Shown: in pieces, positions 1 through 64,000 of the stretch | Layout: every line of letters starts with the position of its first letter | Position numbering within the stretch: position 1 is the first letter of the stretch | Origin: Shigella phage Sf13 | Strand: one strand, 5' to 3' | DNA length: 64,000 bases | Sequence record: MF158040 | Program-made: the position numbers and the translations under genes | The notes under the pieces: model-generated | What the model was told of the DNA's origin: nothing | Databases searched by the model: none | What the model saw: the letters and a program-made list of their open reading frames with translations, nothing else

Positions 1-10
1 CTTCCGACCT

Positions 11-634
11 ATGAAGACATTACATTTCAAGATTTATCCAGCAACATCACTTGGTCCAGAAGCACACTTATGGGCTGGTAAAGTCTATTCGACCACTGAT
101 ATTGAAAACTTAACCTTCACAGGAAGCTTCAGAAAGATTCTGGGTATTTCTTTACAAGATACTGTGGTAGGGGATGAAGAAGAAACTGAAAAGGCAACTT
201 TTGAGGCAACTCCGACTCTGAAGAAAGAGGCAACTCCAAAGGTTAGAACGATTGATGTTACTATAGAGGCTCCTACACACAGACTTGCAGATGTACCTGA
301 GCAAGAGTCTCGATACCAAACTAAAGAAGATGGTCATCAAACTCTGGTTGTAGATAACGTCAGAGATTACTTCAAGTATTTCTGTGATGCAAATCCACAT
401 AGTCATGCTTGGACTACACCACAAAAGAAATTTAACTCCATGTTGACCAGCGCTTGTGAAGATGCTAAAAAGAATGTGGAAGAGTTAAAAGAAGCAATCA
501 GTGTCACAGACCATGTGGTTAATAAGAATGACATTGAGTACACAGTAAGAATGATGTTAAAAGCTGGTTTCACACCTTATCAGATTGCTGAAGAGATTCA
601 AAGGCAATTCTACAACGCAATGGTGAAAGAATGA
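11..634 (+). CDS. hypothetical protein (possibly 5'-truncated at window edge)
   Basis: ORF track 207 aa; ATG at 11 but frame stays open to position 2, so the true start may lie upstream of the window; stop overlaps next start (ATGA). Confidence 0.45.
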   Translation: MKTLHFKIYPATSLGPEAHLWAGKVYSTTDIENLTFTGSFRKILGISLQDTVVGDEEETEKATFEATPTLKKEATPKVRTIDVTIEAPTHRLADVPEQESRYQTKEDGHQTLVVDNVRDYFKYFCDANPHSHAWTTPQKKFNSMLTSACEDAKKNVEELKEAISVTDHVVNKNDIEYTVRMMLKAGFTPYQIAEEIQRQFYNAMVKE

Positions 635-849
635 AAAAGTTTACAACTTTAGGTGAATACTGGAAGCTCTCTGTTTCTGAGCAGTACAGACGAGCTAAGA
701 AGACTAAACAGTGTTATGGCAAAATTGCCAGAGGTGATATCTTAGTATGTACTGAAGAATCACTTAAGAACGTTACTCCCAGAGGTAAGACATTCCAGAG
801 AATGATTGACAGAGAGTGGAATGCACGATTAAAGAGGATTGAACAATGA
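631..849 (+). CDS. hypothetical protein
   Basis: 72 aa ORF; ATG overlaps upstream stop; GGTGAAAG upstream. Confidence 0.45.
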   Translation: MKKFTTLGEYWKLSVSEQYRRAKKTKQCYGKIARGDILVCTEESLKNVTPRGKTFQRMIDREWNARLKRIEQ

Positions 850-1352
850 TTTACGAAGATTCAAGAGACCAGATTTCTTATGAGCAATCTAAGCACCATG
901 TATCTTTCAAGATTGTGAAAGCAAACGGTGATAAAGGGACTATTTCACACTTCGGAGGTGAAAATTGGTTTGGTACAGGATGCTTTGAAGGTTACAGCAG
1001 AGAGTATTTGAAAGCTTTCTACAGAGACTTCTCAGCCGACTATAACGAACTTATCAATCTGGAAAATAAGCGTAGAAATGCTGAGTATAACACCAGAGGA
1101 TGGGCAGGGATAGCAATTATGTTATCTGTAGTTCTTGCTATGATTTGTATCATCTCTTTTGGAAGTGTGTACATGCAAGATTTGACGTTTAACCAAGCTG
1201 AGAAGAAAATTTCTGAGATTTGGTTCTTGTATGTGATTCCAATAGTTGGTATCATCCTCTCATGTTGGAGAATGACGACTTACAAGAAGAGAATTGTAGA
1301 GTCTGAGAAGAATTTTGAAGAGGTAAGTAAAGAATGCAACCTAAAATTTTAG
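846..1352 (+). CDS. hypothetical membrane protein
   Basis: 168 aa ORF; two hydrophobic stretches (GIAIMLSVVLAMICIISFGSV, FLYVIPIVGIILSCW); start overlaps upstream stop. Confidence 0.5.
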   Translation: MIYEDSRDQISYEQSKHHVSFKIVKANGDKGTISHFGGENWFGTGCFEGYSREYLKAFYRDFSADYNELINLENKRRNAEYNTRGWAGIAIMLSVVLAMICIISFGSVYMQDLTFNQAEKKISEIWFLYVIPIVGIILSCWRMTTYKKRIVESEKNFEEVSKECNLKF

Positions 1353-1422
1353 TAATTTGTATCCGCTATGCTATTGCGGAAATGATTAACCAGAAAATAC
1401 TAAAAGATATCTCGGAGGGTAA

Positions 1423-1632
1423 ATGATTAGAACACCTGTCAAGCCTTTTGGCTTTAACACTCTGGAAGAGTTCAAAGAGTACCTTGAGAAAGGTTTCTAC
1501 AATGAACAACCAGTAACAGTGATTAAATCTGACTTAGCACAGCTTGTTGACATTGCTATTGCAGCAACTGAGACTAAGAAGAAAGATAAAAAGACTTCTT
1601 CAAAGAAAGATAAAGAATCTGCTGAAGAGTAA
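1423..1632 (+). CDS. hypothetical protein
   Basis: 69 aa ORF; GGAGGG Shine-Dalgarno 6 nt before ATG; Lys-rich C-terminus. Confidence 0.45.
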   Translation: MIRTPVKPFGFNTLEEFKEYLEKGFYNEQPVTVIKSDLAQLVDIAIAATETKKKDKKTSSKKDKESAEE

Positions 1633-1673
1633 TCTGTCAAGGGGTGTAAAAGCCCCTGTTTAGAGGAAAAACT

Positions 1674-1970
1674 ATGACTCCACAATCCAGAGGCGTTAAA
1701 GGTATTCATCCTCCAAAGGGTGGTTGGAAAGATAACACTTTCTATATCGTTGAAGTTGCTTACAAGCCACTTAACATGATTCATAAAGCGATGTTCTACA
1801 CAGGGTTCTGCGATGATAATGGTGTACCTGCTGGTTACAACTGGCTTATGAATGGTGGTTATGAAGAACTTTGCAACATTCAAGAAGCTTATTACTTGAA
1901 AGCTATTGCAGAGTTACCTGATGAGTTTCAAATTGAGAGAGATGAGGATTGGAAAGATGAAGAATGTTAA
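1674..1970 (+). CDS. hypothetical protein
   Basis: 98 aa ORF; AGAGGAAAA before ATG. Confidence 0.5.
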   Translation: MTPQSRGVKGIHPPKGGWKDNTFYIVEVAYKPLNMIHKAMFYTGFCDDNGVPAGYNWLMNGGYEELCNIQEAYYLKAIAELPDEFQIERDEDWKDEEC

Positions 1971-2391
1971 AGAGGTAGTGCGTAAAGCTTTGCTTAACAA
2001 CGGGACTAAAGATGATATGTACAAAGATATCGTTGCAGAATTTGGTTGTTCAAGACATACTGCAAAGGTTCTTCTTCATAGCTTTATCTGGGAGTGTTCA
2101 GAAGCTTACATGCAATCTGTAATAACTGAAGGGCTTGATATGTCTCTACCTGAACGCTTCAAAGAAGAGACTAAGGCTAGTTCCATAAAGCTAAACACAC
2201 TCTATATTGTAGAAACCGTTGATACAGGTGAACCAGTAGGCACAATACATATTGAAAGTATGTGTGATGGTAAGTTCCTTGGTTATGGTGAAGCAAACGC
2301 ATATAGTGCATTCTCAACCGCACACTGGATAGTTGAAAATGATGGGTATATTCAGGTCAATGGTAAAAATACTTTCAAACTTAAGATGTGA
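1957..2391 (+). CDS. hypothetical protein
   Basis: ORF track 1906..2391 begins with TTG; in-frame ATG at 1957 (MKNVKEV...) has a GAGGA 8 nt upstream and overlaps the upstream stop. Confidence 0.4.
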   Translation: MKNVKEVVRKALLNNGTKDDMYKDIVAEFGCSRHTAKVLLHSFIWECSEAYMQSVITEGLDMSLPERFKEETKASSIKLNTLYIVETVDTGEPVGTIHIESMCDGKFLGYGEANAYSAFSTAHWIVENDGYIQVNGKNTFKLKM

Positions 2392-3059
2392 TTATGGGAC
2401 ACCTACTGAAGAAGAGTTGGAAGAACTTAGCAGATATGGTTCCCCATCTGAAGAGGAAGAGAAAGAACTCCGAAGAATGGGAAGCAATTACTAAGAAATG
2501 TTTTAAGGATTTGATAGAGATGAAAAAGTTTGAACTTGAGAGTAATTATATCACATTTAGTGTTAAAGATGTAGACAGACACTTTACCAAAGATGAGAAA
2601 AGTGACCTGTATCGTCTTATTCATCGGATGAATTATCGTAGAAATCTAACAGGTAAAGAGCCACTTGAAGGTATCTTTGTCAAGAAGTCTTACCCGTTCT
2701 ATGAAGATACTTTGAAGAAACTCGAGATGTATGTTAAGCAGCAGAACCGTAAAGAGTTCTCTATGATTTCTCTTGGTGGACAACAAATGCTGGTTATGGA
2801 AGATATAAACCCTAAAAGAACTAACAAGGGTGTTTGTATCAAGGTCACAGGTAAAGAAGAATTTGTTGATTATGACATACTCAGACACATTATAGATGGT
2901 TTGGGTGCTGCACTGAACATGAATGAATACCATATTAGTTCACACCCGATTAAGGGTGACCAGATAATGATTCAGGTAAGAGAACGCCATAATGGGTTCA
3001 CACACTTCTTCCAAACTTCTAAAACTTCATTGCAAACTATGCTTAGTGAAGTGATGTAA
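2388..3059 (+). CDS. hypothetical protein
   Basis: 223 aa ORF; first codon appears to be GTG overlapping the upstream stop (ATG alternative at 2394); followed by a terminator. Confidence 0.45.
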   Translation: MIMGHLLKKSWKNLADMVPHLKRKRKNSEEWEAITKKCFKDLIEMKKFELESNYITFSVKDVDRHFTKDEKSDLYRLIHRMNYRRNLTGKEPLEGIFVKKSYPFYEDTLKKLEMYVKQQNRKEFSMISLGGQQMLVMEDINPKRTNKGVCIKVTGKEEFVDYDILRHIIDGLGAALNMNEYHISSHPIKGDQIMIQVRERHNGFTHFFQTSKTSLQTMLSEVM

Positions 3060-3067
3060 AACTATAC

Positions 3068-3092
3068 AGCCCCTTAATTGGGGCTTTTTATT
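3068..3092 (+). terminator. rho-independent terminator
   Basis: AGCCCC-TTAATT-GGGGCT hairpin followed by TTTTTATT, directly after the 2388..3059 stop. Confidence 0.6.
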
Positions 3093-4602
3093 GAGTAAAA
3101 TTTACTAAATTTATAATTTTTATAAAATTTGGGATTCACTCCGTTCATCTTGGGTCACCATGATATGTGATAAAATATCTATACCCTTCTAAACACCCTC
3201 TCTAAGCATCATCTCTATATAGTATTATATAGTATCTATATAGCCTCTTAGCCCCTAAATAGTGCTCTCTATATAGCCCTCTATAAAGCCTTCTAAGCCT
3301 ACCATTAATCAACCCTATACAATCACCTTCCTAACCTCTTCATAGCCCCTTAGAAGCCCCTATACTCATCTTAATCTCTAGGTAAACGATAGTACACTAT
3401 ATAGCAGAATCACTAGGTATTACTAAGCCTCTATATAGACTGTTATATAACACTAAACAGGTATTCCCTTCTAAGGCTTATCCTACAAGGTCTAACACGG
3501 TACTAACAAGGTCTCTTATAAGCCTGTTAATTCCTGTTTTATATAAGATAGTGTATAGATAGTTATTCAGTTCTATAAAATTTTTATAAAATAGACTAGG
3601 TAGTGTTTGTTTAGGAGTCTTTGGAGAATCTGAAAAATATCTACTTAGGGTGTATATCTGCTTGGTAGCCCTTAACAGCCCTGTAACATCCCCTTTGCAG
3701 TTTATTAAAATATCATTAACAATTTCTTAACAACTCTCTCAAGCTCTTAACATCTCTTCAGAGTTCTTAACAATCCCTTAACAGAACTAACAAGAGCTTA
3801 ACAAGTCTGTAACGTTGCTTACAAGAGTCTAACAAGTTGCTTATAAGTTGCTAAATAGTTAAATCTTAAGAGTTATTTTGTTAAGATAATTAACAAGGTG
3901 CTAACAAGTTCTAAACCTTTTTAACAGTCTCTTAACATGGTCACTATCTCTTGGTCTATAGTTCCCTATGTTTCTTAGTGATTCTCTATAAAGCCCTCTT
4001 AAAAGCTCTCTATAGCTCTGTATAGCCTCTTCTAAGCTTCTCCCTAGTAACTACACCCCAACTACCTGTATAGCTCTTTATAGGGCTTTCTAGGGGCTTA
4101 TACAGGTACTTCAAAGAGTCTAACAAGCTTTTAACATACCTCTAACAAGGATTTAACAAGGGGCTAACAAGTCTCTAATAAGCATAACTATGTAGCATTT
4201 GTTAAGATTTTGTTAAGAGAATGTAAAGGGGGCTAACTTTTACGTTACTTTTAAGGTTCTTTTACGTTACTTTGAAGACTCCATAACATACTTTAAAGCT
4301 ATTATCAAGCCCCTTTGTAACCATTCACAAGATTCTATCCAGCTTATAAGCTTATACCCTTATAAGATTCTTTTAAGGCTCTAGAAAGCTCTATAAAGGG
4401 CTTTTAAGAGTAGGTTAATATGATTGCTTAAGATGAGATGATAAGCCCGTATAGAGCGTTATAGAGCGTTTTAGGGATTGCCCTTCCCTTTCGGGTTATG
4501 GGCTTATATTTAAGTTGATTTGATAAGAGGATATAGAGTAAGCTATAGAGTTATTATTCTAAATGTATGGGATAGATTCTAGGAAGGTTTCTTTATAGAC
4601 GT
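3093..4602. other. 1.5 kb ORF-free region with short-motif arrays
   Basis: No ORF of 60 aa or more on either strand; + strand visibly G-poor; about 10 copies of (C/T)TAACAAG between 3490 and 4180; many CTATA(A/T)AG(C) motifs; tandem GTTATAGAGCG at about 4455-4480; bounded by inward-facing terminators. Confidence 0.5.
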
Positions 4603-4623
4603 AAAAAGCCCCATCTAAGGGGC
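4603..4623 (-). terminator. rho-independent terminator
   Basis: On the minus strand GCCCC-TTAGAT-GGGGC then TTTTT, just downstream of the 4666..4923 stop; a second GGGGC/GCCCC hairpin lies at about 4637-4651. Confidence 0.55.
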
Positions 4624-4665
4624 TGTAAAGGTGTCTGGGGCTATTTGCCCCGTTGCGGCGACTTG

Positions 4666-4923
4666 TTAGTTATTGAAGCCGTCAACTTCATAGTAAAGCG
4701 TGATAAGAGAATCACCCCAATAGTAAGAGGATTTGCCATCCTTTAAGACTTCTTGTTTTACTTCTTTCCAGAACCACTCAGATTGATTGTAGTCCTGAAT
4801 AGTTGCTTTTAGACACATATCAACCATGCCAAAAACATCGCCAGTTCCAACCATATCAAATTTAACATCTAATACATGGAAGCCAAAATTGTTAACAGTT
4901 GCGTGGATAGTAGCCATTTTCAT
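4666..4923 (-). CDS. hypothetical protein
   Basis: 85 aa ORF preceded by a type B cassette; GGAGA lies only 2 nt from the first ATG, so the second ATG at 4917 may be the real start. Confidence 0.5.
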   Translation of the reverse strand: MKMATIHATVNNFGFHVLDVKFDMVGTGDVFGMVDMCLKATIQDYNQSEWFWKEVKQEVLKDGKSSYYWGDSLITLYYEVDGFNN

Positions 4924-4983
4924 ATTCTCCAGTTTAGGAATTTTGTTTTAGTGGGGAAGTCTCCCTCCCCGTTGAAAGTAATA
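4924..4983 (-). promoter_or_regulatory. cassette type B (GC hairpin + conserved RBS)
   Basis: Minus sense: GGGGAGGGAGACTTCCCC hairpin then AAATTCCTAAACTGGAGAAT before ATG. Confidence 0.5.
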
Positions 4984-5247
4984 TTAATTCATTGCTGCAT
5001 AAGTTGCAAGTCTTTTTTCATTGTATTTTGTAAGAATCTCACAAGATAAAACGTCATACTTTGCAACGGCTTCAGATTTAGTTAAACCGAAATGGCTTAC
5101 AATTTCACCATTCATGAATCCGACTACTTCATAAGATTCTGCGATGATTTCACCGTTGAACCAATCACTTTCAATACGTTTGCAAAGTTGGATATCTTCT
5201 TTGTCAGTACCGATTTGTAACAGGATAGTGATTTCTTGATTATTCAT
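4984..5247 (-). CDS. hypothetical protein
   Basis: 87 aa ORF; ATG preceded by cassette with CTGGAGA. Confidence 0.5.
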   Translation of the reverse strand: MNNQEITILLQIGTDKEDIQLCKRIESDWFNGEIIAESYEVVGFMNGEIVSHFGLTKSEAVAKYDVLSCEILTKYNEKRLATYAAMN

Positions 5248-5307
5248 TTTCTAGTCTCCAGTTTAGGATTGTTGGGGAAGGTCATTCCCTCCCCGTTGAT
5301 AAGTACT
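5248..5307 (-). promoter_or_regulatory. cassette type B
   Basis: GGGAA-GGTCA-TTCCC hairpin plus CCTAAACTGGAGA motif. Confidence 0.5.
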
Positions 5308-5835
5308 TTATAGATTTGTGATGATTTCGTCAAGGGAATTTTCTAAGTTTTTTAAAGATTGTTCGTAAAGTCTAATTCCCCTATTTAATGCTTCCCCTAA
5401 CGTAATTTTAAAACTAGTTGTTGGGTAGTCACTTGTAAAGATGTTTTCCACTTCATAGAGTGGGTATTGTTGGTTACCCGTTCCCATAGCATACATGCCT
5501 GTATAGTGGATTGCAATAAAAAGATTATGGGACTTAATAGAGCGCTCATAAGCCATTTTAAAGCGGTTTAACTCGTTTTTAGTTGCCTTAATAGCCATTT
5601 CGTGAATTTCTGCGACTATAGCCATATAATCATTCAGAATGAGAGAAATAGCCCCCATAAAGTTGTTGGCTGTTACCGCTTTTACATTTGGTCGGTGTAC
5701 ATAAAACTTCTTATCTTCCCCTTTTGTGATAACTGCAAAAACTTTACTCTTTAAGGTAAATTCCCAAGTGTCTTTACAAGGCTTGCTCATCACTTCACGG
5801 CTACGGATTGCATTAACAGCATTAAACTTATTCAT
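5308..5835 (-). CDS. hypothetical protein
   Basis: 175 aa ORF; ATG start preceded by cassette. Confidence 0.5.
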   Translation of the reverse strand: MNKFNAVNAIRSREVMSKPCKDTWEFTLKSKVFAVITKGEDKKFYVHRPNVKAVTANNFMGAISLILNDYMAIVAEIHEMAIKATKNELNRFKMAYERSIKSHNLFIAIHYTGMYAMGTGNQQYPLYEVENIFTSDYPTTSFKITLGEALNRGIRLYEQSLKNLENSLDEIITNL

Positions 5836-5900
5836 TCTAGATTCTCCAGTTTAGGAATTTTGTTTTAGTGGGGAAGTCTCCCTCCCCGTTGATGAATACT
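5836..5900 (-). promoter_or_regulatory. cassette type B
   Basis: Near-identical to the copy at 4924..4983. Confidence 0.5.
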
Positions 5901-6041
5901 TTACTTGTTTTGATTCTGCATTGCAAGTAGTTTTTTATCAAAAACTTTATCTGAGATTTCACCAATGATGAGTACTGCTAATGGCAACACAACAGAAACA
6001 ATCATACCACAAAGGATAGGGTTTTTAATGATATCTAACAT
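5901..6041 (-). CDS. small hydrophobic protein (46 aa, below ORF-track cutoff)
   Basis: Read by eye: MLDIIKNPILCGMIVSVVLPLAVLIIGEISDKVFDKKLLAMQNQNK; preceded by CTGGAGAAT; its 3' end and downstream flank repeat those of 9352..9699; coordinates +/-1. Confidence 0.3.
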   Translation of the reverse strand: MLDIIKNPILCGMIVSVVLPLAVLIIGEISDKVFDKKLLAMQNQNK

Positions 6042-6237
6042 TTAGTGATTCTCCAGTTTAGGAAGTTGCCTTTTGAAGATACTATATAGATATGATTAAA
6101 CCTTTGCAAGTACTTTTTACGCTTATCTATAAAGAATCTATTAAGTTAATCCCTTTTAGATAAACCCCCTCGAACAAAGTTACACTTGTCAAGGGGCATT
6201 GTCAATAGTTTTTCAAAAGATTTTTATAAGTTGTTGA

Positions 6238-6579
6238 TTAGCTTATAAAGATTTTTTCTGGCTTAACATAGGTTAATGACTGTTTTTTAAGCAAATCAGA
6301 CCAAATGAGCGCGGCAATGTGACTATATCCCTTTTCTCTTAACTCCTGCATAGCTGATTTGCGAGTTTCGAAACGTGTAGCGTAGTATTCAGTGTTAAGG
6401 GTAGTTTTATTCCCTTCATTGTCAACATGTACAATCTGCATCACTTGAAAGGGGCTTACATCTTCTCCCCTGTTCCATTGCTCAAAGTACTTGAGACACT
6501 GCATAGGTTTCATTTTGTCGTTAACTTGGGTAGACCATGACGAATTTTCTTTATCGGTGATAATTGTTACATAGGCCAT
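6238..6579 (-). CDS. hypothetical protein
   Basis: 113 aa ORF; ATG start; type A cassette upstream. Confidence 0.5.
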   Translation of the reverse strand: MAYVTIITDKENSSWSTQVNDKMKPMQCLKYFEQWNRGEDVSPFQVMQIVHVDNEGNKTTLNTEYYATRFETRKSAMQELREKGYSHIAALIWSDLLKKQSLTYVKPEKIFIS

Positions 6580-6664
6580 TTTCAGATTCTCCAGTTTAGG
6601 ATTGTTGGTAAAGCTCTTTATCTGGGGCTTAAGATACTAGCTTTTAAACCCCATGTAAAGCACT
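6580..6664 (-). promoter_or_regulatory. cassette type A (promoter-like + GGGG/CCCC clamp + RBS)
   Basis: Minus sense: TTTACA-N17-TATCTT between GGGG and CCCC, then AGCTTTACCAACAATCCTAAACTGGAGAATCTGAA-ATG. Confidence 0.5.
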
Positions 6665-6862
6665 TTAATAAATTCTATCCATCAGATTATTCACGGCCAT
6701 AATTGCATTATCTTTGAAGTGTGGATGACTGCTATTCTGTGAGAATAGTATTTCTCCATTGTATACTATTTTTAGGTCTATCTTTGAACCTTCCATGTTA
6801 AGGTTACACTCTACACCTTTTAAACACCACAAGGTAGAAAGTTTTTGCATCAGTGATAACAT
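6665..6862 (-). CDS. hypothetical protein
   Basis: 65 aa ORF; ATG start after cassette. Confidence 0.45.
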   Translation of the reverse strand: MLSLMQKLSTLWCLKGVECNLNMEGSKIDLKIVYNGEILFSQNSSHPHFKDNAIMAVNNLMDRIY

Positions 6863-6953
6863 TTTAGATTCTCCAGTTTAGGATTGTTGGTAAAGCTCTT
6901 TATCTGGGGCTTATCTTATCTAACTATAAACCCCATGTAAAGTACTTTATTAG
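6863..6953 (-). promoter_or_regulatory. cassette type A
   Basis: TTTACA-N17-TAAGAT, GGGG/CCCC, CTGGAGA RBS. Confidence 0.5.
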
Positions 6954-7175
6954 TTATTTGTAGTAATAATATGTAAACTCATTTATCAGGCTTCCATCCT
7001 CATCATTATACTGCTTATGACTAGCCAGATAACCGCCATTAGCTAGAATTTCATCAATCAACTTTTTAGCGTCATCGTTGGGAATCCTAACAGGTTTACT
7101 AAACGGCTGTAAATAGGTACGACGAACATTTGAGAATTTAAAATCAATGGTTTTTACGTTAAGAACTTGCAACAT
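6954..7175 (-). CDS. hypothetical protein
   Basis: ORF track 6954..7253 begins with TTG inside the cassette; the in-frame ATG at 7175 (MLQVLNV...) follows GGAGA at the same spacing as other array genes. Confidence 0.45.
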   Translation of the reverse strand: MLQVLNVKTIDFKFSNVRRTYLQPFSKPVRIPNDDAKKLIDEILANGGYLASHKQYNDEDGSLINEFTYYYYK

Positions 7176-7253
7176 TTTTTGAATCTCCAGTTTAGGATTG
7201 TTGGGATGTTTCCCGTTGATGAATACTTTACTTTCTTGCGTTTTCAGTGTCAA
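7176..7253 (-). promoter_or_regulatory. cassette type B
   Basis: GGGA-TGTT-TCCC hairpin, CGTTGATGAATACTTTA module, CTGGAGA RBS. Confidence 0.45.
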
Positions 7254-7484
7254 CTACTTTTCTATAAGAATCTCATATTCACCATTCACACTATCAAAGT
7301 AAATACCTTCATCATCTTCTGATTTATAGTAGCACTGTATATCATCCGATGCTGGGTAGTCTTGCCTTGCTATCTGACAGGCAACAATAGCATTATTTTC
7401 GCTACCTGTAAACTCTTCTAAACCTTTAAAGTTGCATTGTGAACCATTGCAGATAGATAGAATAAGATAGATTGTTGTAAGCAT
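7254..7484 (-). CDS. hypothetical Cys-containing protein
   Basis: 76 aa ORF; ATG start; no cassette upstream, only a GC hairpin (about 7505-7525). Confidence 0.45.
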   Translation of the reverse strand: MLTTIYLILSICNGSQCNFKGLEEFTGSENNAIVACQIARQDYPASDDIQCYYKSEDDEGIYFDSVNGEYEILIEK

Positions 7485-7547
7485 CTTTTAAGCCTCTTGT
7501 AAGCCCCTGTGCGGGGCTTTTCTAGTGAACTGGTGTGATTCTATGGT

Positions 7548-8105
7548 TTATGCTGTTAAGTCGTTTATAACCGTTTCTGTTACGTTGCATTGCATGGTGT
7601 CAAAGATATCACAATATACATTGCTCATCCCATCACTACGTTGGACTATTTCTGCAATGTTGCGTAGTTCGTCTGGTACATATCCTAAATTTCTATTGTT
7701 TAGGTTAGGGACAAAGAAAGGCGCATACATAGCATTAAATTCAGTTGTGTAAACCTTTTTAATCCATTCTTTATCGAAATATTCTGTAAAGCTTGCTACG
7801 TCGCTCATGTTCTCACAGCTCCAGTCATCTTGTAAATCATCTTCTGGAATATCCAGTTCCAAGATAACAAGCTTTTGTGACTTCATTTGATAGGCTGCTG
7901 TAATGCTTGCGCTATCAAGCGCGTTTCTAATACCTTCATCTGTGATTTGTTCGTCATCCAGATTCTCTACATCATAGAACTTGTTAACAGGGTAGACGTA
8001 AAAACATCCATCCATATCAGAGCAATTCCAAGCTCCTGATGGTTTATCACCGCCATTGATAAGGTTTACAAAGTTTTCTTGTGTAGTACCATGAAAGCAT
8101 TTCAT
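7548..8105 (-). CDS. hypothetical acidic protein
   Basis: 185 aa ORF, markedly Asp/Glu-rich; ATG start after type A cassette. Confidence 0.5.
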   Translation of the reverse strand: MKCFHGTTQENFVNLINGGDKPSGAWNCSDMDGCFYVYPVNKFYDVENLDDEQITDEGIRNALDSASITAAYQMKSQKLVILELDIPEDDLQDDWSCENMSDVASFTEYFDKEWIKKVYTTEFNAMYAPFFVPNLNNRNLGYVPDELRNIAEIVQRSDGMSNVYCDIFDTMQCNVTETVINDLTA

Positions 8106-8189
8106 TTTAGATTCTCCAGTTTAGGATTGTTGGTAAAGCTCTTTATCTGGGGCTTATCTTATCTAACTATAAACCCCATGTAAAGCACT
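8106..8189 (-). promoter_or_regulatory. cassette type A
   Basis: TTTACA-TGGGGTTTATAGTTAGA-TAAGAT, CCCC, CTGGAGAATCTAAA-ATG. Confidence 0.5.
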
Positions 8190-8438
8190 TTATTTAGTTT
8201 TCTTTGTAAAGATTAGTTTAACGGCAACAGTTGGTAACTCTTCAATACTTGTGAACAAAGTCACTTTTTGAGTCTTGACATTATAGCCATACTTTGAACC
8301 ATAAGCCGTAAAACGGTTTACAATGTAACTGTAAGTTTTTGCAGTGTTATCTGGCATATGATATAAAAACGGCTTGCCAAGGTTATCAAGTTGTGTTAAG
8401 AGTCGGCATGTATCAGGGATATTCAACATATTAAACAT
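8190..8438 (-). CDS. hypothetical protein
   Basis: 82 aa ORF; ATG start after cassette. Confidence 0.45.
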   Translation of the reverse strand: MFNMLNIPDTCRLLTQLDNLGKPFLYHMPDNTAKTYSYIVNRFTAYGSKYGYNVKTQKVTLFTSIEELPTVAVKLIFTKKTK

Positions 8439-8523
8439 TTTCAGATTCTCCAGTTTAGGATTGTTGGGGCTTCTAACTTGCCCCGTTGATGAGTACTCTA
8501 CTACTATGCTTTTGCAATGTCAA
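8439..8523 (-). promoter_or_regulatory. cassette type B
   Basis: GGGGC-AAGTTAGAA-GCCCC hairpin plus RBS motif. Confidence 0.5.
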
Positions 8524-8931
8524 TCAAATCTCTGAATAAATTGCATCGCAGATTTCACGGAAAACTTCAACCGGTAAGTTACGCTGTAACCATGTTGCAA
8601 AGAAATCAGCAATTGCAAAGTTTGCATCAAAATCAACACATAGCCACACTTTAACAGCAAATCTAAACATTTTCAAGTCAAGTTCTTTATTCATTACTTT
8701 TGACTTTGACAGCATTTCTTTCATCTCATACTGAGCACCGTCAATTATAGCTCCTGCTGCTACATCTTGCAAGGATTCTTTAAGCTGTTTTGTGTCTACT
8801 ACTGCGCCCTGAATTTTACCGATGATATTATGTAGTGTTTCGTCTGGTGCTGCTGATGTTACAATGTTGATGCGGTTAATGGTCAAACGTGCTTTCAAAA
8901 TTGCAACTTCTTTGTGATTAACATTAGTCAT
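8524..8931 (-). CDS. hypothetical protein
   Basis: 135 aa ORF; ATG start after cassette. Confidence 0.5.
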   Translation of the reverse strand: MTNVNHKEVAILKARLTINRINIVTSAAPDETLHNIIGKIQGAVVDTKQLKESLQDVAAGAIIDGAQYEMKEMLSKSKVMNKELDLKMFRFAVKVWLCVDFDANFAIADFFATWLQRNLPVEVFREICDAIYSEI

Positions 8932-9020
8932 TTTCTAGTCTCCAGTTTAGGTTAGTTTTAGATAAATCTCTTTATCTGGGGCTATCTTAGCAACTTGATA
9001 ACCCCATGTAAAGCAATTTA
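8932..9020 (-). promoter_or_regulatory. cassette type A (variant)
   Basis: TTTACA-N17-TAAGAT; RBS variant CTGGAGACTAGAAA. Confidence 0.45.
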
Positions 9021-9293
9021 TTAGACTAAATACAATTTTTTACCACTAACAATAATGTAACTTACACCGCTATTACTGTAAACATCTTGATAAATTCTGC
9101 GTAACTTTCCAAGGTATCGAACTTTCCAAGATGTAGGAATTTTCTTTCCATATCCTGTGGCGGTTTTTTGTAGACCTGCTACCTGCCAATCTAATAGGTG
9201 CTGTTCTGCTCTTAACTCTTCAAAGTTTAATACACCGTCTACATAGTGTTTTAAAGTTACGTTCAAAGTTCGACCGTCATTAGTAGTATACAT
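9021..9293 (-). CDS. hypothetical protein
   Basis: 90 aa ORF; ATG start after cassette. Confidence 0.45.
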   Translation of the reverse strand: MYTTNDGRTLNVTLKHYVDGVLNFEELRAEQHLLDWQVAGLQKTATGYGKKIPTSWKVRYLGKLRRIYQDVYSNSGVSYIIVSGKKLYLV

Positions 9294-9351
9294 TTTAGAT
9301 TCTCCAGTTTAGGATTGTTGGGACTTCTATCTTGCCCCGTTGATGAATACT
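9294..9351 (-). promoter_or_regulatory. cassette type B
   Basis: GGGAC...GCCCC hairpin, GTTGATGAATACTTTA module, RBS. Confidence 0.45.
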
Positions 9352-9699
9352 TTACTTGTTTTGATTCTGCATTGCAAGCTCTTTTTTATTAATTTCTTGC
9401 GCTATCACAATATAATAATCTTTCAGGTTTATATCTTGAATTGACTCTAGAAGTATGTCATAATCACTGATTAATTTAAAATCACCGTCTAGAATGTTAT
9501 CAATCCGGTATGTCTCTGCTTTAAATCGAAAGCTCATCTCTAAACGTTTCAATTGTTCTAAGTTCAAACGCTCTAAAAAGCCCCGTACAAGGTTTATTTT
9601 TAAATCCCTTGTAAGTGCCTTATTAGCTATACTGTGCGCTTGTAAGGCTTTATAGAGCGCCACAATAGAGATAAAAATTGCAACGTATGTGATTAACAT
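9352..9699 (-). CDS. hypothetical membrane-anchored protein
   Basis: 115 aa ORF with N-terminal hydrophobic segment; ATG overlaps stop of 9693..9989; C-terminus ...LAMQNQNK shared with the 46 aa ORF at 5901..6041. Confidence 0.45.
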   Translation of the reverse strand: MLITYVAIFISIVALYKALQAHSIANKALTRDLKINLVRGFLERLNLEQLKRLEMSFRFKAETYRIDNILDGDFKLISDYDILLESIQDINLKDYYIVIAQEINKKELAMQNQNK

Positions 9700-9989
9700 T
9701 TGTTTTTACCTTTGTGGAATAGTTTACCAGTGTGACTAATTTCATATGAATCAACCATATCTCTAGTGGTCTTAATCGATGACTTATTAGTGTTATCATA
9801 GATATCAACCTGAAGCAATGGTTTTTTGTATTCTTTACAAAAGTTCCATACACAAATTATTACTTCCTTTTTGTTAATCTTTCCATGATACCACTCTACG
9901 GCTTCAGATGTACGGCGCATGGATTCAATGAATTGGATATTACTTAATAGCTGGCTTAATTTAGTTCTAACGTTTGCGGCAATAAACAT
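9693..9989 (-). CDS. hypothetical protein
   Basis: 98 aa ORF; ATG start after cassette. Confidence 0.45.
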   Translation of the reverse strand: MFIAANVRTKLSQLLSNIQFIESMRRTSEAVEWYHGKINKKEVIICVWNFCKEYKKPLLQVDIYDNTNKSSIKTTRDMVDSYEISHTGKLFHKGKNKC

Positions 9990-10073
9990 TTTAGATTCTC
10001 CAGTTTAGGATTGTTTGTAAAGCTCTTTATCTGGGGCTATCTTATCAACTTGATAACCCCATGTAAAGCACTT
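9990..10073 (-). promoter_or_regulatory. cassette type A
   Basis: TTTACA-N17-TAAGAT, GGGG/CCCC, RBS. Confidence 0.5.
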
Positions 10074-10586
10074 TTAGATATTAAAGATATTCATAACAGA
10101 ATCTTTCAAGGCTTCTAAACGTTCCATTACTTCAGATTCTCCATCGGAGTTCGACACTTCCTCTTCTAATCGTGAATCTAAATCTTCACCGTCAAGATAG
10201 CACCAATCGAAGCCATAAGCAAGAGAAAAGCTATTTAATACTGTATTACCTTCTTTATCTTCTACCTTTGCAAATAGCACGTAGCTGTTAGCCTCTAAAT
10301 CTCTTTGTAATTCATCTTGTAAGCTCTTGTAAGCCTCTATAGATGGATTTTCGCGGCCTTGTTTAGCATAATCACTCATCAATTGTGAAAGGCTGTAATG
10401 CTGTGGAATTGCATATTTGTACCCGTTACGCTCTGGATTTTTAAGTTTGATTGTAACCCCGCCTTTGTGCTCATCGGTAAACTTCCAATTTTCCACACAA
10501 TGGGATGCTTCACAAATATTAACAGCTTCATAGATGATAGTGAATTTTTCTTTTTGAACTTCAAAGGTAGCTTCAACGTATGACAT
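10074..10586 (-). CDS. hypothetical protein (acidic C-terminal half)
   Basis: 170 aa ORF; ATG start after cassette. Confidence 0.5.
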   Translation of the reverse strand: MSYVEATFEVQKEKFTIIYEAVNICEASHCVENWKFTDEHKGGVTIKLKNPERNGYKYAIPQHYSLSQLMSDYAKQGRENPSIEAYKSLQDELQRDLEANSYVLFAKVEDKEGNTVLNSFSLAYGFDWCYLDGEDLDSRLEEEVSNSDGESEVMERLEALKDSVMNIFNI

Positions 10587-10678
10587 ATTAAGATTCTCCA
10601 GTTTAGGACTATTGGTTAGTAAAGCTCTTTATCTGGGGCTTATACTAGCAACTTATAAACCCCATGTAAAGCACTTTA
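10587..10678 (-). promoter_or_regulatory. cassette type A
   Basis: TTTACA-N17-TAGTAT, GGGG/CCCC, RBS. Confidence 0.5.
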
Positions 10679-10936
10679 TCAGATTAAATTGTCAGTTAAT
10701 GATAAGTGCATTTTATAACCTTTCTTCGTGTAGACGTTAGTTCTACCGATTGCTTTTACACCTTTGAAAAGGTCATAGGAACTACGTTTTAAAGTAATTT
10801 CCTTATCACATTTCACGCCCCATCTTACAGCAGATTCTTTTCCGTTGTCAACCACTTTACCATTTAATTTTTTAGCAGTTGCGCGAGCGTCATCACGAGA
10901 TTTTGCAGATACAATGATGTTTTTGATAGTAGCCAT
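10679..10936 (-). CDS. hypothetical basic protein
   Basis: 85 aa ORF; ATG start after cassette. Confidence 0.45.
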   Translation of the reverse strand: MATIKNIIVSAKSRDDARATAKKLNGKVVDNGKESAVRWGVKCDKEITLKRSSYDLFKGVKAIGRTNVYTKKGYKMHLSLTDNLI

Positions 10937-11027
10937 TTTTGATACTCCAGTTTAGGTTATTGTTTGGTAAAGCTCTTTATCTGGGGCTTATCTTATCTAA
11001 CTATAAACCCCATGTAAAGGACTTTAT
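10937..11027 (-). promoter_or_regulatory. cassette type A
   Basis: Same module; RBS variant CTGGAGTATCAAAA. Confidence 0.45.
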
Positions 11028-11408
11028 TTAGTTAATTTTGAAAACTGTAACGTAGCCATCACTACCAATAGTTTGAGATACTCCAGCTTTCTCTATATCA
11101 TACCCCATTTTATCAAGATGGTACATTGCATCTTCATACCCATATTTACCGCCTTGATAGCGTCTTTTTTCGCATCGTATCACAGTTTTACCACGTCCTG
11201 CAATAGCATTTATGATAGCTTTTTCACCGGATAATGTACCGTCAAGCATAGTAGCTTTGTAGTGGTTAATACGGTTACCATTAACATCATACTTAAAATT
11301 GTAAGCGTGAACAACAATTATTTTTCCTTTGAAGTTTTCTTTCATAGTTTCCTCTAAGATACTACGAAAGTTTTCTTTGTTGATAAATTTAGGCGCACGA
11401 TATTTCAT
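11028..11408 (-). CDS. hypothetical protein
   Basis: 126 aa ORF; ATG start after cassette. Confidence 0.5.
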   Translation of the reverse strand: MKYRAPKFINKENFRSILEETMKENFKGKIIVVHAYNFKYDVNGNRINHYKATMLDGTLSGEKAIINAIAGRGKTVIRCEKRRYQGGKYGYEDAMYHLDKMGYDIEKAGVSQTIGSDGYVTVFKIN

Positions 11409-11492
11409 TTTAGATTCTCCAGTTTAGGATTGTTGGTAAAGCTCTTTATCTGGGGCTTAAGATACTAGATTTTAAACCCCATGTAAAGCACT
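11409..11492 (-). promoter_or_regulatory. cassette type A
   Basis: TTTACA-N17-TATCTT, GGGG/CCCC, RBS. Confidence 0.5.
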
Positions 11493-11654
11493 TTATGCAA
11501 TAATTTTTATAAAATATTTCATGGTTATTTTGTCGCCATTGGTAAGGGCTATACAATCATTACCCATAGCAGACTTATAGAGATAGAAGACTTTACCAAT
11601 TTTTGGGTATCCGTCTAAATCTTTGTATTGTATTACATCGCTTTCTTTAATCAT
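11493..11654 (-). CDS. hypothetical small protein
   Basis: ORF track 11493..11732 begins with TTG and overlaps the upstream gene by 67 nt; in-frame ATG at 11654 removes the overlap. Start uncertain. Confidence 0.3.
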   Translation of the reverse strand: MIKESDVIQYKDLDGYPKIGKVFYLYKSAMGNDCIALTNGDKITMKYFIKIIA

Positions 11655-11665
11655 TGTCAAGCCTT

Positions 11666-11872
11666 TTAAACGTTGTAATAATAAATTGCTGTATGCCTTG
11701 TAAACTGTCTTGTATGAGTTGTCAAGTAACAATCTGAACTGATTGACGTATCAACATATTCATCAAAATCCTTTTCTGAGATACGTTGCCAAACATCACA
11801 AATTAGCATATAGAAACGACGTTTATTTGTTTTGTTGTTGTCAACAATCATTAACTCACGTTGATATAACAT
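11666..11872 (-). CDS. hypothetical protein
   Basis: 68 aa ORF; ATG start directly after cassette at 11873. Confidence 0.4.
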   Translation of the reverse strand: MLYQRELMIVDNNKTNKRRFYMLICDVWQRISEKDFDEYVDTSISSDCYLTTHTRQFTRHTAIYYYNV

Positions 11873-11940
11873 TTTAGATTCTCCAGTTTAGGATTGTTGG
11901 GATGTTTCCCGTTGATGCAAATACTATAAGACTGGATTTA
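11873..11940 (-). promoter_or_regulatory. cassette type B (first of array)
   Basis: GGGA-TGTT-TCCC hairpin plus CTGGAGAATCTAAA RBS; a possible promoter TTGACT-N17-TAGTAT lies just upstream (about 11922-11955). Confidence 0.4.
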
Positions 11941-12124
11941 TGAAGTCAACAAAATTTTTAAAAATATTTTCGATGCTTCGTGAATAGAACGCACGTATGC
12001 GGATACACTAAAACAGGAATTTAGTCAAGAATTATTTTTGAGTTCTCTACAAATTTTTCTCTTGACTTTTGGGAGGAAGGGGATTAAGAGGGGATGGTGG
12101 GGCTGGTTTCCTACAGCTACCTAC

Positions 12125-12320
12125 CTGCACAATTTGAAAATGAATTTTCCCTTTGGAGTCCAACTGCATCTGCACAGATTGAAAATGAAAAAGCTCTTTG
12201 GAGTCTAAACCTGCACAAATTTGAAATGAATTTTCCCTTTGGAGTTCAGCTAAAGAAATCTGTCCAGAGTTCTATGCAACTATACCTGCACAAATTTAAA
12301 ATGAAAAAGCCCTCCTTACC
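12125..12320. repeat. four direct repeats of about 36-40 bp
   Basis: CTGCACA(A/G)ATT(T)GAAAATGAA-(TTTTCC|AAAAGC)-CTTTGGAGT starting near 12125, 12170, 12211 and 12286; the last merges into the terminator hairpin. Confidence 0.55.
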
Positions 12321-12352
12321 TGAGATTTTTAAACTCAAACTTTGGAGGGCTT
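12304..12352 (-). terminator. putative terminator (long loop)
   Basis: AGCCCTCC ... GGAGGGCT inverted repeat with a T-run after it on the minus strand, downstream of the macrodomain gene stop. Confidence 0.35.
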
Positions 12353-12376
12353 GTCTATGTCTAGCTAGGTGACTTA

Positions 12377-13171
12377 TTAGTTACGTGCTTCAACATAGCT
12401 TACGTTTTCATGTGTGATATAATCTTCTGCAAACTCTTCTGTAGTAGCATTGATATATACACTTGCATCATCGCCAAACGTTACCGCTCTGTGGTGGTGG
12501 CCTTGTAACGGGTGGGTAACTTGAGCGTTACTTCGATTGTACTTATCAACCGGAGGGTAACTGGTGTGTACCTTGCCATTACGCTTCACCTTGAGGGTAA
12601 CTTTATCCTTGCCTACCACAGCAACACCATCAAAGTATTGAGGCTCACTGAAGTTCTCCCAACCAGTAACAGGACTAGTCAACTGACTGTACATCTTATC
12701 TTCATAGACATACATATATACGTCAACATCTTTCATGGTCTGATTAATAATGGACAGCACAGCCATACTATCAAGACCACCAATCCCTGCACCAATCATA
12801 GGGAGTCCAACCTTCTTAAGCTGGTTTACTTTACAGTAGTTGTTAAGACGCTGTAAAGCTGCTTCTAAGGCATTGTATCGTGCATTTTTTCCAGTGATAA
12901 CCTGAGTATAAAGGTTAGCAATTCGACCCTGCTTCAAACGTGCTACAGAGATGTTACCAAGCATTAGATTCTTAGGGTTATGGTTTTCACCACCTACTGT
13001 AGCATAAACTTCAGCGTCAGTTTCATAAGCTTTTGGGTAGCGTTTAGCAATTGTTGCTGCGATACCTGCACCCATCAAGTTCATGCAGTTACAACCGTGA
13101 CCAATGATATCAAACTTCTTACCATCAAAGTCTTTAAAGATATCACCTTTAATAATTTTTACGATACCCAT
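12377..13171 (-). CDS. macrodomain protein (TARG1/DarG-like ADP-ribosyl hydrolase fold) with C-terminal extension
   Basis: KGDIF...DIIGHGCNCMNLMGAGIAATIAKRYP and LPMIGAGIGGLD resemble the TARG1-type macrodomain (GDLF...HCISEDCRMGAGIA...PRIGCGLD); about 110 aa unrecognised C-terminal region with a GHHH motif. ORF track start is 13228; ATG at 13171 (MGIVKIIKGD...) avoids a 56 nt overlap with the upstream gene. Start uncertain. Confidence 0.55.
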   Translation of the reverse strand: MGIVKIIKGDIFKDFDGKKFDIIGHGCNCMNLMGAGIAATIAKRYPKAYETDAEVYATVGGENHNPKNLMLGNISVARLKQGRIANLYTQVITGKNARYNALEAALQRLNNYCKVNQLKKVGLPMIGAGIGGLDSMAVLSIINQTMKDVDVYMYVYEDKMYSQLTSPVTGWENFSEPQYFDGVAVVGKDKVTLKVKRNGKVHTSYPPVDKYNRSNAQVTHPLQGHHHRAVTFGDDASVYINATTEEFAEDYITHENVSYVEARN

Positions 13172-13172
13172 A

Positions 13173-13373
13173 TTAGTAATGCTCCCAACGTTCGTTATCT
13201 TCAGATGGTTTAACTCGGTTACCTTCATGGTCTACCCATAAAGCACCGCAACCTTCACAGATTACTGGCATTGCTGAACCAGCTTCAAACTCTGCCTTTG
13301 TAAAGAGACCTTTTAAGTCTCCTGTATCTTTTCCAAACATCTCAACAGAACACTTAGTGCAGAAATCAGCCAT
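13173..13373 (-). CDS. zinc-ribbon protein
   Basis: 66 aa ORF with CTKC ... CEGC cysteine pairs; ATG start. Confidence 0.45.
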   Translation of the reverse strand: MADFCTKCSVEMFGKDTGDLKGLFTKAEFEAGSAMPVICEGCGALWVDHEGNRVKPSEDNERWEHY

Positions 13374-13602
13374 TTGATATTACCTCTTGGAAGTATGTAT
13401 CACCTTCATAAGAGTAATTACACTTAAACTCTTCTAAGCTTAATCTTGTAAGCAGAGGATTCAGGTAGTGTTTAAAATCCCCTATCTTGAAGTTGTAGTG
13501 AATCAAGGGGTTCATGAATGGTATTACCTCATCCCGTCCAACAAATATAGCCCCTACTAACACTTGACGTGTAACTTTACTTCTTACCAGAATTGCTTTC
13601 AT
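13366..13602 (-). CDS. hypothetical protein
   Basis: 78 aa ORF; ATG start; short overlaps with both neighbours. Confidence 0.45.
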   Translation of the reverse strand: MKAILVRSKVTRQVLVGAIFVGRDEVIPFMNPLIHYNFKIGDFKHYLNPLLTRLSLEEFKCNYSYEGDTYFQEVISNG

Positions 13603-13903
13603 ACATCACCTTTTCAGTTAGCTCAAACAGGTCAACATGTTCGATGCTTTCAATATGGATACCAACTTTTGCATAGCGTTCTTTAACATTCTCTGCATTA
13701 AGCCATATCAGACACCAATGATTCTCTATGGATTCTTCAAGCTTGTCAACACAATCTTTAAAAGATTTCATATCTCCACGAGTACCAATGAATGCAACAA
13801 CCCCATAGAGAAACTCTTTACCACTGTGACAGACTTGTGCTGTACCAATTTCCTTTTCACCGTCTGAGAAGACGGCTACATAATTCTTACCATCTAGTTG
13901 CAT
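13577..13903 (-). CDS. hypothetical protein
   Basis: ORF track first codon appears to be GTG; the adjacent ATG at 13903 is used. Confidence 0.45.
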   Translation of the reverse strand: MQLDGKNYVAVFSDGEKEIGTAQVCHSGKEFLYGVVAFIGTRGDMKSFKDCVDKLEESIENHWCLIWLNAENVKERYAKVGIHIESIEHVDLFELTEKVMYESNSGKK

Positions 13904-13912
13904 CACTAACCC

Positions 13913-14182
13913 TCACTTCCTCGTTTTAAGGACTGCATAGATTTCTTTAGAATCTTCTCCGAACCATGTGTAGTGATTCTCGTTGATTTCAGGATGGTTG
14001 TCAACACGTATTTTGCAATCTCTTCCAACATGCTTAAGTTGTGCAGAAACACCCTGCATAAAGATGTGACAAGTTACATCATCCATAACCGTTGGCATAA
14101 TGTCAAATCTCATGTAAGTATTACTTGGTCTTGGTAACAGAAGATAACCTTCCACAAAAAATGTTTCATTCTTCTCTGTCAT
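13913..14182 (-). CDS. hypothetical protein
   Basis: 89 aa ORF; ATG start overlapping the o-spanin stop. Confidence 0.45.
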   Translation of the reverse strand: MTEKNETFFVEGYLLLPRPSNTYMRFDIMPTVMDDVTCHIFMQGVSAQLKHVGRDCKIRVDNHPEINENHYTWFGEDSKEIYAVLKTRK

Positions 14183-14448
14183 TGCTGCTTATTCCCTAAC
14201 AAAATCATATCAATCAAATTGTTTGCCTTGATAGTACATTCATAGTAACCATCACGATAAAACTCAAGAGCACTTGCAAGGTCTGCACCTTTAGTACCTT
14301 TAACCTCATACCGTGCTTCTTCTTGAGTGTACTTGTCACTCTCACTTACTTGGGAGTTTTTGAAGGTACTGTTCACTTTGTTCGTTGAACACCCTGACAT
14401 AAGGCTCAGTAGCACAATCATTAATAAAGACTGTCTTAGTTTTTTCAT
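14179..14448 (-). CDS. putative o-spanin (outer-membrane lipoprotein)
   Basis: Signal peptide with lipobox LMSGC (MKKLRQSLLMIVLLSLMSGCS); AAGAGG Shine-Dalgarno; starts inside the 3' end of the upstream gene in another frame. Confidence 0.5.
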   Translation of the reverse strand: MKKLRQSLLMIVLLSLMSGCSTNKVNSTFKNSQVSESDKYTQEEARYEVKGTKGADLASALEFYRDGYYECTIKANNLIDMILLGNKQQ

Positions 14449-14689
14449 AGTTCAATACCTCTTTGGTGTGTTTGTTTTTAGCAAGCACATCTTTCAAATC
14501 ATTTTTGTAATTGGAGCTAAGATTTGATAAACCCTCTTGATAAGCATCTTTAGCAACACTCACAAGTCTCTGGTTAGTTAACTCCTTTTCATTAACTTGG
14601 CTGGTCTTGTAAGTGTAACCTCCCCAAGCACCAACACCTGTTAAGAAAATGATTACAAAAGCTGCTTGACAAAATTCTTTAAACGTCAT
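14342..14689 (-). CDS. putative i-spanin (inner-membrane anchored)
   Basis: N-terminal transmembrane segment (FCQAAFVIIFLTGVGAWGGY) then a charged helical domain; overlaps the lipoprotein gene by about 107 nt. Confidence 0.5.
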   Translation of the reverse strand: MTFKEFCQAAFVIIFLTGVGAWGGYTYKTSQVNEKELTNQRLVSVAKDAYQEGLSNLSSNYKNDLKDVLAKNKHTKEVLNYEKTKTVFINDCATEPYVRVFNEQSEQYLQKLPSK

Positions 14690-14708
14690 TTAACTTCTCC
14701 TAGAAATG

Positions 14709-14729
14709 AAAAAGGCTCCCGAAGGAGCC
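14709..14729 (-). terminator. rho-independent terminator
   Basis: GGCTCC-TTCG-GGAGCC then T-run on the minus strand, after the 14742..15206 stop. Confidence 0.55.
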
Positions 14730-14741
14730 TCTATAATAACT

Positions 14742-15206
14742 TTAACCAAGAACTTTCGCAAGGACATTTGCTGCCATTGTTGAGGCTTTTGAAGCAGCAG
14801 CTACGCCAGCCTTAATGGTATTGTCCTTAATCGCAGAAACCGTTGCAGTATCTGTGAAGAGGTAAGTGGTAGTTTGAGAACCACTTGTAAAGGAAAGCAT
14901 AAGAGCAGTTTCCAGATTGAAAGAACGGTAAGGAGCACCGGATTGTACAATCCCTTTTGCACCTAACTCTGAAGCCATACCCATATCATAGATAGTCATC
15001 AGATTTTCTTTATGAGCAGTAGTTGAACCAACACCCTTAACGTGTTTTGTGACATTCAACATTGCACGATACTCACGAATGTTACCATCAGCTTTCACGT
15101 TTACTGCACGAAAGATTTTACCATCGAAATTACTTTTGATAATCTCACGAACTACCTGTGATTTGTTACCGGAAGCATCGATAGCTACTGTAATAATGTT
15201 TTGCAT
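14742..15206 (-). CDS. hypothetical protein
   Basis: 154 aa ORF with ATG start and its own downstream terminator. Confidence 0.5.
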   Translation of the reverse strand: MQNIITVAIDASGNKSQVVREIIKSNFDGKIFRAVNVKADGNIREYRAMLNVTKHVKGVGSTTAHKENLMTIYDMGMASELGAKGIVQSGAPYRSFNLETALMLSFTSGSQTTTYLFTDTATVSAIKDNTIKAGVAAASKASTMAANVLAKVLG

Positions 15207-15217
15207 GGTTTACTCTC

Positions 15218-15913
15218 TCAGTTTTTAACAAGCATTGTTTTGATGTGTGGTAAGATTCTTTCAACCTTTGCCACGTTCTTCACTGTATCTTCTATAAAGC
15301 ATACTACATCATAGTAGGGTAGAATGCAAGACTGAAGCATACGAACTTTCAAACTTTCTGCACTAATCTCATTGTCACCAAATCCACGCATAAACAGTAG
15401 GAAATCACTGTCTACATTCTCATTCAGGAAAAGATGTGTGACAACTCTTTGTGATTCACCACGAGCAGTTAGGAATCCTATATCAGCATTTCTTGATATA
15501 CCACACAGGATGTTAAAAACATATGTTGGTTTAGCTCTGCGAGAGTCTACCAAGTTAGTATATTGTGAGTAAGAACCATCATCTAACAGAGTTGCATTAA
15601 GTTTCTTGTCAAAGCTTGTAAGAACACCATCAATGTCTGCTAAGACCATTTTACGTTTTTCTTCCAAGTTCTTTGCAACCAAGATAAGGCTGTTACGACC
15701 AACATATACAGTTTTACCTGTTAGCAAATCCTGACAAGGAATCTGTGTCTTTGTTGAGTGGAAGTCTTCAAAGCTACACACAACATTTCTTGCTGTATCT
15801 GCAAAGTCAGCTTTAGCAATATCTGACCAACTTGCAGAACTGATATCTAAATCAAGTGGTTTAATATCATAAGCATGACACAGAACCATATCAAATTGTT
15901 TTGATTCGCTCAT
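15218..15913 (-). CDS. HAD-superfamily phosphatase-like protein
   Basis: HAD motif I-like LADIDGVLT; about 95 aa N-terminal extension with no P-loop; overlaps upstream gene by 23 nt. Confidence 0.45.
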   Translation of the reverse strand: MSESKQFDMVLCHAYDIKPLDLDISSASWSDIAKADFADTARNVVCSFEDFHSTKTQIPCQDLLTGKTVYVGRNSLILVAKNLEEKRKMVLADIDGVLTSFDKKLNATLLDDGSYSQYTNLVDSRRAKPTYVFNILCGISRNADIGFLTARGESQRVVTHLFLNENVDSDFLLFMRGFGDNEISAESLKVRMLQSCILPYYDVVCFIEDTVKNVAKVERILPHIKTMLVKN

Positions 15914-16463
15914 ATTTTACCTTTTTAATGTTTGTTGCAAACTCACATTGAGCCAGCAGTTTCATGTTATTGTACACATCTTGAGAGTATTGTCTAGCCT
16001 TTGGAATCTTGTATTTGTAACCAGCATTATAAGAAGCTAGGACACGCTTCATAGAGTACTTTCCATCTGGGTTACCATGAACCTTAGTCCAGAATAATAG
16101 CTCCTTATGAGCCTCTTTCGCTGAGTAATGGAAGTCACTTACTAGCTTCTTCTTAGCAACCTTTGGAGATACCTTGTTACGCTTTACAACAGTCTTCAAG
16201 TGATTCTGGAAAACACCATAATCATGAGTCTTTTTATTTTCTAACATGACACCTAATTGTGACTCTTGTAAGGCTATAGCTGCTAAAGGGATTCCCCAAC
16301 CTTTTCCCATCTGCCCTTCGCCATAGTTATATGCTTTTAACATATTAACTTTCTGGCTGATTGTAAGCTCTGGACAGTCAGATGCTGTAGCTAAATGTGC
16401 TGTAAAGAATAAGCACAAACCTAAAACAAATTTCTTCATTTGCACTCCTATTTTGTTAAACAT
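15891..16463 (-). CDS. secreted lytic transglycosylase-like protein
   Basis: N-terminal signal peptide (MKKFVLGLCLFFTAHLATA); SLT-like motifs LQESQLG and DYGVFQNH. Confidence 0.5.
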   Translation of the reverse strand: MFNKIGVQMKKFVLGLCLFFTAHLATASDCPELTISQKVNMLKAYNYGEGQMGKGWGIPLAAIALQESQLGVMLENKKTHDYGVFQNHLKTVVKRNKVSPKVAKKKLVSDFHYSAKEAHKELLFWTKVHGNPDGKYSMKRVLASYNAGYKYKIPKARQYSQDVYNNMKLLAQCEFATNIKKVKYERIKTI

Positions 16464-16500
16464 GCAGACAATTATACACTAACCTGCACATTTTTCAAAT

Positions 16501-16522
16501 AAAAAAGGCTGCCGAAGCAGCC
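16501..16522 (-). terminator. rho-independent terminator
   Basis: GGCTGC-TTCG-GCAGCC then TTTTTT on the minus strand, after the rIIB stop. Confidence 0.55.
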
Positions 16523-16540
16523 CCTTTAGGAATTTACTTA

Positions 16541-17662
16541 TTAAACTTCACGTTTACGCTGAGAAATCAGTTCACCAGCAGTACCTACAACTACGTGGAG
16601 TGCTTCTGAACCATCCCACTCTTTGATGACTTCACGGCGACTATTTACAATCGCTGCAACTTCATAGCGGGAAGCTCGCATTTTCATGTCGTTGTAGTCA
16701 GTTGGTACTGAAACAACATCACGAGGATGAACACGAACTTTCAGGATAGTGTCACCAGAGAAGCTAGTTACATAATCCCAAGCACCAACGTGCAGACCCT
16801 GAGAGCAGGTTACATGACGGTTATTATCAACCATCCAACGTGGCATCTCTACAATGTTACCCAAATCATTTGGAACTTTGCAGGTACGAGAGTCAAACAG
16901 TTTACCACCACGAGTTGTGACTTTCTTCCAGCCGATGATATAACCTTCTTCATCAATTTCAACATCAAGGTGTGATACAAAGCCCCAAAGTTGTTCTACA
17001 GAATCTTTTGATGGGTTTTCCATCAGTTTTTCGAAGAATGCAATCAGTCGAACAAAACCATTATCACCTTTCTTCATCATATCCAGAATACGGTCTACCA
17101 GAGTTGAGCGCATCTGAACAGCACCGTAATACAGGTTGTCACCTTTGATGGTTACAGCACCTTGAGTGAAGTTCTCAATAGACTTGCGAATGTTCATCAG
17201 TTCAAAAGCTTTCTTGTACTCACCTGAAACAACAGCCATTACAATATCAGTGTAGTTAGGATGAGTTGACTCAACAATCTCAGACTCTGCACCGAAAGTC
17301 ATGATAACAGAATCACCAGTAATCATGTACTCAATCTGGCTGTTATTCTGCATTGCTTCATGCAGAGCATTTACAGGTTCTGCTTTGACTGCTTCTTTAA
17401 CAGCTTTTGCAACAGGTTTCTGCTTAGATACCTTCTTAGTCGCTTTAGCTTTCTTAGCACTCTTTGCAATATCTTTCAGAGTCTTTGCAGGTTTTGCTTT
17501 GGTTTTCCCTGACAGCAGTGTTGCTTCATGACGCTCTACAGCACGACCTACCGAACGGGTTGAAGTGTTATACTTCAGAGCAATTGCAGTTTTGGTAAGT
17601 TTACCTTCTTTAACCAGTGCATAGATTTCTGCGTCGATTTGTGCTTTAGTCTTAGTAGTCAT
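16541..17662 (-). CDS. rIIB: rIIB-like protein
   Basis: 373 aa directly downstream of the rIIA-like gene; N-terminal pattern (DAEIYALVKEGKLTKTAIALKYNTSTRSVGRAVER) resembles the T4 rIIB N-terminus as I recall it. Confidence 0.5.
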   Translation of the reverse strand: MTTKTKAQIDAEIYALVKEGKLTKTAIALKYNTSTRSVGRAVERHEATLLSGKTKAKPAKTLKDIAKSAKKAKATKKVSKQKPVAKAVKEAVKAEPVNALHEAMQNNSQIEYMITGDSVIMTFGAESEIVESTHPNYTDIVMAVVSGEYKKAFELMNIRKSIENFTQGAVTIKGDNLYYGAVQMRSTLVDRILDMMKKGDNGFVRLIAFFEKLMENPSKDSVEQLWGFVSHLDVEIDEEGYIIGWKKVTTRGGKLFDSRTCKVPNDLGNIVEMPRWMVDNNRHVTCSQGLHVGAWDYVTSFSGDTILKVRVHPRDVVSVPTDYNDMKMRASRYEVAAIVNSRREVIKEWDGSEALHVVVGTAGELISQRKREV

Positions 17663-17741
17663 TTCAATATCTCTCTTTGTTGTTTAAAATTACTTAGTGG
17701 TTCGTATTCTAAGGGGCTTTTCAGCCCCTGTCAAACTATTT

Positions 17742-20114
17742 TTAATCCCAGCATACAGTGTCTTCTGGAATGCTCTTAGTATCAAAACCTAAGAACTTAC
17801 CAACTTCGACGGGTGATACTTTATTCCAATCCAGATTAGAAAGCAAGAAGTTTTCTTTACGGCGTTTCTCAAAGTAATCTTTGAACTTACTTTCAAGACG
17901 CTTCTTAGCGTTATCCAGAACCTTTCTTGGCTTACAAGAACCTCTCATATTCCTACGAATGGTATCAAGAGTGCTGGTAATATCTTTGTAAGCAACTGGT
18001 GCAGCAGTATATGCCAAGCGTCCAAACATTGCTTCTATAGCCTCTTCATTCCCCTCTAAGAAAATAGTCTTCTTAAAATCTTTACTGTAAATGTGGCCTC
18101 TGGACTTACGCTTATCAGCAAACATAAAGTTTCGAGAAATCACATTACAATCAGTGATATCATGATTATTAGTCATATATTGGTGAGTCAAGTAACGGTG
18201 ATACTCAATCCAATGAGTATTATCAATAAAATCTTTCATCACTTGTTCATTGACTTCTGTCCAGTCTTCAGGAATCTTTTTCCAGTTGGCTTTACGGAAG
18301 ACATAAACTGACTGTCCAGTTAACTCTGTCATCAACGTTGCAGCACGTTCTGGTGAACATGAGAAGATTCCACCAATCACTTCATCACTCTGTGCTTTGA
18401 TATACAGTTGTGGTTCTTCAATCTCATCAAAGTTCTCTTTAACCTCTGTATAGCGAATCATGTCAGTATTTGGACATATAAATGCTTTATACAGTTTTAC
18501 AACACCACGTACAATAGTACGTTTTTCATAGTGGTGCTCTTTAGATGACATTGTATGCACACTTAACAGACTCTTGTCAAGCATATGCAAATCTACAAAC
18601 TCATCAAATTGCTGCTGACTGCTGAACAAGAAAGCGATACCATTGTAGCGACGGAAGTTAGAGTCTTCCTGTTCACGGTCACGGCAAGCTCCACGGATAA
18701 TCTGGTTTTTACCAGTTGTCTTCTCAGACCCGTTCTTGTTTCGACGGTCATTAATAAGGAACAAATAGTTGCTCAACTTATCTTTACTCATTGCACCAAA
18801 GATACTAAACATTGCTGCATCTTGTGAATAAGTTGCTGAAGTTGCTCGAATACGATTCTCCAGACTGCTGTACTTGTAGTATGCTACAGGTTCATACAGA
18901 TTACCAATATTAGGAACTGGATTACCATCTTTGTCAAGCCGCAAGTTACCTGCATCATCTTTCAAGAATGACGGAGAACCATCTGCTTCAGTTAACTGAC
19001 CACGACGGATACCTAACAGTTTTTGTTCAAGTTTTTTCAAGTTCTGGCCTTGCCATTCCAGAGAATCTTGGACGTGAATAAAGATTTCACGAGCCTCCTT
19101 CCTCATGGTATCATAGGCTTGAGCAGCATCAATCAGAGTTGGCTTGTTAGCAATCTCTTTTACCACATCTTCTACGATTGTCTTAGTGATTTTCTTCACA
19201 GCTTCAACAATCTTGGTCTTAGTGGTCTCATTCATCTGCAATGCTTCACGAGATGCAGCAATAGCCACTGAACCAATTGGCATGTAGATGTTAACAAGGT
19301 CTACAGCACTACGGAAGAACTGAGGCAGAATGCTTGTAAACTCTGAACCAAGCAACTCACCCATTTCAACAGGATAAGCAATATTACCCATGATTACATT
19401 GAAATGGACACTGTTACTATTTGAACGCCAGTTCTCTTTGTACTTCATTGCATCATAGACACCATCTTCACGAGAAATGGAAGTCATTGCTTCAAGAATG
19501 TCATAGTACTCAACATTACACTCTGGCTTAACTTTAAAGTACGAGTATACATTGCTCGCTTCTTCATGAAACTTGTTGATACGGTTATCGGATACCGCTA
19601 CTCGAACAGCTAAACCATTTGGCTCTGTAGTTGGGTTAGTAGTCAACTTAGTTACTTGAGGGATACCATTCTCAAGGTAAACTGAGTATTTGTTAACTAC
19701 ACCATCAACATAGCTTGATACAGTGAATGACTGAGCAATTGCAAATGGTGACTTTGAACCGATACCCATAGCACCAATGTAGTCATTTGAATCGTTTTTT
19801 GTAGATTCTCCATAGGTCATGTAAAGTTTCATAACTTTATCATGAGTCAGCCCTGTACCAAAGTCACGAACTTCAAAGAATGGCTCGAAACGAGTTGGTA
19901 AGTGAACCAAGAAAGGTTTATCAACGTTACCAGAATCAATGTGAGCATCTACTGCGTTACATGACAATTCACGAATTACAGCACGTTCTTTATATGTGTA
20001 AACACCTGAGCTTAGAAGACTGAACATTTCAGGTGTCATCTTAATCTGAGCCTGAGAGGTTTCCAGTGTACTTGAGCTTTTAATTACCGTTGCGTGGTCA
20101 TTTACCATGCGCAT
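17742..20114 (-). CDS. rIIA: rIIA-like protein (GHKL ATPase domain)
   Basis: 790 aa; N-terminal GHKL motifs (ELSCNAVDAH, VRDFGTGL, GAMGIGSKS); AAGGAGA Shine-Dalgarno; T4 rIIA-like size and gene order. Confidence 0.55.
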   Translation of the reverse strand: MRMVNDHATVIKSSSTLETSQAQIKMTPEMFSLLSSGVYTYKERAVIRELSCNAVDAHIDSGNVDKPFLVHLPTRFEPFFEVRDFGTGLTHDKVMKLYMTYGESTKNDSNDYIGAMGIGSKSPFAIAQSFTVSSYVDGVVNKYSVYLENGIPQVTKLTTNPTTEPNGLAVRVAVSDNRINKFHEEASNVYSYFKVKPECNVEYYDILEAMTSISREDGVYDAMKYKENWRSNSNSVHFNVIMGNIAYPVEMGELLGSEFTSILPQFFRSAVDLVNIYMPIGSVAIAASREALQMNETTKTKIVEAVKKITKTIVEDVVKEIANKPTLIDAAQAYDTMRKEAREIFIHVQDSLEWQGQNLKKLEQKLLGIRRGQLTEADGSPSFLKDDAGNLRLDKDGNPVPNIGNLYEPVAYYKYSSLENRIRATSATYSQDAAMFSIFGAMSKDKLSNYLFLINDRRNKNGSEKTTGKNQIIRGACRDREQEDSNFRRYNGIAFLFSSQQQFDEFVDLHMLDKSLLSVHTMSSKEHHYEKRTIVRGVVKLYKAFICPNTDMIRYTEVKENFDEIEEPQLYIKAQSDEVIGGIFSCSPERAATLMTELTGQSVYVFRKANWKKIPEDWTEVNEQVMKDFIDNTHWIEYHRYLTHQYMTNNHDITDCNVISRNFMFADKRKSRGHIYSKDFKKTIFLEGNEEAIEAMFGRLAYTAAPVAYKDITSTLDTIRRNMRGSCKPRKVLDNAKKRLESKFKDYFEKRRKENFLLSNLDWNKVSPVEVGKFLGFDTKSIPEDTVCWD

Positions 20115-20140
20115 AAGAATATCTCCTTAGTTGTCGATGT

Positions 20141-20176
20141 GGCAAACTATATAATTTTATAGATGCCACTGTCAAG
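20141..20176 (-). promoter_or_regulatory. putative sigma70-like promoter for rIIA
   Basis: Minus sense TTGACA-N16/17-TATAAAAT/TATATAG directly after the upstream stop; flanked by imperfect inverted repeat GTGGCA...TGCCAC. Confidence 0.4.
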
Positions 20177-20356
20177 TTACTTTTTAAATTTCTTTCCAGT
20201 TCCATTACAGTAAGGGCAACAATGACCTATACCAACTACCCCAGAACCTTCACACTCATCACAAGGTTCGGTCTCTGAGAAGTACTTGCATAGTAACACT
20301 GCAAAAGCAACTATACAACCGAGTGAAAGAACAATTTCTAACCAATAACCTTGCAT
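20177..20356 (-). CDS. small membrane-anchored zinc-ribbon protein (59 aa, below ORF-track cutoff)
   Basis: Read by eye: MQGYWLEIVLSLGCIVAFAVLLCKYFSETEPCDECEGSGVVGIGHCCPYCNGTGKKFKK; coordinates +/-1. Confidence 0.3.
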   Translation of the reverse strand: MQGYWLEIVLSLGCIVAFAVLLCKYFSETEPCDECEGSGVVGIGHCCPYCNGTGKKFKK

Positions 20357-20673
20357 ACCTTATCTCCTATAGTTCTGAATAGGACAAAACTCCTGTCATG
20401 GACAATACTCGAAGATACTGCAAAACTATTCTCAAGTATCTTTTTGTTTGGATTGTAAAATTCTTCTTGAAACAAATCAAGAGCTTCTTGATGGTTCTGT
20501 GGAAGACCTTTGATATAAACCTTCAAAGTAACCGTTGTATAAATCTCAGAAGCTAACTCTGATTGTGCTGCTTGAAACAGTTCATTGATAAACTTATGAC
20601 CATCTTCATGGCGCTTGATGTTTTCCCAACGCTCTTCAATGATTAAATTAACATTCATCTGTTTAATTTTCAT
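20338..20673 (-). CDS. hypothetical protein
   Basis: ORF track first codon appears to be GTG; in-frame ATG at 20673 (MKIKQM...) has GGAGA 5 nt upstream. Confidence 0.45.
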   Translation of the reverse strand: MKIKQMNVNLIIEERWENIKRHEDGHKFINELFQAAQSELASEIYTTVTLKVYIKGLPQNHQEALDLFQEEFYNPNKKILENSFAVSSSIVHDRSFVLFRTIGDKVCKVIG

Positions 20674-20690
20674 AGTAATCTCCACAAATT

Positions 20691-20711
20691 AAAAAGGCTC
20701 CCGTAGGAGCC
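20691..20711 (-). terminator. rho-independent terminator
   Basis: GGCTCC-TACG-GGAGCC then TTTTT on the minus strand, after the NAMPT-like stop. Confidence 0.55.
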
Positions 20712-20726
20712 TCTTATCATACTGTT

Positions 20727-22544
20727 TTAAAGTTGCTTGTCAATAGTATTTCGAACATCACGCAGGTTAATGTAACCATAAGGTTGCGAGTTGCTAAATA
20801 CCAGTTTCAAAGCACTATGACAATTGTCAATTGCACCTTCAAACTCTGCAAAGCCAAAACCATCTACAGCTACCAGCTTGTCACCATCCCACATAGGGAC
20901 AACTCCACCAAAAGCAGACTTCTTAAGACCGCTGTCAGTTTTAGGGTCTTTAGCCAGCATAATTTCTTGACCATCCATCTGTGCAAGAGTTGCTTTAACA
21001 GCAAATGCAAAGGTGTCACGAGTCAGGTACTGATAGGTGTATGAGCCTACACCAAACACTACGTTAGAACTTGCAAAACCTTTATCAGCAAGACGTGACA
21101 GAATCTCATTAGCCCTTTCCAGAGTGATAGAATCACCGTAGATTAGTCCAATGTGCTCATCCAGTACTTTGTACCCTTTGGAGTTAATAGTGCCACCAAA
21201 GATGTTATACAGCGTGTGGATAGCTCCGTCAATTTCTGCTGTCAGCATACGCTTCACAGTAAACTGTCCAGTTTTCTGAGCGGTAATCAGGTTGATTGTA
21301 TCAGCAGATTCAAAATCTTCTTTATCAACAACCATCTCATAACCTTCAGAGATTAGCCAAGCAGAGAACCCAAAGCCAATATCAGACATTTCACAATTCA
21401 AGATTGTGTCATGCAGATGTGTATTGTTCGGTGCAAGCTCTTTCATGTGCTTATAGAACATTGACTTAGCAGTTTCCCATTCAATGGCTTTGTAACCTGT
21501 GACAATGTGAACAGGGTCTCCAGAGTCTGGACGGATTACCAACTTACCATCACGATTCAGGATTACATTACGTAGCTCTGGCAGAATCTGTGTAACAGTA
21601 CGCCAGAAGTTGTAAGTATCTGATACGGCACTTGCAATACCAGTTGGGTAAACTTCTGTCAGAAGGCGATGGAAAGTTTCTACCTCACCACGCCAACGCA
21701 TTGCATCAAGTAAGTTGTCAGAATGCGATAGATGCCAATCACTTACCTCTTTGTTAAGACTGTTCCATGAGATGTTTGCACACATCACAGAGTGCTCAGT
21801 AGCTGGGACAGAGTTACCAATCTCACCTACATTCATAAACTGACCATATGCACGTTTAGCTGTATATACAGCAGGGAAGCTGTCAGTACCTTTAAAACTT
21901 GTCAGGTGACCTACTGCGTTAAACGCATCATCTGTGAAGCCAGACATACCACGCATTGCAAAGTCATGACACTGCCAAGGTAAATGGAAGTCGTTGTCAC
22001 AGGTCTTGTCAGCCCATTGCTTACAAATACGTTTGTAGTGCAGTGCAATTGTTGCAATCGTACAAGCTTTCCAGATTTCAGCAGAGAAAGCATCTTCAAG
22101 GTAACCAGCTACCCAATGGAATCCCTCTACAGTGTTTTTGAATACAATCATCGGGACACGCATAGGGACAATTGTACCTTCCTCTACAGAGTAGACTTCA
22201 ACAGGTAGGTAGCCCAAGTCATGAAGTTCTTCCCAATGTTGACGACCAATAGCATCTGCACCGAGAACACCATTCATGATTTCCAAGATTTCGTCAATGG
22301 CTTCTTTCTTATCACGTTCAAAGAACGTTGCATTCCAGTGGTCTACCAGATAGTCTTTTACAAAACGCTGAATACCAAAGGCTACAACACCATCAATCTC
22401 TAACGGAGAGTTAAACCATTTGTCTCCACGAGGTGTTAAGTTCAGCATAAGATACTGTGTAGCATCTGGATACTGGTAGAAATGGCCAGATTTGTAGGCA
22501 TCTGCATTAAGTGCTGCTGGTACTGCATAAAGTGATTTAGTCAT
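20727..22544 (-). CDS. nadV: nicotinamide phosphoribosyltransferase-family protein (NAMPT/NadV-like)
   Basis: 605 aa; NAMPT-like motifs AYKSGHFYQYP, RPDSGDP, GLIYGDSIT; longer than typical (about 470-500 aa) NAMPT. Confidence 0.7.
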   Translation of the reverse strand: MTKSLYAVPAALNADAYKSGHFYQYPDATQYLMLNLTPRGDKWFNSPLEIDGVVAFGIQRFVKDYLVDHWNATFFERDKKEAIDEILEIMNGVLGADAIGRQHWEELHDLGYLPVEVYSVEEGTIVPMRVPMIVFKNTVEGFHWVAGYLEDAFSAEIWKACTIATIALHYKRICKQWADKTCDNDFHLPWQCHDFAMRGMSGFTDDAFNAVGHLTSFKGTDSFPAVYTAKRAYGQFMNVGEIGNSVPATEHSVMCANISWNSLNKEVSDWHLSHSDNLLDAMRWRGEVETFHRLLTEVYPTGIASAVSDTYNFWRTVTQILPELRNVILNRDGKLVIRPDSGDPVHIVTGYKAIEWETAKSMFYKHMKELAPNNTHLHDTILNCEMSDIGFGFSAWLISEGYEMVVDKEDFESADTINLITAQKTGQFTVKRMLTAEIDGAIHTLYNIFGGTINSKGYKVLDEHIGLIYGDSITLERANEILSRLADKGFASSNVVFGVGSYTYQYLTRDTFAFAVKATLAQMDGQEIMLAKDPKTDSGLKKSAFGGVVPMWDGDKLVAVDGFGFAEFEGAIDNCHSALKLVFSNSQPYGYINLRDVRNTIDKQL

Positions 22545-22588
22545 CTTTTTATCTCTCTCAAAGTGGGGCTTTTCAGCCCCTAAAGTTG

Positions 22589-23470
22589 TTATTCAATATT
22601 TGCTACTGTCACTTGTGAGAAGTGGGAAAGACCACGGTCTTTTTCATCCCCTAGTGAGTCTGTAGTGTAGATATGGTCGATGCCATTGTCAAGAAGATTT
22701 TCAACACCTTTAGAGAAAATCCCATGAGTAACATAAAGCTCTACACGTTCTGCTCCAGCTTCACGAAGATACTTTGCAGCCTCGATAAAGGTTCGACCAC
22801 CATCACAGATATCATCCAGAATCATAACAGTCTTACCTGTTAAGTCTACATCATCAAGGATTCGCATACCAGTGATTTCACCAGTTTTCAGGTTTCGTAC
22901 CTTTGCCATTGTGATATAAGGTTTCTCAACCTCTTTAGCAGCCTCTTCAGTCTTCTTAGCTGCACCTGCATCTGGAGCCACTAAGTAATCAATGCGTGGG
23001 TCACTTGCAAAGTGGACTGCTGCCTCTTTTTGAGGGATGTTGTAGAAGCACTTAAACAAGTTCTCTGCTACATTACTGTGAGTATCCAGAGCACATACTG
23101 CATCAAACCCCATAGCATTTACAAGATTTGCAAAGACTTTAAGTGCTGCTGAATCGCCTTTAAACATGTGACGGTCATAGCGAGCATTTGGTAAGAATCC
23201 AAAAAGAACAGTTTTCATGGTTGCTTTCTGAGGAATCAAACGGTCAATAGCCTCTTTAGCCATAGCCAATGCAAAGAGTGTGTCTTTGTCATAACCTTGT
23301 ACAGTGAATATTACGTTTTCAATCTTACCAGCAGCATGTTCAGCAAAGTCTACTAAGTCTTCTGAGAAGTTACCACCAATCTCCCCAGAAGGGAACTGGA
23401 TAATGTTGAAGGTCTCTTGATGAGAACCTTTGGAATTTGAATTAAGTAGAACTCGAATAGTAGTTTTCAT
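22589..23470 (-). CDS. ribose-phosphate pyrophosphokinase-family protein (PRS-like)
   Basis: PRPP-binding motif MILDDICDGGRTF, typical PRS size; ORF track starts at a TTG (23488), in-frame ATG at 23470 used. Confidence 0.65.
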   Translation of the reverse strand: MKTTIRVLLNSNSKGSHQETFNIIQFPSGEIGGNFSEDLVDFAEHAAGKIENVIFTVQGYDKDTLFALAMAKEAIDRLIPQKATMKTVLFGFLPNARYDRHMFKGDSAALKVFANLVNAMGFDAVCALDTHSNVAENLFKCFYNIPQKEAAVHFASDPRIDYLVAPDAGAAKKTEEAAKEVEKPYITMAKVRNLKTGEITGMRILDDVDLTGKTVMILDDICDGGRTFIEAAKYLREAGAERVELYVTHGIFSKGVENLLDNGIDHIYTTDSLGDEKDRGLSHFSQVTVANIE

Positions 23471-23480
23471 AATATCTCTC

Positions 23481-23774
23481 TCAGTCAAAAGTTACAAATG
23501 TTACAGCCATAGCTGATTTACATTTCTTTGGGTCTACAATGTGGTAGATAACTGAACAGTTTCCTGTTCCGTCTGGTACTGGTTTTGTCCAAGTACGTTC
23601 AATATTTGGCTCTCCAAACTCTTTATAGAATCCGTTGGAGTAGTGGTCTATCATCTCAATAGCAAGTGCATCTGGGACGTGACCACGTATCATATACATC
23701 TCACTACCATTTCCAGCTTCGCTAATAAGCTCTTTGATATCCCATTGTTCTCTAGCCATGATAAGTTGCCTCAT
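23481..23774 (-). CDS. hypothetical protein
   Basis: ORF track begins with TTG; first in-frame ATG at 23774 (alternative 23759). Start uncertain. Confidence 0.35.
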   Translation of the reverse strand: MRQLIMAREQWDIKELISEAGNGSEMYMIRGHVPDALAIEMIDHYSNGFYKEFGEPNIERTWTKPVPDGTGNCSVIYHIVDPKKCKSAMAVTFVTFD

Positions 23775-24267
23775 AAACTGTCTCAAGCTTCAACAAGAGA
23801 GATATTGCCAGAAATGCGTATTCCCTGTCAAGCATTGGTGGCATATTATTTATAAGATATGCTTCCTGTTCTTCCCAAGTCATCTTAGGAGCTTCTGGAA
23901 GCTTCTCTCCTTGCTTCTGGTTATCTTCTTGAGTCTGGATAAACCAGTTCGAGCAATGGTGCTCTCCACCTTTTGTCACGGGCTTATGGTGGCCTAACGT
24001 GAAAGCTTTCTTTCCAGAATATCTACAAAGCTTATTAAGGGTTGCAATAGTATTCTTGACAACACAGTATTCATAGAGGTTGTCAATAGTGTAATGAGGG
24101 TAGTACTGGAACAAGGCACTATCACGGAACTTACCACGGTTCCAAAGCACCATGTGATTAGAATTTGAAGGGTCATACTGATGTGACTCGATGAACTCTT
24201 GACGCTCATCAAAATCAAGACGAAGAACAGACATTGCAGCAGCACGTTTCAGATTTGAATGGTACAT
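23752..24267 (-). CDS. HNH endonuclease (putative homing endonuclease)
   Basis: HNH signature FTLGHHKPVTKGGEHHCSNWFIQTQEDN; ATG start with GGAGAAATC Shine-Dalgarno. Confidence 0.55.
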   Translation of the reverse strand: MYHSNLKRAAAMSVLRLDFDERQEFIESHQYDPSNSNHMVLWNRGKFRDSALFQYYPHYTIDNLYEYCVVKNTIATLNKLCRYSGKKAFTLGHHKPVTKGGEHHCSNWFIQTQEDNQKQGEKLPEAPKMTWEEQEAYLINNMPPMLDREYAFLAISLLLKLETVYEATYHG

Positions 24268-24281
24268 GATTTCTCCAAAAT

Positions 24282-24306
24282 AAAAAGGGAACCTTTTACA
24301 GTTCCC
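24282..24306 (-). terminator. rho-independent terminator
   Basis: GGGAAC-loop-GTTCCC then TTTTTATTTT on the minus strand, after the 24320..24631 stop. Confidence 0.5.
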
Positions 24307-24319
24307 TAATCATATACGC

Positions 24320-24631
24320 TTACTGAGCTATTTTCAAGACTTTTAAGAAACCTTCCTCGCCAATTGCATCATAAACGTTTTCAGTTGGCTTGATAAGGTT
24401 GTTCAAGCATACAATCTTCTTACGCTTCTTGTCATAAGTAAGCTTCAGTTGTTTCAACTCTTTGTTATCTTCAGGGTGCTCATTGTACATCTTCACAGCT
24501 TCTTTGAAGCTAATGTAGCCACCACCTAAAGTAAGGAAACCTGTACCACAATAGTGGGAGTTGTGTTTATCAGCCATAAACTGGCACAGGATAGAAATCT
24601 GAATTTTACGAGTGTTATAAATCTTTTCCAT
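24320..24631 (-). CDS. hypothetical protein
   Basis: 103 aa ORF; ATG start. Confidence 0.5.
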   Translation of the reverse strand: MEKIYNTRKIQISILCQFMADKHNSHYCGTGFLTLGGGYISFKEAVKMYNEHPEDNKELKQLKLTYDKKRKKIVCLNNLIKPTENVYDAIGEEGFLKVLKIAQ

Positions 24632-24642
24632 TTTAATAATCC

Positions 24643-24900
24643 TTACTTACTACGTTTACGGTTGCGAGCTTTTTTAGCTGCACGTTTAATTGCTGCTGCA
24701 CCAGTTTGGCGATGAGCTTGCTTCTTACCACCTTTACCACGTCCAACATGGATGTAAGGTTGCTGTTCAATCTGGCTTGCAAGAACCTGTGCAACTGCTG
24801 AAGCGTCTACTCCAACCTGCTTACCAGTCATTGAAACGATAGCTGCTGCTTTTGCTAGAGCTGCTAAGAAACCTGCTTTCATGTTTGAAAAAATTCCCAT
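24643..24900 (-). CDS. small protein with hydrophobic N-terminus and highly basic C-terminus
   Basis: 85 aa; Ala-rich amphipathic N-terminal half, C-terminal KRAAKKARNRKRSK. Confidence 0.5.
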   Translation of the reverse strand: MGIFSNMKAGFLAALAKAAAIVSMTGKQVGVDASAVAQVLASQIEQQPYIHVGRGKGGKKQAHRQTGAAAIKRAAKKARNRKRSK

Positions 24901-24915
24901 TTTAATATCTCTCTT

Positions 24916-25173
24916 TTAAAGTTTAATACAGAACTGTTTTAGTTCTTCTTCTGTTACGGAAATTACTTTGTCATCTTCAACAATATTTGTTGCGTAGAAG
25001 TTTGACATGTGTGACTTATATTTTACTCTGAAAACTTCAACTTCTGCAAGCTTTTTTAAAGCGTCTAGTCCGGTTGTATCAAAAAGACTCTTTGTGTACT
25101 TCTGCCAATCTTCAAGAGTGTTAGGGTTAACCTTATACTCTCCAAACAGTGAGCTATTGCAATAGATGGTCAT
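24916..25173 (-). CDS. hypothetical protein
   Basis: ORF track 24916..25314 would overlap nrdG by 116 nt; in-frame ATG at 25173 has a GAGGTGA Shine-Dalgarno 5 nt upstream. Start uncertain. Confidence 0.4.
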   Translation of the reverse strand: MTIYCNSSLFGEYKVNPNTLEDWQKYTKSLFDTTGLDALKKLAEVEVFRVKYKSHMSNFYATNIVEDDKVISVTEEELKQFCIKL

Positions 25174-25198
25174 AATCTCACCTCTTTGAAAACCCGCT

Positions 25199-25684
25199 CT
25201 ATTCTGCTCTCCATTGACAGTCGCCTTGCCAGCCATATTCTTTTCTCCAAAGTATTTGATTGTCAGACCCACGATACGGTTTGTGTGTCGGTTTAGAAGC
25301 ATCATACTTACCATCTATTACCACGTCAACATATTTCATCACTTCTAAGTTAATTTTTTCATGTAGTTGGTAACCTGTCCATAACCAGATAGACTTGTCT
25401 GGGTATACGGTTTTAATCCGCTTACAGATATTTGTTACTGTCTGAACATTCCTATCATCAAGTGGTTCTCCACCAAGGATAGATAGACCACTGATTCCAT
25501 CATCATTCATTATCTGCATAATGCCATAAAGGTTTGCATAAGTAAACTCTTTACCAGCATTAAACTTCCAAGATTCCTTGTTAAAACAACCTTCACAGTG
25601 ATGTTTGCAGCCAGCTACAAAAAGACTGACACGAGCACCTTCACCGTTCGCTGTATCGAATTTTCGTATTTCCATGTAGTTCAT
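25199..25684 (-). CDS. nrdG: anaerobic ribonucleotide reductase activating protein
   Basis: Radical-SAM cysteine cluster (VAGCKHHCEGCFNK); N-terminus MNYMEI... resembles E. coli NrdG MNYHQY...; ORF-track first codon is GTG, ATG at 25684 used (1 nt overlap with upstream stop). Confidence 0.7.
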   Translation of the reverse strand: MNYMEIRKFDTANGEGARVSLFVAGCKHHCEGCFNKESWKFNAGKEFTYANLYGIMQIMNDDGISGLSILGGEPLDDRNVQTVTNICKRIKTVYPDKSIWLWTGYQLHEKINLEVMKYVDVVIDGKYDASKPTHKPYRGSDNQILWRKEYGWQGDCQWRAE

Positions 25685-26076
25685 TAGCACACCTCAACTT
25701 CAAAACTTACATGTTTTGTGACGTACTCTTCACAATGCTCTTTAATAAATTCCTGAAGCAGTTCATCTTCCTGAGCACGAGTCATCAAAGCAACATACTT
25801 TGGATTCATTGTTTGCTGAATACTGTAGAAAGACATGTCACCAATTTCTGTACCATATGAATCTGACCATGTTCCAGTTACTACTAAGACTTTATCACTC
25901 AACTCCGTAGGGAGTTCAATGTCATCATCCTTTGCGTCATCAATAACAGAGTCAGTTATTAAAAGAGTACATGCTATGTAAAACTCTGAGTATTTTCTGT
26001 GAGTTTTCTCACAAGAGCCACACTCTAAAGCATAGTCTTTAAGCCAGTTCATTTGATTTTTATTTAATTTAGTCAT
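25684..26076 (-). CDS. hypothetical protein
   Basis: 130 aa ORF; ATG start. Confidence 0.5.
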   Translation of the reverse strand: MTKLNKNQMNWLKDYALECGSCEKTHRKYSEFYIACTLLITDSVIDDAKDDDIELPTELSDKVLVVTGTWSDSYGTEIGDMSFYSIQQTMNPKYVALMTRAQEDELLQEFIKEHCEEYVTKHVSFEVEVC

Positions 26077-26172
26077 TTCTCTTTCCTTTCAATGTGTTGT
26101 ATAAAAGCCCTAACAAGAAACCTAGTAAGACAGAGCCTACTAAGGTGACTAACAAGAATGTCTTAATCATCA

Positions 26173-26430
26173 TCAATACCACCATATTGTTTGGTTGTTA
26201 TCACAAACATACAGGTACTCTGTCCCGATTTGTGGGACGATGATTGTAGTGTTGCCTGATATGACTGTCATATAGTATAGGTAATTTCTACTCTGTGACG
26301 TTTGCTGACAATGGTTTGCAGTCATCCAAAGCTTAGTGTGGTAACTGTCATACACAGCAAAACCTACCAGAATTACTAATGCAATCCCAAGAAACCATAA
26401 CCAAAATTTAGGCCAAAAATCATAGCTCAT
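26173..26430 (-). CDS. hypothetical membrane protein
   Basis: 85 aa; hydrophobic segment FWLWFLGIALVILVGFAVY. Confidence 0.45.
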   Translation of the reverse strand: MSYDFWPKFWLWFLGIALVILVGFAVYDSYHTKLWMTANHCQQTSQSRNYLYYMTVISGNTTIIVPQIGTEYLYVCDNNQTIWWY

Positions 26431-26499
26431 ACGTTAATTCCATACTCAATAAAAAAGGTGATGTAAGCCTATCAAGACCTACACCACCTTGTCAACTAC

Positions 26500-28644
26500 T
26501 TACATAGATTTTCTATCCTGAATTTCAGCAATTTTTGCATCGTTCATTCTGGAAGTACCTTTAATCTTAGTCCAGCCAAGATAACCACAAACACGGTTAA
26601 TCACAGAGATATCGTGTGAGTTGCACTTAGGACACAATTCAACATCTGCACTTGGACGGTGACCACAATTCTCACAGATTGCCAAGTCAAAGTTAACACC
26701 TTGATAGAAACCTTTACCCATACCTCTTGTCACACAAGCCCTAATAGCTTTATGATTCTCTGGATTAGCAATACGAACGTACTGGATATGACCACCATTA
26801 CAAGCATGGAAGAAAGGTTCTTCTAAGTCTTGCTTTTCAAATGGTGTAATATCTGCACCAACATTCATGTGGAAGCTGTTTGTAAAGTATTCTTTATCAG
26901 ATACACCTTTAACAACTCCAAACATGTTTCTAAACTGCTTCAATTGCGTACCACAAAGGCTCTCAGCAGGTGTACCATAGAGGGCATACAAGAAACCATC
27001 TTCCTGTTTAAACTGCTCCAGTTTGCCATTCAGGTAGTTTAAAACCTTACTTGCAATATCACCGTCTGACTCATGTAATCTCTTACCTTGTGCAAGGACT
27101 GTCAACTCATCCAATGCAGTGACACCGAAAGAGGCTGTAAAAGACTTCACAGTATCCCAACCAATCTTGTCAGTTGGCTTCTTATGACCTTTATACAAAC
27201 CACCTTGTGTGAATGCCAGAGGGTTAGAACTTGCTGGCATATTAGCAATCATCTCATAACGCTTTTTATGGAAGCTTCTAATCATCTCAAGATACTTGTC
27301 AAGTTCTGTCCAGAAGTCTAAACCATTCTCTTCAGAATACTTGTAAATCATTGGCAGATTAAGAGATACTGCACCGATATTTGCTCGCCCTGTGTAGAAC
27401 TCTTTACCATCTTCATCATGATATGGAGATAAGAAAGCTCTGCAACCCATTGGAGAGATGACTGCACCTGAACGCTCAAAAGCTTCTGCAACAGAACCAT
27501 GACCAGAAACACTTAAGAAGTCTGGGTACATAGCTTTAGAACAGCACTCAATAGCTTTGTCATAAAGAGTTCCCTGCCAAGGGTCTAACATGTGTCTTGT
27601 TTCATCATAGATGTAAACCAGTTTAGGGAATACCACAGGTTTCTTAGATTTACCTTGACCATTCATTCTCACATCAAGAATAGTCTTCGCAATCATAAAT
27701 TGCAAGCGGTTATCTTCACTAGCCATATCCGGTTCGAGTAAACCAAATGTTAAGGTTGTGAATGCAAAGTCACCACGGCTGCAAGGAACTGTATTCAGTT
27801 TCATTTCCAGAGATTGGAATCCTTGAGTTAACTCAATCTGAAGTTGTTCTTTAGCATAGTGGTATGCACCACCTCTTCCTGTGATATTATACTGCTTTGC
27901 TTTCTCCAGATGATACTCAAAAGACTTCTTAGCATATGGCACAAGAACCTTGTCAATCTCTGGGATAGTAAACCCACCAAATTGCTGTGCAGTTGCTGAG
28001 AGTACAACGTCACCAATGACCTGTAAAGCTGAAAGTACAGACTTTGGTTCACAGTATTCGATGCCTGACATTTCAAAACCACCTTTCAAGACGCTTCCAA
28101 TGTCAAACAAGCAACAGTTAATACCACCGAAGATTAAATCTCTCAGGTCATGGATATAAATGAATCCATCTTCAATAGCACTTGCTTCTTCTGGTGTCAA
28201 GTGATACTGCTTAAAGATTTCTTTTGTCAAATATCCACGGATGATTGAGCCTTTTGTAGAGATTAAGCTACTATCAAAGTTAGCATTCTCACGGTCACCT
28301 AAGAAGAGTGTGTCTTTAGTTTTCTGGTAAAGTTCATCCCAATTCTGTGCAACCTCTTTACGATAGTTTCTGTATGTTGAGTATGACTCATAGATTTCAT
28401 GGTTTACCTCTGCCAGAGTTCCTTCCACAATACTGTGAACATCATCTACAGAGATGAGCATAGCATTCTGATTAGTTGCTCTGACAAGCAATCTCATAAA
28501 GGCTGATTCAAGAGCGTGAATAACTTCTAGTGGTAACTCTTTGTAGCCAACTCTATTAGCTGACTTGGTAACTGCTTCGACGATTTTATTTACATTTGGT
28601 TTTTCCAGTGAACCGTCTTTCTTAATAATTTGTACTTTAACCAT
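26500..28644 (-). CDS. nrdD: anaerobic ribonucleoside-triphosphate reductase
   Basis: N-terminal ATP-cone, C-terminal zinc ribbon (CENCGH...CPKCNSHD) and glycyl-radical motif RVCGYLG; ORF-track first ATG (28713) lies upstream of the terminator at 28660-28682, so the ATG at 28644 with AGGAG 5 nt upstream is used. Confidence 0.8.
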   Translation of the reverse strand: MVKVQIIKKDGSLEKPNVNKIVEAVTKSANRVGYKELPLEVIHALESAFMRLLVRATNQNAMLISVDDVHSIVEGTLAEVNHEIYESYSTYRNYRKEVAQNWDELYQKTKDTLFLGDRENANFDSSLISTKGSIIRGYLTKEIFKQYHLTPEEASAIEDGFIYIHDLRDLIFGGINCCLFDIGSVLKGGFEMSGIEYCEPKSVLSALQVIGDVVLSATAQQFGGFTIPEIDKVLVPYAKKSFEYHLEKAKQYNITGRGGAYHYAKEQLQIELTQGFQSLEMKLNTVPCSRGDFAFTTLTFGLLEPDMASEDNRLQFMIAKTILDVRMNGQGKSKKPVVFPKLVYIYDETRHMLDPWQGTLYDKAIECCSKAMYPDFLSVSGHGSVAEAFERSGAVISPMGCRAFLSPYHDEDGKEFYTGRANIGAVSLNLPMIYKYSEENGLDFWTELDKYLEMIRSFHKKRYEMIANMPASSNPLAFTQGGLYKGHKKPTDKIGWDTVKSFTASFGVTALDELTVLAQGKRLHESDGDIASKVLNYLNGKLEQFKQEDGFLYALYGTPAESLCGTQLKQFRNMFGVVKGVSDKEYFTNSFHMNVGADITPFEKQDLEEPFFHACNGGHIQYVRIANPENHKAIRACVTRGMGKGFYQGVNFDLAICENCGHRPSADVELCPKCNSHDISVINRVCGYLGWTKIKGTSRMNDAKIAEIQDRKSM

Positions 28645-28659
28645 TCTGACTCCTAATGC

Positions 28660-28682
28660 AAAAAAGGTCTCCGAAGAGACCC
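28660..28682 (-). terminator. rho-independent terminator
   Basis: GGTCTC-TTCG-GAGACC then TTTTTT on the minus strand; same hairpin core as the 32785 terminator. Confidence 0.6.
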
Positions 28683-28693
28683 TTATATTAATT

Positions 28694-28894
28694 CTACTTA
28701 GAAAACTTTTCAATAAGCTTTTTAAGCTTTCCGCTCAAATCATGTTTGATATCTAATATCTCAAAGATAACCCATACTAACATAGCTCCAAACAGAGCAC
28801 CTTGTTTTAAATCAGTAAATAGGCTAGTAACCATGAATGCCAGAGCAATCATCGGAGCATCTTCAACAAAACCATCCCATAAACGTTTAAGCAT
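28694..28894 (-). CDS. small membrane protein
   Basis: 66 aa; hydrophobic stretches (MIALAFMVTSLF, LFGAMLVWVIF). Confidence 0.45.
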   Translation of the reverse strand: MLKRLWDGFVEDAPMIALAFMVTSLFTDLKQGALFGAMLVWVIFEILDIKHDLSGKLKKLIEKFSK

Positions 28895-29129
28895 TATTCA
28901 CCTCTGCCATAAAGTTCTGTAGTGTTCCAACAGGTTTCATTTCATTGTCTTCAACCTTCATAATGAAAGGCATCTGACGAACAGGTATCTTTGCAATATC
29001 CATCAGGTCACTTAGCTCATAATCTTTCCCTAGCATTCTTACAACATGGTCTAAGCCACGAGCCTGAGCAAAGTTCTTAGCAGTAACACACTGTGGGCAT
29101 CCATCTTTTGAGTAAATTACATAAGTCAT
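28887..29129 (-). CDS. glutaredoxin/NrdH-like redoxin
   Basis: 80 aa with CPQC redox motif near the N-terminus, immediately downstream of nrdB. Confidence 0.6.
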   Translation of the reverse strand: MTYVIYSKDGCPQCVTAKNFAQARGLDHVVRMLGKDYELSDLMDIAKIPVRQMPFIMKVEDNEMKPVGTLQNFMAEVNNA

Positions 29130-30202
29130 TAAGGAACCTCTAAAAATCCTGAATTTAAATCATCAACAACAGTATTCAAAAGGTACGCACCATTTTGTTG
29201 TTCTTGGTTAGCGTTTTGCTCTTTATCAATTTCCATCTTCTTAATCATATATTTCAAAGGTGGTTCTTTAGGAGCTACAAAGTCTCTTGGAATACCAAAC
29301 ATATCATACAATGGAGCAGCGTTGTAGTAAACCCATTCGTGAAGAAGTTTTGTATTCAAACCTACAACAGCACGTCCTTCAGAGAAGATATAATAAGACC
29401 ATTTCTCTTCACTTTCAACTACTTCATCCAGAATTACTTTAATTTCTGGGAGTACTTGACGGAAAGCTTCTTGCCACTCTTCATCTTTCAAAGTTTCTTT
29501 TAATGCTTCGATATCAATCTTTGTGTGAATGATTTCGTCAAGCATAATTTTCTGTACTGCTTGTGCAATCCCTTGGAATTTATCTTGTGCATCAAGTGCA
29601 AAGGTACATGCAAAGGATGCCATGAAGGAAATACCCTCAAGTGCTGTTACTGCAAAGAGACCTTTCAAGATTACTTTGTGGAAGTGTAAAGGGTCTTTCT
29701 CCATTAACTCTTGACGAACATAGCTTAAACGATAGTTAATACCTTCGTCAAGTAATTCTGCCAGTGCTCTGTTCACAGTCTTCAATCTGTCCTGAACAGC
29801 AGCATTCTGGTTAATCTCATCAAGGATTGTTTCAGGGTTCTTGATACACTGACGAACAATCTCTGAATAAGTTAGTGCATGAAGGTTCTCAATTTCTGAT
29901 TGCTTCATGATAGCAGTTGCATAGATATCATCAGAGATGAATGGTGCAAAGGCAAAAGCTAAACTCTTAGCAACCTGTGTATCTGCTTCCCATTGCCATT
30001 TCAGAATCTCAAGCATTACACCAGACATTGACTGAGGGACACTCTCAAAGTCTAAACGTGACTGTTCAAATGGGAACTCATCTTCAGACCAGTCTTGTGC
30101 TTTCTGCTGCTTATACAGTTCAAAGATTTTTGGATAGTGTTTATTCAGTGAATCGAAAGTTTTTCGTTCACCGCCTAAGAAAATTGGATGTGGGTTAATC
30201 AT
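29129..30202 (-). CDS. nrdB: ribonucleotide reductase small subunit (class I beta)
   Basis: 357 aa; di-iron ligand-like helices; ATG with AGGAA Shine-Dalgarno; operon context with nrdA. Confidence 0.8.
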   Translation of the reverse strand: MINPHPIFLGGERKTFDSLNKHYPKIFELYKQQKAQDWSEDEFPFEQSRLDFESVPQSMSGVMLEILKWQWEADTQVAKSLAFAFAPFISDDIYATAIMKQSEIENLHALTYSEIVRQCIKNPETILDEINQNAAVQDRLKTVNRALAELLDEGINYRLSYVRQELMEKDPLHFHKVILKGLFAVTALEGISFMASFACTFALDAQDKFQGIAQAVQKIMLDEIIHTKIDIEALKETLKDEEWQEAFRQVLPEIKVILDEVVESEEKWSYYIFSEGRAVVGLNTKLLHEWVYYNAAPLYDMFGIPRDFVAPKEPPLKYMIKKMEIDKEQNANQEQQNGAYLLNTVVDDLNSGFLEVP

Positions 30203-30474
30203 TCTGGTAAGATTCCTGTATCTAGAAAGTTTCTGGCTTCAGTTGTTGTCATAACAACCCATTTGTCCTTGTTGAACATATCAAGTGGTCTTGCATATGT
30301 TTGCTTTGGATTAAAACAATCAATATATCGTATATGTTCTTTCCAAGAACCATCTGGCATCTTAACTTTTAAGTCTAAGTCTGCAATATAATACAAAGAC
30401 CGTCTTGGAATATAAAATAAATATAGTGAGTTATCTTTGCTACGTATTCTCGCATTGCGAATTAAATCTAGCAT
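30199..30474 (-). CDS. hypothetical protein between nrdA and nrdB
   Basis: ORF track 30199..30582 begins with a non-ATG codon overlapping the nrdA 3' end; in-frame ATG at 30474 has a strong GGAGAAAGG Shine-Dalgarno. Start uncertain. Confidence 0.35.
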   Translation of the reverse strand: MLDLIRNARIRSKDNSLYLFYIPRRSLYYIADLDLKVKMPDGSWKEHIRYIDCFNPKQTYARPLDMFNKDKWVVMTTTEARNFLDTGILPE

Positions 30475-30529
30475 ACCTTTCTCCAAGTTAATTTTAGAGG
30501 GTCTTTTACGACCCTCATAGTTATTCAAA

Positions 30530-32764
30530 CTAAACTCCACAACCTTCACAGTAGGCATCTTGTAGTGCTGATTTACCAACACCGATACGACTGTTAAGAT
30601 AGTACATAGTCTTCAAACCAACAAGGTTTGCATAAATCATGTACTTCAAAGCTTGCTCTAATGATACCTTCTTAGACTTCGAGTAGTCAACATAGAAATC
30701 TGAAGAGATAGCTTGACCAGTGAATTTTTGAACAATTGCATAGCAATCAATCATATCAAATGTGTCAATATCCCAAGCAATTTCATATACATACTTCAAC
30801 TCTTCATAATCAGGTACAATAAACAGAACGTTACCAGTTGCAGACTTCTTAGTTAAGATGAAGTCACGAATAGGGTACAGTCCGTTTGTCGTGTTAGTTG
30901 CCAGAGAAGAACTCTCATTAGGCATGTAAGCCTCTAACACAGAGTTACGAATACCTCCATTTTCTTTAATTCGATGTGACAGGTCATCCCAATCATAACG
31001 AAGTTTTGCATCGTGCTTTTCATCAATTTTCTTGTTAGCAGTCTTTGGTGGAACCCAACCATCAGGGTACTTAGTGAACTGCATGTACTCTGGTACACCA
31101 CGCTCTTTTGCAAGTCTTAGAGAGGCTTCATGCAAGAAGTAAGAGTGCATCTCAGCCAACTCATGAAGTTTAGTTTTACCAGCCCTTGATGAGTAGTTCA
31201 CATAGTTCTTCGCAAGGTAATGAGCCACATTAGTAAGGCCAATACCAACAGAACGACGCTTCTGAACATGGTTACGCATTGACGGATACGGATAATCCAT
31301 AAGGTCAATAACGGAGTCAACCATTGCAAGAGCATAATAAGCAACGTCAGCGTATTCATCTTCTGTGATTCTCCCTGCAACCAAACTAGCTAGGAAGCAA
31401 AGAGCAACTTCACCGTCTTCTTTCTTGGCTGTGTAGCTATACAGGTCTCTTTCATCCTCAAAACCGTGAACTGGTAAGACAATCTCCATACACAGGTTTG
31501 ACATTTTCAAAGGCTCTTTGAAAGGTGTATGATAGTTTGCGTTGTTAGTAAAGAACGGGTAAACACGTCCTGTAGCATAACGTTGTTGAATAAACAACTT
31601 GGCAACTTCACGAGCCTTTACACGTTTATGTTTAACACCTGTATGAACTGCGTGACCTACTGCCATAGCAAATTCATCAGCACTTGCTGTGTAGAACATG
31701 TCATACAGTCTTGGTGCATCTTTGTAAGAGAATAGCAACCAATCTGTATCGTACTGTACACATTGCCAGAAGTAATCATTTGCACCAAATGAGTAATCCA
31801 TTTCATTAATACGCTTTGCAGGAACCGTTGTAGGGTGCTTCAAGCGTAGCAAATCCTCAATCTGTGGGTCTAATGCAGTGAAGAAGTTATTAGCTGAACC
31901 ACCACGACTCTTCTGCTTATTAGCCTCTACAGCAGCACGTACAAGCTTATAATAAGGGAGTTTTCCCATATGCTCAATAGTATTTTGTCGGATTCCATCA
32001 CCAATTGTTCTGGTCTCCATCAGCATACCAATACCTGCTTGCTTAGTTGTCATGTCATAAGCTACTTTTGTAGCAATGCCAAGAGATTCAGCAGTATCGT
32101 TTGCTTTAATTAGGCAGCATGAAGCATAGCCAGATTTTGTAGCTCTCAGACCATTCAGATACGGTGTAGGAGCATTAATCTTCAGGTCAGATAGATATGT
32201 GTAGAGCTTAATAACATCATCTAAACGACGCTGTTTAGGCTGTCTTTCAAAGGCTTTCATAGCCATACCCATGAACATAAACTGTGGAGACTCAAACAGC
32301 TTACCACTTTTAATGTCACGGATTCCATACTTATCACGGAACTGCTTCAGTACTGCATACCCATAAGAGATATCTTTTGAATGTACGATGTGACCTTGTA
32401 AGTAGTCAATCTCTTCAGGTGTGTAATCCATATGCTCCCAAAGCCCCATCTGCTCCATCTTCATCACAAATGGAAGTAATTGAGGAACCTTTGTAAATCC
32501 ACCAAAAGCTTCTTTGTAGATAATGCCAAGAAGTAGTCTCCCAGCCATATCAGAGTACTCTTGAGTTTGCTTATCAATACAAACGTCAATCATAGCTTGG
32601 TGCATTTCTTTTGTTGTGCAACCTTCATAGACACGCTTCATAGCTTCCATGACAACTTCTGACCAGATAATTCCTCTCTTGTCAGCCCATGAAGCCCATT
32701 TATTTAAACGTTCTGGTTCGAATGGTACGATTGTACCGTCTGATTTGCGAATAGTAGTAATCAT
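30530..32764 (-). CDS. nrdA: ribonucleotide reductase large subunit (class I alpha)
   Basis: 744 aa; N-terminal ATP-cone (MITTIRKSDGTIVPFEPERLNKW), C-terminal Cys pair; followed by nrdB. Confidence 0.85.
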   Translation of the reverse strand: MITTIRKSDGTIVPFEPERLNKWASWADKRGIIWSEVVMEAMKRVYEGCTTKEMHQAMIDVCIDKQTQEYSDMAGRLLLGIIYKEAFGGFTKVPQLLPFVMKMEQMGLWEHMDYTPEEIDYLQGHIVHSKDISYGYAVLKQFRDKYGIRDIKSGKLFESPQFMFMGMAMKAFERQPKQRRLDDVIKLYTYLSDLKINAPTPYLNGLRATKSGYASCCLIKANDTAESLGIATKVAYDMTTKQAGIGMLMETRTIGDGIRQNTIEHMGKLPYYKLVRAAVEANKQKSRGGSANNFFTALDPQIEDLLRLKHPTTVPAKRINEMDYSFGANDYFWQCVQYDTDWLLFSYKDAPRLYDMFYTASADEFAMAVGHAVHTGVKHKRVKAREVAKLFIQQRYATGRVYPFFTNNANYHTPFKEPLKMSNLCMEIVLPVHGFEDERDLYSYTAKKEDGEVALCFLASLVAGRITEDEYADVAYYALAMVDSVIDLMDYPYPSMRNHVQKRRSVGIGLTNVAHYLAKNYVNYSSRAGKTKLHELAEMHSYFLHEASLRLAKERGVPEYMQFTKYPDGWVPPKTANKKIDEKHDAKLRYDWDDLSHRIKENGGIRNSVLEAYMPNESSSLATNTTNGLYPIRDFILTKKSATGNVLFIVPDYEELKYVYEIAWDIDTFDMIDCYAIVQKFTGQAISSDFYVDYSKSKKVSLEQALKYMIYANLVGLKTMYYLNSRIGVGKSALQDAYCEGCGV

Positions 32765-32784
32765 TATATTAAATCCTACAGGTG

Positions 32785-32807
32785 AAAAAGGGTCTCCGAA
32801 GAGACCC
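32785..32807 (-). terminator. rho-independent terminator
   Basis: GGGTCTC-TTCG-GAGACCC then TTTTT on the minus strand, after the 32816..33151 stop. Confidence 0.6.
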
Positions 32808-32815
32808 CTTAGAGA

Positions 32816-33151
32816 TTAAATGCTAAAAATCTTTTTACTTTCCCAGAGTTCAATGAACTTCTGTGACACTTTTGTTAGTGAACCTTTAGACATTGTATTC
32901 ATGTACCAGTAACGTTTACCTTCATCGAATGCCATGTCAAGTTTCTCACTAATATCTTCTTCAAGTCTTGCAATTGAAAAGTTACCACGTACTTTGCAGA
33001 CAACTCGTCCAAATTTGATATCGCTGCGACCTTTGCAATCTTCAGTGTACATTACAAAGTCACCATGATGTAATGTCTCACCAAACTTATCATTGCCTAG
33101 TTCTTCACCAGCTTTGATTTCTTCTTTAGTTAACTTTTTAATTTTAGACAT
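32816..33151 (-). CDS. hypothetical protein
   Basis: 111 aa ORF; ATG start. Confidence 0.5.
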   Translation of the reverse strand: MSKIKKLTKEEIKAGEELGNDKFGETLHHGDFVMYTEDCKGRSDIKFGRVVCKVRGNFSIARLEEDISEKLDMAFDEGKRYWYMNTMSKGSLTKVSQKFIELWESKKIFSI

Positions 33152-33470
33152 GATATCTATCCAAGTTTCGTTTCAAGTAAATCCACTGGTCATCTGTGCG
33201 CTCTACACCCATGAACAGGGGGGCTACAACAACTTTACCAAAAGTATTTCTGTGCTGGCAAATCTCGTAAGAGTACGGTTTATCAATATTTAAGCCATAC
33301 TTATACAACACTGCTGCTAATACTTGTTCATTATCCAGAATCGTTTCTGGCTTCTCTCCGTACTTGTCTAACAGTGAATCATTCATAAACACTGTCATAG
33401 AGAGGTTGTAGTTGGAGAAGTGGCTTTTTGCCACCACTTCTTCACCTTTATTAATGTTCTGTGAATCCAT
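33144..33470 (-). CDS. hypothetical protein
   Basis: 108 aa ORF; ATG start; 8 nt overlap with downstream gene. Confidence 0.5.
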   Translation of the reverse strand: MDSQNINKGEEVVAKSHFSNYNLSMTVFMNDSLLDKYGEKPETILDNEQVLAAVLYKYGLNIDKPYSYEICQHRNTFGKVVVAPLFMGVERTDDQWIYLKRNLDRYHV

Positions 33471-34206
33471 TATAACCGACTCCTTTCAACCACTGCTTGA
33501 GGTTGATTGCATCATAATTCAATTTCGGATATGAGGTTACATGGAACTTCTCACCATCATAGTACACAATATCCGCAAGCCATAATCCATTCTCACGGCA
33601 GAAATCTTTATCTGCTTTTGAAGAGATTGGTTCAACTTTAGAAAAGTTTTTAATGCCAAGACTACCAAGACTTCCAATCAGTCCTTGGCAGATAACGCAT
33701 GTGTCAGATGTTACCACAAATAATTCTTTTGCGTCAACTTCTGCAATAAAACTTTCAAGTTGAACTTTTGGAAGATTAGACTGTTTCATAATCTTACCAT
33801 CAGACTTGCGAATAATCGCAAACCACTCTTTACCTTCAATGATTGATTGACGCAGGTAACATTCATCACCAGTACGTTTCTCAATATCAAACATTCGCTG
33901 TAGAGCTTCTTGATAGTCGTCTGTGTATTTGAGGTTGTTGTTTTCACAAACAGCCTTGATAGCACCATCATGGTCATGTTGTGTCAGGAAAATTAAACCA
34001 TCAAGTACATACTGCAAATCAGCTTGAGCATCAAGGGTCTCAACAGGGTCTTTGGCTTCTACTGCTGCGACTAACTCTCTAGCTTCTTCAAGCATACACA
34101 GAGATTGGCTTTTCAGTGATTCCCAATACTCTGTGCTGTATGGTTCTTTTGGATTATTGCCACAACGTAGATTCCAATTTCTTACGGATTCTCTGGAATT
34201 AAACAT
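33451..34206 (-). CDS. MazG-like NTP pyrophosphohydrolase domain fused to a CxxC thioredoxin-like domain (putative)
   Basis: N-terminal EYWESL...LEEARELVAAV...DAQADLQYVLDGL resembles the MazG EExxE/D motif pattern; C-terminal half has CVIC; 251 aa. Confidence 0.4.
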   Translation of the reverse strand: MFNSRESVRNWNLRCGNNPKEPYSTEYWESLKSQSLCMLEEARELVAAVEAKDPVETLDAQADLQYVLDGLIFLTQHDHDGAIKAVCENNNLKYTDDYQEALQRMFDIEKRTGDECYLRQSIIEGKEWFAIIRKSDGKIMKQSNLPKVQLESFIAEVDAKELFVVTSDTCVICQGLIGSLGSLGIKNFSKVEPISSKADKDFCRENGLWLADIVYYDGEKFHVTSYPKLNYDAINLKQWLKGVGYNGFTEH

Positions 34207-34436
34207 TAAGCCTCCTTATCTTCAAACAACTTTTGTTGAGACTCAATATAGTCCATTCGTTCTTTGAGTTCAACACGTTTGCTTAACAGATGTTGAATTT
34301 GTGATTCCAGAGCATCCATCTCAGCTTCTGTAGCTGACTTAGCTTTATTGATAGTCTCCTTCAGTGCTGCTACGCCACTCTGGATTTTAGAAACATGGTC
34401 ATTTTTGATTTTATTAAACATTTTAAACTCTCTCAT
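34206..34436 (-). CDS. hypothetical coiled-coil protein
   Basis: 76 aa, heptad-like charged helix. Confidence 0.45.
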   Translation of the reverse strand: MREFKMFNKIKNDHVSKIQSGVAALKETINKAKSATEAEMDALESQIQHLLSKRVELKERMDYIESQQKLFEDKEA

Positions 34437-34923
34437 TAAGTTTCATGATTTTAGTGATTCTCTTCTCAGCTTCATCATAAGTCTCTTTTGTAAGAAACTT
34501 GATTGCTGCAATGTTTGCATTGTAGAAGAGTCGAAGCTTAGAGTCAATCCTTTTTGTCATGACGTCAAACTTATGTTGTAGGTTAGCTTCGCCATAAACT
34601 AAGCCACCTCGCGTATAGTAAGTCTGGATGATGTAGAAGTCAAACTCTTTTTCACCAAAAGATTCAATATCCTTCTTAATGTATTCAGAAGATGTTTGAT
34701 AAGTCATCCAATCACTTTCTTTTGTCACGACTTTACGTCTGGTCTTTCCAGCAACCTTCCTCTTAGTGACATTATTAAATTGTTTCTTTCCAATATAATA
34801 TTGTCCAGTTTTCTTACAGTATACTAAATAGACAAAACCAAAATAGTTAGCGGGGTCAATTTCCCCGCACAGTGAAATCCAATGTCCATAAACAGGGCAA
34901 TTTCCAAATCCTTTAATCTTCAT
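34423..34923 (-). CDS. GIY-YIG family homing endonuclease (putative)
   Basis: GFVYLVYCKKTGQYYIGKK matches GIY-(x10)-YIG spacing; free-standing between replication genes. Confidence 0.5.
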   Translation of the reverse strand: MKIKGFGNCPVYGHWISLCGEIDPANYFGFVYLVYCKKTGQYYIGKKQFNNVTKRKVAGKTRRKVVTKESDWMTYQTSSEYIKKDIESFGEKEFDFYIIQTYYTRGGLVYGEANLQHKFDVMTKRIDSKLRLFYNANIAAIKFLTKETYDEAEKRITKIMKLNERV

Positions 34924-35980
34924 TCATAACTGGCTCCCAATTGTATTTTTTAAACGTAAAATCATCTTTAGGATTTCGTTCTTGATAAGCAATCCAGAAG
35001 TGCTGCTCCATTAGTTCTAGTGGAGTTCTTGTCACAATCTGACCATCCCACGATTCATAAGTATATGACTCTTTCTTAGCATAAAGTTCATAGATTGCGT
35101 CTAAGCACTCTTTGTAGGTAGTTTTACCTTCCAGTGCATTCATCACTGCAACCTTACCAGCACCTTTTAAACCAAAGTAGTTGTCTGCATTATCACCTGC
35201 TACAGCTTGATAGCAGAGGAATTTAAAACCTACTCCGACTGTCTTCTTAGCTTTAGGTTTAGATTTGATAGGACAATCCCAAATCTCACCAACGTTATTA
35301 TCTGCAATGAAAATTAATGGAGCTTTCTCATAAGTCATATCAATACAGTAAGTTCCTTCAGCTTGACGAAGGTCTTTATCAATACTCATCAGAGCAGCTT
35401 TTTTACCCATCTTCTCAGCTTTTGCAATAACGATAGAGTCTGCTTCGAAGCCCCCTTTTAGGAGCTTAAACTCTGGTCGTGACAGAAGATACTCACGACA
35501 AGCAACTAGGTGTGTAGGTGTTACAGCTTCTTTTCTGTTACCTTGGTATTGGTGTTCAAGACCTTTGATATCCTTGTGTTTGTGAACACCTTTCTCAGTA
35601 AGGTAACCCATCCATTTTCGCTCTTTACCAACGACTTTCAACCACTCCTGAAGAACTTGCTGTGTAGCCATAATTGCTTCAGCTTCACTCTTAGCCTCCT
35701 TCCAAGTCTGTCTTTCCCATTCATCTTCATCAAAGTCAAGTCCTAACTCTTCAGTTAAAACTCTTTGGTCAGACAGCCATTGTGCTGCCAGTTTTGCACT
35801 ATCAAAAGCGTCGGATTCTTCAGCAGTGATTTTATTCACATACTTGTACTTTGCTTTTTCAACTACACAAGCACCTTTGTAAGCAATGCTATCAGAGTCA
35901 ATAAAGACGTGTGTAACGCTCTCTGGGAGCTTTGTTAAGGTGTATTGTTCCATTGTACTCTCCATACGAAAAAGCCCCAT
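34913..35980 (-). CDS. 5'-3' exonuclease / flap endonuclease (RNase H-like)
   Basis: HVFIDSDSIAY (PIN-like N-terminal), FEADSIVIA...SIDKDLRQ acidic motifs, and H3TH-like AGDNADNYFGLKGAGKVA. Confidence 0.55.
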   Translation of the reverse strand: MGLFRMESTMEQYTLTKLPESVTHVFIDSDSIAYKGACVVEKAKYKYVNKITAEESDAFDSAKLAAQWLSDQRVLTEELGLDFDEDEWERQTWKEAKSEAEAIMATQQVLQEWLKVVGKERKWMGYLTEKGVHKHKDIKGLEHQYQGNRKEAVTPTHLVACREYLLSRPEFKLLKGGFEADSIVIAKAEKMGKKAALMSIDKDLRQAEGTYCIDMTYEKAPLIFIADNNVGEIWDCPIKSKPKAKKTVGVGFKFLCYQAVAGDNADNYFGLKGAGKVAVMNALEGKTTYKECLDAIYELYAKKESYTYESWDGQIVTRTPLELMEQHFWIAYQERNPKDDFTFKKYNWEPVMNED

Positions 35981-36015
35981 ACGTCTGTACAGGGCTTTGT
36001 AGTAGTTACTGACTA

Positions 36016-36876
36016 TTACTCGTCGTCAGTTTCGAAATCATCTTCGTCGTCATCATCTGGGTTTGGCAGGTCGTCGTCATCGTCATCACCACCTTTACCT
36101 TCATCACCAGAATCTTTTGCATCTTCTTCAGTGATTTCACCGTTGTCTTCAACACCTGCAAGGCCAAGCATTGCCAGTTCATCTTCATCCAGTTCAGTCT
36201 CAGTAGCACCACCAGTACCACCAGTGTAAGGAACCAGAGTATCAATGATAAATTGTTCCTGAATTGGCTTAGTCAGAACGTTACCTTCAAATGTGTAGAA
36301 GTGAGTCGCCAGAATCACACTACCAAATGAACCGTTACCAACTGCAATATCTGGATGAATTACATCGTAAGTCTTATCATCATCGTGCTTATCAGATTTT
36401 GCTGCCTTGATTTTCTTCATAGGCTGCTTAACTGCAACACGCTTACCGTTGATTTCTTCAACCAGCATTACAGGGAAACTCTGTTTTGCTGACCACACAG
36501 CACCGTCTTTATATGCTGCTGAACGGCTAACCTTCAGGATGTGATAGGTGTCAGCTTCAAACGGAGGCTCACAACCAAACTTCTCTTCGAAGTCGTCTGC
36601 ATCAACAGCCTCTGTAGTAACTTTATCCCAACCTTCAGGACTCTTTTTAGACTTGGTGAACTCTTTAAAGAGCTTGTTACCATCTTTTGCCAGAATTGAA
36701 ACGCTGTAGTTACAATCTTTGCCCGGAAAATGCTTATCCACAGATTTACCCTTTTGAGGACGTGGAATAGTGTTCAGGTAATAGAACCAAACATCTTTCA
36801 GCAGGTAACGCAGAGTCTCACGTTCTTGACCATTGTACTTCTCTACCGGAGCTTTCATTTTAACAACTTTAGACAT
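36016..36876 (-). CDS. single-stranded DNA-binding protein (putative)
   Basis: 286 aa with strongly acidic C-terminal tail (GGDDDDDDLPNPDDDDEDDFETDDE); position between nuclease and primase. Confidence 0.5.
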   Translation of the reverse strand: MSKVVKMKAPVEKYNGQERETLRYLLKDVWFYYLNTIPRPQKGKSVDKHFPGKDCNYSVSILAKDGNKLFKEFTKSKKSPEGWDKVTTEAVDADDFEEKFGCEPPFEADTYHILKVSRSAAYKDGAVWSAKQSFPVMLVEEINGKRVAVKQPMKKIKAAKSDKHDDDKTYDVIHPDIAVGNGSFGSVILATHFYTFEGNVLTKPIQEQFIIDTLVPYTGGTGGATETELDEDELAMLGLAGVEDNGEITEEDAKDSGDEGKGGDDDDDDLPNPDDDDEDDFETDDE

Positions 36877-36961
36877 TTTAATACCTCTTTCTCAAATTAA
36901 CTTTCAACTCAACTATCAAGGAGTACAATCTTACAGACTTCGTACTCCCTTGTCAAACACT

Positions 36962-37099
36962 TTAAGCAGATTTCTTAGCTGCTTTACGAGCCGTCTTACC
37001 CATGCGAACTCGCTTCTGTACATAGTATTCAGCAGGTTTACCAGCAGTTGCTTTCATAGAATCGCCAAATACTTTCTCGAATGCTTTAGAATGTTTCAT
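36962..37099 (-). CDS. small basic protein (45 aa, below ORF-track cutoff)
   Basis: Read by eye: MKHSKAFEKVFGDSMKATAGKPAEYYVQKRVRMGKTARKAAKKSA; start overlaps upstream stop (ATGA); coordinates +/-1. Confidence 0.3.
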   Translation of the reverse strand: MKHSKAFEKVFGDSMKATAGKPAEYYVQKRVRMGKTARKAAKKSA

Positions 37100-37377
37100 G
37101 AATCTCTCCGATATATTTCATATTCAAAATGTTTATTAGTCAAGGTAAAGATGTAAACTGTAGATAAACCATCAATCGCTAATGCAAACTGCTCAACATT
37201 ATCTTTTGATAAGTGCTCAAACTTTACTTCATGTCCCTTGTTGATGAGTACTTTACCGAACTGCTCTACCTTAGTCAAGCACTCTTTTACAAAATTTTTT
37301 CTACTTTCTTCTGAATAGAAGGGTTCAAAACCCTCCTTCAGATAACTATCAATCAGTTTCGAACGGACAGTCATCAT
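37096..37377 (-). CDS. hypothetical protein
   Basis: 93 aa ORF; overlaps the primase-helicase 3' end by 29 nt. Confidence 0.45.
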   Translation of the reverse strand: MMTVRSKLIDSYLKEGFEPFYSEESRKNFVKECLTKVEQFGKVLINKGHEVKFEHLSKDNVEQFALAIDGLSTVYIFTLTNKHFEYEIYRRDS

Positions 37378-39340
37378 TATCCTCGTTAATCACAGGTGGA
37401 ATGGTGGAGCTTTCACGTTGTTCTTGTGTGTAAATCTCTCCAGATTCACGGTCAAAATCAACATCTTCATAGTGTGGCATAGAGTCATCATAATGGTCTT
37501 CAGCCTCACCAATACCGAACTGCTGACGAATATTCTCTGCTGCACCATCAATATCAACACCACATCCAGCAGCCTTTACAAGACGACCTGTATCTGGATT
37601 GTACCAAGTGTGACCAGCAATACCAGTTGATTTACCATGACGACGACATTTCGTTAACTTGATTTTTGTCAAGTTCTTTTTAACAGGGTCTGGGTCAACC
37701 TTGTTACGCATAAGTAAAATGTTGTTCATGGAAATCTGGAAGTATGCACCAGAACCCTTGATATCTTCTTCAGAAATATCACCACCTTCCGAGTTGGCCT
37801 TTTGACCACCTGCACTCTTACGAACGTGACACACGTTTACCTGAGCATACTGATAACGCTTACAGCGACGAAGTAACTCAGACAGAACTTCTTCTTCATC
37901 TGTATCAGAGCGTGACAGCGCCAATGTAATAGGGTCAAGAATGATAATCTTACAATCAAGGCTGTTAACCAGATAGTCAACAAACTCCAGCAGGTTATCT
38001 TGGTCAATTGCCCCTTGGTGGTCTACGATGTGAATACGACGACCTTTTGATAACTCAGCATGTGCAACCTTAATCTCATCCCAATTACGCTCATCGTAAG
38101 GAATCTCTGAAATCTGCTTACTAAGATGGATTGCACAGAGCATTTCCATAAGTTCTTCGTAAGTATCCTCTACAGGAATCACACCAATGTTGTACTCAGT
38201 ATCTTTCCATGCTTTGTAAATCATTTCACGAGTATACGCAGACTTACCTACAGATGAAGGTGCAGCAAGGGTTGTAATCTCACCTAAACCATACCCGCCA
38301 TAAGTCAGCTTATTCAAATCCCCGAAAGAATCTGGGAAAGGAATTAAAGGAATCTGACCACGGTTCTTCATAGCATCGAAACCGTCTGCAAAGTTCTTGA
38401 TACCAGCAGGGCAGTAACGAGGTGCATTGTAGATTCGTTGTTTAAATCCTTCTAAGACTGTATCTTTGTCTTTGAAGAACTTAGTCCACCACTCACTAAG
38501 GTCTTTAATACCTTCAGGATACTGGAACAGTCTTACTTTTTCAATAGGTAAGATACCAGCAGCTTCCTTAGTTGCTTTAGCCCCTGCTTCATCATTATCA
38601 AAGCATAGGTAAATCTCATCAAAGGAAGTAATATACTGATAGTTCTCTTTGATAGACTTAACATTAGCACCGGATGGTACAGAAACGTGGCAGTAATTCT
38701 TACGTCTAGACTTATCTTTAATTGCTAAAGAAGTCATGTAGATTGCTGTGGCACACTCCATCTCACCTTCCCAGATGAAAAGACGGTTACCACCTTCTGG
38801 AGCAATCCATGAACCGAACATAGCCAGTTCACCTTTAATATCTCCGACACCACCAGAAAAATCTTTCAACTTCCCACGTAAGTGCTCTTTGTGATAGTCA
38901 TCTGGATATTTGTGACGAACACGATAACCTACATGTTGCAACTTACCATCTTCATCTTTTTTGTATGTTGGATAGAAGTGCGCATCAATGTCACCGTTAT
39001 CATCAATATCAACTTTAATACCAAGGCGCTCAAGGACTTTTGCAGGAATCTTCCTGTCTTTTAAATCCATTGCTTCTAAGTTTTCTTTCACATCATCCAA
39101 ATCCATACCACGAAATGTACGGTTTTTATTCTCTGAACCTGAAGTATGAGTACTCACAATCTGCCCTTTATCAAAATCCCACTCTGGAAAACCTTTTCCA
39201 CAACTGAAACATGTCATTGAATATGAACCGTCATCATGACGATATATAGAACCTGCATCTGAAGATAAACATTGAGGGCGTGGACATGCACAGTGACCTA
39301 CAAATGTTCCAGCATCTTTCAGTTTTCTCTGTTTAGCCAT
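37349..39340 (-). CDS. DNA primase-helicase (T7 gp4-like bifunctional)
   Basis: N-terminal Cys zinc motif (CACPRPQC...CFSCGK), central toprim-like region, C-terminal DnaB-like helicase with Walker A GLGEITTLAAPSSVGKS. Confidence 0.7.
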   Translation of the reverse strand: MAKQRKLKDAGTFVGHCACPRPQCLSSDAGSIYRHDDGSYSMTCFSCGKGFPEWDFDKGQIVSTHTSGSENKNRTFRGMDLDDVKENLEAMDLKDRKIPAKVLERLGIKVDIDDNGDIDAHFYPTYKKDEDGKLQHVGYRVRHKYPDDYHKEHLRGKLKDFSGGVGDIKGELAMFGSWIAPEGGNRLFIWEGEMECATAIYMTSLAIKDKSRRKNYCHVSVPSGANVKSIKENYQYITSFDEIYLCFDNDEAGAKATKEAAGILPIEKVRLFQYPEGIKDLSEWWTKFFKDKDTVLEGFKQRIYNAPRYCPAGIKNFADGFDAMKNRGQIPLIPFPDSFGDLNKLTYGGYGLGEITTLAAPSSVGKSAYTREMIYKAWKDTEYNIGVIPVEDTYEELMEMLCAIHLSKQISEIPYDERNWDEIKVAHAELSKGRRIHIVDHQGAIDQDNLLEFVDYLVNSLDCKIIILDPITLALSRSDTDEEEVLSELLRRCKRYQYAQVNVCHVRKSAGGQKANSEGGDISEEDIKGSGAYFQISMNNILLMRNKVDPDPVKKNLTKIKLTKCRRHGKSTGIAGHTWYNPDTGRLVKAAGCGVDIDGAAENIRQQFGIGEAEDHYDDSMPHYEDVDFDRESGEIYTQEQRESSTIPPVINEDNDDCPFETD

Positions 39341-39533
39341 TCACACCTCTTCGTTGTAGTTCTGCCTTAAGACCGTTTTCAATCTTGTCAAGCTCATGGA
39401 TTTCTTCTGCAATCTCTTTCCTTCTTGAAGCGACCCTTTCAAGTCGCTCCATCATAACTTCTTTGGAAAGAGATGAGAGTTCCACTGTACGGTGGTCAAT
39501 TACTTTAAAGTTATTCTCTCTCATCTTCAACAC
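39333..39533 (-). CDS. hypothetical coiled-coil protein
   Basis: 66 aa ORF; ATG start. Confidence 0.45.
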   Translation of the reverse strand: MLKMRENNFKVIDHRTVELSSLSKEVMMERLERVASRRKEIAEEIHELDKIENGLKAELQRRGVNG

Positions 39534-39536
39534 CTT

Positions 39537-40307
39537 TTACAGATTGATAATGGTTTTAAGTTTGCTCTCTAATTCTTCCATCGTTCCATTATTCTGGATA
39601 ATATCACGAGAGAAGTTAGTGGAGATACCACGTTCAGAACTATGGGAAGCAACCTGAATAGCATCTTTTCTTGTAATCTCAATTATCTGGCTATCATAGC
39701 TTTGAAGGAACTCAGCTTCAATATCAAACCTTAAATCACATATCAGTGCAATACCTATGTGACTTTTCTTAACGCAATCTCCATAGAATTTTTCAATACG
39801 TTCTGCCAAATCTGTAATCCAGAAACGCTCTCCAAGAATTTTACGGATAACCTCACTACCCCATACTTGCTGTATTTGTCTTGAGGAAATCATATATTCA
39901 TTTTTCAAACCAAGCTTTGTACGCAATGTAGGTTTACCAACTTTCTTTAGCTCTTTGATAAGCCTGTCTGTGATTTCCCCACAAAGTTTTGCATCATCTT
40001 GTATGCCTTTGCTTTTCATGTTTATATTGAAAGCCCATGCCACACGGGAGTTAAGATTGTCAAAATCTAAGCTAAACTTTTTAGGTGTTTCTTTCGTATC
40101 ACCATATAGGTCTTGCCAGTTCAAGTCAAAGATAAATCCGGCAGTTGCTTTTAAGTTATCGGCAAACGCAAACACTTTAACAGTGTATCCAGCCTCATCC
40201 AATAGATTTTTTACAATACTGCAAGACGTATCCTTTCCAGAACGAGCTTTTCCAGTAAATGCAATAACACTTTTCATATCAGTCACTCCATAATAAAAAG
40301 CCCCCAA
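39537..40307 (-). CDS. deoxynucleoside monophosphate kinase-like P-loop protein
   Basis: P-loop IAFTGKARSGKDT near the N-terminus, resembling T4 gp1 (SGKDT); 256 aa. Confidence 0.5.
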   Translation of the reverse strand: MGAFYYGVTDMKSVIAFTGKARSGKDTSCSIVKNLLDEAGYTVKVFAFADNLKATAGFIFDLNWQDLYGDTKETPKKFSLDFDNLNSRVAWAFNINMKSKGIQDDAKLCGEITDRLIKELKKVGKPTLRTKLGLKNEYMISSRQIQQVWGSEVIRKILGERFWITDLAERIEKFYGDCVKKSHIGIALICDLRFDIEAEFLQSYDSQIIEITRKDAIQVASHSSERGISTNFSRDIIQNNGTMEELESKLKTIINL

Positions 40308-40334
40308 TTAAGGAGGCTTAAGGGTATGCCACAA

Positions 40335-41129
40335 TTATTGTAGTTTAGAACCAGTGAGTTCACGCTCAGACATTGCTTCTAACTGCTGAACAAACTCTTC
40401 ACCGAAGTTGATTGCAATCTTGGTGCTAAGGACTGCTGCACCAGTTTGACTGAATACATCCCCGAGTGCTGCTGTATGAGCACCTTGTGAAATGCTCTCT
40501 ACAAAGCTTGGGTCAGACTCTAACATTTTTGACACTTCAAGTAAAGCATGGATACCCATGATGCTAAAGATAGCATTTAACAGTGAAGTTACCTTAACCT
40601 GAATAGGGTCTAAAGAGAGACCATTAGTAATCTCTGACAGCTTATTCATTGTCTCATCAGCATACTGAATTGCCTTGTTAGATACTTCATCAAAGCCCCA
40701 ATCCAGTTTTGCATAACGTGGTGACTTATCATTCATACGCTTCTCTAGTGATGCCATTACAGCAGCAACTGGTGTACAAATAGCTTTCAGAAGTTCTTCA
40801 TCACTCATGTTATCAAGCTCTTTAATACCCTGCTCAGTAATCTGGATGTATCCACCTGAATACATTTCATCAAAGATATATGTTGCAAAAGCATCAACAC
40901 CAATGAGGATGGTTTTCAGAGCATCAGTCTTATTAGACAGCAGGTATTCGACCTCTTTACGGAAATCTTCGTCATTCTCTACAGCGTTTTTTACAACACG
41001 CAGAGATTCAGGGATAAATTTTCCTGACAGTGAGTTGCTACGCATAATGATAGCAAGAGTCTCAACAGTGTTCAGCATGAATGCTTCGTCAATACCTTTT
41101 TCTTCCAGAATCTCATTTACAGTCTTCAT
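40335..41129 (-). CDS. hypothetical protein
   Basis: 264 aa ORF; ATG start. Confidence 0.5.
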   Translation of the reverse strand: MKTVNEILEEKGIDEAFMLNTVETLAIIMRSNSLSGKFIPESLRVVKNAVENDEDFRKEVEYLLSNKTDALKTILIGVDAFATYIFDEMYSGGYIQITEQGIKELDNMSDEELLKAICTPVAAVMASLEKRMNDKSPRYAKLDWGFDEVSNKAIQYADETMNKLSEITNGLSLDPIQVKVTSLLNAIFSIMGIHALLEVSKMLESDPSFVESISQGAHTAALGDVFSQTGAAVLSTKIAINFGEEFVQQLEAMSERELTGSKLQ

Positions 41130-41553
41130 CTTTAATCTCTCTCATTTTGTTAATAGTAAGTCGTGATAATCTTAAGCTTTCTTGTGAAGAGAAGTCAAGT
41201 CCTTTTTCAGACCTTGGGAAGTAATGCCTATCCCAAGTACTCTCTGCATCTTGAAGAAGTGTTGCTAGACTAACTAAGTCTGTTCCGTTTTGCAACTTCT
41301 TTTTTAAGGTGTCTATCAAAAATGTTGTATCTTTTGCTTTACGCCTCTCAGAAGAAATCTCCTTCATATGCTCAAAGACTGAGCACTTCATTTCTTCGTC
41401 ATATCCTTCAGACAACTCTATCTCGTGCTGAACATCAACCATACGACGATGTTGATAAGCGTACTCCTTCTGTGATTCTAAGTCAAGCTTTTCGATTTTC
41501 TCTAGAGCCTCAATGAAATTCAAGATATCTGGGTGAACGTACATCCTCTGCAT
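41113..41553 (-). CDS. hypothetical protein
   Basis: 146 aa ORF; first gene of the leftward unit from the divergent region. Confidence 0.5.
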   Translation of the reverse strand: MQRMYVHPDILNFIEALEKIEKLDLESQKEYAYQHRRMVDVQHEIELSEGYDEEMKCSVFEHMKEISSERRKAKDTTFLIDTLKKKLQNGTDLVSLATLLQDAESTWDRHYFPRSEKGLDFSSQESLRLSRLTINKMREIKDEDCK

Positions 41554-41811
41554 GATTGCCTCTGTTAAGTTTCTATAAAGAGTTTAATCTCTTATCTTTA
41601 CGTATTCTATACGTATACTTTAAAGCTTTTAAAAGGCTATTAAAAGTCTTTTAAGGGTTTTAAAGAATCTGTATAGTAAGTCTGTAAAGGGAGTCTATTA
41701 AGATAAAACCCACTTCGCAAAGATTAACACCTTGTCAAGTGCTTTGTCAACTTGCTTTTTCAAAAAAAGTAGAGTAGTGTATTAACCAGACTGATTTGAG
41801 AGGGAGTTAAA
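41554..41811. promoter_or_regulatory. divergent intergenic control region
   Basis: 258 bp AT-rich spacer between divergent genes; repeated (C)TTTAAAG/CTATAAAG motifs, TTGTCAA boxes, GAGGGAG Shine-Dalgarno before the polymerase ATG. Confidence 0.45.
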
Positions 41812-44511
41812 ATGGAAAATGTAGATTTTGAAAACTTGCATTTAGTTGGTGATACAGAAACTGATGGGTTGTTGCTTGAGTTCACAAAAGCTCACGTTAT
41901 GGCCTTTGCAGATTACAAAGATGACAGTGACGAACCTCCTGTTTGGGTATTCACTGATGAACCTATCCTTGGTCACAAGTATACCAAATACATTAAAGGT
42001 GGCTTACGAGAAGGGGTTGAGTTTGCTTTAAAGGCAAAAAGACTTTGCATCCACAATGGTCTGGGTTATGACTGGTGGGTGTTTAACCACATTGCACCTG
42101 ATTTATGGAACTTTGATAATCCAAAGTGTAAACCTTGGGGTGATTTCTTCCAAGACTCACTTATTCAGTCTCGCGTTCAGTGGATGGATAGGCCAACACC
42201 AAAAGGCTACAAAGGTGCTCACGGATTGGCTGCGTGGGGTGCTCGTGTTGGTGTTCGTAAACCTGAGATTGAAGAGTGGGGTGTATGGAATGCAGAAATC
42301 CTTAACCGTGTTGTTGAAGATATCCGCATTAACGCCAAAGCAAAAAGGGCTATGGATAATGAGTATCTAAAACTGAAGAAGTGTGGTGTTGATACTTATG
42401 AAACATACATGAGAGCCAAGGAAACATCTTTTTGGATGAGTCAGCAAGCAATCAATGGTTGGAAAGCTGATATCAACAAAATGAAAAGTTGTATCAAAGA
42501 GTTGGATAAGATGACTTCTGACTTAGCTTCTGAGGTAGAACCATTCTTACCACCAACTATCAAAACAAAAGGTAAAGTTACTGGTGAAGAATTTGCCAAG
42601 TCATGGAATGAGTACGTAGAGACATTTGGTGGTGCAGATGGTTTGAAGAGAATCACAAAGTACCCTAAGACAAAATATCGTCAGCAGGTTCGTAATGGTG
42701 AGATGCAAAGTTACCCTATCAAGCCATATGGAAAACCAACTACAAAGATTTTCAGCATTGAAAAAAGAAATTGCTACACTCCAACTAACACCGTTACTGG
42801 AGAAGAGTACAAAGAAGGTTTTGTAGCGATGAAAGATGCTCGTGCAGTTTGCAATGAGTTAAATGCTAAAGTGGATAAGAAGTGCAAAGATTGGAAGCCA
42901 GTTAAGACAGTGAAGATTGTGAAGTACTACAACAACCATGTAGTTAATCACTTTGGTCTTGAATCAAGTCGATACACAGGATTGATTGATGCACCGTATA
43001 CACCTATTGAGTTTGAAGTGTCACGAATGACTCAGGTGGCTGTTGTTAAGGATTACTTGAAGACTTTAGGTTGGATTCCTGATGATTGGAATTACAAGAA
43101 GGATTCAGATGGTCGTCCTGTGAAAGTTTGTCGATTCAAAGATAACAAGAAAATGATTCGCAAGCACCCAAAATGGGATGAAATGGTTGAGCGTTGTGGA
43201 TTGAACTATGTTGAGCACGAAGGTATTCAGTACATTGAACATAACTGGTCTGTCAAAAAGTACACAGACTTGCTTGAACCTTGCTTGATTCGTACTTCAC
43301 CAAAACTGACTGAATCATCTTATGACACCATTGAAGGTGAACTTGGACAGAAGATTGCGAAGTACTATACTTTGATGCACCGACGCAGAACTATTGAGAA
43401 CTCAAAAGATGATGAAAAGGGCTGGTTGAACCAGATTCGTCCAGATGGTCGTTTGAGTGCTGGTGCAATGGTGTTTGGTACATCTACTGGACGTATGACG
43501 CAGTATGGTATTGTAAACGTACCTTCTGGTGCTGCCGTTTATGGGGAACCAATGAGGGCAGTTTGGATTTGTGAAGAAGGGACAAACGTAGTCTCTGTAG
43601 ATATGAACTCTGCACAGCTTGTTCTTCTTTGTAACTTTATGGGTGATAAGGATTTCACAAAGGCTGTAACTGAAGGTAAAGAAGAGATTGAGTTTGTTCG
43701 TCAAGAAGATGGTCGTTACTATTGCAAACACTTTGATGAATACTTGAACCCTGAAGTTGACAAGTATCTTCGTTATGACCACGAAAATGACCTGTATGTA
43801 GTTTACTCAGGTACTGATGCTCATACACTGAACAGCATCTACTTTAGTTTGAATGATGAGCAGGATATCTTGACTTGTCGTATGACTCAGGATGAAAATC
43901 TTCTTCACGAAATTAGTAAGGGTCGTAAGAAAGCTAAGAATGGTATCTATGCACTGTTGTTTGGTGCAGGTGATGAAAAGTTTGCTAAGACCATTAAAGC
44001 AGCTACCACTCAGGAAGGTGCATTAACTAAACAGACTTACTTTGTGCGTTTGCCGAAGATTAAGAAACTGTTAGACAACTTGGAAGCTGATTTCAAAGCA
44101 ACTAAGAAAGCACTTGAAGAGGTGTTTGGTAAAACTGCTGCAATCTCTAAAGGTGGTTTTGTGAAGGTTGCTGGAGCTTGGCTGTGGTGTAAGTCTCCAC
44201 ACAAGCTGTTAAATTACCTTTTGATGGGTTCAGAAAGTCAAGTCCAGAATGAAGCAATTAACCTTGCATGTCGTAGAGCATATGATGAAGGGTTGATGAA
44301 ACTAAATGGGCGTAAGCCAGCTATTGGAGCTAGACTTCTTCTGGCATACCACGACGAAAATAGTTGGGAATGTCCAGAAAGTATGACTCAAGAAGTTAAG
44401 GCTATTACTGACTGGATGTACGGACAAGCTTCTAAAAACCTTGGACTAAGGAAAGAAACCTTGGTAACAGGTACTGGTAAAGTTGGTAAGAGCTGGTTGG
44501 AAGTTCACTAA
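41812..44511 (+). CDS. DNA polymerase, family A, with 3'-5' exonuclease domain
   Basis: 899 aa; Exo I motif VGDTETDGL; motif B-like KGRKKAKNGIYALLFGAG; motif C-like LLAYHDENSWE. Confidence 0.8.
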   Translation: MENVDFENLHLVGDTETDGLLLEFTKAHVMAFADYKDDSDEPPVWVFTDEPILGHKYTKYIKGGLREGVEFALKAKRLCIHNGLGYDWWVFNHIAPDLWNFDNPKCKPWGDFFQDSLIQSRVQWMDRPTPKGYKGAHGLAAWGARVGVRKPEIEEWGVWNAEILNRVVEDIRINAKAKRAMDNEYLKLKKCGVDTYETYMRAKETSFWMSQQAINGWKADINKMKSCIKELDKMTSDLASEVEPFLPPTIKTKGKVTGEEFAKSWNEYVETFGGADGLKRITKYPKTKYRQQVRNGEMQSYPIKPYGKPTTKIFSIEKRNCYTPTNTVTGEEYKEGFVAMKDARAVCNELNAKVDKKCKDWKPVKTVKIVKYYNNHVVNHFGLESSRYTGLIDAPYTPIEFEVSRMTQVAVVKDYLKTLGWIPDDWNYKKDSDGRPVKVCRFKDNKKMIRKHPKWDEMVERCGLNYVEHEGIQYIEHNWSVKKYTDLLEPCLIRTSPKLTESSYDTIEGELGQKIAKYYTLMHRRRTIENSKDDEKGWLNQIRPDGRLSAGAMVFGTSTGRMTQYGIVNVPSGAAVYGEPMRAVWICEEGTNVVSVDMNSAQLVLLCNFMGDKDFTKAVTEGKEEIEFVRQEDGRYYCKHFDEYLNPEVDKYLRYDHENDLYVVYSGTDAHTLNSIYFSLNDEQDILTCRMTQDENLLHEISKGRKKAKNGIYALLFGAGDEKFAKTIKAATTQEGALTKQTYFVRLPKIKKLLDNLEADFKATKKALEEVFGKTAAISKGGFVKVAGAWLWCKSPHKLLNYLLMGSESQVQNEAINLACRRAYDEGLMKLNGRKPAIGARLLLAYHDENSWECPESMTQEVKAITDWMYGQASKNLGLRKETLVTGTGKVGKSWLEVH

Positions 44512-44520
44512 GGTGTTGAA

Positions 44521-45048
44521 ATGCTTACAAAAAATCGTTTAAAGGAGCTTTTAGAATATGACCCCGATACAGGGGTCTTTACTTGGTTACCAAGAGATGG
44601 GAATACACGTTCTGTTAAAGTTTTTAATAGTAGGTATGCAGGGAAAGTAGCTGGCAGCATTCAAGTAGACTCTTCAAAACACAAGCAGTTGGTTATCTAT
44701 GTTGACAAAAAGAGTTACAAAGCACACAGACTCGCATGGCTGTATATGTATGGTGAACTCCCAGATGGTATAGTTGACCACAAAAACGGAGACTCGCTGG
44801 ATAATAGGTTTGTTAATCTAAGACTTGTTGATGATTATCAAAGTGCATGGAATAAAGGTAAGTTACTGACAAACAAATCTGGATTCAAAGGGGTTTCCAG
44901 AAAGAAGAGAACTGGAAGGTGGGTTGCACAAATAAGCTACAAAGGTAAGAAGATACATATAGGAACTTATGACACACCTGAAGAAGCCCATGAAGCTTAC
45001 TGTGAAGCTGCTATAAAACTCCACGGGGATTTTGCAAAACTTAGTTGA
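44521..45048 (+). CDS. HNH homing endonuclease with AP2-type DNA-binding domain
   Basis: HNH motif DHKNGDSLDNRFVNLRLV; AP2-like GVSRKKRTGRWVAQISYKGKKIHIGTYDTPEEAHEAY; begins 10 nt after the polymerase stop. Confidence 0.6.
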   Translation: MLTKNRLKELLEYDPDTGVFTWLPRDGNTRSVKVFNSRYAGKVAGSIQVDSSKHKQLVIYVDKKSYKAHRLAWLYMYGELPDGIVDHKNGDSLDNRFVNLRLVDDYQSAWNKGKLLTNKSGFKGVSRKKRTGRWVAQISYKGKKIHIGTYDTPEEAHEAYCEAAIKLHGDFAKLS

Positions 45049-45099
45049 CAAGGTGCTCATGGAAGAGTACCTTATACTATATCTTATATAGGAGGTCAC

Positions 45100-45318
45100 A
45101 TGACACTTTCAGAGATTGAAGTACAATTGCAGTGTGCAGGTTATTCTCAAAAAGAGATTGAAGGTATGTTTATTGCTCTTTGCAGTGGTTCTAGAAATTT
45201 GAAGGTAAACCCTGAAGTTCTGCGTAAAGTAGATATCTTTATTGCTGGTGGGAAAATTGCAAAAGATAAGACAGGCTACTTAAAAGGTGAGCACGTAGAT
45301 ATTGAGAGTTTACTATGA
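45100..45318 (+). CDS. hypothetical protein
   Basis: 72 aa; GGAGG Shine-Dalgarno. Confidence 0.5.
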   Translation: MTLSEIEVQLQCAGYSQKEIEGMFIALCSGSRNLKVNPEVLRKVDIFIAGGKIAKDKTGYLKGEHVDIESLL

Positions 45319-45524
45319 GCCACCGTGGAAGAACACATCTGGCAATGATGAAAGATGCTTCAAAGGAGACTATTAAGAACCGTAAGCAGAAGTTGTTTGA
45401 GAGGATGAACAGACTCATTGATAACACTTCTCTTTCTGGTAGTGAGAAGGTTTTCTTGAAAGGGAATCTGAAAAGTATTGCACAGGAACTTATTGACATT
45501 GAATTTTGGAGACACCAAAAATGA
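45315..45524 (+). CDS. hypothetical protein
   Basis: 69 aa; ATG overlaps upstream stop. Confidence 0.5.
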   Translation: MSHRGRTHLAMMKDASKETIKNRKQKLFERMNRLIDNTSLSGSEKVFLKGNLKSIAQELIDIEFWRHQK

Positions 45525-45772
45525 GCAGTAGAGAAGAAGAAGCTTTAGCAATCTTCAAGAATGAAGACAAATCAATAGCTTTTGTCTCAGAGGCTTGGTG
45601 CAGGGATTTGGGGTATGATTGGTATCTCTTCTTATGCGCTAAGAAAGATGTTAAACCAGTTGATGAAACCCGATTCAAAGAACTGTATAATATCTGCCAA
45701 GAGGGTTATGAAGAACATTACGAAGGTTCTTTGAATCCTGTAAATTCAAAAGCTTCAGACTTATTTTATTGA
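45521..45772 (+). CDS. hypothetical protein
   Basis: ORF track starts at TTG (45506); ATG at 45521 overlaps upstream stop and has GGAGA upstream. Confidence 0.45.
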   Translation: MSSREEEALAIFKNEDKSIAFVSEAWCRDLGYDWYLFLCAKKDVKPVDETRFKELYNICQEGYEEHYEGSLNPVNSKASDLFY

Positions 45773-45782
45773 GAGGTTTAAA

Positions 45783-46028
45783 ATGTTAAAATTATTGATA
45801 CCAGCTTTAGTAGTCTTACTGGTGGGGTGCAACCCTTCTTATGAGAATAAGGATGCCTCTTACAGACTTCCTCCAGAAATGCAAGACTGCAAGATTTATA
45901 AGCTTAATGGTGATGCCATTAGCAGGGATGTTATTGTAGTTCGCTGCCCAAATTCTCAGACTACAACTTCTTACAAGTATGGGAAGAATAGTCAGTCACA
46001 CACCACAGTTTTTGATGGAGGATATTGA
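45783..46028 (+). CDS. putative lipoprotein
   Basis: Signal peptide with lipobox LVGC (MLKLLIPALVVLLVGCNPS); GAGAGG Shine-Dalgarno. Confidence 0.5.
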   Translation: MLKLLIPALVVLLVGCNPSYENKDASYRLPPEMQDCKIYKLNGDAISRDVIVVRCPNSQTTTSYKYGKNSQSHTTVFDGGY

Positions 46029-46029
46029 T

Positions 46030-46236
46030 ATGCAGGTTCTGGTAAATTTTATCTATAAGTATGACGTTGTTCACTCAACTACAACTGTAGCACAACGTAA
46101 CCCAATAGTGCCACGAGAAGGTGAATGGGTAAGGATTGATGGTTGGACTTACACTGTAGAGAATATCATTCATAAGTTTGATGTTTGTGGAGACACACAA
46201 GTTATTGATGTAGAAATTGGTGGGAAACGTAAATGA
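46030..46236 (+). CDS. hypothetical protein
   Basis: ORF track start 45979 overlaps the upstream gene by 50 nt; in-frame ATG at 46030 has GGAGGA 8 nt upstream. Start uncertain. Confidence 0.4.
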   Translation: MQVLVNFIYKYDVVHSTTTVAQRNPIVPREGEWVRIDGWTYTVENIIHKFDVCGDTQVIDVEIGGKRK

Positions 46237-47333
46237 CAATTCTGTACAAACAAAATAAAGATGGTTCTTTTAACGTCTGGTCATGTGTTGCTGTAGGTGA
46301 TAAAGTAGTCACGACTTATGGCAAAGAAAATGGCAAGATGATGTTTGAAGAGTACACAGCAGAACCTAAGAACATCGGTAAAAAGAATGAGCGTAATGCT
46401 GAACAGCAAGCTCTCTTTGAGGTAGCTGCAAAGTATAAGAAGCAAGTTGACCGTAAAGGTTATGCTTACACTAAATCTGAAGCAGAGAATGTTGAAAAGG
46501 TCGGTGTACAGCTTGCTCATGATGCTGCAAAGATTAGCCACGAAAAATATCTGAAGTTTCCTGCTGACGCACAACCTAAACTTGATGGCGTTCGGTGCAG
46601 GATTTCAAGAGATGTTGACACAGTAAGCTTCACGGCTTATTCTCGTGAGAACACTGTTTATAACGTCCCAGCAGAGCTAATACCAGATTTGTTACTAATG
46701 CTGAAGTGCCACCCACAAGTTGAAGACTTTGATGGTGAGATTTATGCTCATGGTTGGGACTTAGAAGATATTGTATCCATGATTAAGAATGCTGACAATC
46801 CAGACCGTCACCTTCTTAAATTCTACTGGTATGATATCTGTGACAATACCAAGTCTTGGCCTGAGCGACGTGAAATCATTGACAACTCACCAATTGTTGA
46901 ACTTGGGGATGCTTGCAGGGTTGTACCTGTTCAAACTATCCGTGTTAACTCTTGGGAAGAGTTCGACAAAGCTCATGATAATTGGGTTAAGCTGAAGTTT
47001 GAGGGGGCTATGTACCGTTCAATCTCAGAAGAGTCTTTCTATGAGTGTGGTCACCGTTCGTACTTCTTGATTAAACACAAGAAGATGCACACGCAGGAGT
47101 TCATAGTAACTGCTGTCAAGACTGATAAACGTGGTCACGGTAAGTTCGTTGTAGAGACCCTTCCTAACGTCTTTGTAGATGTTTCATGGAAAACTACCCA
47201 TGAGAAGAAGCAGCATCTTGCTGAACATCCTGAAGAGTTTATCGGGAAGCCTTTAACGGTTCAGTTCCAGAAGATGACTCGTAAGGGGTCTTTGCAGTTC
47301 CCTGTTGGTCTCGTTATACGAGATTATGAATAA
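46233..47333 (+). CDS. ATP-dependent DNA ligase
   Basis: Adenylation motif I PKLDGVRC (KxDGxR); 366 aa. Confidence 0.6.
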   Translation: MTILYKQNKDGSFNVWSCVAVGDKVVTTYGKENGKMMFEEYTAEPKNIGKKNERNAEQQALFEVAAKYKKQVDRKGYAYTKSEAENVEKVGVQLAHDAAKISHEKYLKFPADAQPKLDGVRCRISRDVDTVSFTAYSRENTVYNVPAELIPDLLLMLKCHPQVEDFDGEIYAHGWDLEDIVSMIKNADNPDRHLLKFYWYDICDNTKSWPERREIIDNSPIVELGDACRVVPVQTIRVNSWEEFDKAHDNWVKLKFEGAMYRSISEESFYECGHRSYFLIKHKKMHTQEFIVTAVKTDKRGHGKFVVETLPNVFVDVSWKTTHEKKQHLAEHPEEFIGKPLTVQFQKMTRKGSLQFPVGLVIRDYE

Positions 47334-47339
47334 AAGTTG

Positions 47340-47367
47340 TTGACAAAGGAAACATAGCAAGTATACT
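47340..47367 (+). promoter_or_regulatory. putative sigma70-like promoter
   Basis: TTGACA-N16-TATACT; flanked by inverted repeat CATAGCAAG ... CTTGCTATG. Confidence 0.4.
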
Positions 47368-47418
47368 TACCCATATACAAAATATGATATAGGAACTTGC
47401 TATGTTTTGGAGGTAGTT

Positions 47419-47793
47419 ATGAAAAAGATTGTGCTATGCCTATTTGCAGCACTAAGCTTTAATGCTTATGCAGATATGCCAAAAGTTGACTACAATAATG
47501 TTAGGGTAGAAGCTTGTCAGGTTGCTCAGAAGGTTGTTTCTAAGGCTGGAGAGTTGACTAAACCAATTTCTGATAAGACAGTTCAGGATTTGACAGATAA
47601 GATTATTGACCTAAATTATCGTGTAATGGGTGATTATTACCTTGACGTATCGGATATGATGGTCACTGAAAACATTGATATCTTGAGTCCTGAGCAGATT
47701 GCTGAGATTGAAGTCGTAAAAGAGCATGTCTCTCAAGATTCAATGGATGGTGTTGAACACTTTATCACACACAGAAATTGTGTAGGTATGTAA
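47419..47793 (+). CDS. secreted/periplasmic protein
   Basis: ORF track begins at TTG (47407); ATG at 47419 has GGAGG 5 nt upstream; signal peptide MKKIVLCLFAALSFNAYA. Confidence 0.5.
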   Translation: MKKIVLCLFAALSFNAYADMPKVDYNNVRVEACQVAQKVVSKAGELTKPISDKTVQDLTDKIIDLNYRVMGDYYLDVSDMMVTENIDILSPEQIAEIEVVKEHVSQDSMDGVEHFITHRNCVGM

Positions 47794-47794
47794 G

Positions 47795-47998
47795 ATGAAG
47801 AAAAACATTTGTAGAGTTGACTATGGTGAAGTCATTGATGATGATGGCGTAGTTATTTACAAAGTTTGGGCTAAAGACTTAAGCACAGTCATTGCACATC
47901 TTGATGCCTATATCAATGGTACTCGTGAAACTGTCAGAGCAACAAACATAGACTCATTAATCGACACTTCCAGAAAACGGAGAAAGAAAGATGAATGA
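47795..47998 (+). CDS. hypothetical protein
   Basis: 67 aa ORF; ATG start. Confidence 0.45.
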   Translation: MKKNICRVDYGEVIDDDGVVIYKVWAKDLSTVIAHLDAYINGTRETVRATNIDSLIDTSRKRRKKDE

Positions 47999-48290
47999 GG
48001 TTTTTGACCCTTATGCTCCACAAGATGATTGGGAGGCAAATAGAGAGGCTGAAATGGAAAGCTATATCTGTCCAATGGATGTTGAAGAAATGAGAGAGTT
48101 CGTTTCTTACAGATTCAGAAAAGAGATTGAGAAGCGAAAGTACTCTCAAGCACAAGTTGCAAAGATTTGTGAAATATCTCAAGCAAGAGTCTCGAACATC
48201 ATTAATGAAAATGGTAAAGTAACTCTCGAATACATGCTCAGGGCATGTGAAAAACTAGGTGTAAATTTTAACTTAAGGCTGGCAGACTAA
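47991..48290 (+). CDS. helix-turn-helix DNA-binding protein (XRE-like)
   Basis: HTH-like segment YSQAQVAKICEISQARVSNIINE; GGAGAAAG Shine-Dalgarno. Confidence 0.5.
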   Translation: MNEVFDPYAPQDDWEANREAEMESYICPMDVEEMREFVSYRFRKEIEKRKYSQAQVAKICEISQARVSNIINENGKVTLEYMLRACEKLGVNFNLRLAD

Positions 48291-48291
48291 T

Positions 48292-48651
48292 ATGAAAACT
48301 CAAAATGCAATCTTCAATGACAACTTTGCTCTTGGATTTTATGGTAAACCTACAAGAGTTGAGAAATCGTTTGGTGAAGAACTCTTATCTGTTTTGAAGA
48401 GTATGTACAAAGATGGTAAGATAAAACACACTGAAAAGAAGCGAATCGCTGGATACATGACGATTGGCTCTGCTATCTCAAACATTAAACTTGAAACAAC
48501 ATGTGCTCATGATGTTCGCAACAAGTTTATAAAGGAACTTTTTGACAACATTGATGGTGTTTCTGTGAAAGCTATCTGGTTAAATGTTGATGGTACTAAC
48601 TACACAACATTCACTTTCAAAAACGAGGATATCAAATGTCTCTTCCCATAA
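48292..48651 (+). CDS. hypothetical protein
   Basis: 119 aa ORF; ATG start. Confidence 0.5.
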   Translation: MKTQNAIFNDNFALGFYGKPTRVEKSFGEELLSVLKSMYKDGKIKHTEKKRIAGYMTIGSAISNIKLETTCAHDVRNKFIKELFDNIDGVSVKAIWLNVDGTNYTTFTFKNEDIKCLFP

Positions 48652-49139
48652 AAATAAACTTAGTCTTTGGATTTAACGTTCTAAAGGGTCAAATACTGAG
48701 TCTCCCAAAGTCACCTTACCGCACTGATAAGGGTTCAGTGAAACGTGCTGCACACTATAACAACAATTTAGGTGCTTTGCAGTCTCTATATGAGTGGCTT
48801 GATGAGGATGGAAGACTCAATGAATACCTTCATCAACTTAATTTGACATTGGAAGAGGGCAATATGGTTTATAACCACCTTCCACAACTTTACAAGCCAA
48901 TGTCACCAACTCAGCAAAACTGGAATGAACGTGCTTTAGATGGGTATAGCACAATGACACACTCGAAAAGTCTGGACAGCACACCTGAGTACAGGAAACT
49001 CAGAGAGATTATCTACCAAACTATAGGTAAGAGAGTTTCAAAAGGGATTGGTTACAAAGAAAAGGTTGACTGGAATACACAAAAGTGTATAAAATTCTAC
49101 TCATTTGATAATGAGAAGCAGACATTTATAGAGGTTTAA
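48636..49139 (+). CDS. hypothetical protein
   Basis: 167 aa ORF; GAGGA Shine-Dalgarno. Confidence 0.5.
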   Translation: MSLPIKINLVFGFNVLKGQILSLPKSPYRTDKGSVKRAAHYNNNLGALQSLYEWLDEDGRLNEYLHQLNLTLEEGNMVYNHLPQLYKPMSPTQQNWNERALDGYSTMTHSKSLDSTPEYRKLREIIYQTIGKRVSKGIGYKEKVDWNTQKCIKFYSFDNEKQTFIEV

Positions 49140-49140
49140 C

Positions 49141-49662
49141 ATGCAAAAGATAGGATTCCTGTTGATACAACCAGAAGCTGTTCTATTAAAAGGTATCATT
49201 TCAAGCCATTTTAAGAACAGAAACCTCCAAGAAGGTGAAGTTCTAATTGAAACAAACTATGAAGCTGGTACAACTGAGTTTGTTGATGCAGATACTGGAG
49301 ATTCACTTTGTATTCTCCCTTCACACTTGTTCACACCGGAGTTGAGAGATTCTAAATCAATCTCTATGAAGCTGGAGTCAAGTATTGAACTTTATGAGGA
49401 TACTCAGTATCCAAGAAGCTTCAAATCTATGTTGAACATCTTCTTAGAGGATATCAAAGAGATTGTGAAACCAGAAGCAGGGAAACATATAGTAACTGCT
49501 GAGTGCCCAAACGGGACACACATAACATTTACCGGAGATTTTGGTTCAATGGAGTTTCTGAGTTTTGTACCAAAACACTTCGTAGATTTCTTATCAACTG
49601 AGTGTGATGATTTAGATTTCATCGTTGATATTCAACAAATATTTAAGGTAAACAAAAAATGA
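49141..49662 (+). CDS. hypothetical protein
   Basis: 173 aa ORF; GAGG Shine-Dalgarno. Confidence 0.5.
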   Translation: MQKIGFLLIQPEAVLLKGIISSHFKNRNLQEGEVLIETNYEAGTTEFVDADTGDSLCILPSHLFTPELRDSKSISMKLESSIELYEDTQYPRSFKSMLNIFLEDIKEIVKPEAGKHIVTAECPNGTHITFTGDFGSMEFLSFVPKHFVDFLSTECDDLDFIVDIQQIFKVNKK

Positions 49663-49931
49663 AAATCTTTGAAAAGTTTGAACAATGTTACGCTCAAGAT
49701 GGCGAGCCTTTGAAATGCCCAACTTGTGGAGGTTCAAACTTCCAAGGTGAAATTTCAGAGATTGTTGCTGGGAACATAGCTGAAGAGTACACACGCTGTA
49801 TTGATTGCAATAACATTGTATCTTTTTGGGCGTATGGTAGCTATCAACCACAACCTAAGCTGGTGTACCATCCGGTAAAAATCATCAAAGATATTGCAAA
49901 CTGGTTTGTAATTAAGGGGTTCACACAATGA
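49659..49931 (+). CDS. zinc-ribbon protein
   Basis: 90 aa with CPTCGG ... CIDCNN cysteine pairs. Confidence 0.45.
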   Translation: MKIFEKFEQCYAQDGEPLKCPTCGGSNFQGEISEIVAGNIAEEYTRCIDCNNIVSFWAYGSYQPQPKLVYHPVKIIKDIANWFVIKGFTQ

Positions 49932-50473
49932 TTCGTTTAGTATTTGCAAGTGGTAGAAAAGGTGAGTTTGGTTGCCCTAGTGGGATGCCTTGGGAACGTA
50001 ACCGTGAAGACATGAAGGAGTTCAGGAAACTTACTGAAAACCAACTAGTGGTTATGGGTAATGAGACCTTTAAAAGCCTTGGTAGAAAGCCTTTACCAAA
50101 CCGTGAGAACATGGTTTTATCAAACAACCTACCATACTATGGTATAGACTTTGATAATGAAAACTTTGTCATTGCAAAGGTTGAACCAGACTCTTTTGGT
50201 GCATTCCTTAAAAAGATTGATAAGCAAATTGATGAAGATGTTTGTGTAATTGGTGGTGCAAACATTTTGAAAGCTGCCTTACCATTTGCTGACGAGGTTT
50301 ACCATACAGTAATTTATGAGATTACTAAGGAACCGACTGTCTATTTACCTGAAGAGGGTTTCTTTGAGTATTTGCATGAGACAGAGTTATTTGCTAGAAT
50401 ACAATCTAAACCGTTAGCTGACAAATCTGGTGTAGTTAACTTTTATGTACCACAAGTAAGAGGACGTTTTTGA
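49928..50473 (+). CDS. folA: dihydrofolate reductase
   Basis: DHFR-like N-terminus (GMPWERNREDMKEF...LVVMGNETFKSLGRKPLPNRENMVLS); immediately upstream of thymidylate synthase. Confidence 0.75.
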   Translation: MIRLVFASGRKGEFGCPSGMPWERNREDMKEFRKLTENQLVVMGNETFKSLGRKPLPNRENMVLSNNLPYYGIDFDNENFVIAKVEPDSFGAFLKKIDKQIDEDVCVIGGANILKAALPFADEVYHTVIYEITKEPTVYLPEEGFFEYLHETELFARIQSKPLADKSGVVNFYVPQVRGRF

Positions 50474-50474
50474 T

Positions 50475-51374
50475 ATGTCACAAGCAGATGTAAGTTACAA
50501 AGGGATACTCAACCATGTTCTTTCTGTTGGAGAAGAACGTAAAACAAGAACTGGAAAGGTAGTATCTACATTCGCACCACCTGAGTTTCGATTTGATATG
50601 CGAAGCGGGTTTCCATTAATAACTTCGAAGCAAACATTTATGCGTCAAGTTTTAGGTGAAGCTCTATGGTTCCTCAACGGAGAAAACAAACTAGGTCACT
50701 TACGTTACAGGACTTGGGGTGAAAACGATGGAGAGCGTTGGACTATCTGGTCAGATGATTTTGAACGTTGGCTGAAGACAACTTATGCAACTGAAACAGA
50801 TTGGTTGGAAGATGCAGGTGGCAGAATCTACGGAGTCCAATGGAGAGCCTATGAAGGTCATGGAGGGGTTGTTGTTGACCAGCTAACCAATCTTGTAGAG
50901 AAGATGAAAAACTCTCCTACAGACCGTTATATGCTGGTTAATGCGTGGAATGCAGCAGATATTGCAAGCAACTCTATGGCATTAGCACCTTGTCATGTTC
51001 TGTTTCAGATTTATATCTCTAACACTGGTGAGGTTGACTTGAAATGGTATCAACGTTCCTGTGATACATTCTTAGGTTTGCCATTTAATATTGCATCTTA
51101 TGGGTTTATTTTGGAAGTTTTGTGTAAGATGACAGGCTTAACTCCACGATACCTTATTGGCACTTTTGGAGATACTCAAATCTACATGAATCATATGCAA
51201 CAAGTTTACCAGTTGCTTGCAAATGAAGATTACCCAGCACCTAAGTTTGAGATTGGTATCAACCTACACAGCATGGAAGACTTAAAACACTTAACAGCAG
51301 ATGATTTTATTGGTGGTTTAACAGACTACCGACATGCTGGTAAAATTGAAGCTCCACTGTCAGTAGGTAAGTAG
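50475..51374 (+). CDS. thyA: thymidylate synthase
   Basis: 299 aa; active-site region ALAPCHVLFQ; ThyA-like architecture. Confidence 0.85.
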   Translation: MSQADVSYKGILNHVLSVGEERKTRTGKVVSTFAPPEFRFDMRSGFPLITSKQTFMRQVLGEALWFLNGENKLGHLRYRTWGENDGERWTIWSDDFERWLKTTYATETDWLEDAGGRIYGVQWRAYEGHGGVVVDQLTNLVEKMKNSPTDRYMLVNAWNAADIASNSMALAPCHVLFQIYISNTGEVDLKWYQRSCDTFLGLPFNIASYGFILEVLCKMTGLTPRYLIGTFGDTQIYMNHMQQVYQLLANEDYPAPKFEIGINLHSMEDLKHLTADDFIGGLTDYRHAGKIEAPLSVGK

Positions 51375-51377
51375 AAA

Positions 51378-51406
51378 CAAAAAAGGCTCCCGTAAAAAGG
51401 AGCCTT
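51378..51406. terminator. bidirectional terminator between convergent units
   Basis: GGCTCC-loop-GGAGCC hairpin with A-run on one side and T-rich tract on the other. Confidence 0.55.
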
Positions 51407-51410
51407 ATAA

Positions 51411-51785
51411 CTATTTGTTTTTATTGTTCTGTGTATTTTGCTCAGTAATTGCTTGCAAAGCTGATACAGATTGTGCTAAGTTGTTAACACTGTCAGAGAA
51501 CTTATCAAGGGTCTTAGTCAACTTAGCGTTTTCTCCCTTAACATTCTCTAGCTGAACTTTCTGGTTCTCCATCCCTAATTGTAGGAGCTTCATATCAGAT
51601 TGTAAGTCACGAATAGCTGAATAGTTACCTTTTGAGTAACCATCCAACTGTTGTAACTTATTTGTGATAGACACTTCCTGTTTACCATCAGAGACCTGCA
51701 TTGTAGTGTACATACCAATTACACTGAAAATACCTACAACGATTGCACCAATATTATTCTTAAAAGCATCTTCAAGCCACTTCAT
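51411..51785 (-). CDS. membrane-anchored coiled-coil protein (possible lysis or late accessory protein)
   Basis: 124 aa; one transmembrane segment (IGAIVVGIFSVIGMYTT) then helical region; last gene of the late unit. Confidence 0.45.
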   Translation of the reverse strand: MKWLEDAFKNNIGAIVVGIFSVIGMYTTMQVSDGKQEVSITNKLQQLDGYSKGNYSAIRDLQSDMKLLQLGMENQKVQLENVKGENAKLTKTLDKFSDSVNNLAQSVSALQAITEQNTQNNKNK

Positions 51786-51979
51786 TATTTCTCACCTTTA
51801 AAAGCCTTTTCCAAGGTATCTACAAATTCATCATCAATAGGTGTATCTGTTTTACTCGCAAGGTATCTTGCAAGCTTAAAGAACACTTTTTCAATCATGT
51901 ATTCACTGAGAAGAGAAAAAAGAAGCTTCCAAAAGAATGCCCCAAGGTTTTTCATGAGGATTGCTAGAATGGTTGGCAT
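51785..51979 (-). CDS. small membrane protein (possible holin-like)
   Basis: 64 aa; hydrophobic N-terminus, charged C-terminus; own promoter-like element upstream. Confidence 0.4.
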   Translation of the reverse strand: MPTILAILMKNLGAFFWKLLFSLLSEYMIEKVFFKLARYLASKTDTPIDDEFVDTLEKAFKGEK

Positions 51980-52028
51980 TTAATCACCTTACTTCTTGAG
52001 CCAAGATGGTGAGAATACCTACTAAGAA

Positions 52029-52057
52029 ATATTAACACCATCTTGACAGTTAGTCAA
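52029..52057 (-). promoter_or_regulatory. putative sigma70-like promoter
   Basis: Minus sense TTGACT-N17-TAATAT; flanked by 10 bp inverted repeat CCAAGATGGTG / CACCATCTTG. Confidence 0.4.
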
Positions 52058-52065
52058 CAAGGTAA

Positions 52066-54444
52066 TTATGCAGTTCTTACCCAAGCCATTAATTTAATGT
52101 AAGTGTTAAGAACACTGAATGCTGCACCAGAACCAGTTGCACCAGTGTTACCACTGAATGTGTGGTTGTGAGCACCAATACCTACACCGTGACCGTGAGC
52201 ACCTACCCAACTTGTTCTCCCTGTCCAAGTTCTTGATGCGTAGAAGTTGACAGGTGTACCATAAGTGAATTGTGAACCAGTATAACCCCTAGAGGCTTGT
52301 GAACCTGAGATAGCGAATGCCCCACTTGCTGTATAGAAGCTGTTTGCATCACTTCTGAAGAAACCAAAGTCACCAGAGATTTCCATGTTACCTCTGTCAT
52401 GGTCGTGAGCACCTTGAGCGTCTGTGTACTTAGTACCATAATCAAAGGTAGTGGTTGTTCCAGAGAAGCTGTGAGTGTGCGCAGGGATATGACCAACACT
52501 TAATGCAACTGTATCAGCACCACCAAGCCCTTTCACATCGGAACCATTTGCAGAACCGATTCTAATAGTTCTGTTTGCACCCTCTGTCAAGTAAGTCCAA
52601 GTAGTGCCTGGGAAAGCTGTATTTGGGTTGACATTAGAAGCAAAGAACGTCACAATACCAACTGGATACACTTTCTTAAGGTCTGTAGAATCAGTTACCG
52701 CAGAGGCAATACGTTGGTCTACTTCAGCCTTGGTGTAAGCACCAAGTTCAGAAGGTGTAGGTTTAGCCTTATCTGTATAGATTTTAGACCAAAACTCTTC
52801 AAAACCAAAACTGTCCCTTGCCGTTCTATAGTAGATTCCACCATTTTTGTATTCGAACCTAAGCTGTGCAGAAGGTGTGGATGCGCCAATTCCAAGGTAC
52901 ATTTGGTAAACTAAGTGAGTTGAACCACCACTTGAACTTGTAACATTGTACAAACCTGTTTTTGCATTCCAAGCAACACCTGTTTCATCACCGACTTCGG
53001 TTCCAGTTCCAGAGACACCAGACAACATATATCTTGAGTTTGCAGCAGATTGTGTGTAGAATCTTGAGTCAAAGTTTGACCAATCTGTAGGCTGAACCTG
53101 ACCAGTTACTGATACGCTTCTGTTGAACATGAAAGTATCAGCAATTTCTAACTGAACACCACCACTTGAGTAGTTGTACAGGAACAGAGAGTTTGGTCTA
53201 CTACCTTCACCGTTACCAACATACCAACGTCTGTTGCCGTCTGCATTAGCACCAACAATATACAATGGCGAGTTAGCTGTCCCGCTTTGCAATGTGAAAG
53301 CCGCGTCTGTAGTAACAATAGTCTGTGGGTTAGTAAAAACGTTTGCAGCATTAGTTCTTGCAAGAACGTTCGTTAAAGAGCTTGGAACATATCTTGTATC
53401 AAAGTTTGCAAAGTCACTTGGTTTTACCTGACCAGTTACATTGATAGCTTTATTAAATGAAAACTCTGTAGCAATTTTCAAGTTAACATTTGTCATCTGG
53501 TTTGCTAAAACAATCTCAGACTGCGTACCATCTGGTTGACCCACATACCAAGCACCTGTCCCAGCACTGTTGTAACCACGCATAAATAATGCAGCATTCT
53601 CTGTAGCCGCTCTTAAGTTGAGTGCATTACTATCTGCAATAACGTAAGTCTTCCCGTTGAAGTTGTTAACCCCAACAAAGTTATTACTTGCATTAAGTCG
53701 TGCAAATCTCTGGTCAGCAGCAGTCTGTGTAAAGAATCTTGCATCAAGGTTGTTCCAGTTATTAGGCTGAACCTGTCCATTGATTTCAAAGTTCTTGTCA
53801 ACACTAACAGAGTTTGTACCAAGAGTCAACGTAGCACCTTTGCTGTTAACTAATGTAACATCAGTACCAGAAGTCAAATTACCAACTGTGAATCTCAAAG
53901 CATTATTTGAATCTCTTGCTTCAATATATGCTCCACCATCTGGTAAGATGCTTTTAAGTGTTAAACCAACACCGTTGATATTAATGATTTGTCTTGCCAA
54001 GAAAGTATTTTCAGTTTCCTTCATAGCATATCTTGCATCATTTTCAGTGTTAGTTCTCATACCTAATTCATTAGGAGATGGTTTATTAAGTGTGTGGTAA
54101 ACTGTTGCAGACCTTGTGGCATCATTTACAGTTAGTCTTAAAGCACTTGCATTAATTCTAAAGGTCTTGGCAGTGTCACCGAGAATAACTTCAGAAGAAC
54201 CTGTTGGGTCTAATAAGTCTTTTCCACCGTATCTTAATTTGACGATGCCAAGATTCCCTGTCATATCCCCACCAGTTAGTTGTAAGAATCTTTCTAGTTT
54301 GAAAGAGGCAAGGAAATTTGCATAGGTCATTTTACGGTCTTCATCACCTAGCATATCAGACCTTTTGATAATTCTTAGGTGAAGTAAATCTTCTGAGCGA
54401 ACTGTATCAATACTGTTTAGCTCACTTAGCTTATATTCAGCCAT
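52066..54444 (-). CDS. tail fibre protein
   Basis: 792 aa; N-terminal LTGGDMTGNL motif; repetitive Gly/Asn/Thr-rich body; C-terminal His-x-His motifs (GAHDHDRG, GAHGHGVGIGAHNHTFSG). Confidence 0.65.
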   Translation of the reverse strand: MAEYKLSELNSIDTVRSEDLLHLRIIKRSDMLGDEDRKMTYANFLASFKLERFLQLTGGDMTGNLGIVKLRYGGKDLLDPTGSSEVILGDTAKTFRINASALRLTVNDATRSATVYHTLNKPSPNELGMRTNTENDARYAMKETENTFLARQIININGVGLTLKSILPDGGAYIEARDSNNALRFTVGNLTSGTDVTLVNSKGATLTLGTNSVSVDKNFEINGQVQPNNWNNLDARFFTQTAADQRFARLNASNNFVGVNNFNGKTYVIADSNALNLRAATENAALFMRGYNSAGTGAWYVGQPDGTQSEIVLANQMTNVNLKIATEFSFNKAINVTGQVKPSDFANFDTRYVPSSLTNVLARTNAANVFTNPQTIVTTDAAFTLQSGTANSPLYIVGANADGNRRWYVGNGEGSRPNSLFLYNYSSGGVQLEIADTFMFNRSVSVTGQVQPTDWSNFDSRFYTQSAANSRYMLSGVSGTGTEVGDETGVAWNAKTGLYNVTSSSGGSTHLVYQMYLGIGASTPSAQLRFEYKNGGIYYRTARDSFGFEEFWSKIYTDKAKPTPSELGAYTKAEVDQRIASAVTDSTDLKKVYPVGIVTFFASNVNPNTAFPGTTWTYLTEGANRTIRIGSANGSDVKGLGGADTVALSVGHIPAHTHSFSGTTTTFDYGTKYTDAQGAHDHDRGNMEISGDFGFFRSDANSFYTASGAFAISGSQASRGYTGSQFTYGTPVNFYASRTWTGRTSWVGAHGHGVGIGAHNHTFSGNTGATGSGAAFSVLNTYIKLMAWVRTA

Positions 54445-54489
54445 TTATAAATCCTCTTTCTAGGGGCTGTGTAGCCCCTTATAAAATAA

Positions 54490-55665
54490 TTACGCAGTTC
54501 TCTTCCAAACATATACAACATAAGAAGGTTGCTCAATATTAAATGCTTGTCCAGCACCAAATGAACCAGTTGTACCTGAGTGAGTGTGCTCAGAAGATTG
54601 AACTGTCACAGTACCTGAGTGTCCATGTGAACCAATTGCAACACTGTGCCCATGTGCTCCGATATACACACTGTGAGAGTGGTTACCACCAACTGAAGAA
54701 TTAACGTTGAAGGTATGTGTGTGAACCCCATCAAAGTCTGTATATGACGCATTTCCAACACCTGCATCAGCCGTTGCCGTAATAGCATTCACACCACCCC
54801 TATCAGAACCCCTCAATGGAATCCTGTGGCTGTGACTACCAGCACTGCTTACAGAACCATTAACGTTATGAGCGTGGCTTCCAGAGTCGTTTGTGGCCTT
54901 AGAACCGTAATCAAAACTTGATGTGCTCTTAGTCCCATAGTCAAAGCTAGAAATTACTACTGTTGCATTATGGGAGTGTCCACCACCAGTTAACAATACA
55001 GAGTGTGTGTGACTTGGAATGTTATTTTGTGTAAGTGTTACAGTAGCAGAACCAAATACTGATTCTACAGGTCTTGTATCTGTGTCATAACCAACAAGAG
55101 ACCTTCCTTTAGAAACTAACTCCCAAGTACCACCACAAAGTAAATATGTAGATGGGTTTGCAGGGTTAACTGATAAATGAATAGTACCAATTGGATAGCT
55201 ATTCTGGATAGCTCTATATAAAGCATTCACAGCTTTTGCAGTAGCATACTTATCAGCATCTTCGGAGTAAGAGTTTGAATATGTCCAGTTTTGGATATTA
55301 GACAAACCTACTTGAATCTTGTTAGTGTTGTGAGGGTTATTCTTGTCATTAATGTGATTCTGAATAAGAGTATTAACTTCATCACTTGATAGAATATTAA
55401 GGTTCTGTCTAGCCTCTTCAACACTAACCACGTCTGACAAGTTATTAGCAGCCACTAATTGGAGTGCGTTAATAACATTACCGAGTTCTACGTGAACCTT
55501 TGTAACACCGTGTGGGTTATTTCTTAAAGATGCGTGTGGAGCAAGTAATTGCTCAAGTGTGCATCGTTTATCCTCAATACCTTGCTTCAGGTGAAAGATA
55601 TCACTTAAATCAATAGGCAACGAGGCTTGAGGCAATGCACTAATTTGAATTTCACCGACTGCCAT
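54490..55665 (-). CDS. tail fibre protein (His-rich)
   Basis: 391 aa; at least 8 HxH motifs in the C-terminal half and internal duplication SSFDYGTKSTSSFDYGSKAT. Confidence 0.6.
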   Translation of the reverse strand: MAVGEIQISALPQASLPIDLSDIFHLKQGIEDKRCTLEQLLAPHASLRNNPHGVTKVHVELGNVINALQLVAANNLSDVVSVEEARQNLNILSSDEVNTLIQNHINDKNNPHNTNKIQVGLSNIQNWTYSNSYSEDADKYATAKAVNALYRAIQNSYPIGTIHLSVNPANPSTYLLCGGTWELVSKGRSLVGYDTDTRPVESVFGSATVTLTQNNIPSHTHSVLLTGGGHSHNATVVISSFDYGTKSTSSFDYGSKATNDSGSHAHNVNGSVSSAGSHSHRIPLRGSDRGGVNAITATADAGVGNASYTDFDGVHTHTFNVNSSVGGNHSHSVYIGAHGHSVAIGSHGHSGTVTVQSSEHTHSGTTGSFGAGQAFNIEQPSYVVYVWKRTA

Positions 55666-55667
55666 TA

Positions 55668-55967
55668 TTAGCTCCCTTTATATTCATATGTGTAAAGGTT
55701 AGTCGTGCTGGTGTGTGCAGTTCCTGTCACTGTGTCAATTAATTCCCAACCGTTGGAAACTAAATCAGGTTGCTCCGTAGCAAATGAACGAACCTCTCCA
55801 ACCGTACCATTTACTTTGTTAAGCAAATAGTTGATAATATAGTTAAACCACTGACGACCCATAGGTTCACCCCTTAATAGGCCAGTTGCTTGGATTTCTG
55901 GAGGTGGTAAAACTTTAAGCTGGTTACCATCAGCATCAACTGTGTCTGTAGACCATGAAAGAGACAT
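55668..55967 (-). CDS. tail-associated protein
   Basis: 99 aa; AAGGAAG Shine-Dalgarno; coupled to flanking tail genes. Confidence 0.45.
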
Positions 55968-56824
55968 TATGAACTTCCTTCTTGTTGAGATTTATCTTTT
56001 CTGCCTTTGACGATTTGGGCGACTTCTGCCATAATCCCATAATCACCACCTGCTACTGTTTCTTTACCAGCAATGAAATAGTCGTTGCTATTGTTTGTTT
56101 TGCTGACTTTTAAATAATCTTTACTGGTACTTCCACCAGTTTTATCCACTCTTACATAACCATCTCTTACACCTGCATCTGCAAAACTACCTAATTTGTT
56201 TGCTTCTAGAGAGCCACCTGTGTTGTTCGTAATAAGACCCTTGTTAGTGTTTGTTACAAACCAGTTATTGTTCTCATCAGTGATTGCCAGAGATGAATCA
56301 GCAACCTCTACAGGAGTCCAAGCAGTACCATTTAAGGTAACATCTCTAAGGATAACTGCTGAACCAATAGTTGTTGCAGCAATCTTAGAAAGTGTGTATG
56401 CTGTATCTAACACGTTATTACGAGTGTTTACACGGATAACAATTCCACCAGTCATTGGTGTAATGTGCTCAAAAATCTGACTGAATGATGCGTTGTAAAG
56501 GGTCATAACAGCCCTTTGTAAGAAGCTTGGTGTGGTGTCAGAACGTCTTAAGAAAATTTGAATGTAGAGGATAGCTCTGTAAGTGTCATCATCAGCACCA
56601 ATAGGTCTAGGGACTTTAATCAAAGCCCCGATGTTATCAAGTTGTGTGCCAACACCTACACGAATATTCCTTTCAGTATATAACTGATTACTGATATCCT
56701 CTAATAATTGTAACTCATCTGTGATAGATTTCAATAGACTTGTGTAAATAAACTTATCTTTGAATTGAGTTACAGTTCTTTCGTCCAATGTTTTCTCATA
56801 AAAGTTTTCAATCTTTTTAAACAT
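55967..56824 (-). CDS. baseplate / tail fibre-associated protein
   Basis: ORF track begins with TTG (56863) inside the upstream gene; in-frame ATG at 56824 has AAGGAG 5 nt upstream. Confidence 0.45.
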
Positions 56825-56826
56825 TG

Positions 56827-58296
56827 TTACTCCTTGGTAATTGTATACTGTGAGCTTTCCCAAACAGTGTACTGGTCACCATCAATAGTGATTCTTGAAG
56901 TTGTGTACTGCCCCTCAGCAGGTGGAATTGCTTGGTTATTTGAAAGTGCAACCTTAATCTCATTAATCTCGATACCTTGAATCACATCATAGATATGTCC
57001 ATAGATTCTGTTAGGGATTACATCGTTACCAACTTTCAAAGTTCTACCGTAGGCATTAATACCTTGAACAATTCTGTCATGAATATCCTGTTCAGGGATG
57101 TTAAGAGTTTCTTCATCGTAAAGAGAGTAAGTAACCTTGACAAAAACGTATTTAGGCATTGGTCTACTAAAGTAAACGTCGTGAGGGAGAGAACCTAAGT
57201 CATATGCAGTCCCAAAGATTGAACCATATGGGCGAATACCAGCAGGTTTCGTGTCCCAGATTGCCTGTGCAATATTATCATTCTGACCACCAACTACAAC
57301 AATCTTAAAAGACTTCGGAGGAAGACCATCAGAGTTTGTTGTCTCAGTATCATTTTCTACACCAGAAGCATCAGACACACCTTGAACTCTCTTGACAGCA
57401 GCTACAATAGCATCTAGAGTACCTACACCAGTAACAGCCAGAGATTCTAAGTAACGCTGTCTCAGTTCTGTGTCAGTTTCCTCATCACGACCTGTTGTCA
57501 AGTCATATCTGTTGAAAACACTATCAAGACCATCTACAGTTGTTTCAATCTCAATCAAGGTTCCTGCAAGAGTCTGGATAGCTCCAGTTTCATCTGCTAC
57601 AACGTCACTGATTGAAGTAATCTTTGTAAATGTTAAGAATGTCGTTGCAGTAACAACCATAGGGTTAGTTCTGGCAATGATATCTCCAGTGTCTTTATAG
57701 ATTCTCAGAACTGAACCATCATTAGTAACTTCAGCCTTTGCAATAATACCACCATTAATAGCATCTGCAAGTTTCTGTAGCAATGTTGTAATGGTATCAG
57801 AACTAGTCGGCTGATATGAATACTCAATGTTGTCAATGATAATAACATAGTTTGCATCTGTTCGTAAAGAGTTAACTTCTAAGTTTGCCTCTACACAGTA
57901 AGATGGAGTCAGCGTGAAAGTTGACACAGGGTAAAAGATGTTACCTGCTGTGCTTCTTAATCTTGTAGTGGCTGGTACAGGAGCACCAGAATTACCAGTG
58001 AACTCAGCTTGACCTCTTGTAGCCTGTGCCACATATCTGTATACAGCATTCAAAGCTGTTACATCATCTAAACTGAATCCTTCAGCTTTGTCAATAGTAC
58101 CACCATCATAAATTTCTGACAAGATTTCATGAACGTCTGCAAGACCTCGGCAAACAGAAGCTAAGAATAACCCAAGTTCGCTATCTTCAGAAACATCAAG
58201 GTTTGGTGAGATATCTCTATACAGACTTGCTTTAACATCATCCAAGATTTCTTGATATCTTTTTGTTTGTAAACCTGTAGTTGTTAATCCAGCCAT
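56827..58296 (-). CDS. baseplate J-like protein (putative)
   Basis: 489 aa; position and N-terminal pattern reminiscent of gpJ-type baseplate proteins. Confidence 0.45.
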
Positions 58297-58711
58297 TAAA
58301 TGTTTACCTCTGTATTAATTTCAACATCGTCAGCAGTTGTCGTTGCATTAAATCTTACTGACACTTTTCTCATTGCATTATCCATTGTTGAAGAGTAGTT
58401 GTAGATGTTTGTTACATCTCTCGTTTCAACAAGGTAACCTTTCATATAATTATCAAAAATAGAGGTCTTCTGCTTGAACTTAGCAAGCTGTAAATAAGGG
58501 AATCCAGCAGATGTATTAAAGAATACCTCTCCAGCCCTTAGAAGACACCTAATATGTAATCTTTGAGCTACCTGAGTAGCTTTATCGTCTTCTGGGATAA
58601 TTCTAATCTGATTACCCGTAATTTTTAAATCTCCGTGAGCAACGTATACAGAATCATTTCCTAATTTAGCTACGTAGTCACCACCAAGATTGATTGCAAA
58701 ATCTGTTTTCA

Positions 58712-58712
<1 letters not shown>
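58296..58712 (-). CDS. baseplate wedge protein (GpW/gp25-like, putative)
   Basis: 138 aa; [24 protein letters not shown] resembles the GpW/gp25 core motif; stop-start overlaps both sides. Confidence 0.4.
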
Positions 58713-61473
<2,761 letters not shown>

Positions 61474-61474
<1 letters not shown>

Positions 61475-63711
61475 TATTCATCCTCTGGGTAGCTAGAGTT
61501 TAACAGAATATCTTCCTGACTCTTATCAGTGATATCCACCATCTTAGTAGCAATCTGCTTACCATCCAGATTAAAGGAAACGTTAAGCGTCTGCTTAGTT
61601 TGCAATGGTAGTCCAGAAGGAGTCATCATCATAGGTGTCTGGTTAAACTTGTTTGCAAAGTTATTTAGAGACTCAGACAGGTTGTTCATGATAATATCCC
61701 AATTTGACAAACCATTATCAACTCTCTGAATATTTCCAGAAGTGTCTGTGGTATATTGTGCAAACTGAAGTTGTCCATTCTGGTCAAAGAACATTGGACG
61801 TTTTGGATTAGTGATTCCTGAGATAGCTTCATTGAAAGGATTAGGTGTGTTAACCTCGTTAAATCTCTTTCCAGCATTCTTGTCAACTGAACCAGATAAC
61901 ATTAATGCAGAACCACCTACACCAAGAGCCATTCTGGTTGCTGATACACCAGCCGTTGTAGCTGCTGTTTCTGCTGCTGTAGTTAATCCAAACTTCTGTG
62001 CAATCTTAGCTAAGATACCTTCTTCAAAGATACTCTTGACAAATGCTACAGTACCACCAAAGATTTTAGCGACTTTTGTAATAGCTGCAATTGAGATACC
62101 AATAGCGGTGAACGTAGCAACTAACTCAGCAGAATCCTTGATTAGTTTCTGTTGACTAGCATCTAATTCCTTGAAATAGCCCATTGAGGTATAGTACAAT
62201 GAAGAAATGCGGTACATGATATCTGTCACGAAGTCTAGAAGGTTACTAGCACCTTTTAAAAGGTAACCAATACCTGTACCAAGTGCTTCAGATGTACCAA
62301 GGGAACCTTGCAAGAACATTGCAACTGAGTTAGAGAGTTGTGAAATACCTTCGCTAGAGTTGTTAAACAAAGCTACAAGGGTGTTATCCCACATTGCCTT
62401 TGCTTGACCCATAGAGGTAGCTGTCTGCTTAGAAACTGCATTCATACCACCTGCTGCTTCAACAAGCTCTCTCATTTTTTCTGAGACTTTTGGTAGAACG
62501 TCTTTTGCAAGAAGCTGACCATCTTTCATCATCTTGTCAAGTTCTTGTGGAGTTTTACCAATAGCATCAGAGAATAACTGAACAGCACCTGCCAAACGGT
62601 CACCTAACTGACCACGAAGTTCTTCAGCCTGAATCTTACCTTTAGATGCCATCTGTTGGAAAGCAACCATGATACCTTTCAAGTCTTCATCAGATGCCCC
62701 TCTAATACGAGAGAACATTGCAGCATTTTTATAGAACTCTTGAGTACCCTGAAAACCTAGTGTTGGTTGAGCACCAGCAGCAAAGTTTGAGTACTGTTTC
62801 ATAGTGTCTGTATAGTTCTGACCAATCTGGTGAGCGAACGTTGCAGCGAACATTCTAGCTTGCTGTGTATCTCCACCAAAAATAGCTGTGGAAGCTAATT
62901 GTGCAGACTGTCTCTTTACACCTGCATCAATAGTCTTCTGAGCTAATTCCAACATAGCATACGCTGAAACAAAACCACCTACAAGCTGTCTTAGTGAAGA
63001 GTTTGCTCTGTCTTGTAACCAAGCTGACTCTCTGACTGCCTTAAGTCTAGCATTTTCTGCAATAACCCAACGTTTGGTAGTGTCAATGAGTTTCTTAACT
63101 TCCATTTCATACTCACCGACTTTACCACTACCTTTGTACTTATTATAGATTCCTTGTAAGCTTCCTCTGAAGGAAGTAGCCATTTGGTTACCTTGTCCAC
63201 CAATTGTTTCAAGACGACGAGTCAAACCAGAATAGAAGTTGTTATTAAACATTCTTTCCATTTGTCTTTGAGCAATATCAGGTCTAACTCTAGGTGAACC
63301 ACCACCCCCAACCGGAGGGATAGTGTTACCACGGCCTCTACCAACTCCACCACGAACATTGACTTTACCTTCAACATTCATAGCTTGTCTTAGAGCCTTA
63401 TTAATTTCTTTGGCTGTTTTCTTACCCTGTGTTTCTAATCTACGAAGTGATTTTACACCTTGTGAATCTAAATTCATAGCATTGTTTAGGGATTTATTGA
63501 TTCTGCCTGAAGCAGTCTGAGCGTTTTTTACAAGTCTGTTTAGAGCGTCTTGTGAACTTCTATTAGGCTTCACATCAAAGGCTTTATTGATATTGCGTTC
63601 GATACGTTGAGCAGACTGCATAGCCATTTTCTCAACTCTTTGCAAACCCTTAACAACCTTTTCACTGAATCCAAGTTCAACAATAAAACTATCAACTGTA
63701 TATTGTGCCAT
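61474..63711 (-). CDS. tail tape measure protein (putative)
   Basis: 745 aa, largely helical with Gly-rich stretches and a central hydrophobic segment; position at head of the baseplate block. Confidence 0.5.
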
Positions 63712-63938
63712 TAAATTTTACCTGCTTTTCTGAGTTCGTTGTAAGCCATTTCTTCTTTATATGACTTCTGGATTTCTAAATATTGACGTAGAGATAATAA
63801 ATCAACGAAGGTCATATCAAAAAGTTGGTTGAGTGTTTCTTTACACCCATCCATACCATAAATAGCAAGCACAAATTTCATCTCATCTGCTTCATCATAA
63901 GTTGCCTTTACAGCCCCGTCAGTCAGCGGGGTCTGCAT
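63711..63938 (-). CDS. hypothetical protein upstream of tape measure (possible tail assembly chaperone)
   Basis: 75 aa ORF, ATG start, stop overlaps tape measure start; window ends 62 nt further on. Confidence 0.4.
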   Translation of the reverse strand: MQTPLTDGAVKATYDEADEMKFVLAIYGMDGCKETLNQLFDMTFVDLLSLRQYLEIQKSYKEEMAYNELRKAGKI

Positions 63939-64000
63939 AGAATAACTTAAGCTTCCTGCTGAGAAGTTAGGCTTTTGAAAATGCTTGCCTCGAAAAAACT

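Follow-up and report, generated by a model that had tools for sequence, protein, structure and literature searches.

What is the function of a conserved non-coding interval, rich in short repeated motifs, that separates two gene clusters in a lytic phage genome? The question is raised by positions 3093–4602 of Shigella phage Sf13 (MF158040), analyzed here within a window of 64,000 nt, which is the whole stretch of DNA under study. A preceding sequence-only reading had offered several candidate roles, including a replication origin with iterons, a packaging or terminus region, and a binding array for a DNA-binding protein. The results described below indicate that a Felix O1-like phage (Mooglevirus) with short, exact, and non-permuted direct terminal repeats (DTRs) probably has its concatemer junction at this locus, and that the conserved flanks of the DTR probably guide DNA cutting and packaging. 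The features of the junction are listed in Table 1.

Table 1. Features of the probable Sf13 junction and its borders (positions in the window).
Feature	Position	Strand	Basis or remark
Intrinsic terminator, end of rightward gene cluster	3068–3092 (found at 3068–3085)	+	Stem AGCCCC/GGGGCT, then T-run
Left conserved non-coding flank	3093–3663		In virion, would be unique sequence just inside right-hand DTR copy
CTWWWWAG cluster, left flank	3213–3300		
TAACA pair, left flank	3493, 3504		
11-bp direct repeat TATAAAAT, left flank	3576–3594		
Left DTR boundary, TGTATATCTGCTT then cut then GGTAGCCCTTAACA	3651–3677		Inferred end between 3663 and 3664, ±2 nt
Putative DTR, 570 bp	3664–4233		Boundary homology with relatives
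Array A, ~13 units (C/T)TAACA(A/G)(G), one orientation	3717–3860	+	Mostly 11 bp apart
Array B, four TAACA units at 3891, 3902, 3922, 3933	3891–3940	+	
DTR central block, units CTATAAAG, CTTAAAAG, CTATAG, CTGTATAG ~10–12 bp apart	3984–4100		
Array C, six consecutive 11-bp units, (C/T)TAACA(A/T)(G/A) five times, then CTAATAAG	4121–4186	+	
DTR right end, inverted TGTTAAG twice, degenerate TGTAAAG, terminal GGGGGC	4194–4233	−	Predicted end between 4233 and 4234, ±2 nt
Right conserved non-coding flank	4234–4602		In virion, would be unique sequence just inside left-hand DTR copy
TTTTACGTTACTTT, two copies, right flank	4238, 4260		
CTWWWWAG cluster, right flank	4343–4410		
GC hairpin, right flank	4480–4503		
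Intrinsic terminator, end of leftward gene cluster	4603–4624 (found at 4624–4607)	−	Followed by T-run

Coding content and conservation of the locus

The sequence-only reading had described an interval with no open reading frame (ORF) of 60 aa or more, with a G-poor + strand, and with an inward-facing terminator on each side. The first description holds with room to spare, as the longest ORFs in 3093–4602 are 36 and 38 aa and none reaches 40 aa. The second (base counts A469 C289 G226 T526) is correct for the left three quarters, where the GC skew is −0.23 (3093–3663) and −0.18 (3664–4233), but not for 4234–4602, where it is +0.13. Both terminators were found, each followed by a T-run, and terminators are annotated at the two homologous places in the record of phage Michonne. 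The final gene of the left-side cluster occupies 2388–3059 and that of the right-side cluster 4666–4923 on the − strand. Since both adjoining transcription units converge and halt at these terminators, the junction is probably untranscribed, and the arrangement is consistent with a transcriptionally quiet locus. A promoter scan gave 13 promoter-like matches compared to 10.9 expected, which is no excess. The surrounding genes are a typical Felix O1-like set, and the ten closest to the locus match only PHROG families of unknown function, with no Pfam family above threshold.

The locus is 95% identical to that of the Mooglevirus (Ounavirinae) phages 3HA14, Sf17, and Sf18. A non-coding counterpart is found in 253–255 records of Felixounavirus, Mooglevirus, and Suspvirus, and the flanks of the locus are conserved above the adjoining genes. 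Mean identity of the left flank to 9 Felixounavirus genomes is 0.71, compared to 0.56 for the adjoining coding sequence, and that of the right flank to Felixounavirus genomes is 0.79, compared to 0.48; the neighboring protein is just 45–52% identical to most Felixounavirus homologues. Several invariant blocks are also found in the left flank. With 0.71–0.79 identity against 0.48–0.56 for flanking coding DNA, and without a conserved ORF, the junction is non-coding and conserved in the manner of a cis-acting element.

Conserved small proteins or a structured RNA are very improbable as products of the locus; these are the two findings in relatives that the sequence-only reading had named as contrary to its proposals. 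Small coding sequences are annotated there in some records (one of 66 aa in Michonne, several in ESh19 and ESh20), but the 16 genomes compared share no ORF of at least 40 aa; 6 of them, including Sf13, have none of that length, and in the others such ORFs lie mostly at differing positions. Some 120-nt windows do fold better than column-shuffled alignments. Against this, consensus folding of 48 windows on both strands reached at best −17 kcal/mol per 120 nt, a value due to the palindromic motifs, and an Rfam scan of 2900–4800 (E ≤ 1) returned a single match (E = 0.14) far below the gathering score. The position between inward-facing terminators and the promoter-like matches, which are not in excess, also argue against products of either kind.

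Motif arrays and their helical phasing

The motif counts of the sequence-only reading were largely borne out. Its estimate of about ten copies of (C/T)TAACAAG is exactly 10 for YTAACAAG in 3093–4602, all on the + strand (3503, 3787, 3798, 3829, 3890, 3901, 4120, 4142, 4153, and 4164), compared to approximately 0.16 expected. The remaining 62.5 kb of the window holds 13 with both strands summed, which corresponds to an approximately 60-fold enrichment at the locus. For the "many" CTATA(A/T)AG motifs, the counts are 8 on the + strand and 7 on the − in the locus and 9 elsewhere in the window, while the wider class CTWWWWAG is found 22 times in the locus compared to 1.14 expected, and CTTATAAG occurs 4 times in the locus and 0 times elsewhere in the window. 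A tandem pair had been placed near 4455–4480; a pair does exist, but its better unit is TATAGAGCGT, repeated twice at 4450–4469, and the exact string GTTATAGAGCG is present once, at 4458.

The entire locus lies on a 10–11 bp lattice, with autocorrelation z scores of 8.7 at lag 11 and 8.0 at lag 10, compared to z ≤ 2.6 in two coding stretches used as controls; for the interval 3664–4233 alone, the lag-11 score is 8.1. TAACA is strongly oriented (23 on the + strand versus 5 on the −), and all three TAACA arrays are confined to this interval. Spacing in array A is mostly 11 bp, with some steps of 9 or 20 bp, and its right end degenerates into TTACAAG, TTATAAG, and TAAATAG. In array C, two units (4154 and 4165) do not vary at all among the Felixounavirus genomes. 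The central block contains an inverted repeat (3986–4007 versus 4072–4093, 82% complementary), and 4194–4233 pairs with 3690–3727 as an imperfect inverted repeat. The power of A/T versus G/C at helical phase was also considered and was set aside as evidence, as it is raised at the locus but equalled at a few other places in the window.

Comparison of Sf13 with 9 Felixounavirus genomes showed that the TAACA core is conserved at 0.84–1.0 and the spacers at 0.54–0.66. Arrays differ between relatives by gain or loss of whole units, and DTR lengths differ in steps of approximately 10–11 bp. The inverted unit of the right edge is present in 2 copies in Sf13, 3 in most relatives, 4 in heid, and 6 in Si3, and a 33-bp unit of the right flank is amplified in Si3. 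The phasing by one helical turn suggests an oligomeric protein that would either lie along one face of the DNA or wrap it.

Phased direct repeats in a single orientation, within strongly conserved non-coding sequence, could also belong to an iteron-type replication origin, at which the 11-bp TAACA units would be the binding sites of a phage initiator that melts a nearby AT-rich tract. Such tracts are present at 3093–3135 and 3574–3595, and the cumulative GC skew turns at the locus. We consider that the locus is, or includes, such an origin to be quite improbable. The turn of the skew coincides with the switch of genes from the + to the − strand, so no origin is needed to account for it. None of the 23 matches to the DnaA box in the window (TTATCCACA, at most 1 mismatch) falls inside the locus, the IHF consensus WATCAANNNNTTR is absent from it, and none of the ten closest genes shows similarity to a known family of initiators or DNA-binding proteins, although an unrecognized initiator may be among them; the iteron proposal of the sequence-only reading is thus left without positive support. 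Furthermore, the replication genes are approximately 33–40 kb away, beside another conserved intergenic region, and the interval occupied by the arrays is exactly the terminal repeat in the records of relatives. Repeats and AT-rich tracts are equally expected in a packaging region and in an origin.

Probable ends of a terminal repeat

The positions of the ends are taken from relatives. In the records of D4 and SPJ41, an exact direct repeat (581 and 613 bp, respectively) stands at each end, and its boundaries read ATGTATATCTGCTT, cut, GGTAGCCCTTAACA on one side and TGTTAAGGGGGC, cut, TA on the other. In the Sf13 window, GGTAGCCCTTAACA at 3664 and AAGGGGGC|TA at 4233 are each single-copy. In the D4 and SPJ41 records, the DTR starts or stops precisely at the left boundary motif, and the sequence there is unchanged in 15 of the 16 genomes aligned. 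The two boundaries are nearly invariant (14–15 of the 16), and in 14 of the genomes the boundary motifs occur once each, 570–633 bp apart. In the UAB_69 record, a 618-bp DTR is annotated whose ends lie within 2 nt of the boundary motifs on each side. UAB_69 is 100% identical to UAB_Phi87 over the DTR and 100 bp on either side, and for UAB_Phi87, Bal31 digestion together with run-off sequencing demonstrated a DTR of 608 bp (PMC4837284). DTRs based on PhageTerm were reported for Ro111lw (613 bp; PMC6454146) and for D4 (PMC11737134).

By homology to these ends, the DTR of Sf13 would extend from 3664 to 4233 (570 bp), with exact cut positions uncertain by 2–4 nt, as the ends annotated in UAB_69 lie, on each side, 2 nt away from those of D4 and SPJ41. 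Of the candidate roles in the sequence-only reading, it is the packaging or terminus region that this match supports, the relatives' boundaries mapping to 3664 and 4233 and the DTR of UAB_Phi87 being experimental. Homology is the means of assignment in Mooglevirus because end mapping comes from relatives outside the genus. None of the Mooglevirus records examined opens at the DTR, and the announcement of Michonne described its assembly as circular and terminally redundant. The repeat is single in the Sf13 sequence because assembly would have collapsed the two virion copies. A "DTR" reported for KMM2 (Mooglevirus) was also considered and rejected, as it is really a 64-bp assembly overlap and no true terminal repeat.

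Possible packaging and other binding roles, and known systems

These data fit a scheme for the formation of ends. On the + strand, the virion chromosome would consist of the DTR, the sequence from 4234 onward round the genome to 3663, and the DTR again. Replication would produce concatemers with a single DTR copy between genomes. The packaging machinery would then recognize both the conserved flanks and the phased arrays, the recognized units being the 11-bp TAACA(AG) inside the DTR, inverted TTAACA at both edges, and CTWWWWAG in the flanks and the center. It would cut at both invariant boundaries, and the repeat would be duplicated, as in T7-type phages. We infer from this that the arrays are protein-binding sites that serve packaging.

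A binding array as such is a plausible description of the locus, as it fits a terminus role and the contrast of conserved cores with drifting spacers, but a phage or host protein might bind it for a purpose other than packaging. Examples would be protection of ends from RecBCD, recombination of DTRs into concatemers, silencing of transcription, and tethering or partition-like positioning. Motif cores that are kept while spacers drift, and 11-bp phasing like that of cooperative binding arrays, agree with such a purpose. So does a related phased CT-(A/T run)-AG array at 41570–41700, upstream of the DNA polymerase gene and conserved in 257 records, which means that at least this motif class is unspecific to ends. 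The TAACA class, in contrast, is restricted to the DTR, with inverted TTAACA exactly at the two cut sites, which ties this class to end formation, and the ten closest genes include no recognizable partition or end-binding gene. Although the observations so far are compatible with packaging and non-packaging binding alike, we regard a purpose other than packaging as unlikely.

A more specific version of the packaging scheme can be put forward only tentatively. The 11-bp TAACA(AG) arrays may be a docking lattice for a candidate packaging-specificity factor not yet recognized, with the number of units setting both cuts and hence the repeat length. Repeat length does vary among relatives in steps of approximately 11 bp. 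The family is without a recognized small terminase (PMC4591319), and the announcement of Michonne reported only a terminase large subunit. Felix-like terminases, including those of Citrobacter phages, fall in a DTR cluster (PMC4837284). In 3HA14, the terminase large subunit, whose gene is outside the Sf13 window, has Terminase_6N/6C Pfam domains of the T4 type. A candidate for the factor is a 68-aa protein whose gene lies immediately upstream of that for the terminase large subunit; in 3HA14, the gene for the 68-aa protein has phrog_4397 (unknown function) as its sole match and none in Pfam. If the docking-lattice reading is true, the related CT-(A/T run)-AG array upstream of the DNA polymerase gene could mean that the same or a related factor also acts where replication or transcription is controlled.

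Compared to the DTRs of Felixounavirus (UAB_Phi87, Ro111lw, D4, SPJ41, and UAB_69), the Sf13 locus is homologous, with the same boundaries and flanking non-coding blocks at 75–79% nucleotide identity. Sf13 is a Mooglevirus, its putative repeat (570 bp) is among the shortest, and its right edge has two TGTTAAG units, where most Felixounavirus genomes have three. The concatemer junction of T7 is alike in organization, as it is also non-coding and has a short, exact, non-permuted repeat and a short motif iterated inside the repeat and just internal to it. The T7 repeat is 160 bp, with CCTAAAG three times inside and eight times at 175–340, just internal to the left copy. The two junctions are without sequence homology and differ in several respects. 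First, the motifs in Sf13 are TAACAAG and CTWWWWAG, their period is 11 bp rather than 13 bp, and the repeat is 3.5 times longer. Second, the left end of T7 carries outward early promoters, whereas both flanks in Sf13 are ends of transcription units. Third, the small terminase of T7 is gp18, whereas none is recognized in the Sf13 family, and the large subunit of 3HA14, the closest relative, matches T4-type Pfam domains.

The R sites of lambda cosB and the pacL and pacR sites of SPP1 are repeated, helically phased boxes for the small terminase next to the terminase cut site. Phased short boxes are thus common to these systems and Sf13, but cosB and pac systems have cohesive ends or headful-permuted genomes and a known binding protein, while the ends of Sf13 are, by homology, exact DTRs. 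In the parC centromere of plasmid R1, ParR binds ten iterons of 11 bp. Both parC and the Sf13 locus have 11-bp direct repeats arranged in at least two clusters, a resemblance of form only, as no parM- or parR-like genes are recognizable near the Sf13 locus and its arrays are located exactly within a lytic phage's terminal repeat.

The kind of element is already known; it is so far unannotated in the Mooglevirus records and literature examined, and the literature found on these DTRs gives lengths only and does not describe their internal motif architecture. The PhageMaP study of Bas63 likewise contains nothing on this intergenic region. Felix O1-like phages are widely used for typing, biocontrol, and therapy of Salmonella, E. 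coli, and Shigella. Knowing the ends (here placed at 3664 and 4233) and the cis-acting sequences that are likely to direct packaging is important for correct annotation, rebooting of synthetic genomes, packageable vectors, and assessment of transduction risk. With its presence in approximately 255 genomes, the locus also provides a well-defined test case of how a terminase without a recognized small subunit locates a terminal repeat and measures its length. Most records examined open at arbitrary positions, so the true ends are unmarked and spurious small genes are annotated across them. The record of a more distant relative, Erwinia phage Fifi106 (Kolesnikvirus), opens inside coding sequence.

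Probable terminal repeat boundaries

Felix O1-like phages are already known to possess a direct terminal repeat (DTR). The DTR was inferred for Felix O1 (PMC3185647), PhageTerm yielded a 613-bp DTR for the Felix-like phage Ro111lw (PMC6454146) and indicated direct terminal repeats in D4 (PMC11737134), and experiments with Bal31 digestion and run-off sequencing demonstrated a 608-bp DTR in UAB_Phi87 (PMC4837284). When related records were matched to region 3093-4602, several Felixounavirus matches ended at a record end, all at query position 1141 (window 4233), and the UAB_69 record carried an annotated "DTR" feature beneath its match. UAB_69 and UAB_Phi87 are 100% identical across this DTR and 100 bp on each side, and the feature (618 bp) lies no more than 2 nt from both boundary motifs. 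The vB_EcoM_D4 and vB_SalM_SPJ41 records contain exact repeats of 581 and 613 bp, respectively, at both ends with 0 mismatches. In window orientation, the left boundary of these two repeats falls between ATGTATATCTGCTT and GGTAGCCCTTAACA and the right boundary between TGTTAAGGGGGC and TAGCATTTACGTAAC.

In the window, GGTAGCCCTTAACA occurs once, at 3664, and AAGGGGGC followed by TAAC also occurs once, with AAGGGGGC ending at 4233. Because these boundary motifs are unique, the DTR is assigned by sequence to 3664-4233 (570 bp), each end being uncertain by 2-4 nt. A packaging or terminus role, one of the candidates offered by the sequence-only reading, is borne out by this mapping of the relatives' boundary sequences. 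No 16-mer of the DTR is repeated elsewhere in the window; thus, both copies are collapsed into one in the assembly, and the window represents the concatemer-junction form. The sequence-based assignment of genome ends in a Mooglevirus is new here, as ends were marked neither in the Mooglevirus records examined nor in the Michonne announcement (PMC4591319).

The boundary blocks rank with the best-conserved columns of a 16-genome alignment, and the boundary motifs are 570-633 bp apart in 14 genomes. The excess over 570 bp (0, 1, 10, 11, 12, 20, 43, 44, 53, 55, or 63 bp) rises in steps of about 10-11 bp, which the alignment explains: the number of inverted TGTTAAGAAAA units along the right edge varies (two in the window, three in most Felixounavirus genomes, four in heid, and six in Si3). 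A 33-bp unit is amplified in the aligned right flank of Si3.

Two other records bear on these ends. In Citrobacter phage BSwM KMM2 (OP902295.1), the "DTR" on which the genome was counted complete is merely a 64-bp assembly overlap and was rejected; its nanopore assembly stops 16 nt inside the true left DTR boundary, a hint of a physical end at that place. Shigella phage vB_SflM_004 (MK295205.1), which matches in three places, carries unrelated sequence at both inner DTR edges (aligned to window 3687-3712 and 4190-4233), and the right boundary GGGGGC is absent because these edges are replaced. The replacement may reflect recombination, another end specificity, or faulty assembly.

Coding content and motif lattice of the junction

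The region comprises 1510 bp (A469 C289 G226 T526), and its longest ORF on either strand is 38 aa, in agreement with the earlier claim that it is ORF-free. The inward-facing terminators proposed at its borders were both located; the bordering gene clusters converge, and each stops at its own terminator. The plus strand, described as G-poor, is so for 3093-4233, but the bias reverses in 4234-4602. A non-coding RNA or small-protein locus is unlikely. In six of the 16 aligned genomes, among them that of the window, the region lacks any ORF of at least 40 aa, and the ORFs of the others lie mostly at differing positions. Nearly all records leave the region unannotated. Small "hypothetical proteins" are placed within the junction in Michonne (CPT_Michonne111, 4486-4686 of the Michonne sequence) and in the ESh19 and ESh20 records; these show no conservation as ORFs among relatives and are probably spurious.

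Features of the junction and its borders (window coordinates)
Feature	Position	Strand	Units	Location
Terminator	3068-3085	+		left border of region, ends gene cluster
Left flank	3093-3663		CTWWWWAG cluster (3213-3300), TAACA pair, 11-bp TATAAAAT repeat
TTAACA units	3673, 3684		2	left edge of DTR
Imperfect inverted repeat I2	3690-3727 vs 4194-4231			DTR edge vs edge
Array A	3717-3860		~13	inside DTR
Array B	3891-3940		4	inside DTR
Central block			CTATAAAG, CTTAAAAG, CTATAG, CTGTATAG	DTR
Inverted repeat of central block	3986-4007 vs 4072-4093
Array C	4121-4186		six consecutive 11-bp units	inside DTR
Inverted TGTTAAG units				finish at DTR right edge
Right flank	4234-4602		TTTTACGTTACTTT x2, CTWWWWAG cluster (4343-4410), TATAGAGCGT x2
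GC-rich nested hairpin GCCC..CCC-TTTC-GGG..GGGC	4480-4503			right flank
Terminator	4624-4607	-		right border of region, ends gene cluster

Motif enrichment over background, checked across the window, was upheld. The region holds 10 copies of (C/T)TAACAAG, all on the plus strand, against 13 on both strands of the other 62.5 kb. TAACA occurs 23 times on the plus and five times on the minus strand (2.75 expected per strand), the palindrome-like class CTWWWWAG 22 times (1.14 expected), and CTTATAAG four times with no copy in the rest of the window. The tandem "GTTATAGAGCG pair" exists as a repeat, but its proper unit is TATAGAGCGT, present twice at 4450-4469. Base autocorrelation peaks at lags 11 (z=8.7) and 10 (z=8.0) over the whole region and at lags 11 (z=8.1) and 22 (z=6.6) over 3664-4233, compared to no value above 2.6 in two coding controls. 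The lattice extends over the entire region, with a period of about one helical turn. This description of the internal lattice is new; none was found for Felix O1-like DTRs in the literature searched.

An iteron-type replication origin is not positively supported; it may still be present as a second function. The 23 DnaA-box matches of the window (at most one mismatch) all lie outside the region, the IHF consensus is absent from it, and no recognisable initiator lies nearby. The cumulative GC skew does turn, but the turn coincides with the coding-strand change.

Conservation and proposed packaging function

The region was found in 253-255 records, 205 of which cover at least 80% of its length. 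Among Mooglevirus genomes, it shares 95% identity with Escherichia phage vB_EcoM_3HA14 and with Shigella phages Sf17 and Sf18, and 91-92% with the Citrobacter phages Michonne and Mordin; identity is 87% to Suspvirus phiSUSP1 and 72-79% to Felixounavirus genomes. The other genes of the window form a Felix O1-like set (rIIA/rIIB, NAMPT, NrdD, NrdA, primase-helicase, DNA polymerase, tail fibre, baseplate, and tape measure). Comparison with the syntenic region of relatives, which the sequence-only reading had proposed, revealed conservation without a conserved ORF. Against nine Felixounavirus genomes, non-coding identity is 0.71 (left flank), 0.79 (DTR), and 0.79 (right flank), and the adjoining coding DNA falls below this (0.56 and 0.48); the adjoining 223-aa protein is 45-52% identical to most Felixounavirus homologues. 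The hairpin is near-invariant in the 16 genomes. In the same nine-genome comparison, the five positions of the TAACA core are 0.84-1.0 conserved and the spacer positions of those 11-bp units 0.54-0.66, a pattern of conserved core and drifting spacer that would be expected of protein-contacted sites.

T7-type phages form concatemers with a single repeat between genomes; both repeat boundaries are cut, and the repeat is duplicated. By analogy, concatemers here would carry a single DTR copy between genomes, and the packaging enzyme would recognise signals in the junction and cut at both boundaries, with duplication of the DTR. The units span about one turn, keep a single orientation within the DTR, and recur as inverted copies exactly at both cut sites. 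All of this suggests a model in which an oligomeric protein would bind along one DNA face, or wrap the DNA, and position both cuts. As in the region here, iterated short motifs accompany the T7 terminal repeat: CCTAAAG occurs three times inside the 160-bp repeat, and eight more copies, spaced about 13 bp apart, adjoin the left repeat on its inner side, which provides a precedent for such motifs in or beside a DTR.

The closest relative, 3HA14 (MN342151.1), encodes a terminase large subunit (Terminase_6N/6C), and no small subunit is recognisable in it; the Michonne announcement reported the large subunit alone, and the family is reported to have no small terminase (PMC4591319). The gene immediately preceding that of the large subunit, outside the window, encodes a 68-aa protein (MN342151.1 57698-57904, minus strand; 11699-11905 of the segment analysed), which matches phrog_4397 (function unassigned), has no Pfam match, and is a candidate recognition subunit. 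The finding would gain interest if the arrays proved to be a docking lattice for an unrecognised packaging-specificity factor.

Related motifs and other loci

The arrays may instead bind a protein for end protection, DTR recombination, or silencing. A similar phased CT-(A/T run)-AG lattice at 41570-41700, conserved in 257 records, favors such a binding array. This lattice implies that the CT-(A/T run)-AG class is not end-specific; the TAACA class is, with no cluster outside the DTR in the 64 kb.

No tRNA genes occur in window 1-64000; the tRNA cluster of the family (about 26 tRNAs) and the gene for the terminase large subunit fall within the approximately 25 kb of genome beyond it. The units of the second array (CTATAAAG, CTTTAAAG, CTTTTAAAAG, CTATTAAAAG, CTTTTAAG, CTGTATAG, CTGTAAAG, and CTATTAAG) are about 10-11 bp apart. 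They lie between divergent genes and shortly precede the DNA polymerase gene (41812-44511), and nearly all of the 257 records show 81-88% conservation of the surrounding 272 bp. Possible readings of this array are curved DNA preceding a promoter, a set of regulator sites, and an origin; the AYO145A record has promoters annotated at its counterpart.

Follow-up and report, generated by a model that had tools for sequence, protein, structure and literature searches.

The small-gene block and its cassettes

The window, by which we mean the whole stretch of 64,000 nucleotides analysed here, belongs to a Mooglevirus (Ounavirinae, Felix O1-type) myophage and shows 98% identity to Escherichia phage vB_EcoM_3HA14. 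It encodes a family A polymerase (PF00476 match), as the first-pass annotation had proposed. A small-gene block of approximately 7 kb occupies the minus strand at 4921-11949, where 19 genes are punctuated by 16 cassettes. The block is bounded by terminators, one upstream after a macro-domain gene and one downstream at 4607-4624, the latter (AGCCCCTTAGATGGGGCT followed by TTTTT, minus strand) being the sole canonical intrinsic terminator of the block. The features are as follows, in the order of the coding strand.

4666..11872, minus strand: 19 small genes (46-185 aa); Pfam family in 0 of the 19 block proteins, PHROGs of unknown function for all 19
11870..11949, minus strand: B1 (type B), TTGACT-N17-TAGTAT, CATCAAC, hairpin GGGAAACATCCC, leader box, ATG of 68-aa gene
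11406..11496, minus strand: A1 (type A), stop TAA, TTTACA-N17-TATCTT, extended hairpin (fold -26 kcal/mol, z -4.2), leader box, ATG of 126-aa gene
10934..11027, minus strand: A2 (type A), -10 TAAGAT; precedes 85-aa gene
10584..10679, minus strand: A3 (type A), -10 TAGTAT; precedes 170-aa gene
9987..10076, minus strand: A4 (type A, 28-nt clamp variant GGGGTTATC/GATAGCCCC); precedes 98-aa gene
9291..9377, minus strand: B2 (type B), TTGCAA-N17-TAAAGT, predicted transcription start ~9341, hairpin GGGGCAAGATAGAAGTCCC; precedes 90-aa gene
8929..9021, minus strand: A5 (type A), compensated outer stem AUAAAU/AUUUAU; precedes 135-aa gene
8436..8523, minus strand: B3 (type B), TTGACA-N17-TAGAGT, hairpin GGGGCAAGTTAGAAGCCCC; precedes 82-aa gene
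8103..8193, minus strand: A6 (type A); precedes 185-aa gene
7173..7253, minus strand: B4 (type B), TTGACA-N17-TAAAGT, hairpin GGGAAACATCCC; precedes 73-aa gene
6860..6950, minus strand: A7 (type A), predicted transcription start ~6905; precedes 65-aa gene
6577..6668, minus strand: A8 (type A); precedes 113-aa gene
6039..6109, minus strand: hairpin-less cassette, TTGCAA-N17-TATAGT and leader box; precedes 46-aa gene
5833..5926, minus strand: B5 (type B), TTGCAA-N17-TAAAGT, hairpin GGGGAGGGAGACTTCCCC with GAGA loop; precedes 175-aa gene
5245..5333, minus strand: B6 (type B), TTGACG-N17-TAAAGT, hairpin GGGGAGGGAATGACCTTCCCC; precedes 87-aa gene
4921..5009, minus strand: B7 (type B), TTGCAA-N17-TAATAT, hairpin GGGGAGGGAGACTTCCCC; precedes the last (85-aa) gene
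4607..4658, minus strand: block end, type-B-like hairpin (CAAC GGGGCAAATAGCCCC), AGACACCTTTAC and terminator; kept in all relatives

The sequence CCTAAACTGGAG occurs in 16 exact copies, every one of them on the minus strand and within 4927-11892, whereas shuffled sequence yields 0.31 on average and 2 at most, and each copy is followed by an ATG after 5-10 nt. Both the array of cassettes at this locus and the translation-initiation box said to be shared by them are therefore borne out. The count of about 15 copies given in the first-pass annotation becomes 16, namely eight of type A, seven of type B and one that lacks a hairpin. The cassettes are near-identical, measure 70-96 bp and carry a GC-clamped hairpin in 15 of 16 cases. 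The earlier statement that almost every gene is preceded by a cassette holds for 16 of the 19 genes, the three exceptions being those for the 53-aa (start 11654), 115-aa (start 9699) and 76-aa (start 7484) proteins. The 115-aa gene overlaps the preceding gene, and the 76-aa gene has a GC hairpin of its own. In the complete 3HA14 genome all 16 boxes are confined to this block, and across phage records the type A cassette is found at 1478 places in 286 records, among phages of Escherichia, Salmonella, Shigella, Citrobacter and Erwinia.

Predicted promoters and hairpins within the cassettes

Two hexamers lie 17 nt apart in all 16 cassettes. The pattern TTTACA-N17-TANNNT is found 12 times in the window (1.7 expected), eight of these being the type A cassettes. 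Among 41 unique TTTACA-anchored type A sequences from 13 genomes, -12T, -11A and -7T are kept in 38, the remaining three having an 18-nt spacer, while the loop positions beside these bases are free to vary. In a MAFFT alignment the three columns are invariant, as are the unpaired C and A of TTTACA. In the 28- and 29-nt clamp variants the -10 is shifted relative to the 3' arm, so that the 17-nt spacing is kept. The first-pass annotation had noted that type A loops differ while the spacing and the TAnnnT remain, and had placed a sigma70-type promoter within the hairpin; the former is confirmed, and the fixed T, A and T at 17-18 nt from TTTACA argue for the latter. The -10 hexamers (TAAGAT, TATCTT, TAGTAT, TAAAGT) share no more than 3-4 of 6 positions with TATAAT. 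A generic scan for promoters in the region gave 43 matches against 30 expected, and consensus matching by itself is thus weak. A literature search for a transcriptome study of Ounavirinae phages found none.

Type B had been described as a short hairpin plus the GTTGATGAATACTTTA module only. This proved wrong, since all seven copies also carry a predicted promoter: on the coding strand GTTGATGAATACTTTA corresponds to TAAAGT plus ATTCATCAAC, that is, the -10 hexamer and the putative transcript start, and in each of the seven the -10 is preceded, at exactly 17 nt, by a TTG(A/C)(C/A)N hexamer. All fit TTGMMD-N17-TANNNT-N10-GGG (0.03 matches expected), the GC hairpin starting exactly 10 nt past the -10 hexamer, and this geometry is identical across six different spacer sequences. 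The type B -35 sits within the last codons of the upstream gene; in B2 the -35 to -10 stretch codes for the C-terminal LAMQNQNK and stop of the 115-aa gene, and in B5 it again codes for LAMQNQNK and a stop.

The GGGG/CCCC clamp previously assigned to type A is present, but it is part of a longer structure, an interrupted hairpin of 21-22 bp (1x1 and 2x2 internal loops) situated right at the upstream stop codon, in which upstream UAAAGU.CUUUA pairs with downstream UAAAG.GCUUUA. Folding is achieved by all copies (84/84 of type A, 73/73 of type B), with energies of -25 to -27 kcal/mol and z-scores of -2.3 to -4.4 in type A, and RNAalifold recovers the extended stem independently. In the type A stem 97.5% of cells are paired; sliding the partners by 1-3 columns lowers this to 30-61%. 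At pair 8-59, 29 sequences have GC, 11 UA, 1 AU and 2 GU, positions 7-9 of the clamp alternate between TA, AT and CG, and in Erwinia phage SunLIRen GGTG/CACC replaces GGGG/CCCC, although this covariation amounts to few independent events among related copies, with both-sided change in one outer-stem pair only. The G.U pairs of type A exist in the sense orientation only, and sense RNA is the more stable strand in 29 of 30 unique hairpins. The middle stem, which includes part of the -35, shows zero variation, so its conservation is assignable neither to pairing nor to the promoter in particular. Folding and covariation establish the type A hairpin as a structure, whose role we infer below. No U-tract follows the hairpin in any cassette, and efficient intrinsic termination at the cassettes is thus unlikely.

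Could type A be RNA punctuation only, in one long early transcript? The elements would then act as RNase III-type processing sites, attenuators or stabilisers of 3' ends, comparable to the early region of T7, and the hexamers would be incidental or a by-product of the stem. The position of so long a stem at the upstream stop codon agrees with this, as do the RNAalifold structure, the compensatory pair, the sense-specific G.U pairs and the inclusion of part of the -35 in the invariant stem; the early RNase III sites of T7 are also of comparable size. We nevertheless consider it unlikely, given that the unpaired invariant bases (CA of TTTACA; loop T, A and T at 17-18 nt) coincide exactly with sigma70 contacts, that the 28-nt clamp variant moves the -10 relative to the stem but not to the -35, and that type B cassettes in the same array appear to be clear promoters without a long stem. 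Moreover, punctuation and promoter roles are compatible and not mutually exclusive.

Leader box, gene shuffling and a working model

The 26-nt leader box, restricted to the block, is conserved far beyond what a Shine-Dalgarno (SD) sequence needs. The leader is the G-poor CCAACAATCCTAAACTGGAGAATCTAAA-ATG and holds a weak mini-hairpin (-1 to -4.5 kcal/mol) in which UCC pairs with the GGA of the SD, a pairing that the variant boxes also retain, as UCCU/AGGA in Felix O1 and as CCUU/AAGG in Erwinia phages. Such features might point to a site for a trans-acting factor (an RNA, or a protein of phage or host origin) through which all 16 messages would be switched jointly in their translation or stability, with promoter and hairpin secondary; the models would be the start-associated sequences (SAS) of cluster K mycobacteriophages, to which the Mordin announcement already likened the box, or the GGAG targets of T4 RegB. 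This scenario strikes us as rather doubtful, if the least so of the alternatives weighed here: the analysis yielded no candidate for the factor, the mini-hairpin is weak, and unlike cassettes recombine at the box, so gene conversion could keep it uniform. It would in any case be an addition to the expression-unit explanation and not a replacement.

Recombination at the cassettes is apparent from comparison of the block with 12 related genomes. Cassettes account for 19% of the block but hold 31 of the 38 indel breakpoints (binomial probability 1e-14), though some of these may have been pulled there, as BLAST extends alignments through conserved sequence beside diverged genes. The coincidence of cassette boundaries with indel breakpoints, which the first-pass annotation had suggested examining, is thus found. 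In the 11 pure insertions or deletions all 22 ends lie in cassettes, and each of the 11 leaves a single intact hybrid cassette. Two type A cassettes overlap at their junction by approximately 90 bp, unlike cassettes by 19-31 bp, which is the leader box they share; at the Sf14 junction A1 supplies the 5' part and A4 the 3' part, with the crossover past the hairpin. As read from these junctions, gene gain and loss in the relatives is shown to take place at cassettes via homologous recombination.

A further scenario has the inverted repeats acting as DNA, either as operators for a dimeric phage repressor of early promoters or as targets of a dedicated integron-like recombinase. The type A repeat does cover both -10 and spacer, where operators are classically found; the gene-plus-hairpin layout recalls integron cassettes; and the authors describing PeSL (promoter-early stem-loop) elements speculated that GGGG...CCCC is a protein target (PMC2839356). 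We hold this to be very improbable. The T.G pairs of the stem are A.C mismatches on the other strand, favouring sense RNA over symmetric DNA recognition; type B hairpins range from 12 to 22 nt, so half-site spacing is not constant; crossover points vary (past the hairpin in Sf14, at the leader box for unlike cassettes), which fits general homologous recombination and not a fixed site; and the annotation of the complete 3HA14 genome lists neither an integrase nor a recombinase.

We therefore favour, with fair confidence, the view that every cassette works as an expression unit in its own right, serving one small gene that is probably early, and, being near-identical to the others, doubles as portable homology for gene shuffling. 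Host sigma70 RNA polymerase would start within every cassette, the promoter being TTTACA-N17-TAnnnT for type A cassettes and TTGnnn-N17-TAnnnT for those of type B, with predicted 5' ends 6-9 nt downstream of TAnnnT. A 5'-terminal stem-loop protects E. coli mRNA from 5'-end-dependent decay, and the type B hairpin, 2-3 nt from the predicted 5' end, would be suited to such protection. In type A the predicted start lies just beyond the hairpin, which should therefore form only in read-through transcripts from upstream; there, at the upstream stop codon, it may serve as an attenuator, protect 3' ends or be processed by a double-strand RNase, which would separate neighbouring messages. The conserved leader would give every gene the same ribosome-binding context. 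Recombination between cassettes, as the genome comparison shows, removes, adds and exchanges gene-plus-cassette modules, with one hybrid cassette per junction.

Regarding timing, RT-PCR in Felix O1 gave maximal signal at 5 min for ORFs 13, 16, 20, 21 and 22, and ORFs 16, 20, 21 and 22 are homologues of block genes. So are ORFs 17, 19 and 23, which peak at 25 min, and several structural genes peak at 5 min, making these data a noisy guide. The sequence, together with this weak RT-PCR evidence, suggests that the block genes are probably early; that they serve in host takeover or anti-defence is a guess.

Comparison with known systems

The ompA leader, with its stabilising 5'-terminal stem-loop, parallels type B, in which a GC hairpin lies 2-3 nt from the predicted 5' end. 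The RNase III hairpins between T7 early genes, like type A, have an interrupted stem of approximately 20 bp between cistrons; in contrast to type A with its predicted promoter, the T7 sites are not known to contain one internally.

Parts of the array have been reported before. The Felix O1 paper lists a 57-bp repeat, CTTTACATGGGGCTTAAAAGTCTGTAAAGTAAGCCCCAGATAAAGAGCTTTACCACT, and a 39-bp repeat, TTGACACTGG...ACATCAAC, which correspond to type A and type B, respectively, and omits both from its own promoter list (Whichard et al. 2010, PMC3185647). The Mordin announcement annotated the leader repeat as an SAS-like 26-mer (Guan et al. 2015, PMC4611695). The direct repeats and the SAS-like 26-mer were thus already known, while neither paper put forward a reading in terms of promoters, hairpins or recombination, or one that spans the subfamily. 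The SAS and ESAS of cluster K mycobacteriophages (Pope et al. 2011, PMC3203893) resemble the box in being a conserved asymmetric motif with an SD core a few nt before the ATG, in a single orientation and only before non-structural genes, with an inverted repeat immediately upstream at about half of the sites. However, the sequence differs (GGGATAGGAGCCC in cluster K, CCTAAACTGGAG here), as do host and phage group; ESAS repeats lack compensatory changes and were taken to be DNA-binding sites, whereas the stems here covary; and SAS have not been described as promoters or recombination junctions.

The resemblance to the PeSL elements of T4-type phages, raised in the first-pass annotation, extends to each point of their published definition. 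Known from RB49/phi1, PST and nt-1 (Arbiol et al. 2010, PMC2839356; Comeau et al. 2014, PMC4122927), these combine a promoter of sigma70 type with a GGGG...CCCC stem-loop that lies between the hexamers, overlaps them or follows directly after the -10; they further have the upstream stop codon in the AT-rich 5' part and an SD and ATG at the 3' end, and they cluster before ORFans (PMC2839356). Both systems consist of approximately 100-bp intergenic modules before ORFans in a plastic region, with a sigma70-like promoter (by sequence, in our case), an AT-rich upstream part holding the upstream stop codon, and an SD and ATG at the 3' end. The GGGG...CCCC stem-loop has G.T pairs in both, its location between or over the hexamers matching type A and that just downstream of the -10 matching type B, and in both the indels between related phages are bounded by cassettes and leave chimeric ones. 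In contrast, our array forms one 7-kb block and not several hyperplastic regions, its type A has a much longer interrupted stem enclosing the whole promoter, the 26-nt leader box is common to all copies, and several type B copies encode the upstream protein's tail between -35 and -10. Promoter and terminator activity and mini-circles were demonstrated experimentally for the PeSL of RB49, whereas our evidence comes from sequence. Given that the phage lineage here is unrelated (Ounavirinae, with a family A polymerase), the array is an analogue and not a demonstrated homologue of PeSL, and from its anatomy it is best read as the Ounavirinae counterpart of these cassettes.

Organization of the cassette array and its predicted promoters

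The region 4600-12400 of the window matches 245 phage records, all of them Felix O1-type myophages (infecting Escherichia, Salmonella, Shigella and Citrobacter), and shares 98% identity with Escherichia phage vB_EcoM_3HA14 (3HA14) along its entire length. The nearest relatives of the window are classified in the Ounavirinae, genus Mooglevirus, and its 899-aa polymerase matches family A (PF00476), as the first-pass annotation had proposed. The minus-strand block of 19 small genes is punctuated by 16 cassettes, each with a conserved ribosome-binding leader box just 5' of the ATG. The exact sequence CCTAAACTGGAG is found 16 times on this strand between 4927 and 11892, against a mean of 0.31 and a maximum of 2 in dinucleotide-preserving shuffles, and every copy has a conserved module on its 5' side and an ATG on its 3' side. 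Eight cassettes (type A) are built as (A)TAAAGTGCTTTACA-T-GGGG..loop..CCCC-AGATAAAGAGCTTTACC-AACAATCCTAAACTGGAGAATCTAAA-ATG, and seven (type B) as TTGnnn-N17-TAnnnT-(A/T)TTCATCAAC-GC hairpin-leader-ATG. The remaining one has no hairpin:

6039-6109, minus strand: hairpin-less cassette, TTGCAA-N17-TATAGT plus leader

In most copies the stop codon of the upstream gene is the TAA of (A)TAAAGT, a hexamer that in type B is the -10 element, and the 3' end of every cassette consists of GGAG, 5-10 nt and ATG. Cassettes serve 16 of the 19 genes in the block; among the other three, one lies 11 nt after its neighbour, one overlaps its neighbour and one has its own GC hairpin (7485-7547). The junction of this last, a 76-aa gene, carries the hairpin AAGCCCCGCACAGGGGCTT and a different Shine-Dalgarno (SD) sequence (GAGG) in place of the box. 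A long intergenic stretch 5' of the hairpin-less cassette (6110-6237), kept in relatives, contains a hairpin of reversed polarity, CCCCTTGACAAG...TTGTTCGAGGGGG, and a pair of overlapping TTGACA boxes. In the complete 3HA14 genome all boxes (16/16) and all type A and type B heads are confined to this same block.

The spacing between the -35 and -10 hexamers is 17 nt in all 16 cassettes, and the type A promoter pattern has 12 matches where 1.7 are expected. A generic promoter and terminator scan gave 43 promoter-like matches against 30 expected, which is not informative alone, and missed the long type A stem. Cassettes were collected from the window and from Mordin, 3HA14, Maleficent, Sf18, Sf14, KPS64, Moogle, Silverhawkium, SUSP2, ESh22, phiSUSP1 and Felix O1, yielding 84 type A and 73 type B copies. 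When the 41 unique type A sequences are aligned on TTTACA, the T, A and T at -12, -11 and -7 are kept in 38, the remaining three having an 18-nt spacer; in a MAFFT alignment of the 13 genomes these columns are invariant. The three middle positions of the -10 hexamer and the adjoining loop bases vary freely, and the C and A closing TTTACA are invariant though unpaired in the predicted structure. In clamp variants of 28 and 29 nt the -10 is displaced by one base relative to the 3' arm while the 17-nt spacing is kept; spacing and pairing are thus separate constraints. By eye, no -35 hexamer was found 17 nt 5' of the opening TAAAGT in the inspected type A copies, which argues for use of the internal TTTACA. 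In a noisy Felix O1 RT-PCR data set, the homologous ORFs 16, 20, 21 and 22 are among the genes peaking at 5 min.

Type B had been described as a hairpin plus the GTTGATGAATACTTTA module (TAAAGT-ATTCATCAAC on the coding strand). Both elements stand, but the promoter-less reading of this type does not, since the pattern TTGMMD-N17-TANNNT-N10-GGG fits seven of the seven copies with 0.03 matches expected. The spacers comprise six distinct sequences, and the constraint thus bears on the hexamers and their distances rather than on the spacer. The final codons of the upstream gene contain the -35 in five copies, four of which have a -10 of TAAAGT whose TAA serves as the stop codon. Two unrelated proteins of 115 and 46 aa both end in LAMQNQNK, a common tail which therefore derives from this overlap of -35 and stop codon with coding sequence. 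An identical 44-nt stretch, CTTGCAATGCAGAATCAAAACAAGTAAAGTATTCATCAACGGGG, terminates two unrelated genes (9352-9377 and 5901-5926), where the sequence from -35 to -10 is at the same time coding; cassette exchange at the LAMQNQNK-encoding copies would swap protein tails.

Stem-loops and predicted transcripts

A stem-loop is present in 15 of the 16 cassettes. RNA folding gives the same structure for every type A cassette, namely an outer stem of 6 bp (UAAAGU/GCUUUA), a 1x1 mismatch, a middle stem of 5 bp (CUUUA/UAAAG), a 2x2 internal loop and a 10-bp clamp, with energies of -25 to -27 kcal/mol (z -2.3 to -4.4 versus shuffles). The GGGG/CCCC clamp noted in the first pass is thus confirmed, but as part of a hairpin whose folds extend to the middle and outer stems. 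Given this fold, AGATAAAGAGCTTTAC, 3' of the clamp, represents the 3' arm, and the 5' arm holds the stop codon and most of TTTACA. All collected copies fold (84 type A, 73 type B). Across 45 distinct sequences, the 19-pair structure is satisfied by standard pairs in 97.5% of cells, a share that drops to 30-61% once the partner columns are shifted by 1-3, and the extended stem is predicted independently by RNAalifold. Pair 8-59, for example, is GC in 29 cases, UA in 11, AU in one and GU in two. Clamp positions 7-9 switch among TA, AT and CG with complementarity retained, and at position 5, 25 sequences have T.G, three C-G and one T-A. In Erwinia phage SunLIRen (Kolesnikvirus), GGTG...CACC replaces GGGG...CCCC and TTTACA-N17-TAGTAT is unbroken. 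This covariation is modest and comes from related copies; it supports the predicted structure, short of proof.

A symmetric DNA site, such as a cruciform or an operator, is disfavoured because the G.U pairs (G.T in DNA) occur in the sense orientation only and, of 30 unique type A hairpins, 29 are more stable as the sense than as the antisense strand. We also rejected intrinsic termination at the cassette hairpins: no U-run follows any of them, the subsequent sequence being AGAUAAAG in type A and AACAAUCC or ACUAAAAC in type B, and the sole canonical intrinsic terminator of the block on the minus strand is at 4607-4624, the block end. A search of 2500-13000 with the covariance models of Rfam 15 (E<=1) returned a single chance-level match (mir-287, E=0.4).

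Initiation 7-8 nt past the -10 would place the 5' end of type B messages 2-3 nt ahead of the hairpin. A stem-loop close to the 5' end stabilises mRNA in E. coli, and the type B hairpin would have this arrangement. Type A messages would start at the A directly after CCCC and would thus be devoid of the hairpin. Only RNA reading through from the upstream gene would fold into the long type A stem, at the end of that gene, where it could act as an attenuator, protect the 3' end or be processed as an RNase III-type site. We put forward, as a speculative scenario with the odds against it, that type A is doubly coded: a sigma70 promoter as DNA and, as a hairpin of 21-22 bp in read-through RNA, a processing or stability signal. 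Together with the conserved leader, whose SD lies within a small conserved hairpin, such a portable unit would set the 5' end, the 3' end and the translation of each early message, and would form an integrase-free, subfamily-wide exchange platform for host-takeover genes. The doubly coded unit may have been retained from Escherichia to Erwinia phages. In the latter the promoter-hairpin part is kept and the leader differs (CCCTTAyAAAGGAAT).

The leader box of all 16 cassettes (e.g., 6871-6885) can itself form a weak mini-hairpin (UCC-UAAACU-GGA, -2.7 kcal/mol), in which an anti-SD-like CCU pairs with the SD core. The pairing is kept in variant boxes, as UCCU/AGGA in type B of Felix O1 and as CCUU/AAGG in the Erwinia phages. 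TCC is found 3-7 nt 5' of GGAG at 14 of 17 sites in the block, compared with 4 of 40 in the rest of the window, although the copies in the block are not mutually independent.

Gene exchange at the cassettes

With a single type A cassette as query we retrieved 1478 places in 286 of 50,697 phage records, nearly all from phages of Escherichia, Salmonella, Shigella, Citrobacter or Erwinia and exclusively in Ounavirinae-type records, which indicates an old and subfamily-wide design. Collinear BLAST chains against the 12 relatives delineate approximately 19 distinct rearrangements inside the block, whose gene content differs in 11 of the 12. Cassettes make up 19% of the block (1417/7360 bp) and contain 31 of the 38 breakpoints (binomial probability 1e-14), with the gap in KPS64 (5969-6862) and the low-identity ends of the Felix O1 chains scored as outside cassettes. 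The first-pass annotation had proposed, as a check, comparing indel breakpoints in relatives with cassette boundaries, and the two do coincide. In the 11 pure insertions or deletions both ends fall in cassettes (22/22). Where one type A cassette meets another, 89-97 bp of the relative's sequence belongs to both flanks, an overlap of one whole cassette; at junctions of unlike cassettes the overlap is 19-31 bp, corresponding to the shared leader box. In Sf14, which lacks three genes (10074-11406), the junction is a hybrid of the 5' part of A1 with its own loop and the 3' part of A4, the crossover lying within CCCCAGATAAAGAGCTTTAC. The crossover positions differ between events, consistent with homologous recombination rather than a site-specific enzyme. 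An integron-like mechanism is likewise disfavoured by the variable crossovers, and no integrase is annotated in the complete 3HA14 genome.

Two further loci deserve mention. Citrobacter phage Mordin has, at about 7223-7337, a tandem pair of type A promoter-hairpin heads that enclose no gene (..GAGCTTTACCAA|CTTTACATGGGG..), where the sister phage Maleficent has a single head; the pair resembles a scar left by recombination through the short GCTTTAC repeat flanking the clamp. Within 10572-10679, cassette A3 differs from its 3HA14 counterpart in loop class (TTTATAAGTTGCTAGTATAAG versus TTTATAGTTAGATAATATAAG), as do the first codons of the 170-aa gene (ATGTCATACG versus ATGAATTTTG). Since the genomes are otherwise 98% identical, the sequences suggest a recent exchange ending inside the cassette.

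Additional repeats flank the block. The stretch of about 1.5 kb at 3060-4606 has no ORF of at least 40 aa, has an unannotated counterpart in 3HA14 and Moogle, and gives no Rfam match. Convergent terminator hairpins, each an inverted copy of the other (3062-3090 and 4602-4630; 90% complementary), delimit this stretch, which is dense in short repeats, many 10-12 bp apart (a CTCTATA(A/T)AGCC family with 12 copies, a TAACAAG family and CTTTTA(A/C)G). The pattern resembles an array of protein-binding sites, which might be an origin, a site of packaging or a region at the genome end. Between the macro-domain gene terminator and the first cassette (12123-12326), a repeat of about 43 nt is present in four copies (...CTCCAAAGGGAAAATTCATTTTCAAATTGTGCAGGT on the minus strand), overlapping a plus-strand ORF (12094-12372) annotated as hypothetical in relatives. 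Its core, TTTTTCATTTTnAATTTGTGCA, also occurs four times at the same place in SunLIRen (about 3500-3700) and is thus conserved across genera.

Felix O1-type phages are widely used in Salmonella typing, biocontrol and therapy, and, by the account of the Felix O1 genome paper (PMC3185647), neither their early promoters nor the temporal control of their transcription is known. The cassettes provide 16 candidate early promoters per genome and explain where differences in Ounavirinae gene content arise. They also delimit 19 small proteins of unknown function: no Pfam family scored above threshold for any of them and PHROGs returned only families of unknown function, in agreement with the initial description of these genes (19/19). 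Being probably made early in infection, these proteins are a natural place to seek host-takeover or anti-defence functions, for which they are reasonable candidates. For phage engineering, the cassettes could serve as a toolkit of safe insertion points, since each brings its own promoter and ribosome-binding site.

Comparison with known systems

The likeness to the promoter-early stem-loop (PeSL) cassettes of T4-type phages, noted in the first pass, holds point by point against the published description (PMC2839356). The shared traits are sigma70-like hexamers 16-18 nt apart in an intergenic repeat; a stable hairpin, typically GGGG...CCCC including G.T pairs, lying between or over the hexamers or just past the -10 (both positions occur here); an upstream stop in the AT-rich 5' part with SD and ATG at the 3' end; placement before ORFans in a variable region; and indels or replacements bounded by cassettes that leave chimeric cassettes. 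PeSL elements belong to T4-type (Tevenvirinae) genomes, whereas the window groups with Mooglevirus and sequence matches are confined to Ounavirinae-type records; the cassettes are thus a PeSL analogue rather than a member by descent. Start-associated sequences (SAS/ESAS) of cluster K mycobacteriophages resemble them in layout alone (an asymmetric motif 3-8 nt before the start, in one orientation, at non-structural genes only), as the 13-bp consensus GGGATAGGAGCCC differs from the box. The modelled type A stem, with 6+5+10 bp, has the layout of T7 early RNase III sites, approximately two turns of interrupted dsRNA between cistrons. Integron attC sites involve a dedicated tyrosine integrase and a fixed crossover, neither of which is seen in the complete relative genome or at the compared junctions.

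Parts of this array have been recorded before. The Felix O1 paper lists 57-bp and 39-bp repeats merely as repeats, absent from its predicted promoters (PMC3185647), and the Mordin announcement notes the 26-mer as SAS-like, of unknown role (PMC4611695). Our literature search found neither a transcription-start study of Ounavirinae nor a PeSL description in the group. What the present analysis adds is the extended stem of type A, the promoters of type B, their overlap with coding sequence and the study of the junctions. That the PeSL design recurs in a second myophage lineage, unrelated to the first, suggests that it is a general way of handling plug-and-play accessory genes rather than a peculiarity of T4.

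Follow-up and report, generated by a model that had tools for sequence, protein, structure and literature searches.

Two copies of a putative early promoter, probably kept alike by recombination between cassettes, at the ends of two unrelated genes in a Felix O1-like phage genome

In the DNA of Shigella phage Sf13 (record MF158040; the window, a stretch of 64,000 nucleotides to which all positions refer), two open reading frames (ORFs) end in the same eight residues, LAMQNQNK. They are a 46-aa ORF at 5901-6041, here called uA, and a 115-aa ORF at 9352-9699, uB; both are on the minus strand, and the common end reported for them in the initial annotation was confirmed. That annotation had interpreted the observation as a duplicated gene 3' end together with its flank, and as direct evidence that the cassettes found between genes act as recombination joints through which gene segments are shuffled. 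The locus thus raises the question of what has been copied, a piece of a gene or the regulatory DNA into which the gene runs, and what keeps the two copies alike. The explanation that we favour, to which we assign as a whole a probability of about 0.8, is that the repeat would consist of two copies of one sigma70-type early promoter, its activity being predicted from the sequence, that these copies are kept alike by recombination between cassettes, and that two unrelated ORFs read into them.

The region between 4500 and 10500 shows 97.9% identity to Escherichia phage vB_EcoM_3HA14 and around 90% to the Citrobacter phages Michonne and Maleficent, with 248 Felix O1-like records matching it; by sequence, the window is part of a myophage genome of the Ounavirinae (Mooglevirus, species Sf17-like). 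The repeat pair sits among small minus-strand genes whose function is not known, in an array that is the counterpart of ORF15-ORF23 of Felix O1. Using module matches, a promoter scan, folding and repeat families, the whole array was delimited to 4607-11950, with a terminator at 4607-4624 closing it and 16 cassettes that precede almost every small gene. All 16 are on the minus strand, between 4923 and 11891, and their RBS modules are located at 4923, 5252, 5840, 6047, 6585, 6867, 7181, 8110, 8444, 8936, 9298, 9994, 10592, 10941, 11413 and 11877. Eight cassettes (type A) have a TTGCAA, TTGACA or TTGACG promoter and a hairpin 3' of the -10, with the -35, the 17-nt spacer and the -10 at equivalent positions in all of them. 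The other eight (type B) combine TTTACA, 17 nt and TAnnaT with a long hairpin across the promoter, which two TAAAGnGCTTTA palindromes extend to a predicted stem of around 21 bp (-25.1 kcal/mol, z = -4.6). A consensus promoter scan independently listed 12 promoters in the array, eight of type B and four of type A, and the sister cassettes that it found carry TTGACA, TTGACG or TTGCAA, a 17-nt spacer and TAnAGT. A search of positions 3000-12600 against Rfam at E <= 1 gave nothing relevant, with a single chance match to mir-287, and at that threshold the repeat is no known RNA family.

Some features of the type-B cassettes were recorded separately. In those at 6585-6700, 6867-6980, 8110-8220, 8936-9030, 9994-10085, 10592-10700, 10941-11045 and 11413-11525, both the -35 (TTTACA) and the -10 are located within the long hairpin, whose flanks are the palindromes TAAAGTGCTTTA and TAAAGAGCTTTA, pairing to lengthen the stem. 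These palindromes could be operator sites. Even Erwinia phages, among them phiEa21-4 and phiEa104, contain sequences with 80-86% identity to a type-B cassette.

Extent and anatomy of the repeated cassette

A sequence of 44 bp (CTTGCAATGCAGAATCAAAACAAGTAAAGTATTCATCAACGGGG, minus strand) is present without any mismatch at 5884-5927 (copy A) and at 9335-9378 (copy B), 3,451 bp apart, while no match appeared in 100 dinucleotide-preserving shuffles. The near-identity initially described for two intervals is therefore exact over these 44 bp, although the second interval, given as 9343-9385, was placed some 8 nt off. Including an upstream A-tract, the similarity amounts to 58 nt at 93% (5884-5941 versus 9335-9392; repeat family D9), and outside this stretch no alignment of the two loci was obtained, including the DNA upstream of the A-tract. 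Copy A constitutes the promoter core of the cassette ahead of a 175-aa gene (dA, 5308-5835, minus strand), and copy B that of the cassette ahead of a 90-aa gene (dB, 9021-9293, minus strand). Each cassette covers approximately 105 nt from the A-tract to the start codon, so that the shared 58 nt are entirely contained in it; a shared stretch no longer than the cassette itself is precisely the outcome that the initial annotation had named as speaking against its own reading.

On the coding strand the elements follow the order AAAAAA-nnn-C-TTGCAA-(17 nt)-TAAAGT-ATTCATCAAC-GGGG, i.e. the A-tract, the -35 and -10 hexamers with 17 nt between them, and an initial transcribed region (ATTCATCAAC), after which come a GGGG..CCCC stem-loop, the module CCTAAACTGGAGAATC with the Shine-Dalgarno sequence GGAG, and the ATG. 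The A-tract AAAAAA, which resembles an UP element, is located 5' of the -35 at 5931-5936 in copy A and 9382-9387 in copy B; the -35 hexamer TTGCAA occupies 5921-5926 and 9372-9377, and the -10 hexamer TAAAGT 5898-5903 and 9349-9354, respectively, all on the minus strand. The first three bases of each -10, 5901-5903 and 9352-9354, are the stop codons of uA and uB, respectively. The limits of the cassettes are set by the upstream stop, which is either the TAA of the -10 or a codon abutting the -35, and by the GGAG located 8 nt before the ATG. Taken together, TTGCAA and TAAAGT coincide with the consensus in 8 of 12 positions, under the cut-off of the scan tool, so the A/B pair was not listed there. 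The pair does share architecture and position with the array promoters that the scan listed, and the GenBank record of phage AYO145A annotates the homologous cassette as a promoter.

At these promoters the host RNA polymerase with sigma70 would start around 7-8 nt past the -10, near 5890 and 9341, and the leaders would begin 2-3 nt 5' of the hairpin. The stem-loop of cassette A (GGGGAGGGAGACTTCCCC, 5870-5887, minus strand) has a 7-bp stem beginning some 3 nt past the predicted start, and the 62-nt leader folds with a predicted energy of -16.3 kcal/mol (z = -2.5). That of cassette B (GGGGCAAGATAGAAGTCCC, 9320-9338, minus strand) has a 5-bp stem and a weak predicted fold (z = -1.5); it is a different module from that of A, common to cassette B and the cassette at 8444. 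Stem-loops at the 5' terminus shield E. coli mRNAs from RNase E-dependent decay, and the hairpins could act as stabilisers of the 5' end, as attenuators of transcription coming from upstream, or as both. The attenuator role is possible by analogy with the promoter-early stem-loop (PeSL) cassettes of T4-type phages considered below. That the hairpin 3' of the -10 might serve as an intrinsic terminator was discarded, given that the hairpins of these cassettes have no T-run and that the terminator scan did not list them. The CTTG...CAAG inverted repeat within the promoter was also dismissed as a meaningful RNA or DNA hairpin, its stem of 4-5 bp being only a minor element of the fold.

The translation-initiation module CTAAACTGGAGAATC lies at 5833-5854 in cassette A, with the GGAG at 5844-5847 and the ATG of dA at 5833-5835, and at 9291-9312 in cassette B, with the GGAG at 9302-9305 and the ATG of dB at 9291-9293 (both minus strand). 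With up to two mismatches, 16 copies of this module exist, on one strand and always 5-9 nt before an ATG. At 5844-5853, and in every other RBS module, a 3-bp helix (UCC...GGA) is predicted within CCUAAACUGGAG that partly covers the GGAG; it is weak and may be incidental.

Expression data exist for the homologues of both downstream genes in Felix O1, where RT-PCR showed that ORF22, the homologue of dA, was maximally transcribed 5 min after infection and placed ORF19, the homologue of dB, at 25 min (PMC3185647). A literature search on transcription starts in Felix O1 gave no mapped starts or reporter results for these promoters.

Origin of the common C-terminal tail

Both upstream ORFs encode proteins for which Pfam gave no domain, as was also the case for dA and dB, and PHROGs gave only families of unknown function. 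uA is a small predicted membrane protein (phrog_7482), annotated in relatives as AC3HA14_1065, Mordin_111 and Sf18_gp86; uB belongs to a different family, phrog_4375, whose profile covers only residues 1-110. When the two proteins were compared by BLASTP, the similarity was restricted to the last 12 residues, 10 of which are identical. Counting from the C of CTTGCAA, the -10 TAA is reached after exactly 24 nt, or eight codons. The two unrelated ORFs end in LAMQNQNK because both enter the same promoter in frame as CTT-GCA, and any ORF entering in this way gains eight codons before it terminates at the -10 TAA. The last eight codons of uA are the -35 and spacer of promoter A, and the last nine of uB (ELAMQNQNK) are a clade-specific extension through promoter B. 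By this comparison of the sequences, the shared tail is promoter DNA translated in frame. Reading of an upstream ORF through the -35 and spacer is a consequence of genes being packed so tightly, and is not restricted to this pair: the -10 TAA doubles as a stop codon at four cassettes (4984-4986, 5308-5310, 5901-5903 and 9352-9354), one of them being that on which dA itself stops (5308-5310), and two further upstream ORFs end immediately before the -35.

The comparison of orthologues confirms that the tail of uB is promoter sequence. The 115-aa form of uB, ending on the -10 TAA, is confined to one clade, to which the window, the Sf phages, Mordin, Moogle and phiSUSP1 belong. The uB of KMM4 and of an IMG/VR contig, with 108 aa, has as its stop a TAG abutting CTTGCAA; at that position the window reads GAG, so that the Glu of ...KKELAMQNQNK occupies the position of their stop. 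In CHB7, Silverhawkium, SUSP2 and pEC-M719 uB stops at a TAA 5' of the -35, and in four Felixounaviruses the stop is a TGA inside the -35 itself (TTGACA or TTGATT). A tail of the LAMQNQNK type is kept in all uA orthologues, yet it is not an ancestral part of both genes, since in uB it is a clade-specific read-through.

These data bear on the idea of a duplicated gene 3' end plus flank, with cassettes shuffling coding pieces between genes. It is true that uA and uB have their last 8-12 residues and 36 nt of coding DNA in common, and that events of this kind do happen, as illustrated by Shigella phage KPS64, in which the final 22 codons of uA, together with cassette A, are duplicated in tandem (2937-3130 in the KPS64 sequence, joined at GAGAATC|TTTGG), leaving two identical promoters in a row. 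This is the sole true duplication of a gene 3' end plus cassette that was found. In the window, however, the shared stretch is -35, spacer and -10, wholly within the cassette, the similarity between uA and uB ends at the A-tract and does not proceed beyond the regulatory element into coding sequence, the tail of uB is absent from its orthologues in six lineages, and the two ORFs belong to different PHROG families. We consider this duplication very unlikely, and what had been described as a common gene end is better understood as promoter elements read in frame.

Another possibility, that LAMQNQNK is a functional C-terminal motif (for example, a tag by which two small membrane proteins are sorted or interact) and that selection on the peptide keeps the DNA identical, could find some basis in the fact that both ORFs begin with a hydrophobic helix and in the presence of the tail in all uA orthologues. 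Nevertheless, the tail changes with the promoter variant (LAIKNQNK, LAIQNQNK, LAKANQNK, LAKVNQNK), it is missing from uB in most lineages, and copy B is non-coding in CHB7 and Silverhawkium and still identical to copy A. This makes a peptide-driven explanation extremely improbable.

Upstream of uA, the spacer 5' of the promoter of the 46-aa gene (6062-6237) is unusually long, around 175 nt. Within it is GATTCTTTATAGATAAGC, a motif whose conservation extends from Moogleviruses to Felix O1; in the latter, the motif is located directly 5' of the A-type promoter.

Exchange between cassettes in related genomes

If the repeat is a promoter present in two copies, their identity has still to be accounted for, and comparison of sites A and B among relatives is informative in this respect. 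Five variable spacer bases are alike at both sites within a genome and differ between lineages: they read TGCAG at A and B in the window, 3HA14 and Sf18, TAAAG at both sites in Mordin and Michonne, and AGGCA at both in CHB7 and Silverhawkium. The distance between A and B within a genome is 0, 1 and 0 in the TGCAG, TAAAG and AGGCA groups, respectively, compared to 3-6 between orthologues across lineages, a co-variation based on seven variable positions in around five independent lineages. The length over which A and B are identical also varies, reaching some 100 nt, nearly the whole cassette, in Mordin and CHB7, and only the promoter half in the window. There are two exceptions to the co-variation, KPS64, with a difference of 1 nt between A and B, and IMG/VR 3300045988, with 7 nt. 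In the latter, site A resembles that of KPS64 and site B that of KMM4, and from its sequence it appears to be a recent inter-lineage recombinant. Regarding the sources of these data, a scan of IMG/VR with AATCAAAACAAGTAAAGTA retrieved five loci, two of which look like copies of the Michonne and Moogle genomes (identical tblastn results); only the locus designated L010 added information, and GenBank phage records were used instead.

A second pair behaves in the same way in Felixounaviruses. There the promoter at site B is TTGACACTGrTTTTTAGATAGATTAAATTAC and its partner site is 3' of the homologue of ORF20; in Felix O1, TH10 and HY02 alike, the two copies of a genome do not differ from each other, but each of the three phages has its own variant. 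Inheritance of both sites as a block was rejected as the cause of co-variation, since it cannot make paralogues more alike than orthologues. Selection on the peptide cannot explain it either, because copy B is non-coding in CHB7.

An explanation without recombination is strong purifying or convergent selection on one optimal promoter, for example if a regulator of phage or host origin, bound to the spacer, co-evolved with it. Functional constraint is indeed suggested by AATCAAAACAAGTAAAGT, conserved 5' of dA from Moogleviruses to Felixounaviruses while dA itself falls to around 42% identity. Against this, other promoters of the array have unrelated spacers, the paralogues share lineage-specific variants at 3-6 positions, chimeric promoters exist, one genome tolerates seven differences between A and B, and the length over which A and B are identical depends on the lineage. 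Selection of this type seems to us a very unlikely source of the identity.

Recombination between cassettes, as it was proposed at the outset, is well supported by the concerted copies, by mosaic cassette halves, by a chimeric promoter and by the position of homology breakpoints. The chimera is found in Escherichia phage AYO145A, where the promoter at site B, 5' of the homologue of the 90-aa gene, is CTTGATTTTGGTTTTTAAAACAAGTAAATTACTAATCAAC, in which a 5' half derived from the TTGACACTGG-type promoter is joined to a 3' half derived from that genome's own A-type promoter (AAAACAAGTAAATTACTAATCAAC). A comparable hybrid occupies site B of SUSP2. In the window, cassette A is composed of the D9 promoter half, common to B, and a half termed D11, which comprises the hairpin and RBS (5841-5892, minus strand, 52 nt) and is an exact match to 4924-4975, in the cassette ahead of an 85-aa gene. 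Cassette B consists of the D9 half and a D7 half (9293-9356 versus 8439-8502, 92%), and the D9/D11 and D9/D7 junctions are near CAACGGGG.

Whole genes also come and go at these points. The unit formed by uA and one cassette is absent as a whole in Moogle, phiSUSP1, SUSP2 and all the Felixounaviruses compared, and in those genomes dA directly follows the preceding promoter. In an IMG/VR contig, a uA resembling that of the window is linked, at cassette A, to a dA allele resembling that of Moogle. Of 13 relatives compared, 3HA14 aligned end to end, and in the other 12 the internal BLAST breakpoints formed 28 clusters, 23 of which are in cassettes, although these make up 20% of the region (binomial p ~3e-12). 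This statistic is confounded, because the intergenic regions are the cassettes themselves and any conserved repeat prolongs a BLAST alignment, and it cannot by itself separate cassette recombination from selection for intact genes. Judging from the sequences, the exchanged units are whole genes and cassette halves rather than gene segments as had been first suggested, in line with the assignment of uA and uB to different PHROG families.

Recombination between cassettes could account for these data as follows. Copies A and B would stay identical within a genome through gene conversion or short-patch homologous recombination, and the same exchange would swap cassette halves and insert, delete or replace whole genes between relatives. 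Only short homology would be needed. An A-type promoter (CTTGCAA...ATCAAAACAAG-TAAAkT) is present 5' of dA throughout the subfamily, even at ~42% dA protein identity, while site B is more diverse: Felixounaviruses have another promoter there, AYO145A and SUSP2 have hybrids, and Moogleviruses a complete A-type copy. The most economical reading would be that site B was progressively converted by the promoter of site A and that then, in one clade, the stop codon of uB was lost and uB was extended through the promoter, this being the presumed order of events. A more speculative scenario is that of a dedicated exchange targeted to sequence, instead of cassettes being passive patches of homology. 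The GGGG..CCCC hairpins or the type-B TAAAGnGCTTTA palindromes would be recognised by a phage protein that actively cuts out and inserts units of ORF plus cassette, in an integron-like manner, within a strictly lytic subfamily. Its footprint would then be the closely concerted evolution of certain promoter pairs, but the likelihood that we concede to such a system is very low.

At site B of Shigella phage Sf18 (around 7790-7830 in the Sf18 sequence), a deletion between two ACGG microhomologies has removed the hairpin together with the RBS module and the start codon (ATG) of the 90-aa gene, fusing the promoter to codon 3-4; the corresponding record annotates a longer, overlapping CDS.

Relation to known systems and neighbouring features

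The closest parallel is provided by PeSL cassettes, described in the T4-type phages RB49, phi1, PST and nt-1 (Arbiol et al., 2010, PMC2839356; Comeau et al., 2014, PMC4122927), for which promoter and terminator activity and the formation of mini-circles have been demonstrated experimentally (PMC2839356; PMC4122927), and whose stem-loops attenuate upstream transcription (PMC2839356). As in PeSLs, the cassettes of the window have an upstream stop in an AT-rich stretch, sigma70-like -35 and -10 sequences, a GGGG..CCCC (polyG...polyC) stem-loop, a Shine-Dalgarno sequence and a start codon, the stop and the Shine-Dalgarno marking their bounds. The position of the stem-loop is variable in both systems, either between -35 and -10, as in type B here, or past the -10, as in type A. 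Both cluster in variable regions populated by small genes with no assigned function and show indels or replacements of small ORFs at their flanks between close relatives, a trait that in the window is confounded with intergenic position. On the other hand, the genome studied here is of the Ounavirinae and not T4-like, set apart by genome type alone; its Shine-Dalgarno module is far more uniform, its ORFs overlap the promoter up to the -10, and the concerted evolution of individual promoter pairs seen here has not been described for PeSLs, the term "gene conversion" occurring 0 times in the first of those reports (PMC2839356). By analogy, the window cassettes are best regarded as a PeSL counterpart in another subfamily and not as members of the original family. 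Literature searches on the cassette motifs, Mooglevirus and Felix O1 transcription starts gave no PeSL interpretation of Ounavirinae, PeSL terms led to papers on T4-type phages only, and a further search on Felixounavirus to unrelated work only.

Parts of these cassettes have been noticed before. The Felix O1 genome paper lists direct repeats of 39 and 57 bp (Whichard et al., 2010, PMC3185647). The 57-bp repeat, CTTTACATGGGG...CCCCAGATAAAGAGCTTTACC, is the homologous type-B cassette, and the 39-bp repeat, TTGACACTGG...ATCAAC, is a type-A promoter found at site B of Felix O1, forming the second co-varying pair mentioned above; the partner of site B is a different site in Felix O1 than in the window. 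These repeats were not among the promoters predicted in that work, recombination was not discussed, and the existence of secondary promoters downstream was left open (PMC3185647). In Citrobacter phage Mordin, a 26-bp repeat, CCAACAATCCTAAACTGGAGAATCTA, has been compared with the start-associated sequences (SAS) that mycobacteriophages of cluster K carry (Guan et al., 2015, PMC4611695). It corresponds to the RBS module of the window, with its 16 copies, and covers only the 3' third of the cassette; promoter and hairpin went unrecognised, and the repeat was linked to neither promoters nor recombination (PMC4611695). The likeness to SAS does hold as to a short, conserved, asymmetric motif right before start codons, although as analogy and not homology. 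Integrons (attC) offer another partial comparison, with small ORFs, promoter-associated or promoterless, gained and lost at repeated hairpin-forming junctions, one that the PeSL authors themselves drew for PeSLs (PMC2839356). Here, however, every cassette includes a promoter, exchange appears to be homology-dependent, and no integrase or dedicated recombinase was identified.

Repeats left uninterpreted in two genome papers on Felix O1-like phages, Felix O1 and Mordin, thus find an explanation, and the idea of promoter/stem-loop cassettes as linkers for modular exchange is extended from T4-like phages to a second subfamily of myoviruses, the Ounavirinae, which are used in typing and therapy of Salmonella, Shigella and E. 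coli. The additions to previous knowledge are modest, namely the evidence of concerted evolution of promoter pairs and the use of the -10 TAA as a stop codon. They illustrate that paralogous promoters within one phage genome can evolve in concert and that promoters embedded in coding 3' ends can give rise to spurious "shared protein motifs". For annotation, C-terminal tails of ORFs of the uA/uB type should not be taken as homology, and around 16 predicted early promoters could be added to Felix O1-like genomes.

Two further observations concern the surroundings of the array. At its head, just 5' of the first promoter (11921-11949) and inside a plus-strand ORF (12094-12372), four copies of a 43-nt unit, ACCTGCACAATTTGAAAATGAATTTTCCCTTTGGAGTCCAACT, are found at 12123-12326, with 63-100% identity to the reference copy and start-to-start distances of 45, 41 and 75 nt. 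Their spacing is no steady multiple of 3 and the homologous ORF ranges from 159 to 354 nt among relatives; the units may be regulatory or origin-like rather than coding repeats. At the other end, between a convergent block of plus-strand genes and the minus-strand array, positions 3060-4640 constitute around 1.6 kb with almost no ORFs, including a 31-nt repeat (3875-3905 versus 4207-4237, 81%) and the array terminator. This stretch may hold the genome ends or a terminal repeat, because the linear records of several relatives in GenBank begin or end near it, as in KMM4, with around 2 kb before the first gene.
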